From the NCBI RefSeq assembly GCF_021028975.2, contig NC_059430.1, positions 117,428,001-117,492,000 on the forward strand: a stretch of 64,000 bases of DNA, given 5' to 3'. The DNA comes from Sphaerodactylus townsendi. Lineage: Eukaryota. Below the pieces are notes generated by a model, which did no database searches, was not told the DNA's origin, and saw nothing but the letters and a program-made list of their open reading frames with translations. The stretch's first letter is position 1; the number at the start of each line of letters is the position of its first letter. Below, one piece after another: positions 1 to 64,000 of this stretch. Made by a program: the position numbers and the translations under genes.

Positions 1-908
1 TAAAAACAACGTAAACGGCCTTTGCGGAAAAGGTCTAGGTTTGAAGGGAATGTTTTAACCACCACCCCTGCCCCCTCTGAGCAGGAGGAAAGGGAAATGC
101 AGTTCAATTGCTTTCCAGCATCATCTTAGCCACCTTTTTAGAAATGCTAATAGCACCACCCCCTTCCAAGCAGGGATCAGGGATAGGGAGGTTGTAAAAT
201 ACTAGAAAGAACTTTGGGAAGGAAACTTTCCTGGAGGCTTCAGGAAAGCTTCTTTGAGCCAGGCTGACCTGGTCAGTGGATGGAGAAAGGAAATTAATAA
301 AATTCCTGGGAGCAAGAAGGAACTTCTCTCTTTTGGCTGTGGAACTCTCAGGGGAGACCAGGTTCTCATCTGAGGTCTGGAAGAAGGCAGTCATTTTGAC
401 CCTGTGCTGTCCCAAGGAGCTGGCGAAAACTGCCAGCAAATAGAAACCCTGTAGAGATTTATAACATCCTGAATTCAAGAGCCTGTCCTATATTCCGATA
501 GGGCATATATACAAAGAGGGCCAGAGGGATTGCATTTCTCCCATTTCTTTTGGATCTCATGTTCAATCTGGTGCCGTGCTAAAAGTGTGCTTGCAAACAT
601 TTTCTGTTTAAGAAATACACTTTAATTTTGGATGCTGGCAGTTCCCAATACTCCACAGAACTCCACTGTATTGAACATTCTGTTTTCTAAAGGATGCACA
701 AGGAGGGGGAAGGGTGGCAGTTTGCAAGCAGCTATTCCTTCAGGGACCTACCAGGCAGTAAATCGTCAAATCGTCCCATGGTGCCCATGGGTGGGGAAGG
801 GGTAAACACTTAGCCATGGCCTCAGAGTTCGGAAAGGAAGCTGGGGGGTCCTTACCCTCCCCGTGGGCAATTTCCTTCAATGGTCAGGTGGTGGCAGCGG
901 TTCTCCAA

Positions 909-1049
909 GGCTCATTCCGCACATGCAGAATAATGCACTTTCAAACTGCTTCCAGTGCTCTTTGAAGCTGTGCGGAATGGCAAAATCCACTTGCAAACAG
1001 TTGTGAAAGTGGTTTGAAAACGCATTATTTTGCATGTGCGGAAGGGGCC
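909..1049. mobile_element. Palindromic MITE, PIF/Harbinger-like (copy 1 of 4)
   Basis: Terminal inverted repeats GGCYCMTTCCGCACATGCARAATAATGC; 3-bp TSD CAA (906-908/1050-1052); same family at 4533, 11460, 27726. Confidence 0.7.
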
Positions 1050-1431
1050 CAAGAGAAAGAGAGGGGCTTCTCACAGAGAGTACGGGTGAAATAGGGTTTG
1101 CAGTTCAGAGCAGGTTTGTTCCACCATGAAGGATAACAAACAGGACAGGATATAAAAATTCTCCATGCTATAGAACATAAGTGCATGTGTAACCTTTTAA
1201 TCAGTGTGCATCTGGTTTGGGGGCAGAGATGTACACTGGGACACTTGTTTTGATTATAGAATTACTATGGGAGAGTAACATATACCTAACATGTATGAAT
1301 GCTGCATTCAAACCTGTATTCACAACAGAATTCACCCAAATGTCCAATGGATAATCTGCAAAGAGTATAGAACAAATATAGAGCAAATCCACAGAATAAG
1401 GATGAGATGAAATTATATTTGACCAGTTAGG

Positions 1432-1588
1432 CAGAGGCAGAGCGAGGGGAAACTGCGCCCGGGGCAAGTGCGCACGCTGTGCCCCTGCCATGATGCCCCC
1501 CACCCAGGAATGCCCTGGCCACACCCCTGCCATGACTCCGCCCGGGGCATCAAGTCCCTCACCCCACCATGTTGACGCTACGCCACTG
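1432..1588. mobile_element. Non-autonomous hAT element
   Basis: CAG...CTG termini and perfect 8-bp TSD CAGTTAGG (1424-1431/1589-1596). Confidence 0.8.
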
Positions 1589-2124
1589 CAGTTAGGTCAA
1601 ATTAGGATCACATTGGTCCTTGAAAAAAGCAAGTGCAATGGGTGCATATTTATCTACAACCGTTTCTCAAGAAAAGTGTTCCAGTTTCTTTGAAGAGCTT
1701 CCGTTTTCGTAACACCCAAGAGTTAGGATACTAGAGGAGAAAGAGAGCGTGACAATAATGAAGTTTGGAGGTTACAAAAGATGTGGGCAGGGCTGAGGTG
1801 TAGATTCAAAGGTACTGTGGACGAGTAAGGACACAACCTCAGCTGTTTCTCCAGTTAGACCTTCATTGGATTCACAACTGACTGACCCAGCTTGAAGATC
1901 CATAACCCAGCAACATTTGCAGGAGCTGTGATATAATCAACACAAGCCCTTGTGCAATGAAAAAGCCTCTGTTTTCTCAACTATGAATCTGTCTACAGCC
2001 CCACTGCTCTTTTGACAGGCTGACTTATATGAGCAGGCCTACTGAAAAGTTATTGGGCTTGCCAAAGGTAAGAATATTGGAGGTGCCCTGCTGGATCAGA
2101 CTAGTGGTCTAGCTATCCTGTTTC

Positions 2125-2545
2125 CAGAGGTGGGATCCAGCAGGTTCTCACAGGTTCCCGAGAGTAGGTTACCAGTGGCTAGAGTATTGCGCAGCCGCAG
2201 AGGGGTTACTAATTGGTGATTTTAAGCCACGTGATTTTTGGCTCTTAGTTATGCCCCTCCTCCTCAGCAGTAGCGCCAAGTCAGAACTTGAAGCAGTCTA
2301 GCAGGAGAGCGTGCACCGGCGTGCGTGGCAGCCTCGGCGCCGATGCGCGGCATTCGCTTTCCCCCTTGGACCGTAGCAAAGCAAAGCAGCTGCGTCCTTG
2401 CCACAACGCCGCCCAGGAATGCCCCATCCCCGAAATGCCCGGCCACGTCCCCGTCATGCCCCGCCCAGCCCCATTGGCGCTATGCCACAGTTTGAATCCC
2501 ACCACCATGGGAACCTGTTACTAAAATTTTTGGATCCCACCACTG
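2125..2545. mobile_element. Non-autonomous hAT element (CAGWGGTGGGATCC family)
   Basis: TIR CAGAGGTGGGATCCA/TGGATCCCACCACTG; 8-bp TSD CCTGTTTC; near-identical copy at 5915-6327. Confidence 0.85.
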
Positions 2546-2834
2546 CCTGTTTCCACAGAAGGCATCCAGTTAACCTGAAGGGCCAATGAGCAGGGCATGG
2601 GGCAGAAAGCTTTCCCTGAAATTGCTTCCCCAAACTTGTATTTGGAGGTTACCAGTGGCGTACCGCTAATGGGGGACATAGGGTATCCCATGTCCCCGGG
2701 CACACACCATTTGATCACATGGGGGAGGTGCGCCGGCTAGCTCCCTCCGTGCTGCTCAGATGGGCTCCATGGCTGCAGGTCAGCTCCTGCACTTCTCGGC
2801 CTCCCTGCTGACAGGGAAGCTGGCTGAAGCCATG

Positions 2835-3858
2835 AGGGGGTTTTTTTTGAAAATTTTTATTGTATCATTTGAATTTTACAGTTTATAATAGTAATTTCTC
2901 TCTTCATACATTTTCAAACAATACATTTTTCCCTTTTTCTCCCACCCCCCATGCTTCTTCTTCTTAGTTTTTTCACACAAACAGCAGTGAGTTCATTCTT
3001 TGTAGCCTCTTCTCCCATTTTTCTTCGATGACTCGAACTTCTTTCATCCAGTCCACGTATATTATCCATATCTTCAAATTTTCATTCTGTTTGTCTTGCC
3101 ACGTCTTATTTTTGGTTAGTATATCGAAAATATCCAGTGTCACTTGTTCCCAGATATATTCTAACCATTTCTGAAATGTCCATTTTTTCTTTTCTTTTCA
3201 GCCCAAGGCTATTGTTGCATGGGCTGCTTTAATCATTATTTTATACATATAACTATATTGTTTTTCCACCCTTCTGTCTTCCATTACTCCTATGAACATT
3301 AAGTCATTATTTAAATCAATCTTTATCTTCACCAGTTTCTCAATATATATTAATACAGTTGTCCAAAATTTTTTTACTTCTGAACATTCTATCCACATAT
3401 GGCTATAATATGCTTCTTGGTCTCCACAGTGCCAGCACTTAGGACTAAGTCCTTTTATCATGTATGCTAGTTGTTTTGGTGTTCTATACCATTTTAATAT
3501 CACTTTTCTTTCTAACTCCATATATTTCTCAATCTTTATATTTTTCCAACTGTCTATTAATTTTTCAATATTTCCAATGTCTAGAGATCCTTCCTTCTCC
3601 CATTTTTGTTTCAACGTTCTTATCATAAAATCCTTAGCATCTACCATGTGATTGTATATGTGCCCTAAAATTTTCCCTTTGTATTTTCCATATAATTCCA
3701 AACATTTCGACATGATGCATTCTCCTTTTATCCGTGAAGCCTTTATCCTTTCCCAAATGCCTCTCAAAACCAACCAGTTCTCATTTCCCCCTATCTCTAT
3801 AAAATTTTGTAGTGTCATAATTTCTCCTCCTTCCCTGATCAAATTTGCCACAGTTTGA
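2835..3858 (-). mobile_element. 5'-truncated L1-clade LINE (ORF2 C-terminal cysteine-rich region plus 3' UTR)
   Basis: ORF 3198-3851 has WYRTP..L...KCWHC...HMW..C..VKKFW, typical of L1 ORF2 C-termini; poly-T at 2841-2848; 13-bp TSD GGCTGAAGCCATG (2822-2834/3859-3871). Confidence 0.85.
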
Positions 3859-4532
3859 GGCTGAAGCCATGGTCCTGCCTGGGTTGTGAGCTGCGGCCAC
3901 AGTCCAGCTCTTGGGCAGGAGCCAGCCTGCGGGTGCTCTTTGCCTTTTGTAATTCCCTCCTAAACTTCCTCATAGCCACTACCCGCACAGAGTTAAACAT
4001 GCTTGAATCCATTGATTGATTCAGTTGGAAGACATTTCATTGGCATCTTAAAGTTACCCGTGTTGCCAACATTAAAATATGTACAAATATGTTTTGCCAT
4101 GGAGCAAAGGCTGAGGGTTATGGTTTATCTGACCCCGAATCTCTCCTGCCCAGAGCCCCAACCCCTTTACTTGACAAAAGAACCCTTTGCACCGTTAAAT
4201 CAATGTTGTAATTTTCTGAGAACAGATTGCAAATCAGCACGACCACTTCTGCTTTTATGGGGCACAGGATAAAACCAGGGGAGAGGCAGATCAAACAAAC
4301 ACTCCTGCCCAAGGTAAGATTATTCCTTTCTTTTATTCATCATGATGTAGCCACTGGTTTGTGGGGAACATAAAAACTTAAAGACACCCTAAATATCCAT
4401 CTGATTAGTTTCGAGGTTGCCTTTCCAAGAACTGTAGGTGAATTTGCTTTAATTTCTTTTTTGAGATATAAGCAGTCTGTCTGAGCACCTGCTCCTAAGG
4501 ACAGTTCTCCAAAGGAAGACAAAAGTTTTTCA

Positions 4533-4683
4533 AGCCCCTTCCGCACATGCAGAATTATGCACTTTCAATCCACTTTCACAATTGTTTGCAAGTGGATTTT
4601 GCTATTCTGCACAGTAAAATCCAGCTGCAAAATGCATTGAAAGTGGGTTGAAAGTGCATTATTCTGCATGTGCGGAAGGGGCC
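4533..4683. mobile_element. Palindromic Harbinger-like MITE (copy 2)
   Basis: Same TIR as 909-1049. Confidence 0.7.
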
Positions 4684-5123
4684 TCTTCTCTGAGGCTGAA
4701 TAGGGGTACAGGATTCTTACCTTTCTACAGATGTCAATTTTCTGCCCCCCCCCCCCCCCCGCATTTCCCCTCTGCTCTAATCCAGGTGCTTACAAAGAGC
4801 ATTGTGCCTTTGCATCCTTTACAAGCATTCTTGACAGCACCCTCCTACCTTCTAACTAGGATAAAAGGACTCAGAGATCTCCTTTGTACTCTGTTCACGT
4901 CCAAGGAAGGGGACATTGACTCTTGAAATTTTATACCCTGAAACTTGGGTTGCTCTCTGAGGTGCTACTGAACTCAAATCTAGCTGTTCTACTGCAGACC
5001 AGCTTGGCTACCCTCTGAAACTAAAAACAATTCTGTGTCCCTTTTTCCCCCTTCTCATGTTGTACTGTTTTGTAGGGCTAACAGCAAAGTTTCAAAAGGA
5101 TTCCAGGAAAAACAGAAGAGAAG

Positions 5124-8100
5124 ATGGGGCGCCATCTCCTCCAAGTCTTGCTTCCTGCAGTCATTTCAGCACTCCTGCTTTGGGAGGGTAAGAAGACTGA
5201 CTTGGGAACTGTAACACTCAGCAACAGAGTCCTCACTAGGAAGCTGTTCTGTCTCTTGTCTTCCAGGACTTGAGCGGAGAATGGTATTTGCCAATTGGGT
5301 GATTGAATTTCTTTGTCTTCTCACTGCAGGAGTCCAGTGCAACAAAAACAGGTACTCTCTGGAAATCACTTCCCCGGTAATTGTGCAAGCGGGTCTCCGC
5401 GTCAACCTCCCGTGCAAGTTCACTTATGACACATCGCGCGACAACCCACGTGCTATATTGTATGGGTATTGGTATGTGGACGACAAGCAAATCCGCAAGC
5501 CACGTTTAGTGGCCACCAGTAATCTGGAGAGAATTAAGGAGATAAGCCCTCATGTTAGAGATCGTTTTGAACTGTCAGAGCGAAAACTGAACCAGGGCGA
5601 CTGCTCCCTCACCATCAGGGATGTCAAAGCAGCCGATGAGGGTATTTACCACTTCAGGATGGAGAAAGGTCGCAAAAGATACAGTTATTCTGCAGCAAAA
5701 GAAAGAGTGTCTGTCATTGTGACAGTTGAGTTCCTGAAAGGTGGGTGCTGCTGACCTCTCAGTCGAAGTGCCCCATCTAATATAATTTCCCCGCTGTTTT
5801 GCGGCTGAATCAGATTTGCTTGTGGAGATTGTCTCTTTCGAGGCAGGGAATTAAGGCAAAGGATAGATCCAATTTTGGACTGTAGGGAAAGGCAAGGCTG
5901 GATCAATTCTACGCCAGAGGTGGGATCCAGCAGGTTCTCACAGGTTCCCGAGAGTAGGTTACTAATTATTTGTGTGTGCCGAGAGGGGGTTACTAATCGG
6001 TGATTTTGCCACGTGATTTTTGCCTTAGTTACGCCCCTCCTCTCAGCAGTAGTGCGCAGAACTTGAAGCAGTCTAGCAGGAGGTGCACTTGCGGCGTATG
6101 GCGCGGGCAGCCTGGCGCCTCGCGGCGTGTATCTCGCTTTCTCTCGGGCCCAAGCGACCGGGCGCAGAGGCCATGCCTCCTGCCACAGCCACGCCCAGGA
6201 ATGCCCTGCCCCTGGAATACCCGGCCACACCCTCATCATGTCCCGCCCATCCCCATTGGCGCTACGCCACAGTTTGAATCCCACCACCATGGGAACCTGT
6301 TACTAAAATTTTTGGATCCCACCACTGATCTACGCTAGCCAGGAGGCACTTATTTAAAAGGGACCTCCTTCTGCAATAGAATCCCATATTCCAGTTTGGT
6401 GGGGAATCTGCCTTGCAGTTCCAGTTTATCCAAGAAGAAGATGGGGAGGAAACACTGGGGTTGGTGTGGTAGTTATACTCTTGACTCCTTTCTTCTCAGA
6501 ACGAAAACCAGATTTAACTGTTCCGGAATTACTGCGGGCAGGACGGGAAGCAAGCGTCACTTGTAGAGCCCCTTGGAGCCCTTCCTCAGGCCAGCCTAAC
6601 ATCACCTGGACAGGCATTTCTGGAGGGGAAAGAAGTCAGCTTGTGACACATGACAGCGTGGCGAGTCACATAGACTTCACCCCTACGGCAGCAGACCATC
6701 TCCAAAATATTACCTGCAAAGCGACCTATTTCAGAGCGCCTAAATATGTGACTACGGAGAGGACAGCCACTCTCAACGTCAACTGTGAGTGGCTGTCCAG
6801 ATCCCAAGATGATTGGGTGTTTATTTATAGCAGGAGTCCTCAACCTTTTTGAACCTTTGGGATTCTGACATAGTAAGGTGGGCGCTGCCACAAAATGGCT
6901 GCCACAGCTTACCTTCAGTCACATAGTGAAGATCTTTGCATTGTGGTGGCAGCTGCTGCCCAAGCCATGTTTTTTTTAATTGCTGATCAAACCTTCAGCA
7001 GCCAATCAGACACCTTGGTGGGCAAAAGTCCCACCCGGCTCTGCCCACTTCCTAAAAACACTTGGTGGGCACCAGAAAAGGTCTCAGTGGGCAGGCACCA
7101 TGTTGGGGGCGCCTCATTTAGATCTTTGCTGATCTAAAGATATGGGTCAGCTGGACCTGGGTAGCATTTGCCAGAAAGGCAGATCAAGTGAATTCTAGCT
7201 AAATTGTGTTTACAAAGGTACCCACCCACAAAAAAACAACAATCACCACCTTTTGATATACTCTGTCTCACAAAAAGATGTTAGTAGGTAGTATTTTTCT
7301 CCGCCACAGAACTCAACATGCTGGACCTTCTTTGTTGTAGTATGCTCCACCTGGGCCCTTGTGCCTACCTAGTCCTGCACCCTCATATCCATTTGAAAGT
7401 TTGGTGAAAGTCATTCAATGAGCTGTCAGTGCTCTTGTATCAAAGTTCAGTAATGCACAAAAGAAAGGTTTTGACAAAGGCAGTGCATAAAAATGAATGA
7501 CAATTCCCATATTCATTCGGTACTATATTCTAATGCGGAAGCACACAATTTTCTCAACCGCTGCACCTCAACTGACCATACTAACATCTTTATCTGAGAC
7601 CGAGTATAGTTGAAACACAGTTTTTCTCCAAATTAAATGGGAGGTATGCATAAGGTGACCAGATGGTCACCTTCAAGAACCAGGACGGGCGGGCGGCCCC
7701 CCGTGCGCGCGCGCACACACACTCGCGCAGCCACACACACTCACACACACACACGGAGCGCACACTCGCACACACAGACGGAGCCACACACACTCATGCA
7801 GCCACACACTCGGGGAAATTGGGGAAAACCCGCGGGATGCGGGACAAGTTCTTTCAAGGCGTGAATGTCCCGCCAAAAGCGGGACGGATGGTCAGCTTAG
7901 GTATGCATTGGTCTTATACTCCAAAATGTTTTCACATTCCTGATGGATGAGAAGAATCCTTAGTTTAGATTCCCTCTTATTCTCTGGTGCTCACTTACCA
8001 GAGGAATCCCTTATCAGCCATGCTTGCCTTTGTGTTACAGATCCACCAAGGAACCTACACTTCAGCGGCCACCTTATACGCCCCAATGGCGGTAAGTTTT

Positions 8101-8845
8101 CAATATGTTTGGGTAGCTATGCATTCACAGTGATAACAGCAATAAATAAATCAACCCGTAACTCGCAAATCACAATAAATATTTAACAAATTCGCCCTCT
8201 GACTTTGCCATGGCTGAATTTTTTTCCCCGGAAAGATAGCGAGAGCCAAAATGTTACGTATTTGAGTAAAAAGAAAACAGCATTCAATTTCTTCCTCTGT
8301 GATTGGCTCTTTCCTCTGCTCTGGTTAAATCGCACCCTCTCATCCCCCACTGCCCATTTGTAAAACATAAGCAACCAATTTCACAGGATTATGCACCCAT
8401 GTAAGGTAGTTCCTCTCCCTTTTCAGCATCAGGTTCCTTAGATAGACAAATTGACTCTTTTGGTGCTGTGCTGAGGAAATTCGCCTGCTCAGTGTTTTTT
8501 GATGGCAAAGGGAAAATAGGTGCGGCTGGTTACCAAAGTTGGAAAACCGTGGTAGGAAATGCCTTGTCCTTTTGGATTCTTGCAGAGGTGCAGTACTTCA
8601 CAAACATCTCCCAGATCGTTCCCCGGGAAGGCCATTCTCTCGTGGTTAGTTGCGAGGCGGACAGCAACCCGCAGAGTTTCGTGAGATGGAAGCTGAAATT
8701 CCCGGGAACTCGCCTCCACATATATAACAATGAACTGAGGCTTTCGAACGTGACTTTGGAGGACGAGAGTAAATACGAGTGCCAGGCCAGCAATGTCGAA
8801 GGTTACGCTGAGAAAGGGGTCTACATCCCCATAAAACATGCGTGA
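5124..8845 (+). CDS. Sialic acid-binding Ig-like lectin (Siglec; CD33/MAG-like), signal peptide + V-set + 2 C2-type Ig domains, ~356 aa, no TM exon found
   Basis: Phase-1 exons: 5124-5187 (signal peptide MGRHLLQVLLPAVISALLLWEG); 5330-5740 (V-set: PCKF, YGYW, GDCSLTI, DEGIYHFRME with the essential Arg); 6500-6784 (C2); 8041-8091 (Siglec linker YPPRNLHFSG); 8586-8845 (Ig: CEADSNP...YECQASN, stop TGA). Probable 5' UTR donor at 4313/4314 and acceptor at 5075/5076. Confidence 0.85.
5915..6327. mobile_element. Non-autonomous hAT element in Siglec intron
   Basis: Same family as 2125-2545; TSD TTCTACGC/ATCTACGC. Confidence 0.85.
7651..7899. mobile_element. Non-autonomous hAT element (Blackjack-like TIR) with internal (CA)n
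   Basis: TIR TAAGGTGACCA/TGGTCAGCTTA; 8-bp TSD GGTATGCA. Confidence 0.75.
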
Positions 8846-9441
8846 GAAAAAGACTGGGCTTCACTGAGATTCTGCTTATTTAGAATTGCCAGCTATCAGT
8901 TCAACAATTAAGCGTTCCTTAAACAAAAAGGGGCAAATATTGATGCCCACCTTAGGGGACAGAACAGCAGCAATTTTAAGGCCTCTTGCTTTAACTTCTT
9001 GCTGTGATAGAACTGCTGAGATTCACAACTGGGGTGTATATTAGGATTTGCTTCAGTGATCTGCAAGATTGGGTCGAACCTTGGAACTCTTTGCTGCAGG
9101 GAATGTTATTGTGGGGGCAGGCAGGGAACATATAATATTTCTTCCAAGCAAAGCATCACTGCACCCAGAAAACTGTTATACAAAAAATAACCTGAGAAGG
9201 GAGATTCAATATATAGAGAATTTTTGAGGCTGCAGTGAAGTTTATCCCATCGTACTTTGAATTTTCTGCTTTGGTAAGAATATTTCCTTGTGGGTCTTCT
9301 CTTTGCCCCATTTTTGTTCCTCCACTATTCTCCTCCTTCTTCTTGGTTTCCCATAAGATATCTACATGTTGGCCTTCTTTTCATCTTCTCACCAGGGCGG
9401 GAGGAATAATCACATTATATTGCAACAGCAGGGCCTTAAAG

Positions 9442-9577
9442 CAGTGGTGGGATTCAAATAATTTAACAACCGGTTCTGGTGGTGTGATTCAAATAATTTA
9501 ACAACCAGTTGTTTACAAGCGCCATTTTAACAACTGGTTCTGCCGAACTGGTGCGAGCTGGCTGAATCCCTCCACTG
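9442..9577. mobile_element. Short hAT MITE
   Basis: CAGTGGTGGGATTCA termini; TSD CCTTAAAG; related copy at 50069-50204. Confidence 0.8.
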
Positions 9578-10191
9578 CCTTAAAGTCAGGAAAAGTCCTG
9601 CTACGCCGGCTGCACACTTGTGGTGGTATGTGCTGTCAAGTCACAGCCGACTTGTGGCCCAGATTGCCCAAAGATATCCAAGGTTACATTTCCTGTCTTT
9701 CACAAGCTAAATCTCTGCCCTTCTCCCTACACCTGTACCATAAGCTCATATAGATTGGAAGCCCTCTGGGGCAAGGAGTTCACCAGATCTATGGTCAGTA
9801 AAGCCCTTCACAGACTATGAAGATTCAATAAACCTCCAATGGTAGCAACATCAGTAGATCTCATCAAAAGCAGTTGCTCATTTCCTAGCTTGAACCTCCG
9901 AAGCCAATGAGATCCTGCAAAATTCTTTCACAGAAGGCCTAAGCTGAGCCCATCATAGCAAGAACTCAGCCCTGACCTTTTGGTGCGTTCATGAAAAGGC
10001 TGGAAGATGCAGCATTCTCTCCTTCACTATTTTATTCTAGTTCTGTGATGTTCAGAGTTTGTGTGTGATCGGGTTTTTCTTACAGGCTTCATTAGCAGAA
10101 GGAAGAGATGCAGACGTAGCATTTACCATTTAATGAAATACAATCCTTTGCTATCATCCAACAAACGTATTTCGGGTGGCTTCATCTAGTT

Positions 10192-10339
10192 CAGGGGTAG
10201 GGAACCTGCGGCTCTCCAGATGTTCAGGAACTACAATTCCCATCAGCCCCTACCAGCATGGCCAATTGGCCATGCTGACAGAGGCTGATGGGAATTGTAG
10301 TTCCTGAACATCTGGAGAGCCGCAGGTTCCCTACCCCTT
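10192..10339. mobile_element. Fully palindromic hAT MITE carrying ACTACAATTCCC
   Basis: Near-perfect ~148-bp hairpin centred on GGCCAATTGGCC; 8-bp TSD ATCTAGTT. Confidence 0.85.
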
Positions 10340-11459
10340 ATCTAGTTGTTTTGAAGGTGGCAGGCCAAAAAGATATCCATCTTAAGAGAATCTTCCAGCT
10401 CTAATCAGTAAAGCTAGAGAGCAGCTGCAGGCTCTTGTTCAATCTTTCTTTATCTTTCAAGGTCATTTCCCAGGCCAACACTCACTGGAAAGAGTCACTT
10501 TGTCTAAGGAATACTTCCATGGGAGGAGGCAAACTGCTCATTCCAGTTGAGGAGAACAGAGTTTCATCTGAATGCAGAAGGTTTGCTCAGAGCAAATCCC
10601 TCTGATTGGTCAATTGGGGTCACTGGTAGGACTATGGCCAGCATTTTGAATAGACTCATCATTGTAACAGCAATTATCGCCCTTTCTTGGACCCCCACTT
10701 TGCTGCCACAATAGAGAGAACTTTCGCCATGCCTCAAAACCCAGCATGCTTAAGAACAACTACACGCTTCTGTAGGATTTCACCAAATATATAGAAATAT
10801 AGTTTTGATTCCTTGTGTGTATCCTGCCCATGCCAGGCTTTAATTCTGTTTGTTTTTAATTTTCCTCAATAAAGCTCTCCTATATGCTTTTACTGATGGG
10901 AGCTACTGGCCAAACCCAGAAGTGCTTGGAGTATGCTACTGGCTTATGTCAGCCACTCATGACTTCTATTCCCTTTTATCATGTTCCCTTCATTATGCCA
11001 TTACATGCACATATTGTGTAACTAAGATACTGGAAAAGTCACTGAAGAGTATATAACTTACTTTGGGTAACGCGGCTATCACAATAAACAACTGTAAATT
11101 ACACATTTCAAGTCAAGCGCGGAGTCTATTTTCTTACTTACTCTCACTGAAGACAGAGAAAGGGTTTGCCAGGCATACAGGCCAAAGAGGAAAAATTGTA
11201 TGGTTTTTATATTCCTCTTTCCTCTACCTTTTAAGGAGAGTCTCAAAGTGGCCATTACAATCACATTCCTTCCTCCTCTCACAACAGGTGAGGTAAGTGG
11301 GGCTGAGAGAATTCCTGAGACATCTGTGACAGGGCCTCCAAGGTCATCCAGCAGCATGGTTTCTGGAAAGGAATGGGAATCAAACCTAGTTCTCTAGACT
11401 AGGAGTCCGCCTCACTCTTAACCACTCACGCCTCTGCTGGCTGTCTCTTCCAGAATTGT

Positions 11460-11611
11460 GGCTCATTCCTTCCAAGACATGCAGAATAATGCACTTTCAA
11501 ACCAAGCTTTCAGTGCTCTTCTTGAAGCTGTGCGAATGTATAAAATGTCCACTTTCAAACAGTTGTGAAAGTGGTTTGAAATCGCATTATTTTATGTGCA
11601 GCGAAGGGGCC
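11460..11611. mobile_element. Palindromic Harbinger-like MITE (copy 3, more diverged)
   Basis: Same family as 909-1049. Confidence 0.65.
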
Positions 11612-11787
11612 TTATACAGCCTGTGTAGACTTCCCAAGGAGTTCTCCACTGCAGGGTAGCTTTCATCAAGTGACTCTCTCTCCTACTGCTGGGATGCTTG
11701 GAATGTGGAGGCACAGAATCAACATTGATCCTAAACAGCTGTAAAAGTACAAGGGAGAGGAGGGGAGGGAGGTAGGGAGGAGGGAGG

Positions 11788-11789
<2 letters not shown>

Positions 11790-11831
<42 letters not shown>
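11790..11831. repeat. (GA)n microsatellite within a purine tract
   Basis: Directly visible. Confidence 0.95.
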
Positions 11832-11834
<3 letters not shown>

Positions 11835-13569
11835 TGTCTCTAAGATTTCCAAGGACCAAGCCATTTGGTAGCTAAAAAAATTATATCTCCTGGCAAATCC
11901 AAACCAGATTATCATGGTGAGATACTTGAGAATGGACTTCCTCCCGCTCTGCTATTTTAGGAGTCTTTATTTTGAAACCTGCATAAGTCCCCAATTCAGG
12001 AGACTGGAGAAACTAATATAGAAGGGATAACCATTTCTTATTACAAACAGGACTTAAGCACATTGGAATAGCAATTTCAACAAATAAAACAAAAAAATGA
12101 CCGCCAGTCCCTGCAGTTTAAGAACACAAAACACACAATTGTATACATAGGAGCAATTAGGGTCACAGTGCATTCTACTGGAGAAAGAGCTGCTTAATTT
12201 AAAACATCTCATTATCAGATATGGCGCCTTTAGGAATGCCTTATTTTGATATTTTTTGCACTCCCAAAGGAGGTGTACAGCCATTGTAACCACCAAGTGC
12301 TTCCATGTATGCTGACAGTAAAGCGACTGTATCTTTAAATTCAACTCTGTTTCATTCAACAGCAAAACAAAAAAAGAACTCATAGATCATAATTGTTCGT
12401 TCCTATGTATACAATTGTATCTTTCTGTACATGTATATTGTTAGTGGTTTGTATTTTTGTAACTTCTTGTATTTACGTGATGTTCGTAGAGCTGTTTTAG
12501 ACAGTAGTGCATTTATTTTCACTTCTTTCAATTCACTTAGTAAAATTAGTCATAATGTGATCGTAAGTTTGTGTGTGTTTGTGTTCTGAAGCAGCAGGAC
12601 TGGTAATAACTATTTCTCCCCTACGCATCTTTTCTCATACAGTGTGTAAACTCCCGCCCATCATGCGGATAGTTATTTGTCCCATAGTGGGAAACATACC
12701 AGTATCATAAAGAAAAAATTACCCCCCCTTTCTCCAGTAGGCTGCCCCCCTATGCATGAAATAGGGCAGCAGGTGGCTTAACCTATGGCGCTTCCCAATG
12801 TTCACATGGACTACTACTCCCATCAGCCCTCAAGCTTGGGGCAATTTTTTAATCTCGGCTATAAAGTGGAATATTATCATCATTTATATTTTGAACCTAA
12901 AAGATAAGTTTCTATTATTCTTTTAATCTGAATGTTTTAACTGTATGTATTTCTGGATGTGTCAGAAGTTTCAGGATGGTTCTTATATTCTCCAGATAGT
13001 TATGGATTCATACTCCCATCAGCCCCTGAGGCAGAGGCTGATGGGAATTGTAGTCCATAACATCTGGAGTGCCAAAGGTTCGCCCCCACGGTTATAGCCA
13101 ATGGCTCAAACAGTAAATGCTACTTGACTTGACATCAGCCCTGATGGGAATTGTGGTCCATGAACATCTGGAGTGCCATAGGTTGGCCACCCCTGAAATA
13201 GGGTCTTGACCCTCTCCTCTTTGAGCCTTGCCTAATACCATTTTACTGCCATTTAAGCAGCAGCCCCATAACATTTTTTTAACCTAGATTTCAAAATGAA
13301 GGAGCAGGCTATTTTTAATGATAGTTTTAACACTGATAATTTTTGTGGTCTTAATTTTAGCACTGTACTGCTTTTACTTAGTGAGCTGCATCAAGCAGAT
13401 CTCTGGAGCAGCAGCCAATACATTTTCACAATACATATAATGCTGATGAGGCCTCAATTGAGCTACAAATAAAAGCGTGGCTGAAAAAGCTAACCTAGCC
13501 TGGAAGCAGACTGGAAAGATTATCTGCTATGCCATGGAAGGAGGGAACATCCAAGGTCCTGGGTAATTG

Positions 13570-13575
13570 TTTATT
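13570..13575 (-). promoter_or_regulatory. PSMC4 polyadenylation signal AATAAA
   Basis: TTTATT on + about 100 nt downstream of the PSMC4 stop codon. Confidence 0.6.
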
Positions 13576-13673
13576 CATTCCTCGGAACACCAAGGGCACA
13601 CAAAATAACACCCCACCCCCACCCCACGAAGGACTGAGACAACCATCCGAGCTCCATCTGGCTTCCCCCAATT

Positions 13674-33297
<19,624 letters not shown>

Positions 33298-33906
33298 TTC
33301 TGACCCTCCAGCCAAGTTCAGGCCAGGAGGCTCCTTGCCGCTTCCGGGAGCAGGTTCCGGAAGCTAACGAAAGGCCTGATGGGAGCTGTAGTCTTTTTTT
33401 TGGTTATGGCCAGGAAGGGACTCTGGAAACGCGCAGAGGCGAAGAATAGAACGAAGCAGGAGTTCGGTAGCGTTTTAAACCCTAACAAATTTTATTTCAT
33501 TTATATTAAAAATGAACGTACCAGAACATTGCTGTTGGGACATTGTTGGGACTTTGGAAAGAAAGCAGGGAGCTTTGTTTTTTTATATAGGACAACAACA
33601 GCGCCAAAAAGGTAAATTTCATTCTATTTCCACAATTGAAGAATGGTGGGTGAAGGCAGAATCAGCAGAAATGGCCAAGCTTACTTCGTTGCTTAAAGAA
33701 AAGGATTTGATTAAATTTTTTGACAATAGAAGCCTGTCAGGGATGGCACCTAGTTGATTGAGATGCATGCATTCCTAACTCAGTGTAGTTGCTACATGAA
33801 ATACGGACGGTGATTGTATCTGGGAGACTGAGATGCATTCCTGTCAATGTAACTGCTTCAAAATATATGTTACCACTGCTGTAATGGGACATGCTTTCCT
33901 TGGTCT

Positions 33907-34130
33907 ATGTATTGTCGAAGGCTTTCACGTCCGGAATCACTGGGGTGCTGTGTGGTTTCCGGGCTATATGGCCGTGTTCTAGCAGCATTCTCTCCTGACG
34001 TTTCGCCTGCATCTGTGGCTGGCATCTTCAGAGGATCCTCTGAAGATGCCAGCCACAGATGCAGGCGAAATGTCAGGAGAGAATGCTGCTAGAACACGGC
34101 CATACAGCCTGGAAACCACAAGCACCCCAG
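33907..34130. mobile_element. Palindromic Penelope-like element terminal fragment
   Basis: Inverted repeat centred on GGATCC (34033-34038); 12-bp TSD TTTCCTTGGTCT. Confidence 0.8.
33993..34035 (-). ncRNA. Minimal type I hammerhead ribozyme (Penelope-type)
   Basis: Minus strand reads UCCU-CUGAAGA-UGCC...GGC-GAAAC-GUC-AGGA: intact catalytic core, stem I UCCU/AGGA, stem II GCC/GGC. Confidence 0.7.
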
Positions 34131-35699
34131 TTTCCTTGGTCTCTTTTTCACGGTTTCACGTGCTTGGTAGAGAACTATGCTTATATCCCTGACACTTTCT
34201 ACTTCCATGGGAACCAGGGTGTTTCCGTTACTCTGTGGGAGTAAGAGTCCAGGTGGCTTTATCTCTATCTGCCACTGATATTGGGGCACTTAGTCTCCCA
34301 GCTAACTCTTCTCACATTCTTTGGGAAAATAGGAGGGGGGATTGTTTTTGAATAAAGGGGCTACCAAAAGCCAGGTTCGCCAGAACTGGCTACTTGTAAG
34401 CTGGGTCCTTCATTGCCTTCCAATAAATTCTTCTGATCAACAATCCAGAGTCTGTTTATTGATTCAAGGATCGAGAGCTAAGGTAGATTATATAGATAAA
34501 AAGCCAAAAAAGAGGCAATGACTAATGGTTTTGAAGGAGTACTTTTAAAAGTAAGGACCATTAAAGAAAAGGGTGATATTTATCTGATAATCAGTAATGT
34601 GTTTATAAAGATATTACTTACTTCAAAACCAAGTATTATTTACAACTAATACTCGAGGCAGAGGAAGTTGGAAGTTCCTTTGATAGATGTATTTATCTAT
34701 ATTTGTAATTTCTGAAACTTTTGTTGGTGTTGTCAAAATGTTTTTAGGTATGAATACAAAATGTAAACAAAATTTATTCCAGCAGAAACAGATGAGTGAA
34801 AAGTTGTTTCATTTGATTCATGGTTTACCTGCATTTGGGGAAAGATTTCTGTTGTTGGTGAAGTTGCAGCAGATTTATGGCCACTCTGTAAAGAGACATT
34901 CACAAGCAAACTCACTGTTACATCTGAGAACCAGCCAGGGACCACTGTGCAGTGGTGTAGCACCCATGGGACAGGAGGGGCACAGCGCCCCAGTCAGAGC
35001 CGTGGCAGAGGTGTGCCAGGGGCGTGCCAGGGCGGGGAGCGCCGTGGCAGGTGCGCAGGGCATAAGTGTTTCCCCACACTCTGCCCCTGCCACTATGTGC
35101 AGCTTCTGAGATCAAGCTGGTCTGGGCTATCTGGGAACGTTTACACTACTATAAATGTGGTTGAACCTTTATGGTGCCACTGGACTGCTGTTTTATTTAG
35201 CAGTGAGTGCACACCTAGAATTATTGCCATGCACTCTTGCAGCCCATGTTAGACCCTTGTTTCAGCATCTGCTTCATCATTGAGTGTACGACTCTGATCT
35301 GGATAACTATGGTTGATTCCCCACTCCTCCACATGAAGCCAGCTGGGGAACCATGGGCCAGTCACAGTTCTTTTCCAGCACTCTCAACAGAAGCAGGCAA
35401 ATGGCCTTGGAAGACCCTACCAGGTCACCATAAATCAGCTGTGACTTGGCAACACATGTATAAACAAAAGTATTAAACTGGGATTCACAATGGTATTGGC
35501 TAAAATCCCATTGCAAATGACTGCTGCTGCACAATATCCAACGACGTGTGGACCCCCCCTTATCCTCTAGCCTTGCTCCCCTTTCTGCCACTCAAAGCCT
35601 CCAAAATGGAGCCCCTAAATCAAAGCCGGATGTTAGGGGGCGTGTCTTCCTCCCTTCCGCCCTGGCATTTTCCCCTCCATAGACCACCCATAGATGCCT

Positions 35700-36057
35700 T
35701 GGAAAGGAGACGAGTTATACTCCCGCCTCTTCCATCGGATTGACAGGCAATCTCGCCAACCCACGGGACCTCTCCGTTACCTAGGTTTTCCCTTTGATTG
35801 ACCTGTTATCATACCAATCCCCATCGCCTACTTTTCCACCGCGAAGGGGTGAGGCTGTTATCCCCAGCCACCCCGCTCCCTATTGTCTCTTGATTGACAG
35901 GCAACCTAACCAATTGTTGCTCTCTTGGCGGGGGGCGGGGGGTGGGCGGATTCTGAGAGCTGACGGCTCCTCCCCTTTATGGTGGCCCTTTAACCGCAGG
36001 TAGGTTGGTGGTTAGCGCCGTTTAGCACAGCGGTGGGGGGAGGGGAGGCCGGCTGAG
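35700..36057 (+). promoter_or_regulatory. CpG-rich promoter and probable non-coding exon 1 of the Myb/SANT-SCAN gene
   Basis: Three TGATTGACAG-N9-CCAAT-type modules, GC box GGGGCGGGG ~35932, donor GAG/GTAACT at 36057/36058. Confidence 0.65.
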
Positions 36058-37384
36058 GTAACTTTTTTACCTCAGAGGGTGGCGGGATGCGGGCGCGGGA
36101 AGAAGCTCGTCCCTCTGAGAGTAGAGATGGAGGGTCCGGCGGGTTTTCTCCTTTGCTTTCCGTGCAGCGCCTGGTCCCCATTTGCCCTTCATCAAAGAGC
36201 ATCCTCCTTCGCTCCAGGCCTCGCTTTCCCCTCAGGGCTCCATTTTCCGAGGATGCTTCCAGTCAGTCGATGCATGCTCCTGTCTCCCCGTCTCCCGCCT
36301 TTCCCCCCTCGAGCCTTTGCATTGTGTGTGTTTCGATGAAAACGATTTCGATCGGGGGAGGGATTTATTATTTATTTTGCTTAAAATATACGATTTACTT
36401 GGGACCGACGGTACCGGATGAACCGGGGTTGTCCGCAGTGTGGAAACAAAACGAAACATCTTGTAATGAAATGGTTTTAATGCTTATATTTGTGTGTGTG
36501 TTTGTATGTGTGTGTATAAATATAAATACAAAAATATCTCCCGAGGGAGATATAGATTATATATATATATAATTTTATTTTTATGATGTATTGATATGTA
36601 AAGCTGCCTCGAGTCCCTCGGGAGATTTGTGGGGTACAAATGACAAGTATAAATAAATACATGAATCATATTTCTTGAATGAGACTTGATGTGTAGGAAG
36701 GGGCAGCTGACTCCCCCTCCACCCCAAGGCATGGAGGGTAAAGAACATCACCTGGTAAATCTCATCCTGTTAAACTTCTGTTAAAGGGATGGGATATTTT
36801 TCTCCAGGCCTGTTGGCAACCTTAGTCTTAGCCTGTTGCATGGGATATTTTTCTCCAGGCCTGTTGGCAACCCTGACTCAACCCTAGTCAGAAGATTGTA
36901 TTTTGAGCCCCTGGTCTTCAAGGGCTTAGAGAGCTGGACTGGAATTTGAGGTCAAATCTCTACTTGAAGCTTACCAAGTGACCATAAACTGACTTCACTT
37001 CTATCATAGGGCTGTGAGGATGAAATAGGTAAGGGATAGTTATGCATATACTTCCTGAAGTCTTTGCAGAAAGGGCAGGATAAAAACTCTTTTAAAAATT
37101 GCAGAGCCCCGCCTGCAAGTTCCTACATAGTCAGATCCCCCCCCCCAAAAAAATGCTGCTTTTTAGAAAGACCTGGTTCATTCACAGTAAGTGCCAGCAG
37201 CCCAGAGGAAAAAATGCTCCTTTAATAGAAACTGAATAGTTTGTGATTTACCTCAGTGTCACAAAAAACTTTCACCTACCCATTTCCTCTTATTAAACCT
37301 ATACTTAAGGGACAGGGCCTTTTCTCTCTCCAGGCTGTTGGCAGCACTACGTTCTGTCTGCCTTGATGCATGGGCTAAGAGAAG

Positions 37385-37660
37385 CAATAGAAGAGGTTTT
37401 GATTTATACCTCCCTTTTCTGTAAAGAGACTCAAAGGAGCTTACAATCACCTTTCCCTTCCTCTCCCCTCAACCTTGTCAGGTAGGTGGGATTAAGAGAG
37501 TTCTGAAGCACTAACTCAAGGTCACCCAGCAGGCTTCCATGTGTAGGAGCAGGAAAACAAATCCAATTCACCAAATAAGAGTCCGTTGCTCAGGTGGAGG
37601 AGTGGGGAATCAAATCTGATTCTCCAGATAAGAGTCTACCTACTTTTTATCACTACACCA
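37385..37660 (-). mobile_element. Older tRNA-derived SINE
   Basis: Reverse complement resembles the Squam3-like SINE (GATTCCCCACTCCTCCAC, CTGGGTGACCTTG). Confidence 0.65.
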
Positions 37661-40224
37661 CACTAGTGCAGTGGGGGATGCAAACAATTCCTTCTTTGGC
37701 TGATTCCTACCAGCAATATGCTCAGGTTATTGTCTGATGTTGCACATACCCCTGGCTTCCAAACCAGTTCATAACTCCGGCTCCCTTTTGTTGTGTTATC
37801 CGACTGTAATTGTATGTGCTTGCAACTTCGTAGGTTTCCAGATCCAGAAAGTCTGACCATCGCTGTCTCAACCAGTTGTTTCACACAGCTGATATGTTTG
37901 TAATTTTGCTTCCACAAAATGTTGGGGTGATGACCGCCTAGGCTTATTGTATTTATACTTTAGTTTCCAGCCAGATATGCTTCTGATGGTATCTCACAGT
38001 TCGAGTGCATAATAAGTTGTTTGATGAGGTCAGGCCTAAGCCTATAAATATTTTAATTAAAATAAAACTAAAACATGGCCTGACCTGCCACTGATGGTTT
38101 TCTCTGAAATCACCTGATCTGGCTGTTTTCTGTCTTATTCCCTCACAGATGTAAGCAACTAGGAATCAGGGCTATTTATTAATATTTTGCGTTTCTTTAT
38201 TACATTGAAATCTTTTCCCCATCAGGGAACCTAAGGGAGCTTGCCTCAGTTTCCCAAAAGCTCTCCCAAGCAGGCAGTAACCAGACCTCAGACCTGCTTA
38301 GTTTCAGCAAGGATCCTGTGTCCTGTGCCTTCCAGTGATTCACTGAAATTCCTTTCAATACAGGGTAAGGAGGAGATGAGGCTTGACAGTAATGGTGAAA
38401 CCTCCATGGAAAGAGGCAACGTATTTCTGAAATAGGAGGTTTTTTGGCCCACAGCGAGGGATGGTTATTGTTTTCATGCTGGGCTTGAGGATTTCTCAGA
38501 GGCATCTAGCTGGCCATGATACAAGATAGAATTGCAGGCTAAATGGATCTTTGAGTTTTATATCCATGCATTAAAAGCTGGGAGTTATTCCTATGGAACA
38601 TTTTAGGATTTATGAGAATGGTAGGCTTGAACCATAAAGCTACTGTTCTGTGCAAGAGGACTGGGCTTCAGTCCATTACACACTAACTTGGAAGTAAGAA
38701 CCAGGGAATGTAGAAGGACTGTTTTGTATTAGGATTTACTAGGGTTGCACTATGAGGCCACGATCCTCTGCACACTGTCTGGGAATAATAAGCTTATGAA
38801 ATACAGTAAGACTCTTGAGCAAATGTGAATGAGTTGTAGGCACACTTACAAGCAAGTGCCATTAAAATAGGCTAGGTTTGCTTTTATGTATGCATAGGAG
38901 TAGGCTCTAAAAAGATAGATAGTTTGTGTTATGTATTTTTAAATAGCATAACACACAGAAGTCACTCACCTTTAAATGAGATATATGTTCTAATTACAAA
39001 ACATTTTGTTATTTAATATAGTCTTACTCTCTTTTTCCTCCCAAGAGCCCAGATGGTAACTTTTTCAAAAAGACATCCAGGCATCTTACAAGGCTGATTT
39101 ATTATCTTCATTCAGGCTGATTTATTATGTGCATCCAGGCTATGATGTGGTCAACACATTTTGCTATTCCTGTGGCCAATTTGCCAGCAGTGAAATATCT
39201 ACAACAGAACTTGTTCTATTAACAGAGCTGTGACATTCCCCCCCTTACTCACTATGTCTCTTTGTCCTTAGAGACTTACGCTAGTTCCATTCTTTTTACA
39301 CGTACATTTTTCATTCCAAATCTTCTCATTTTCCTTCCAAAGCATTTGATTTTAAATGTGTAATTTATCATAATCACAGAATTAGATTTTGTGCTGTGAA
39401 AGAATGCAGGATTTTTGCTGAAAATTCTGTCAGCTAGTTGTTTAGCTGTTGCTTACAGCTAAATACACAACATAGATAGGGTAAGACAGCTGGAATTGTT
39501 TATCTGCTGTTACCCATCATATACTCATGACTTCTTAGCTGTCTCTACCTCCTTTAACCTTCCCATAATCTCTGCTCCCTGATCCCTCCCTGGACATATA
39601 TATGGTGCCAAGTCTTCCTTCAAAGTCCTCCTCAGCCCCCACCTTTTCACTGAGGTCTTTGGCTTAACCCCTTAATCCTCATGGACGGCTGTAACAAAGT
39701 TTAAGCACATATTACTGCACACTGTCATACATCTCTTGCTACACTTGTCTGTCTCAGCCCTCTCCCTCTGTTGTTTTCCCCATAATTAAATTTAGACTGT
39801 TAAGCTCCCTGGGGTCAAATAACTCTTATTTTGCTTCTAAGATTCGAAATCACTAAATGTATATTGATGGGCTGCTTATGTTATAATAATGCATTACTTC
39901 AAGATGTGATATTACACAGAGCAGTGGTTGCCAATGATAGCAAGGGAGTTTTTTTAATAGACCACAGGGTCACTTCTTAGTGAAAAAGTTGATGACTTCA
40001 TTTAGGTCGAGGTAACAATATGTTTACCAGACATATGAGGATATCAGCCACTTCACTGGTTAGGGAAATGCTGATGCAGTCAGAGAAAGGGAAACTTGGC
40101 CTGAAGTGGTATGTGATTGCCTCCCTCCCTCCCCTGCATTTCATGTCAAGCCACTTGCATGAATATGTACAAACATCCTTAGACAAGAGTGTCATCATGA
40201 CCAGGCAAGTTAGTCCTCCTTTTC

Positions 40225-40535
40225 TCTCAGCATGGTGCAGTAGTTAAAAGCAGCAGACTCTAATCTGGAGAACTGGGTTTGATTCCCCACTCCTCCACAT
40301 GAGTAGTGGACTCTAATCTGGTGAACTGGGTTTATTTTCCCCATCTGGTAAACTGGCTTTGTTTCTCCTGTTCCTCCACAAGAAGCCTGCTGGGGAGCTT
40401 GGGCTAGTTATTCTCTCTGCCCCACCTGCCTCACAAGGTGCCTGTTGTAGGGAGAAAAAGGGAAGGCAGATTGGAAGCCACTTTGAGACACCTCATGATG
40501 GAAAAAAGCAGGTATAAAACCAACTCTTTTTCTTC
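40225..40535 (+). mobile_element. Older tRNA-derived SINE
   Basis: TGGTGCAGTAGTTAA box A-like, GGGTTTGATTCCCC box B-like, CCTCACAAGGTG core. Confidence 0.65.
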
Positions 40536-41791
40536 TAAAGAAAAGGCAGCCCTCAGTGCCAGGCAGGCCCAACCAACTTCATTGCTACTGTCTTTTCTTT
40601 AAATGTTGAGCAGTGAAGAAGCAAATGAGCTGTTGGTATAAAAGCAGCTTTAATTCTGTTGAAACAAAATGCCCAATATGGGCTTTCCCTGTAAGAATGA
40701 CTTGTAAGAGTGCCCTGTGCTAAGAGTGCCCTGTTTAACAACCAGTGCCCTGTCAGGCCTGTGTGCATTTATTGTGAGATACAAGACTATAACCAAACCG
40801 AAACTTTTGAGTGCTACTAGCTTCTACTGTGCATCTCCAGATGTTTTGCATTGGAAACCAAGCACTTCTGTAGCAAAGCTTACAAACACAGAAGCAAACT
40901 GTTAACTGAGTGAATGGATTGCAGCCATGGGTTGTTGAACAATGGAGAACTTTCAGTGGATACAAGAAAATGTTGGGTTGTTTCAAATCCCAGTGCTGCC
41001 ATGAAGCTTTCTGGGTAAGCACAGGCACTTGCTGGCTGGCTGTCTAGTCCTCCTCACAGGGTTGTTGAGAAGATAACATTGAGGAAGTCCCATTCTGACT
41101 GCTTTCAAATCCTTGGAAGAAAAGCCGAAGTATAATAAATACTTTTAACCACTAGTCCTGGGCAGGAATGGCAAATATATGTAACTTCCTCTTATCTCAC
41201 TTTTAGACTACTGGGTGTTTAGGGTTTCTCTAGCAGCTTTATTACAGATATTCATGTCTTTTTGAAATTGAATTTCCCCCCACCTAGTAGCACTTGACTC
41301 AGCAAAGCTTGAAGGTTTCTCCAAGCCTTTTCTGAAAGAGTCACAAGTCAGATAATGGCTCCTTAAGTTGGAGGAAGGCTTCAGACTTTGTTGAGTGGGC
41401 ACTAGGATACATGCCAGTCTGATCAGATGTGACCTTGCTTAGTTGAAACTGAATATAGACACCACACCAAAGACTTTTTGCTTGGAATGTTGGCTTATGT
41501 AAATTAAAGCTACATTTCTACAGGAGCAGCAGTTCTTTGATTGCATTTTCTTATGAATTCTGATCCAGGGTGATTCTTCAGCATTGGTATGAATGGGGAA
41601 ACAAAGCTGTTGTGGCTGCCCTAAGTCCCTTGTTTTAGAAGTTGCACAGTTTGTATAATCTCTGTATGGAGGACACATATCATCTAAGGAGGATCGCCTG
41701 CAAGAAGACTGGGAACCCTGAATTTTTTTGCATTTTCTTTTCTGGCATCTGGGCTTCTGGTGTTTGAACTGTCAAAGGCCTGCCCTCTCGC

Positions 41792-44700
41792 ATGTTCACT
41801 TCCACCAGTGAAACACCTTGGTTTGTCTCAAGAACAATGAGGCGCGACAGACCCCAAGAGCGGGCAGCCAGCTGGCCAGCAGAACACATCAAGGTGCTCC
41901 TTGCCCTCTGGACTGAGGCAGCAGTGACTCACGATCTCAGTTCCCACGGGAGGAATCGTGCTGTGTATGACGGCATTTCCCAGCGCCTTGCCGAAATGGG
42001 CATTTACCGGACTGGGGACCAATGCCGGGAGAAAATGAAAGGTCTAAAAGTCGCCTACCGCAAAGCCAAAGAAAACAATTCAGTGGGGCGGCCCCCTATC
42101 AAGTGTCCATTCTATGATGAGATAGACCAGATAATGACACAGTACATCAACTGCAGGCCAGGCTTTCCCTCAGAAACGGGTGAAGGCTCCAGCACCATCG
42201 TGGACAGGCAAGAAGGACTCCCCATCTCAGAGCCCTGGGGGTCCCAATCTGGTATCTCTGAGCGCTGGGGATCCCAGGCCGCAGCACACTGGTTGTCACA
42301 GACTGCTGCCTCTGAAAGTCAAGGGACTGATGAATTCAGCTATGTCCAGGCCGAGTCCCAAGATGCCTTTGGTGAGATCCAAGTCATCCCAGTTCAAGTG
42401 AAGGAGGAGGAATCGGAAGATGAGATATCACCTGAGCTTGGTAAGCTCTTTTGTCTGTTTTGCCTGAGTTTATGTCAACAGGGCCTTTGCTGCAGGACGT
42501 GTCAGGTCGGGCTGACTCCTTGCTCTGTAGAGTGTAGTGTTGGTTCTGTTATTCTGTCATGTTTATTTCATTTGAGCCATTTCCTAAACCTTTAGTCCCT
42601 AAAGCCTCTGACCCATCCTTCCTTTTTTTCATTGGTACCCATGTACGGTGTATCTCAAGAACTGATTCTTTCCTGTCCTGGGATGTCTCACAAGAACTGC
42701 TGTTATTAAAATTCTGCTGCCATCCAATAATCAAATAAAAATATACCTCAGCCTTGCAGACAAGGTACTTTCCCATAAGGACCGTTATTAATTCAAGGGA
42801 CTTTTATGACACCCATTGTGTACTAGGTAGCTTGCTCACTCATCATATCTTAATGCTGTCGCAATTAACAGTTTGTCCGTTTGGACCGCAGGATCCTCCT
42901 TGTGAAGACAGCATATTTTGTGAGTGTTCCTCAGCTGGAATTTGCTGGTCTTTTTTCTTCAAAGTCTAGATATGCCTAGTACTAGCTCTTTGCCCACTAT
43001 TTCTCTATCTGGAAATTTTAGATGAGAATTCAGCATCCAAGCTGGATTGCTAAACAGATCCTATCCAACAGACAGGCAATTTCATACTAACACTTTTTTG
43101 TGTATTCATGGGATCGCTGCAGATGGGGAAGCTGCAAACGGAGAATGTTCTGTTGCAACCAAATCTAATCAACAGGGTATAATGAAAGTTGATATTCTTG
43201 GACTTTTATATGTTAATTTCTCTATCTGATCATGCAATCAGCTTCCCACAATGCTTCAACTCTCCCTGTCTTTGGCTGCTAAAGCCCATTCAAACATTCA
43301 GAGGGGTGGGAGATTCAAATGGTACTTATGAAGCTGTACCATTTTCAGAGAGTCACACTCTGACCATTTCCTCACCTCCCCCCACCCCCAAAAAAGCCAG
43401 GCTGTCTTCCCATTAAATATTAGCTTTCCAAACACAGTGACTTCTGATGTAGATCAGCGCACTTCCATGCTCCGGCATATACACTGAAGCTATTTCATAA
43501 TGTAAACACTGCGTAATGTATTTTCTCTGAAGTTTTGTTCCACTTTTGATCCTTATTAATTTTCTCACTTACCCACTTAGGTTAGCCCGACTGTTAAAAG
43601 TCTTCAGTATTTGTACATAATTGCATTCCTGTGGATGTTTGTTTATATGTATGTGTCCTCTTCTATAGTGATGGAAACACAACCCATGCCAAGGCATCTC
43701 ATCTCCATGCTTGACCAGCGTCCTCACCTCCGAACCCAGAAGCAAAAGGTTCAGGGGGAGGGACCATCAAGCTATCAAAGGGGCGCTGGCCGGAAGTACA
43801 ACAGTTCCCATCACCTGGAGCTGCAGAGAGTGCAGAGACAGGCGGCCAACCAAGCAGAGGAGAAGCAGAGCTTAGCTGAATTCATTCAGCATGACAGGGA
43901 GATGCGCCGGGAGGACCGGGAATTCCAGGCCCAGCTCTTTGAGAAACTTTTTCAGAAGCAAACGGAGCTTGTTCAAGCACTGTCTCAGAGAGCTCCTGTC
44001 AGCCCTGCCTCCACCACCTGTATCAACACCCTGCAGGCCTTGCTGGTGTCTGCAAAGAATGGAGCAGGAACTGCAGCCCATGGTTCCCAGTTACAGGCTT
44101 TGCTAGAACAGATTGTGCAGGCTGAAGCCTCAGAGAAAGGCCTGCCTAGGCTTCCTGTGAAGGACGCCCTTGGGGGAGCCATGAAGGTGCCTCCTGAGGT
44201 GCAGTACTGGACTGCCGAAGAGATACTGAGGTGGCTGCTGTCTCAGCAATCTCCCAGCGACCAGTGCCCAGAGGCATTAGTGACCCCCAGACCAGGGAGT
44301 GTGGCTGGCAAGGGCCGCAACAAAGTCCAGCAGCTCTGTGCTAAAGAGACAGATGCAGATGTCAATGTCGAAACACAGCGCCAGTGCTTCAGGCAGTTCT
44401 GCTACCAGGATGCCTGTGGGCCCCAAGAGGTTTATAGGTGCCTGTGGGACCTTTCGCATCAGTGGCTGAGGCCAGAGGTCCGCACCAAAGAGCAGATCAT
44501 GGAGTTGTTGGTGGTTGAGCAATTTTTGAGTATCCTGCCTGAAGAAATCCAGACCTTGGTACGTGAGTGCCAGCCAGAAAATGGCAAAGAGGCTGTGGCC
44601 CTGGCAGAGAGGTTCCAGCTTCACTTTGAATCCAAGAGGAAACGGGACCAGGTGAGATCATGTTGAGAACTAGTTATTTCTGATTTGGGGAGATAGGAAA

Positions 44701-47700
44701 AGGGATAGGAGACATCGCATAGATTTCTGCTTGGCCAAGGGGTTCATGATGGAATCACAAGAATCCCATCTCTGTTTTCGGTGACTGATTCTAGCCTGCC
44801 AACTCAAGGAAGGAGAGAACAGAGAGCTGGTGCTTGCAGTTTGACTACTGGAAGCCTTGCCTGTTGGTTCCCTCAGAAATCTCAGACTTTGGCTGACACT
44901 GCACGCACATGTTCAGATTTCTCCTAAATAACTCTAATTGCTAGAAATTTGCTTTAAGAAAAGTTGAAGTTCACATCATTGCAAAGCACAAGACTCAGAA
45001 CTGCACAATATTTTTAGTCCTGTGAAAAGGCCTGGAAGCATATGCAGTAGGCTTTTGTCTTCCAAGGAAACTTAGCGTAAGGTGGTTTTGTTAGCAAGAA
45101 TTTTTTAAAAATTGCTAACAAAAAGCAAATTAGTATTTTCCACCTAAGGCTCACAGGTAAGGGGAACTGCTCCTGTATATCTCTTATAGGGCCTCTTACT
45201 TAAGTGATGACTGCATTAAGTGATTAAGTGATGACTTCTTGTTCCAGACACGAGTCACGTCTGAGGACATGGTTCCAATTTCTTCCCGAGGAAAACTGGA
45301 TGAGAATGAAAGACAAACAGATGTCAAAGATAGTCAGGAGAACCCTGGGAGGACTAGCTTACTGGGTAAGGATTTGCTTATTAAATTGAATATGTATTTT
45401 GCTGTAATCACTTAGCCCTCTGATCTGAACTTCCCAATGATTCATGCAGGTGTAGCAAACCTCAGGATACAGGGATAGGCAAAGTATCCCCAGAATCTTC
45501 ACTAGACAACAGGTAGGGAGTAGATTCTGACTTAAAGGGGAAGCTAGTCACATTTATGACCTAAATACAATCTACCTAACAAGGCATTCAAATAAAAAAT
45601 CTATTCAGATGGATGTTTGATGTTTGGTTCAAGTTACTTGGGTATCGTTGTAATTTGTGACAGCACCAGAAACATGCCACACTTCAAATAACATCAAGTA
45701 CATGCTGATCTGTACATGGGAACTCTATAGGAGACTTCCATATATGAAATGGCTGGATGGCTCTTGAGTGGATCACTGTCAGCCTCCGTCTGTCCTCTGC
45801 ATTATTATTCCAGTAGTACCTGTTGTTATTCTGCTTATGTTATTGTGACCCAAGGCACATTATAAAGGTAAAGGCAGTCCCGTGTGCAAGCCCCAGTCAT
45901 TACTGACCCATGGGGTAGCATCACATCACGACATTTACTAGGCAGACTTTGTTTATGGGGTGGTTTGGTATTACTTTTCCCAGTCATCTACACTTTACCT
46001 CCAGCAAGCAAGTCACATTACAAGTATCATTTTAAAAAAACTTTTCAGGCAATAAGATATGATAACATTTCAATCTAACAGCAAAGTTTGTTAGTAAGCC
46101 CAAAAAAATGCAGTTGGGCTTCAATTATAGAACAGAGTGGAAACCCAAACAATTCATGCAGACATGTCTAAGGTAACAGGACAATCAGTGTAGGAAATAC
46201 TTCATCCTTAATAAAAGCCAGCTCCTGGCCTACAGTGAGATTACCATGAAGGTGAGGGCAGACTGCCAAGCATTTCTGCACAGTTCTGAGTGCAACATTG
46301 TTGATTACTGTGACTGCATCAAAGCTCTTTCTGAGGGTTTGTGCCCTCAAACTCCTGGCTGTAAAGTAAGGAAGCACAACCATCCAGGGAGACTGCATCT
46401 ATGGGCAAGGAGCCCAGGTCTTCTGATTCCCAGCCTAGGGCCTTAACCAAAAGCCCATCTGTTATTTTTTTCTATCTTGGCAGGTCTCTCAAGATAAACT
46501 TATTCTCCATCTTCAGGTACAGAAGCGCACCTTCGTCTGAGGAAGAGACCAAAGATTGCATCCAGGCACAGTGGAGAACATGAAGAGACAACGGCAAAAC
46601 ACAGGAAGCTGGATAATAACCTAGAGGAGCAGGAGGCGACGGAGGCTGCAGAGAGAGTGAACCGCAGGCCGATTCCTGGGTCAGGAAAGCAAGACAGGAA
46701 AGGAAAAGGGCACGAAAGATCTGTTCCAGTTGCTGTGGCTGCGGAGAGTACAGCTGAGGGGCAAGCCAAGGTGGAGGGCAGTGGAAGGGCTTCAAAATCT
46801 CTGAATGGGGCACTTCCTTCTGCCACACTGCGAATGCGGAAGACGCCAGTGAGCCTTGTGCCCTCTCAGCTGGCTTTCGACAAGGATGACATTGTGTCTA
46901 GCCCTTGGCATAGAAATGAAAGCCGCACATCTCCCGAGGCAGATGGACCTTCTCTCAGTGACAGTATTGAGCTGCTGCCGGATTCTCCGTGGAGCGGAAA
47001 CGGCAGCGGTGACACAACCCATGACGGGCCCACTGATTCCAGAGTGGCGCCATCCTGTGCCAACTGCTCTGTCCTGAAGGCTGAGCTGGACACGATCTGT
47101 GAGGAGCTCAGGATAACCCAAGGTAACCACTAGGGGCATGAATGGGAAAGGTGACTTCGCTGGTTCAGGTTGCCAGCCTGTCCTTTACCATGCTGTTGTG
47201 CAAGAAACTGTATTGTGATCACAAGTTCACGTGGCAGGTGATAAGTAAGGGAAAGATAGTCCCCTGTGCAAGCACCAAGTCACTGTGGGGTGGTGTCACA
47301 TCACACCCTTTCCTAGGCAAACTTTGTCTATGCGGTGGTTTGCCATTGCCTTCCCCAGTCCTCTACACTTTAGCCCCAGCAGGCTGGGTACATGTTTTAC
47401 CAACCTCAGAAGGATGAGAGCCAACTCTCTTTTAAATGATTAAGCTGATGTTATGGCTCTTATAACCGTGGTGGCGAACCTGTGGCGCTCCAGGTGTTCA
47501 TGGACTACAATTCCCATCAGCCCCTGCCAGTGTGGCCAATTGACCATGTAGACCGTGAACATCTGGATAAACAATTGGCCATCTGGATCACTGTAGTCCA
47601 TGAACATCTGGATAAACAAGTGGCCATCTGGATCACCGCATAAACAATTGGTCATGCTGGCAGGGGCTGATGGGAATTGTAGTCCATGAACATCCGGAGT

Positions 47701-48642
47701 GCCATAGGTTCGCCACCACTGCTCTATAACAATGGTTTAGCATGGACTGGCCACAGTACAGTGCTAGTGTCAGCACTCCTCGGGAATGTCACCAAGATCA
47801 ACTTCCCATGGGCAAGTCATGTCCCTTTCCACAACTTTGCACACAACCCGGCAGCTTTACACCGGTAACAAGATGCCTGCAAGCAGCAGCCACCAAATTG
47901 AGTAAGGCTGATGTAATAGCGATTGCTTGATGTGGCAAATGTGCCTCCATGTGTTGGCATGGGGAACGAGGAGCACCATGGCAGTACAATGCATAACTAA
48001 ACCCAGAGTTCAAATGCTGTGCATACTTGTGATATTGGTGAGGAAAATCCAGAATTATTCTCTGGTGTCACCAGTGGTGGTTTATGAAATGCTTTGCAGA
48101 AGAAGTGGGTTTTAATGAAGGATCTGAAGGGGAGAAGCCTTCTGGGTAGACAGGGAGAGGCCGTGCCAGGGGTATAGAACTGCATGTAGGAGGCACGCGG
48201 AGAGACTTGAACAATAGCAGATGGTTCTGCAGAACCCAGCCGGGGAGGGGGGAGGTGATCGGAGATATATAGTTGAAGTTAGGAGCCTTAATTCTGAAGA
48301 CAAAGATTTGAAAAGTCAATCTAGTACAGAAACGTGTTGTAAATCGTAGGCTCAAAGATCAATTATTGATAAAAGAAAGATGGCACTAGTGAAGGTCTGA
48401 ACAAAAACTGTCAGCATCTCTTCTATTATCAATCATTCTGTGTACGGACAGTGTTGCAGGTCAGTTTCATGTTTGTTGTTGGTCCAGCTTCCACACTGTA
48501 TGGACTCAGCGGAACCTCCCTGCAAGACTTAACAGAAGCTCTTGGCACCATTGCGCACATCCTCAACAACAGGAAGTCTTCATCAGCCGCAAACGCACCC
48601 CAGAAAGTTGCTGAAATACCCACGAGGCCAGTATGGCAATAG
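41792..48642 (+). CDS. Myb/SANT-like DNA-binding + coiled-coil + SCAN + degenerate KRAB-A protein, ~836 aa (ZSCAN/MSANTD-like, no C2H2 fingers)
   Basis: Exons 41792-42440 (W...E..LLALW...[36 protein letters not shown], Myb/SANT-like); 43669-44651 (coiled coil, then SCAN: [13 protein letters not shown]...[26 protein letters not shown]); 45248-45365 (KRAB-A relic); 46517-47122; 48488-48642 (TAG). All GT-AG and phase-compatible, 2511 nt. Confidence 0.8.
47466..47721. mobile_element. ACTACAATTCCC-family hAT MITE with internal tandem expansion
   Basis: Same arms as 14303; loop contains repeated AACATCTGGATAAACAA..GGCCATCTGGATCAC; TSD CTCT(T)ATAA. Confidence 0.75.
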
Positions 48643-50068
48643 AAAAATGTAAGTCTTTCCCTGCCTCCTATCCTGTGTTTTTTTCCCAAAAAATGATTGG
48701 TTCTTCTCATATCATCTGCTTCTCACTCTTTGTTCCCCAGAAACAGTATTTTCAACACTTTGTCTTTTTCCATAGTGAAAGCAGGCAAAAAAGAAGAGGG
48801 TGCAAAAATGCAGTTTAGTGGGAATTGTATTCCCTAAAGATTTAGCTTTGTTACTTATTTTGTAAGATGGAGTCTGTAGCTTTCCCCTGGCTCCAGAGCA
48901 GATGGCTGCAGCAAGAACTGAAATAGTTCTTTTAAAAAGCAGGCAGCCTGACTTGAGGAGGGTACAAGGACACCCTTTGCTCTTGGATTAAACCTATTAT
49001 CCATCACCATCAGAGGTTCCTGGCTTCAGAAGTGAGTGGGGATGAGGATGGCTCCTGATCTGGGAACAGATTGGGACAAAGTCCCACTCCTGAAAGAATT
49101 CTCCAGGTCCCAGATGGGGGAGAGACAGGGGTAAGGACTCTAATACTGAAAACACAAGCAGACAGTGAGGACAAGGAGCTCTGGTCTAGATCGTGTTGAA
49201 TAGCCCCTCTTTGAAAGAAGAACAAGGGAAATACTAGTACAATTACCGTCCTCTTTTTTCTCTCTGCGTTGGCAGAGTACTGTCCTATCACTTGGATAGG
49301 ATAACTCCGGGTTAGGAAATACCTGGAGATTTTGGGGGTGGAGCCTGAGGAGGGTGGGGTTTGGAGCACAGAGGGGCTTCAATGGGGTATAATGCCATAG
49401 AGTCCCTCCTTCCAAAGCAGCCACTTTCTCCAGGTCAACTGATCTCTGTCCTCCGGAAGTCAGTTGTAATAATGGGAGATCTTGTAGCTACCACTTTGAA
49501 GCTGGCAAGCCTACCTGTCACTCTTGAGGAGCATAATGTATCCAGGTGTGTGCCTTTTACCTCTGTTGCACAACAACTGGTGGGGCAAGCCCTGAGAGTT
49601 TCCCCTTCCTCCATAGTCTTTTGTTTTCAGCTTTGTACAAGACTAAGTGATTTAGTTCTCTGCTCATATAACACACTGCCAGATATCTGCACCATCAGTT
49701 TACCTGGCCTTCATCATAAATTGTAGTGACACGTTGGAGAGGTTCTAACAGTCACCATACGCACGCAGAGTATAATTAATGTTGTTAAAGCAAAGTTTCC
49801 AAATGTTTTGGTTACTGGGGGAATGTAGAAATTGTTGTACCTGAGAATTGTGAAAGGAACAAGCTTTTGAAAAAGCTTCAACCATTTTTAGTATGCTTAG
49901 TTTACACTTCTTAAAGAAAATCTAAGTGGAACTTCTGCTTGTTTAACTAACAGTTTTTAAAAAATTTTACATTCTTAGAATTTCTGAACCACCGAATGAT
50001 CTGAACGTACTCCAGCATGAAGGCAACCAAGAAATTCAACAGCAATAGCGACAGCATTAGGATGAAGG

Positions 50069-50204
50069 CAGTGGTAGGATTCAAATAATTTAACAACCGG
50101 TTCCAAAAGGACTCAGTGGTGGGATTACAACTATTCTCTGAAATAGACAACAAATTAGCTACTGGTTCTACAAATAAGTGCGAATAGGATGAATCCCACC
50201 TCTG
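50069..50204. mobile_element. Short hAT MITE
   Basis: Perfect TSD GATGAAGG; related to 9442-9577. Confidence 0.8.
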
Positions 50205-51334
50205 GATGAAGGCCTCAATTTTTAGCAACAGCAGTGTCCTCAGCTCTTGTTGTTGGAGTTCTGCGATTGACCTTGCTACATTCTTTCTCCCCACTCCCTA
50301 TCATCCTTAGAGGATCATGTAAGTTGCTAGGGCTGCAGCAAGACTTAGAAGCCCCAGAGCTGATATTCTTTGCCTGCAGTGGGGCAGATACCATCATGAT
50401 TTGATTTGCCCTTTAAATGTGAAACTAGGGTTCATTTGTGTGTGTTTTTTTAAATACAGTAGTAGCTGTTTCTCCCCATTCCTGATCCGATCCAAATAAA
50501 GCAATTGGGAACATGTTTGTTTCAATTCTCTCTGTGAGCAATAAATCACGTCTGCAATTGAGCCAAAAAGGATGTGGAACTGCTCCTTATTCATTCCTTA
50601 AGTCAAAATATGAAGATCTTGCAGGAAAAAAGGTACCTTCTGCCTCTGGAAAGAATCTTGGGTTAGACAGCTGGAAAAGTTAACTCCTGTTATTTCTCGT
50701 TATCATCGAGCAAACCTTTTCCCATATGGATTCTGTGATTCCTGCCATCAGCCACGTCATTCTTTTCCAAGTAAGGTCTGTTGTTCTTTTTCTCCAGTAC
50801 CCTCCGTAAAAACATTGCTTAGTGGAATAAGCCAGAATATTTGTTGAGAGTGGGTTGGATGCAGTCAGCTTGTTCACACTATTTCACCCAATTCCCTCCT
50901 TACCAGAGCCAACATCTCACATGACTTTGATCCATGAAGGTCCCGTGATCCCTAGCATAGCCTCTTTCCTGGCCGAAGGGAACTCTCTCCTTTTTTCACC
51001 AGAAGAATAGTTGACTAGATCTAATCTAGTGCTCTACGGTGTGATTCAGTGAGACCATTTGCCTGTTTAGCTGAGCCCTATTTACTCTGACAGAAACTTC
51101 AGAGTCTCAGACACAGGGCTTACATATTCTTTATTTCATTTTTATGCCAGTCTTCATGTAAAGAGATCTGGGCAGCACAGATGGTCTATTCAGATTTTCT
51201 TCTCACAACAATCTGGTGAAGCTGATTAGACTGGGAGTTGGTGGGCCAAGGCCACTGGATAACATTCATGGGTGTGTAGGTACTCAAAGCCATATCTCAC
51301 TGATCTAAGCCAAATATGGTTAACTGCTTCTTTA

Positions 51335-51480
51335 CTGTAAAGACTTTCACAGCTGGAATCAATGGGCTGTTGTAGATTTTCTGGGCTGTGTGGCCCTGGT
51401 CTGGAAGTTTTTGCTCCTAACATTTTGCCCGCATCTATGCCTGGCATCTTTAGAGGCATGTCACAGTAAGATGTATGCCC
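51335..51480. mobile_element. Penelope-derived fragment (degenerate)
   Basis: Similar to the left arm of 33907-34130 and to 32372-32470. Confidence 0.6.
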
Positions 51481-54149
51481 TATCCCACCTTTCACTCCAA
51501 TGAACAGCTGTCATTGTTTTTCTCTCCTCCATGAGGTAGGTTAGACTGAGACTGTGTCACTGGCTCAAGATTAGCCAGCAAGCATTTGTGGCAGAGTAGG
51601 GGATTTAAACCTAGCAATCTTAGATGTGAAAGGTGGAAATGATAAAGGAAATGGAGCCTGTCCGAACATGCAAAAAGCATTTACACTGATAATACATCAA
51701 CACCTTTGAAGACTTGCTTTTTGTAGAGCAAACCAATCTTCGCCTCACACTGTCTGAACCATCAAGGGTGCCTGTATTGCTGAGGGACAAAAATCAAGGG
51801 GCACTTATCCCTTGAGGAGTCCATAGAGCTGGGGAACACATGGGATTTATTTACATGTAATATTTGGATTGGATTTGTGTTGCAGGATTTTGAGTACAGT
51901 GATCCCAGCCCTTACGTCTTTCTCTGAACTTGGGTTTTGGTCCTTTCTCCCACAAGCCTTTGCAAATTACTAGTACAAGTTCCAAAGCTGCAGTGCCCTG
52001 CTGTGGCCCTTCCTCTGTCATTGCAGACGTTCCAGAGACAAAGGGAGTGCCAGTCTCAAGTCTAAACAACATAGATTACTTGATGCTAAGCGTTCCCAGT
52101 CCCAGAGATTAGCCTTTGAGACAGCAAACCAGCTACGGCCATAACTCTGTATGGTGTATGTATTCCCCATACTTGCCCTTATTTCTTTTGAGGATCTGAA
52201 AGATGTTCTCTGTTCCATGGGAAGATGATAGCTTGGTCAATTAAGGTACAGTGGTTAAAAAAACTGTATGCACCCACATTAGAATATAGTCCTGAACAAA
52301 TATGAGAATTATAATTCATCTTTATATGCTACCTTTGTTAAAACCATTATTTTGTGCCTTATTAAACATGATACTTTGATACAAGAGCATTTGTGCCAAA
52401 TATATTTTTACTTTCAAACCGATAGGGGGGAGCAGGACTAGGTAGCCACTAAAACCCAGGTGGAGCATGCTTTATTCCATGGTGGAGGAATATACAATCC
52501 TACTACCATCTTTCTGTGGAACAGAGCATAGCTAACAACAGCTTAAACTGGTACCTCCTATGGATTCCCAAGGTAAATATATCTGATGAGTTCTTCATGC
52601 AGGGCTCCGTGCCAATTCCACCAGTTCTTCGAGCAGGCCTTGGTATGCAGACCAAATATATTCCTTATTCTTACTATATTATGCTTAGTGGAATTTCTCA
52701 CATATTACTACTATGTATAGTTCTGTTGCATAGAATGACTAAGGTAAAATAAATGGCTGTAGCTTGTGCTTGGGTCTCTCTGTCTGTCTCTGCAAAGTTC
52801 ATCGCCCAGCCTCTCACTTCATCCAGCCCACGAATCCATAGGGTCCAAGATTGGTGCCATGACTCAGATTGGGACTGTGGATGTGAATGGGGCTTATTTT
52901 ACTGGTTTTGACACTCTCGGAGGAGTGGGGCAAGCTCCCTTCCTCCGCTACATTTCTGGAGATTGTCTTTTTATTCTCTCTTCACGTTGAGGAAGACAGT
53001 GGGAGAGGCTGAACTTTAATTATTGTGGGGAGGCATTATGCTTAAACCCTTGTTGATGGCAGCACCTCATACCGTAACATAAACCTAAACTTTAGGGCTT
53101 GGCTGTAGGATTGCACAAGTGGCCACGACTGGCTACCAGTATATTCAGGTAATCCAGGGATTCTGCAAACCCACAAGGTTTTAGCCAACTCACTGAGGAC
53201 ATCCTAGGCCCTGGGATTAGAATTTTTCAATCCAGTCACAGTGGCAACAGCTAATCCTTTTTTTCTGGAACTGTGATGTCTATGTATGTCTGGCATCTGG
53301 ATGTGCAGTGTTGGAGCTTCATCTGTTGACAAGAGTGAAAACTGCAGATCTGAATGTATTTGCTCTATTTAAGAGTAGTGGCATCATATATATCTATGCA
53401 AACACTGAGATTGGATAATTTCTCAGTGTCGTTCAAGGCTGGGATGGGATCTCAGGGTCAGGTCAGGGCGAGCGGCTGCCAGCTTACTCTTGAAGGGAAA
53501 CACCTAGCCTCAACATATCAGCTTGCTGCCTTCTTCCTCCTTGTTCATCTCCTCCTTTCAGTTTGCATGGCAGGGTGACCTATCAAATCGAATAAATTGA
53601 AATGGGGTGGGGGGTGGGATAGACCCCCCCCCCAGTCTTTCTGCACCTCTGCCTGCTCCGTTACAACCGACAAAGATTTTTATTAAAATTATTATCTTTA
53701 TTATTAAAAATATGCAGCACAGACGTCCGCCTTCTATATCCCTATCTAGGGTTTTTTTCCTATGCCATCTTGCTGGAATTAAAAAAATGTTTATAGTGTT
53801 TATATTTTAATACTATTTTTATATGACTATTGTTTTTATATGTTTTACATGTAAGCCGCCTCGAGTCCCTCGGGAGATTGGCGGGGCAAAAACGTAATAT
53901 ATAAATAAAATAAATATATATTTTTAAAAGACAGTGAGACAGAGATGCAAAGGAGGGATTCGTTCATTGGCTACAACAGGGGAAGGGCCTGATTCGAATG
54001 GTCTCCTAAACATTTTCTCTATTATCTCAGCAACGTATTGGAGACTTTTGCCCGGAGAGAGCCCGGCTGATCCATGCTCTGGGGCAGCGTCTTCGTTTCC
54101 TTCGCGGACACTTCCACAAAAGGATCCCCCGACTCTGCTCCCCAAGCGT

Positions 54150-54607
54150 TTTCACCATAGACTCGCCTAGAGCCAGAGCGGCGTCGCTCTGCGCCTTTAA
54201 GGAACACTGCCACCAATGGCGGCTCACGTTGTTTACAGGCAGCCGGATACCTATGTAAAACGAGCAGTGATTGGTTCCTCCCCGGAAGTGCGTTTCGGAG
54301 GCTCAGTCGCACCTGGGCCTGGAAGCGGGTAGGTGTCGCGAAGGGGCTTCGGCTCCGTTTTGTCGGGGGGCTCCGGGTTTATTGCGCAGGAGGGAGGCGG
54401 CAGGCTGGGATCCGGACCGAATTGCAAACTGAGGTGGCCGAGTTGCAGAAACTCGCATTCTGACCCCGCCTGGGGCCGCGTTCAGACGTGAGGGAGAGAA
54501 AGCGAGAGGGGACACCGAGGGAGGGGTAGGTAAGAGAGGAAGGAAGTGGCTTTTTCCCCTTCCCGCCGCAATCAAGTCAATCTTTGCTACAGTCACAGAC
54601 CAGCAAG
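54150..54607 (+). promoter_or_regulatory. CpG-island promoter / non-coding exon 1 of the SCAN-only gene
   Basis: High CpG; CCAAT ~54212, ATTGG ~54270, ETS CCGGAAGTG 54282-54290; donors GG/GTAGGT ~54328 and AAG/GTAAGT 54607/54608; downstream acceptor at 56380. Confidence 0.65.
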
Positions 54608-56479
54608 GTAAGTCAGATAAAGGATAAACCATGTTAAAGGACAAAGTACTTGTATTGTTTTTATGATTTTATATGTTTTTATATATATGTAAGCCGCCTC
54701 GAGTCCCTTGGGAGATTGGCGGGATATACACATAAAATATAAAATAAATAAATACAAATAAAGCACATTAAAACAGTACATATGTATGTAGAAAGAGCTG
54801 AATGCAAAAACTACTGGTAAAAGGAAGTTGGGATCTCCAGAGGTAGGAAGGAAACAGAGTAAAAGCATAAATACTGAAGAGGAATTAAAACTTTGAAAAC
54901 TGTAAAAGGGGAGGGTAGGCATAATAAGCATTCAACATCTGCATAAGGCTGCCTTCGGGTCCATTAGGCTTCACGTAACAATGTGTTAGTGGAGGGTTAA
55001 AAGTGGCCTCCATTTAATAGACTACTTTGTTTAATGTGGCTTGTTCCTGCGGAAAACAAATGAGCAAATTGTGAAGGCAGATCCATCTAATGGAGTCAGC
55101 TCCTGTATAATCAGATCATCCAACATAATCAGGTGGGAGGAGACATCACTTGCATGTTTTGTTGCAAATCTCTTGCAAACAGGAAAAGTGCAGAAACGTA
55201 TTAAATAGGGGCCTGCTTGTTCTTAACTTTTTCCCCTTGGCGTTTTGGCGTTGAGCTTTTGTCCAGAAGCTTTACACTGTAGTACACTGGTGTGTTCGCT
55301 ATCATTAACAAAAATCATGGTCAGAGGTGATGGTGTACAAGAACAGCAAGCTAACAATCTAGCACATGAATAACAAAATAAAGGTCTTTCAGGTTAAGTG
55401 GTTGCTTATTTGCATCCTGAGCTTGCACAAGGTGAGAGTCACATTCTGATTACAAATGGGGCAGTGTAAAACTGTTAAGCATGCAACTATTCAGGAGTAA
55501 GTCCCCTGGGATTCATCAAGACTTACTGAAAATAATTGGGTGTTAGATCCATGGTGGACAAAGGAAATACTATCAATAACTGGTGAAAATTTCCTGCCTC
55601 ATAATTTATTTCATTTAACTTCATTTCTCCTGTGCCTTTTTCCTTAATGGGCACCCAAAACAGCTTACGACGTAGTCCTTCCCTCTTAAATGTTATTCTT
55701 CAAACAACCCACTGGAAGGTAGATTTGGCTAAGAGTTTGAATCTGTTTCCATGTCACTCAGCAGGCTTTGGTGGCAGAGTGCGCAGTTGAACCTGAGCCT
55801 CCACAGATTCTACGATTTTTAAAAAATAATATTGATTTTATCAACAAAAAGTTACAGAAAATGGACAGAAAGTTAAAAAAAATAAACATAATAATAATAG
55901 TAATACATTTTAGGGCTGATTATATTAGCGGGATCTGCATTATAACCTTGTCATATTAAGAAAGATAAATTAACATTAGGTAGTATGCTAAATAAGAACA
56001 CCCTTAATCATTAAGCAATCTAGCTATTTCTCACATCGTTCTCTTTGATTATATTTTAAAAAGAAGCTATTAGACAGATACGTATACTTTTTTGTACATA
56101 AAGAAAACCATGTTACGATAGTCGGTTAAATTCTTGTTCCAGTCAGGCTATTAAAATGTTATTTATACTTAACTGCAAATTATTTATGCATATACATCTG
56201 CGTATGTGTTAAAAAAAGGAACATTCTTCCATATGAATAAGAAGTCCAGCACTTGCAAAACTGTAATACCAGTAGATACCCTAGTCTGGAGGGAATGGTT
56301 TTTATCCAGGCTGCTCCCATATCTTGACACACTGTGCTAACTTGTGGCTTGAACATGAATTCTGTCTCTCTCTCCCCCAGGTTTAGTTTTTTATAGGAAA
56401 GAGAAAGTAGCCCACGAGGAGGCCTGTGTTCCCCACATCTCAGAAGAAAAAGCATTGGTGAGCAGCACTGCTGTGAAGG

Positions 56480-57322
56480 ATGAGCACAAAGAACCAAGAG
56501 CCAAGCCTGGATCCGTCCCATGCCGACCCAAGGGAGGAGAGGGATCCACCCAGCAGAGCCGAGCATCAAAGTTTGGACAGAGATGAGCCCGAGGCAGCCG
56601 GCGATGATGCAGAAGGAGGAGGAGCCAAGCTTTCAGAGATGTCTCAGCAATCTGCCAATCAGTGTCCAACCAGAATGAGCTTGCCAGTAAAATGTGAAGA
56701 AGAGCCAAAGACTGAGGCAGGCGTGGCATCCTGTTCCTCAAAGGTGGCCGCGCCATCTCCTATGCCTTCCTTAGGAGAAGGGAAGGGGTCAAAGAGGATG
56801 ATGGAGGACGATGCCGAAGCCTTTAAAGAAATGCCAGATGTCTGCCAAGATGCTCGGGGGCCAGGGAGGGCAATGCTATTGCCTGACCTCTTTGGAGACG
56901 CCCAGCAAGCTCACAGCAGCCTGGAGGCTGGCAGGGCCGGGGGCTGCGGCAAAGTGGAGCAAGCCGTCCCGTGCCTTTCCAACATGGGCTCGGAGAACCA
57001 GCGGAAACGGTTCCGGGGCTTCGCGTACAAAGAGACTGAAGGCCCTCAGGTGGCTTACGAGCGGCTGCAGGATCTCTTGTTCCAGTGGCTGCAACCGGAG
57101 GCCCGGAGCAAGGAGGAGATTGTGGAGCAGCTGGTTCTCGAACAGTTCCTGAACCTCCTCCCGGAGGACGTTCAGCGCTGGGTTCGGGAGCGCCACCCCG
57201 AAAATGGAGACGAGGCTGTGGCTCTGGCGGAAGACTACCAGTTTCTGCACCCGGAGCCTGGGAGGCGGCCGTACCCGGAAAGGGCAAGGCAGAGAGCTTC
57301 GGCGAGAAGTTGGCTTCGCTGA
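56480..57322 (+). CDS. SCAN-domain protein, 280 aa, with Gag capsid-like pre-SCAN segment and no zinc fingers
   Basis: Acceptor TCTCCCCCAG at 56380; [17 protein letters not shown]...[51 protein letters not shown]; stop TGA 33 nt upstream of donor CG/GTAAGT (57355). Confidence 0.75.
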
Positions 57323-57578
57323 AGTCTCTTGATCAGCAAGGAGAACTGGTTATCGGTAAGTAGAAGGCGAGGGAGCATTGTTAGTTCACTGCGTCCCTGC
57401 TCACAAGTTACGGTGCGCACGTGCTCAGTCCATGTCCAGCGCACGCTTGATTTTTCTTTATATGTGCATTAAGTAATTCTCGTGTGACGCTCAACATATG
57501 TACAGCTCAGCATGGGATCTAAACCCCACACTTATCCAAATAGCAGTCCTGGTTTTGTTTGTAAAGTGAACACATGTT

Positions 57579-57941
57579 GGCAGCAGTGGCGTAGGAGGTT
57601 AAGAGCTCGTGTACCTAATCTGGAGGAACCGGGTTTGATTCCCAGCTCTGCCGCCTGAGCTGTGGGGGCTTATCTGGGGAATTCAGATTAGCCTGTACAC
57701 TCCCACACACGCCAGCTGGGTGACCTTGGGCTAGTCACAGCTTCTCGGAGCTCTCTCAGCCCCACCCACCTCACAGGGTGTTTGTTGTGAGGGGGGAAGG
57801 GCAAGGAGATTGTAAGCCCCTTTGAGTCTCCTGCAGGAGAGAAAGGGGGGATATAAATCCAAACTCCTCCTCCTACTCCTCCCTATCTTCTTCTTCTTCT
57901 TCTTCTTCTTCTTCTTCTTCTTCTTCTTCTTCTTCTTCTTC
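57579..57941 (+). mobile_element. Squam3-like tRNA SINE with long (TTC)n tail
   Basis: Near-identical to 21385 and 60853 copies. Confidence 0.85.
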
Positions 57942-59768
57942 ATTTCATTACAAACAGATGTACATACACGCAATATAATGTGAACAGGGCTTATTTGGCT
58001 TCAGTTTTTGGGGGTGGGACTGTAGGGGTTCTTTTTTTTTTGGTTGGTTGGTTGGTTTTTCATAAGTCCTCGATTTTCCTTACAGACTTGAGAGAATCAA
58101 AGACCTAGTTTAACTACCATGCCAGGGAGAAATCTAGATGGACCAGAAGTCATGGGAAGCCAGAAACCACAACACAATGTTACTGAGCACGAGAAGGACT
58201 TCACTGCCGGAAAGACCCAACCTGGAGGAAACCTACACCGCATCTTATATTTTTCAGCCTCTATTTTTGGGGGATGGGGGGTGGGGGGGCAGTGGGATCA
58301 ATACGACCATGCTTAGGACTTGTTCCATCCTACTTGTCTGTGGCACAGGGATAGGTGGGAGGGAAGGCCAAGTGTGTTCTGTGGGGGCGGGGGGAGCTGA
58401 ACTGTGGAAGGAGGAAGACTGGAATGTACAGTTTACTTGCAGATTCTGCAAGGATATGAAAAGGGTGATCTTGAGATGAAACAAGACCTATTGAGGCGAA
58501 GGTTGATCTCCCAGGCATTTAAACTAGATTTCCTTCAGATTATTTGTCTCCTCTCCTCTCCTTCAAACAGGCAAGCAAGTTCCCAGAATGATGTCCGCCT
58601 TTGAATTTCCCCCCTTTCCTTGTTTTCAGGGGATAGAAAGAGAGTGGCCTGGTCTCTCCCTTGGGGGATGGAAGAATTGGTTGATGCATGCTACCAGAGA
58701 GGCTCTGACAAGCCGTATATATGCCCCATCCCCAGACTTCCTGGGAAGAAAGGTAGCAATGCGCTGTGTAACCATTGCAAATGTCCAAGGACCTGCCATG
58801 CCTTTGTGACGTTAAGCAGCTCAGGCTGCCATGACATTCACAATTTATTTCCCTATATTGTTCTACTTGATCTTACAGGAAGTCTCCTCTGCCAAACCTC
58901 ACATTCCTTGGAATTACTGGCATGGGAATTCACCATGCGATTGGGCTAACTTACCTGGGACATCCCAGTGCTACAGTACAAGGTTTCACCATTTAGGTCA
59001 CAGCCACAGTGTACAAAGCCAACCTGAGAGTAATCTATTGTTGCTAGCTGGGAGGCCTTTGCTTACGCCAAAGTGTGAAAACCTGCCCAGCGCTTCCATC
59101 ACAAGCCACAAACTTTCACATTGATGATCACGATTCATTATGTTAGACACTGACATTGTGGAAGAGATTCAGAGCCTGGAGGTCTTATTTCTGAGCCAAA
59201 TCACTTGATTTCTGTACTAGTTGTTGGCTGAATGTCAAGATGCCTTTTAGATACTTTACACTTTCCCCCCCTTTCTGAACAGCAGCCCAGAAATCAAACA
59301 GAAAACTTCCCCCATCCTCCCCAGGTTACAACCTTTAAATTGAAGCTGCATTTCCCCCATTTGTGGGTACTAAGTTTTTGAATCTCTTAAGTGTACCGTT
59401 TGTAATGTAGCTTAAGCTTGTACCGGCTGGTTGGATTTTTAGCCTCTGCTTTCTTTTGCGTAAATTTCCAGTGTGTATGTATGTCTGTTGAGTATATAGG
59501 ATTAAAGGGTCTTCTTCCCACACACACAGAGGTTTTGGTGTTATTCTCTCTTCTGCTGCGCCGATTTTCTTCACGTCTTCATGTCTTGCTTGTATGCAGA
59601 GCTGAAGAAAGTTTGTGGCCTCCCAAACATTCCAAAGGTGCACTGTGGGGCTTCCCTCTATGTTCCTGGCTGTGAAATATCTTCTTTTAAAAACTAAATA
59701 AACTCTTGCCTTTAAGATCTGATCAAATGTGAAACGCTGGACCCTTAAGTAAATGGTTGTTCCACTCT

Positions 59769-60011
59769 CAGAGGCGTAGCTAGGCCAGAGTGCGTAGCTA
59801 GGTCAGAAATGTAGTTCCCACCAGGCCAGGCAACGCGGGTAGGCTTCTTCTCTAGGATGTTCCATTCCTAAAAGTAAGTGGGGTGTGTGCCGTGGGGGGG
59901 CGGGAGGAGCCGCGAAAGGGGGGGCGGGGGGATTTTTCCGCCCCCGCGTGACCAGAATCGGTGTGTCCGGTGCGTTGTGCACCCCCCGGTCCCCTGGTGG
60001 CTTCACCACTG
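59769..60011. mobile_element. Non-autonomous hAT element
   Basis: CAGAGGCGTAGC...CACCACTG termini; TSD TCCACTCT. Confidence 0.75.
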
Positions 60012-60852
60012 TCCACTCTTAACAGATTTCTTGAGGTTTTTCCTTTTTAAGGGGGTGGATGGCTCTGGCTAGTGCTTGAGTCGGAGACAACCAAGGAATT
60101 CCAAGTTTGTTGAGCAGAGCCTGGCAATGGCAAACCACCTCTGTTAGTCTCTTCTCTTGAAAACAGTATGTGATCACCATAGGTTAGCCATGACTGGATG
60201 GCACTTCACACAAACACAGACACGGCTGTCCTCAGTTTGGAGCAATGGGCAACAGCCTTTAATGGCCATATGTGTGAAACAGAACCTTGGTGCCTGTCTG
60301 TTTGTGCCAGGCATGACAAAATGACTCCCCGGCCCTGTGCTTTGAAAGAGTTGCTTCAAATAGTGCAAGTACAATTTTGACCCCTGGCACAACCTGGGAA
60401 ACCCCATGTGGATTCTTTCGGCTGTGCTAAATTGGGTTGGCCGATCCAAAACTGAAGATAGCAGGCTTGTTAAAAGGTAGCATTAAACTTTGCAGGGCCT
60501 ATACGACTGTCTCAAGAAGGGGCTGGCTGCTGACCGGGCCTCTTGAGAGGTGTGATCTCTTCATCTCTAGAAGACAGTGCAGCGTTTATACTGTGCTGCT
60601 GTGGTTCAAGTGTTGAACTGGGATCTGGGGGTCCCAGGTTGAAAAACCCTGCCAGGCATGAAAAGCACTGGAAAATCATGGGCCATCTAATCTACGATAA
60701 GAGGGAAGCATAGATCATGTCCAGTCCCCTGAGCCACTTGGAGGAAGGATGGGTTTAAAAATGTGTGAGCTACAGCTGTATAGCCAAAGTAAGGCCGCGT
60801 GTGTTATGTACTGTGAGGTCTGTTCCAACTTATGGCAATTATCTTTCATTCA

Positions 60853-61163
60853 GGAGCAGCAGTGGCATAGGAGGTTAAGAGCTCGTGTATCTAATCTGGA
60901 GGAACCGGGTTTGATTCCCAGCTCTGCCGCCTGAGCTGTGGAGGCTTATCTGGGGAATTCAGATTAGCCTGTACACTCCCACACACGCCAGCTGGGTGAC
61001 CTTGGGCTAGTCACAGCTTCTCGGAGCTCTCTCAGCCCCATCTACCTCACAGGGTGTTTGTTGTGAGGGGGGAAGGGCAAGGAGATTGTCAGCCCCTTTG
61101 AGTCTCCTGCAGGAGAGAAAGGGGGGATATAAATCCAAACTCTTGTTCTTGTTCTTGTTCTTT
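60853..61163 (+). mobile_element. Squam3-like tRNA SINE
   Basis: Near-identical to 57579 copy; (TCTTGT)n tail. Confidence 0.85.
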
Positions 61164-62077
61164 CAACATGTCCTATCATTAACAGCCTTGCTCAGGTCTT
61201 GCAAACTAAGGACCATGGTTTCCTTTATGGATCATATGCATAGGATCTAGGTCATGTCTCCCCAATGTGCACATGGGCACCATTGCACTCCATGGTAACC
61301 AGCCTGACCTGGGATGGCATGGCATGGAGGGGGAGAGAATGGTCTTTCTGCCTGGAGTTCTGACCTGGCAGATCAGTGCCCTGAACAGAGCAGCCTGTTT
61401 CAATTCAGAACTCCATCTTGGGACTGTGTCTGACCTTTTGGGCAAGACTGCCTGAATGACCTCCTCCCTTGACCTCATGCCTTGCATGTACTCAGGAAAC
61501 AGCATTTGAATATGAACAACAGCACACCTGGACAAACCAGTTCTCCTTTGTCTATGTCTCTTCACCTATTCAAGGATCTTCCTCTGACTCACCCTTCTTG
61601 TGACCATCTGGGTGGTAACCCCCATTAAGGGTCGTTACCTGTTTATTGTCTAACACCTGGCAAAACCCATCAAGATAATGGGTGAGCCGTCAGGTCCATA
61701 GTCTGACACTCAAGATCATTGCAGCACCTGGGACAGCAGGAAAAATCCTTTGTTCAAAGGACTTCCTTTGGCCCAACACACATTTTTCCTTATAAAGGCA
61801 TGCCTGGGACCCCAGTTAAGTGTTCAATATTATCACACCCTACTTTGCTGTTTGATAATAGAGTTCCATAAGAGCTGATCATCCAGAGCCTAGTGCTGGC
61901 CCATTAGGTCTCTGTCTCCTGGATGTTCACTGCAAGTCTGGTAAATATAATATTTAATGTCCCATCGCTTTTCTCTATAGCCACAACCTGTCTTTCACCT
62001 CTAAATTGCATCCTGGGAAACCTTGTATGTGTGTGTTTTTACCCCCAGTAACTGAGTGATTGTGAGTGGGAATTTAT

Positions 62078-62530
62078 TCCATTTTCTTATTTTTTCAATA
62101 AAATCCTTTTAAAAAAAGAAATTAATTTTTCTGTGCTGGTTTCTTATGATGACCTGAAACCCATATACACTGAATATATATATATACCGCCCTCCCCCAA
62201 GGGGCTCATTATAAAATAATTTAGTTTGTTTCATTTTCTTATTTTCTCAATAAAATCCTTAAAAAAAATTAAAAATAACCTTAAAAAAAGAAATTTATTT
62301 TTCTGTGCTGGTTTCTTATGATTTCTTTCTGGTTTCTTTCTGTGCTGGTTTCTTAGGATGAGCTGAAACCCATATACACTGAATGAATATATATATATAA
62401 ATTTATTTATTTATTACTGCCCTCCCCCAAGGGGCTCATTATAAAATAATTCAGTTTATTTCATTTTCTTATTTTTTCAATAAAATCCTTTTTAAAAATT
62501 TATTTTTCTCTGCTGGTTTCTTATGATGAT
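62078..62530. repeat. AT-rich tandem duplication (~2.4 units of 150-230 bp)
   Basis: CATTTTCTTATTTTYTCAATAAAATCCTT...TGCTGGTTTCTTATGAT repeated three times; CCTCCCCCAAGGGGCTCATTATAAAATAAT twice. Confidence 0.8.
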
Positions 62531-64000
62531 AGATAAAGTTATCCAACACTCCCCAAGCCACGGTAAGTGACCTTTTGCTCTACAACTAACTTCCCCAACC
62601 AAAGAGGGTTGTTGCGTCCCACCATTTTGGGTTATGCCATGGTGATTGACAAGTTTTTTAAAAGGGGGGACCATTGCATAACTCGGGGGTGTCCAACACT
62701 GGTGCCCCAGATGTTAATGGACTACGATCCTCATCAAAGTTGGACACTCCTGACATAGCTTATTACCTGAGCTCATACAAAATGCAAAGGTAGCAGCTGC
62801 AGCCACTGGAGGGCCGGGAGGACTGGTAAGTACCTGGGCTTTCTTTGTCAGTGTGAGGATCTAAGCCTTTAGATTTTCAATCACCCTTCTCCCTCTTCTG
62901 TGATTCTTTTACAAAACGTAGAGGGAGGTGTCGTGTTTGGCTCTGCCTCCTGTGACATCCATTTTGGTTCGAGACTGCCTCCTGCAGCAGCCATTTTGAG
63001 ATGGGGCTCACCACCTACACTCAACATTTTATTATCGTACCCCACCCAGGGATTCAGGTGATGGGCAGGAAACACATTTACACAAATAAGTTTCCAAATG
63101 TGCCTGTAGGCATTTTTAAAGTACATTTCACCATTTTTGCAGACCCAAAGGTGATTCAGTTGGCAACTTAAAATTTTGCAGCAAAAGAAACATTGTGATG
63201 CATGCGGCTTTCTCAAAGCTGTAAATTTAAGGTCTTCAAAAGGTTTGCTTAGTTATTTGGTCATAGCCCTTTGTTCGCTGTGGGTCATTCCCACGTTACC
63301 AACCCTTCTTCAATAAACAGCAGTTTCCTCTCTCTTTTCCCCTTCCCAAAATTGCTTGTGGCTCTGTTTTCTGCTGAGAGGTGGTTGTATTCCCCCTGCA
63401 AACTTTACTTGAAGGCAAGAACTGTGTGTTTTCTGTGGCTTCCTGGATTTCACCATTTCCTGGCAGTAGGGGTATTTCTCGTTCCCAGGAATTCTTTAAG
63501 GTTGCAGAGGAAGGCTATTTAATTAAAGATTGCAGAGGAAGGCTATTTAATTAAAGTTTCCTTTGGAGAGGTTTCTGTAGTAGTTATAAATATTTCTGCA
63601 GTGTTCCATATCTGCAGGCCTTTTTAACTTCTGACATTTTGGTTTCTAATTTTAGAAATGCAATCAGCTTCCGTTTGTGAGAAGCAGGCAGGTTTTCAGG
63701 TAACCCAAAGTTATTTTTCTAGAACAGGGTTCGGGAACCTTTTCCCCTCAAAGAGCCATTTGGCTCACCCTCCCCCGCCACTTTACCTACTCTCCTCCGC
63801 GATTCCTCGATTTCACTTGTACTTGCTCGCGCGTCATTCGCCCGCTTTCACATACGCACAATAATAGACCCCCCGTGCCTGCAGGGCAGGCGAAGATGGG
63901 CTTGGCGGCTCGGCCTGATCAGCCGCCGGAAGAGCGCCCGCTTCGCAACCAGCGGGGCGGGCAGGAGGCAAAGCCCGCGGCGTGGACTGGCCGGCCGCGG

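What the first reader, a model, noticed from the sequence alone, without database searches (positions are those of the whole stretch)
41792..48642. Zinc-finger-less gene built from transposon-derived modules: Myb/SANT-like domain placed N-terminal to SCAN, plus a KRAB relic
Seen: five phase-compatible exons encode Myb/SANT-like DBD, an acidic SUMO-type motif (VKEEESEDE), a charged coiled coil ([24 protein letters not shown]), SCAN, a KRAB-A relic, basic NLS-like motifs (KRKR, LRKRPK) and a CANC + coiled-coil tail. There is no C2H2 finger. Known: Myb/SANT + coiled coil is the layout of PIF/Harbinger DNA-binding proteins and their domesticated derivatives (MSANTD family), SCAN derives from Gypsy/Gmr1 Gag, and in ZSCAN20/ZSCAN29/ZKSCAN2 the order is SCAN-(KRAB)-Myb/SANT-ZF. 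Inference: a lineage-specific fusion in which a Harbinger-type DBD replaced the zinc-finger array, giving a possibly uncharacterised transcription-factor type.
Basis: partly seen in the sequence, partly recalled or inferred. Interest (0 to 1): 0.8.

Follow-up and report, generated by a model that had tools for sequence, protein, structure and literature searches.

The report
Finger-less Myb–SCAN gene of reptiles
This is a real, conserved gecko gene whose protein starts with a transposon-derived Myb/SANT DNA-binding domain, continues into a SCAN dimerisation domain and a decayed KRAB box, and has no zinc fingers. The same gene is present but unnamed and unstudied in lizards, snakes, tuatara, turtles and alligators, and no bird or mammal copy was found.

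Summary
Five + strand exons with canonical AG/GT sites give one open frame. Pfam finds Myb_DNA-bind_4 in exon 1 and SCAN in exon 2. No C2H2 motif occurs in any frame of the 64-kb window.

Three corrections to the model:
- Orthologues start at ATG 41837, giving 821 aa rather than 836.
- The ancestral exon-2 acceptor at 43651 has lost its AG, so this genome must use 43669, removing six residues.
- The stop lies five codons earlier than in relatives.

The gene is not a narrow lineage-specific fusion. Co-linear proteins of about 820–910 aa, labelled "uncharacterized protein LOC…", exist in squamates, tuatara, turtles (two tandem copies) and alligator. An exhaustive profile search found no bird or mammal copy.

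dN/dS against Gekko japonicus is 0.03 for the Myb exon, 0.05 for SCAN and 0.19 overall. An intron-less contig from another squamate joins all exons. RNA reads of a sister species cover exons but not introns.

The tuatara counterpart of exon 3 is a significant Pfam KRAB, so the "KRAB relic" is real.

The nearest Myb relatives are turtle Myb–coiled-coil–KRAB genes, not ZSCAN20/29. A Myb–coil head was probably fused onto a SCAN–KRAB scaffold. No paper describing the family was found.

The parts
41837..42440 (+). Encodes the Myb/SANT-like domain and an acidic linker. Ends in phase 1 at a GTAAG donor.
   Evidence: It is 91-98% identical in protein to squamate orthologues. dN/dS is 0.033 against Gekko.
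41870..42133 (+). Myb_DNA-bind_4 (trihelix-type Myb/SANT-like) domain, residues 12-99.
   Evidence: Pfam 4e-19, 69 bits against a cut-off of 27. The domain is nearly invariant from gecko to alligator. Three to four helices are predicted.
42398..42409 (+). V-K-E-E followed by an acidic run; this fits the SUMO-consensus pattern (inference).
   Evidence: V188, K189, E190 and E191 are invariant in 32 orthologues. SUMOylation itself was not tested.
43669..44651 (+). Coding exon 2: long helix, conserved [12 protein letters not shown] motif and SCAN, all in one exon. The acceptor used here lies 18 nt downstream of the orthologous one (43651), whose AG is GT in this genome.
43809..43985 (+). Long charged helix, probably a coiled coil, containing [31 protein letters not shown].
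   Evidence: A single helix (residues 250-313) is predicted in the Gekko orthologue, with pLDDT up to 95. Many invariant residues. Weak but co-linear similarity to the coil of SCAN-less Myb proteins P0150, P0122 and P0165.
44199..44240 (+). Conserved short helix [14 protein letters not shown], function unknown.
   Evidence: Q387, Y388, W389, T390, A391, E393, I394, L395, W397 and L398 are invariant in 32 orthologues. Predicted helix 391-400.
44370..44630 (+). SCAN domain.
   Evidence: Pfam 9e-36. pLDDT about 90. dN/dS 0.05. The homodimer model scored 0.84 against a best control of 0.05.
45248..45365 (+). Coding exon 3: degenerate KRAB-A exon, 118 nt here. Squamate copies are three residues shorter than the turtle, alligator and tuatara copies in the alignment.
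   Evidence: No Pfam hit in the window. The tuatara orthologue has Pfam KRAB at 1e-8 in the same position, and the positional alignment is. dN/dS 0.37. Predicted disordered in Gekko.
46517..47122 (+). Coding exon 4: basic LRLRKRPK stretch (46531-46554), a long disordered region, the conserved [11 protein letters not shown] motif, a CxxC pair (47056-47067) and the start of the C-terminal helix.
   Evidence: (C764 and C767 invariant). No Pfam family. dN/dS 0.28.
48488..48642 (+). Coding exon 5: second C-terminal helix ([20 protein letters not shown]) and stop TAG at 48640-48642. The stop is 5 codons earlier than in orthologues.
   Evidence: dN/dS 0.23.

Best explanation
This is an intact, expressed, single-locus host gene. 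It is the gecko orthologue of Gekko japonicus LOC107119872 and of unnamed genes in other squamates, tuatara, turtles and alligator. It most likely encodes a nuclear DNA-binding regulator.

Proposed working:
- The N-terminal Myb/SANT-like (trihelix-type, Harbinger-related) domain reads DNA in place of a zinc-finger array.
- The long helix after it and the SCAN domain make the protein a homo-oligomer. They probably also let it pair with the many SCAN-zinc-finger proteins of reptiles.
- The exon after SCAN is a KRAB-A box. It is still recognisable in tuatara but has decayed in squamates, so TRIM28-type recruitment is probably lost here.
- A conserved CxxC plus helix-turn-helix tail adds a further interaction surface of unknown partner.

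What is shown: the gene structure, the domains, conservation, purifying selection, transcription in relatives, and a predicted SCAN dimer. What is inferred: DNA binding, nuclear localisation, SUMOylation, partner choice and regulatory output.
For: - Canonical splice sites and an open frame.
- Pfam Myb_DNA-bind_4 and SCAN.
- Fifteen orthologues map exon by exon onto the window.
- About 40 proteins with both domains occur across squamates, turtles and alligator, plus tuatara.
- Synteny with Gekko, including the downstream SCAN-only gene.
- dN/dS is 0.03 (Myb), 0.05 (SCAN) and 0.19 overall, at dS 0.35.
- The intron-less contig L002 from SRR12656984 joins exon 1 to exon 2 at the same donor and continues through exons 3-5.
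- RNA reads of a related species cover the exon bins, while intron bins are near zero.
- The predicted structure has ordered Myb, long helix, SCAN and C-terminal hairpin.
- The SCAN homodimer scored 0.84 against a best control of 0.05. That mark was reached by 21 of 30 solved homodimers and 0 of 23 monomers. Run agreement was 100% and partner pLDDT at least 88. The pass may come from memory of solved SCAN dimers.
- A Pfam KRAB stands at the exon-3 position in tuatara.
Against: - There are no splice-junction reads from this species. The single read-laying run listed only repeat-induced joints.
- L002 could in principle be a processed retrocopy rather than mRNA.
- L002 carries 28 extra nt before exon 3 that shift the frame, giving a 587-aa product.
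- DNA binding by this Myb domain is untested. SANT-like domains can bind proteins or histones instead.
- Exons 3-5 match no known family.
- This genome differs from relatives at the exon-2 acceptor and at the stop codon. I read both as tolerated changes, but they could be assembly errors.
Confidence: 0.68

Rival explanations
1. The protein is not itself a DNA reader. It acts as an adaptor or decoy: it pairs with SCAN-zinc-finger proteins through SCAN, as SCAN-only proteins do, and uses the Myb/SANT-like fold for protein or histone contacts.
For: SCAN is intact and predicted to dimerise. A SCAN-only gene lies next door. It follows from established knowledge that SANT-type folds often bind histone tails rather than DNA. 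Most of the protein is predicted disordered, as in scaffolds.
Against: The highest constraint in the gene (dN/dS 0.03) falls on the Myb domain, including its basic third helix [19 protein letters not shown], which is invariant from gecko to alligator. Myb_DNA-bind_4 is the DNA-binding domain family of trihelix and Harbinger Myb-like proteins.
Confidence: 0.2
2. The five exons do not form one functional gene in this genome. Either two genes (a Myb gene and a SCAN gene) are mis-joined, or this copy is becoming a pseudogene, given the lost exon-2 acceptor and the early stop.
For: The ancestral acceptor AG is GT here, and a TAG replaces GAG near the end. No junction reads from this species are available. 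Several non-RefSeq gene models in other squamates skip the SCAN part.
Against: A strong in-frame acceptor lies 18 nt downstream, and only 5 terminal residues are lost. There are no other stops or frameshifts in 821 codons, although neutral divergence from Gekko is about 25-30% in introns. dN/dS is 0.19. The contig L002 and some 40 annotated proteins join Myb and SCAN.
Confidence: 0.05
3. It is a transposon-encoded protein (the Myb-like gene of an active Harbinger element that captured SCAN), not a host gene.
For: Myb plus coiled coil is the layout of Harbinger Myb-like proteins. Other SCAN-less Myb+coil proteins occur in reptile genomes.
Against: It sits at one syntenic locus with conserved introns and neighbours in two gecko genomes. 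Orthology across reptile orders follows species relationships. Purifying selection is strong. No transposase ORF or terminal repeats were seen around it.
Confidence: 0.02

Closest known systems
ZSCAN20 / ZSCAN29 / ZKSCAN2 (SCAN, with or without KRAB, then Myb/SANT-like, then C2H2)
   Same: They combine the same two Pfam families (SCAN, Myb_DNA-bind_4). Some reptile members also lack detectable fingers, for example the Hemicordylus ZKSCAN2-like protein P0098.
   Different: Domain order is reversed: SCAN comes first in all 14 such proteins recovered. Their Myb domains do not group with this family's Myb domain. SCAN of mammalian ZSCAN20 falls outside the sauropsid SCAN clade that holds this family. 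There is no C2H2 array here.
Turtle Myb-coiled-coil-KRAB(-ZF) genes (P0122 cluster, some labelled 'zinc finger protein 333-like'), with Chrysemys LOC122173973 and a kiwi 252-aa Myb-coil protein
   Same: They are the closest Myb domains (local support 97 in the tree). They are co-linear over Myb, linker and coil (P0122 against Gekko residues 8-354, E 2e-30). They carry the same N-terminal Myb-coil head on a KRAB-type body.
   Different: They have no SCAN. Their KRAB is canonical (Pfam 1e-24 to 1e-26). They lack the conserved Cxx[10 protein letters not shown] tail. Identity in the Myb domain is only about 40-46%.
MSANTD family, NAIF1 and other domesticated Harbinger Myb-like genes (PMC9392472)
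   Same: An N-terminal Myb/SANT-like domain followed by a helical region. That paper lists ZSCAN20 among candidate Harbinger-derived genes.
   Different: None of those genes carries SCAN or KRAB. Reptile Myb-SCAN genes are not mentioned in that paper. Direct phylogenetic nesting of this Myb domain among Harbinger Myb-like proteins was not tested here.
SCAN-only proteins (SCAND1 type) and the neighbouring SCAN-only gene at 56480-57322
   Same: SCAN without fingers. The presumed action is through SCAN dimerisation.
   Different: This protein also has a strongly constrained Myb domain, a coiled coil and a conserved tail.

Membership tests
SCAN-domain family | SCAN (Pfam PF02023) domain above the gathering score | tested here: met
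   122 bits against a cut-off of 27, E 9e-36. Also met in the orthologues.
SCAN-domain family | SCAN mediates dimerisation | tested here: inconclusive
   The homodimer model scored 0.84 against a best control of 0.05. This is a prediction only and may reflect memory of solved SCAN dimers.
SCAN zinc-finger proteins (SZFP) | C-terminal tandem C2H2 zinc-finger array | tested here: not met
   No C2H2 motif in six frames of the 64-kb window. No zf-C2H2 Pfam family in any orthologue. The transcript-like contig L002 ends without fingers.
KRAB-containing proteins | KRAB-A box recognised by Pfam PF01352 | tested here: not met
   No hit for window exon 3 at E<=10, nor for nine full-length squamate, turtle and alligator orthologues at E<=1. 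The feature is met only in the tuatara orthologue (35 bits, 1e-8), so the window exon is a relic by positional homology.
ZSCAN20/ZSCAN29/ZKSCAN2 type | Order SCAN, then (KRAB), then Myb/SANT, then zinc fingers | tested here: not met
   Myb is at residues 12-99 and SCAN at about 440-530. All 14 canonical members recovered have SCAN first.
Myb/SANT-like (Myb_DNA-bind_4, trihelix/Harbinger type) DNA-binding proteins | Myb_DNA-bind_4 domain above the gathering score | tested here: met
   69 bits against a cut-off of 27.
Myb/SANT-like (Myb_DNA-bind_4, trihelix/Harbinger type) DNA-binding proteins | Sequence-specific DNA binding | not testable with these tools
   Needs SELEX, PBM, DAP-seq or ChIP.
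Domesticated Harbinger Myb-like genes (MSANTD type) | Myb domain nests among Myb-like proteins of Harbinger/PIF transposons | not tested
   No transposon consensus library was available. The tree held only database proteins.
Domesticated Harbinger Myb-like genes (MSANTD type) | Single-copy, syntenic, under purifying selection | tested here: met
   Synteny with Gekko. dN/dS 0.19. Orthologues across four reptile orders. Copy number in this genome outside the window was not checked.

The most novel reading that the evidence does not exclude
Reptiles keep an old, undescribed class of regulators in which a Harbinger-derived Myb-coiled-coil head, instead of a zinc-finger array, serves as the DNA-reading part of SCAN and/or KRAB scaffolds. 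This gene is the Myb-SCAN-KRAB form and the turtle genes are the Myb-KRAB form. The class arose before lepidosaurs, turtles and archosaurs split, and was lost in birds. It is not seen in mammals. It may target Harbinger/PIF-type repeats or a fixed set of host genes through SCAN-mediated pairing with SCAN-zinc-finger proteins.
Probability: 0.25. Interest if true: 0.7.

Novelty: new variant of a known kind. Interest (0 to 1): 0.55.

Why it matters
SCAN and KRAB are normally thought of as accessories of zinc-finger arrays. Here the same scaffold is driven by a different, transposon-derived DNA-binding head. The arrangement has been kept under strong purifying selection across squamates, tuatara, turtles and crocodilians, by established divergence dates roughly 250-280 million years, yet it has no name and no study.

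It offers a natural test of two questions. Is SCAN/KRAB function separable from zinc fingers? How does a KRAB box decay once another module takes over (recognisable in tuatara, gone in squamates)? It is also a clean case of two or three domesticated mobile-element modules combined in one host gene.

It is not a new principle. All the parts are known, and the gene models already sit in public databases.

Tried and rejected
- **Splice junctions from reads.** No splice joint was listed. No RNA run of the window's own species was on offer.
- **Pfam on exons 3, 4 and 5 and the pre-SCAN part of exon 2, at E<=10.** Nothing relevant.
- **ESM Atlas look-up of the C-terminal module (tuatara fragment P0105).** Best scores were 0.83-0.84, below the level that means anything.
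- **Fold search.** Not run, because the full-length model has mean pLDDT 48 and only known modules are confident.
- **Emerson and Thomas 2011 (PMC3209298).** Not held. Other papers do not mention this architecture.
- **Searches with the joined spliced protein.** The joined CDS was translated only inside a script, to check frame. Searches used single exons by reference, or full-length database orthologues.
- **The orthologues' last tiny coding exon.** The Gekko locus has a run of N there. I left it alone and did not locate that exon in the window.
- **'SCAN-less ancestral MSANTD-type gene in turtle' (P0007).** Rejected. It is a mis-predicted model of the same family, and proper turtle models have SCAN.
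- **Earlier findings of the scan.** These concerned the Siglec exons only, and a word search returned nothing.
Full report
**1. What is in the sequence**

Each is bounded by AG and GT. Together they form an open frame of 836 codons.

- Pfam places Myb_DNA-bind_4 in exon 1 (E 8e-19) and SCAN in exon 2 (E 9e-36).
- Exons 3-5 and the first 241 residues of exon 2 match no Pfam family, even at E<=10.
- A regular-expression scan of all six frames of the 64-kb window finds no C2H2 finger. The only pattern match is one spurious hit in a low-complexity run at 14.8 kb.
- The next gene downstream starts with its own SCAN exon at 56480-57322. A finger exon spliced onto this gene would therefore have to lie beyond another gene.

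I translated the joined CDS only inside a script, to check the frame. Searches used single exons by reference, or full-length database relatives.

**2. Corrections to the model**

tblastn of 15 full-length relatives hits exactly these five exons in order. Three details change.

- All relatives start at MRRDRPQ, which is ATG 41837. The product is therefore about 821 aa.
- In Gekko japonicus (L001) and in a transcript-like contig (L002), exon 2 starts 18 nt further upstream, at the equivalent of 43651. The window has GT where they have AG. The strong acceptor at 43669, which stays in frame, must serve here, at the cost of six residues.
- The window has TAG at 48640 where Gekko has GAG. Five terminal residues are lost.

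In Gekko the annotated CDS runs on to a further small exon inside a run of N. I left that alone.

**3. It is one gene, it is old, and it is constrained**

*Distribution.*
- A word search with exon 2 found a Naja naja model that joins the Myb exon to exon 2.
- A search with that model returned about 40 proteins of 760-910 aa carrying both PF13837 and PF02023. Nearly all are named "uncharacterized protein LOC..." or "SCAN box domain-containing protein".
- They come from snakes, lizards, geckos, an amphisbaenian, many turtles (often two tandem genes) and Alligator sinensis.
- Tuatara has the gene too (P0223).
- The window is closest to Gekko japonicus LOC107119872, with exon identities of 68-98%.

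*Synteny and selection.*
- The two gecko loci are co-linear through introns and flanks at 70-82% nucleotide identity, including the downstream SCAN-only gene.
- Exon-wise dN/dS against Gekko is 0.033 (Myb exon), 0.23 (pre-SCAN part of exon 2), 0.050 (SCAN), 0.37 (exon 3), 0.28 (exon 4) and 0.23 (exon 5). Over 816 codons it is 0.19 at dS 0.35.
- The first 100 residues are almost invariant from gecko to alligator.

**4. Transcript evidence**

- The window's own species has only DNA-like runs. RNA runs exist for a relative that holds 48% of the sampled 31-mers, which I estimate as about 2% divergence.
- Laid on 41500-47499, those reads cover the exon bins at depths of about 1-14. The intron bins are near zero, apart from two repeats and some reads of one run in intron 1.
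- The joint table was swamped by repeat joints, so no splice joint was listed.
- Independent support comes from L002, a 3072-nt Logan contig of SRR12656984 from another squamate. It contains exons 1-5 without introns, and exon 1 is joined to exon 2 at the same donor.
- Two caveats apply to L002. A processed retrocopy cannot be excluded. The contig also keeps 28 nt ahead of exon 3, which shifts the frame and would give a 587-aa Myb-coil-SCAN product.

**5. The modules**

The AlphaFold model of the Gekko orthologue (32-sequence alignment, mean pLDDT 48) is confident only in five places:

| Module | Residues | pLDDT |
|---|---|---|
| Myb helices | 15-105 | 55-74 |
| One long helix | 250-313 | up to 95 |
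| Short helix over the invariant [12 protein letters not shown] motif | 391-400 | 73 |
| SCAN | 443-546 | about 90 |
| C-terminal helix-turn-helix, starting at the invariant CxxC | 765-813 | 59-75 |

Everything else, including exon 3, is predicted disordered.

A SCAN homodimer model scored 0.84 against a best control of 0.05. That mark was reached by 21 of 30 solved homodimers and by 0 of 23 monomers. The runs agreed in 100% of contacts and the partner pLDDT was at least 88. Because SCAN dimers have been solved, the pass may be from memory.

**6. The KRAB relic**

- The window's exon 3 has no Pfam hit, and neither have the squamate, turtle or alligator orthologues.
- The tuatara orthologue has a significant KRAB box (35 bits, 1e-8) at residues 518-556, directly after SCAN.
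- In the family alignment that box sits exactly on the exon-3 column block. The squamate copies are three residues shorter there than the turtle, alligator and tuatara copies.
- The relic reading therefore holds by positional homology. Key KRAB-A residues are gone in squamates. That fits the weakest constraint in the gene (dN/dS 0.37) and the predicted disorder.

**7. Where the pieces came from**

*The profile search.* I ran an exhaustive HMMER search of 1.84 billion representatives with a SCAN-less model of the family (Phrynosoma P0047). It gave 1270 hits at E<=0.001. Of these, only the best 150 were listed and examined.
- Among those 150, only family members and unlabelled fragments match beyond the Myb domain.
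- No bird, mammal, amphibian or fish protein among them carries the coil plus tail.

*Domain order.* Among the recovered proteins that have both Myb and SCAN, all 14 outside the family have SCAN first and one to four Myb domains after it.

*The Myb tree.* This tree has 264 rows and few columns, was built with FastTree, and is only a guide. It puts the family's Myb domain (local support 97) with five SCAN-less sauropsid proteins:
- A turtle cluster with Myb, coil and a canonical KRAB, sometimes with a finger remnant. Some members are labelled ZNF333-like.
- Chrysemys LOC122173973.
- Two short turtle proteins.
- A 252-aa kiwi protein.

The turtle Myb-coil-KRAB protein aligns co-linearly with Gekko residues 8-354 (E 2e-30).

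*The SCAN tree.* It places the family inside a sauropsid SCAN clade (support 98), apart from mammalian ZSCAN20. The neighbouring SCAN-only gene lies weakly beside the turtle and crocodilian family members.

*My reading (inference).* A Harbinger-type Myb-coil module became the 5' part of SCAN-KRAB and KRAB genes in an early sauropsid. Whether this gene ever had fingers is unknown. "Replaced the zinc-finger array" is therefore not shown.

**8. How it probably works**

The strongest constraint lies on the Myb domain, including its basic third helix, and on SCAN. The most economical model is a nuclear regulator with these features:
- It reads DNA through the Myb domain.
- It oligomerises through the long helix and SCAN.
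- It can pair with the expanded reptile SCAN-zinc-finger proteins. That expansion is described in bioRxiv 10.1101/2025.03.03.638093.
- In squamates it no longer uses its KRAB box.

The invariant VKEE-acidic motif fits the SUMO consensus, and LRLRKRPK fits a nuclear localisation signal. Both readings are inference. The main rival is an adaptor or decoy that does not bind DNA itself. The pseudogene, mis-join and transposon-gene readings are poorly supported.

**9. Known or new**

The gene models are public but carry only automatic names.
- Full-text searches for SCAN with Myb/SANT, Harbinger, MSANTD, ZSCAN20/29, Gmr1 or Anolis found no description of a Myb-first SCAN gene.
- The MSANTD/Harbinger paper (PMC9392472) lists ZSCAN20 only as a candidate and does not mention reptiles.
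- The key older SCAN paper was not available.

I class the gene as a new variant of a known kind: known modules in an undescribed, old and strongly constrained arrangement.

**10. Verdict**

- Interest is moderate (0.55).

Noticed in passing
window 43649-43668: The exon-2 acceptor used in Gekko and in contig L002 (AG just before ATGTGG...) is GT in this genome. The next AG, 18 nt downstream, keeps the frame and removes six residues (DVASPI in relatives).
   Followed up: partly
window 48640-48651: The TAG stop stands where Gekko has GAG, so the last five residues (ERNGF in Gekko) are missing. A GT donor follows 8 nt later, as in Gekko, so the old last exon would now be 3' UTR. That exon was not located, because the Gekko locus has an N run there.
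   Followed up: partly
window 56480-57322 (+): A separate SCAN-only first exon (Pfam SCAN 1e-34) with no Myb and no fingers within the window. It is syntenic with a 282-aa SCAN-only gene in Gekko. In the SCAN tree it sits weakly beside the turtle and alligator members of the family, so it may be an old tandem derivative.
   Followed up: partly
L002:1750-1777 (Logan contig of SRR12656984): The transcript-like contig keeps 28 nt ending in the exon-3 acceptor. This shifts the frame and ends the protein after SCAN (587 aa). Separately, non-RefSeq models in Naja, Crotalus, Phrynosoma and Lerista splice out the SCAN part of exon 2. Either could reflect alternative isoforms or prediction artefacts.
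   Followed up: no
window 45896-46010 and 47275-47499: Two very high-copy interspersed repeats lie in introns 3 and 4. Contig depth reaches the tens of thousands to 100,000+, and many RNA reads land there. They flooded the joint and loose-end tables of read laying.
   Followed up: no
window 43100-43499: One RNA run of the related species (X6) has reads at depth 2-3 inside intron 1, with fixed differences at 43227 and 43253. This could be an unannotated exon, a retained intron or a repeat.
   Followed up: no
window 21562-21966 and 25323-25880 (-): Exons of a proteasomal AAA-ATPase (Walker A GPPGCGKT and the OB C-terminal domain), probably PSMC4-like.
   Followed up: no
window 5281-8845 (+): Siglec/CD22-like immunoglobulin exons (V-set, then C2/I-set). 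Earlier notes of this scan already cover them.
   Followed up: no
proteins P0122, P0251, P0258 (sea turtles): A turtle gene cluster encodes Myb_DNA-bind_4, a coiled coil and a canonical KRAB, in one case with a finger remnant. It is the closest relative of the Myb-coil head and is itself unstudied.
   Followed up: partly
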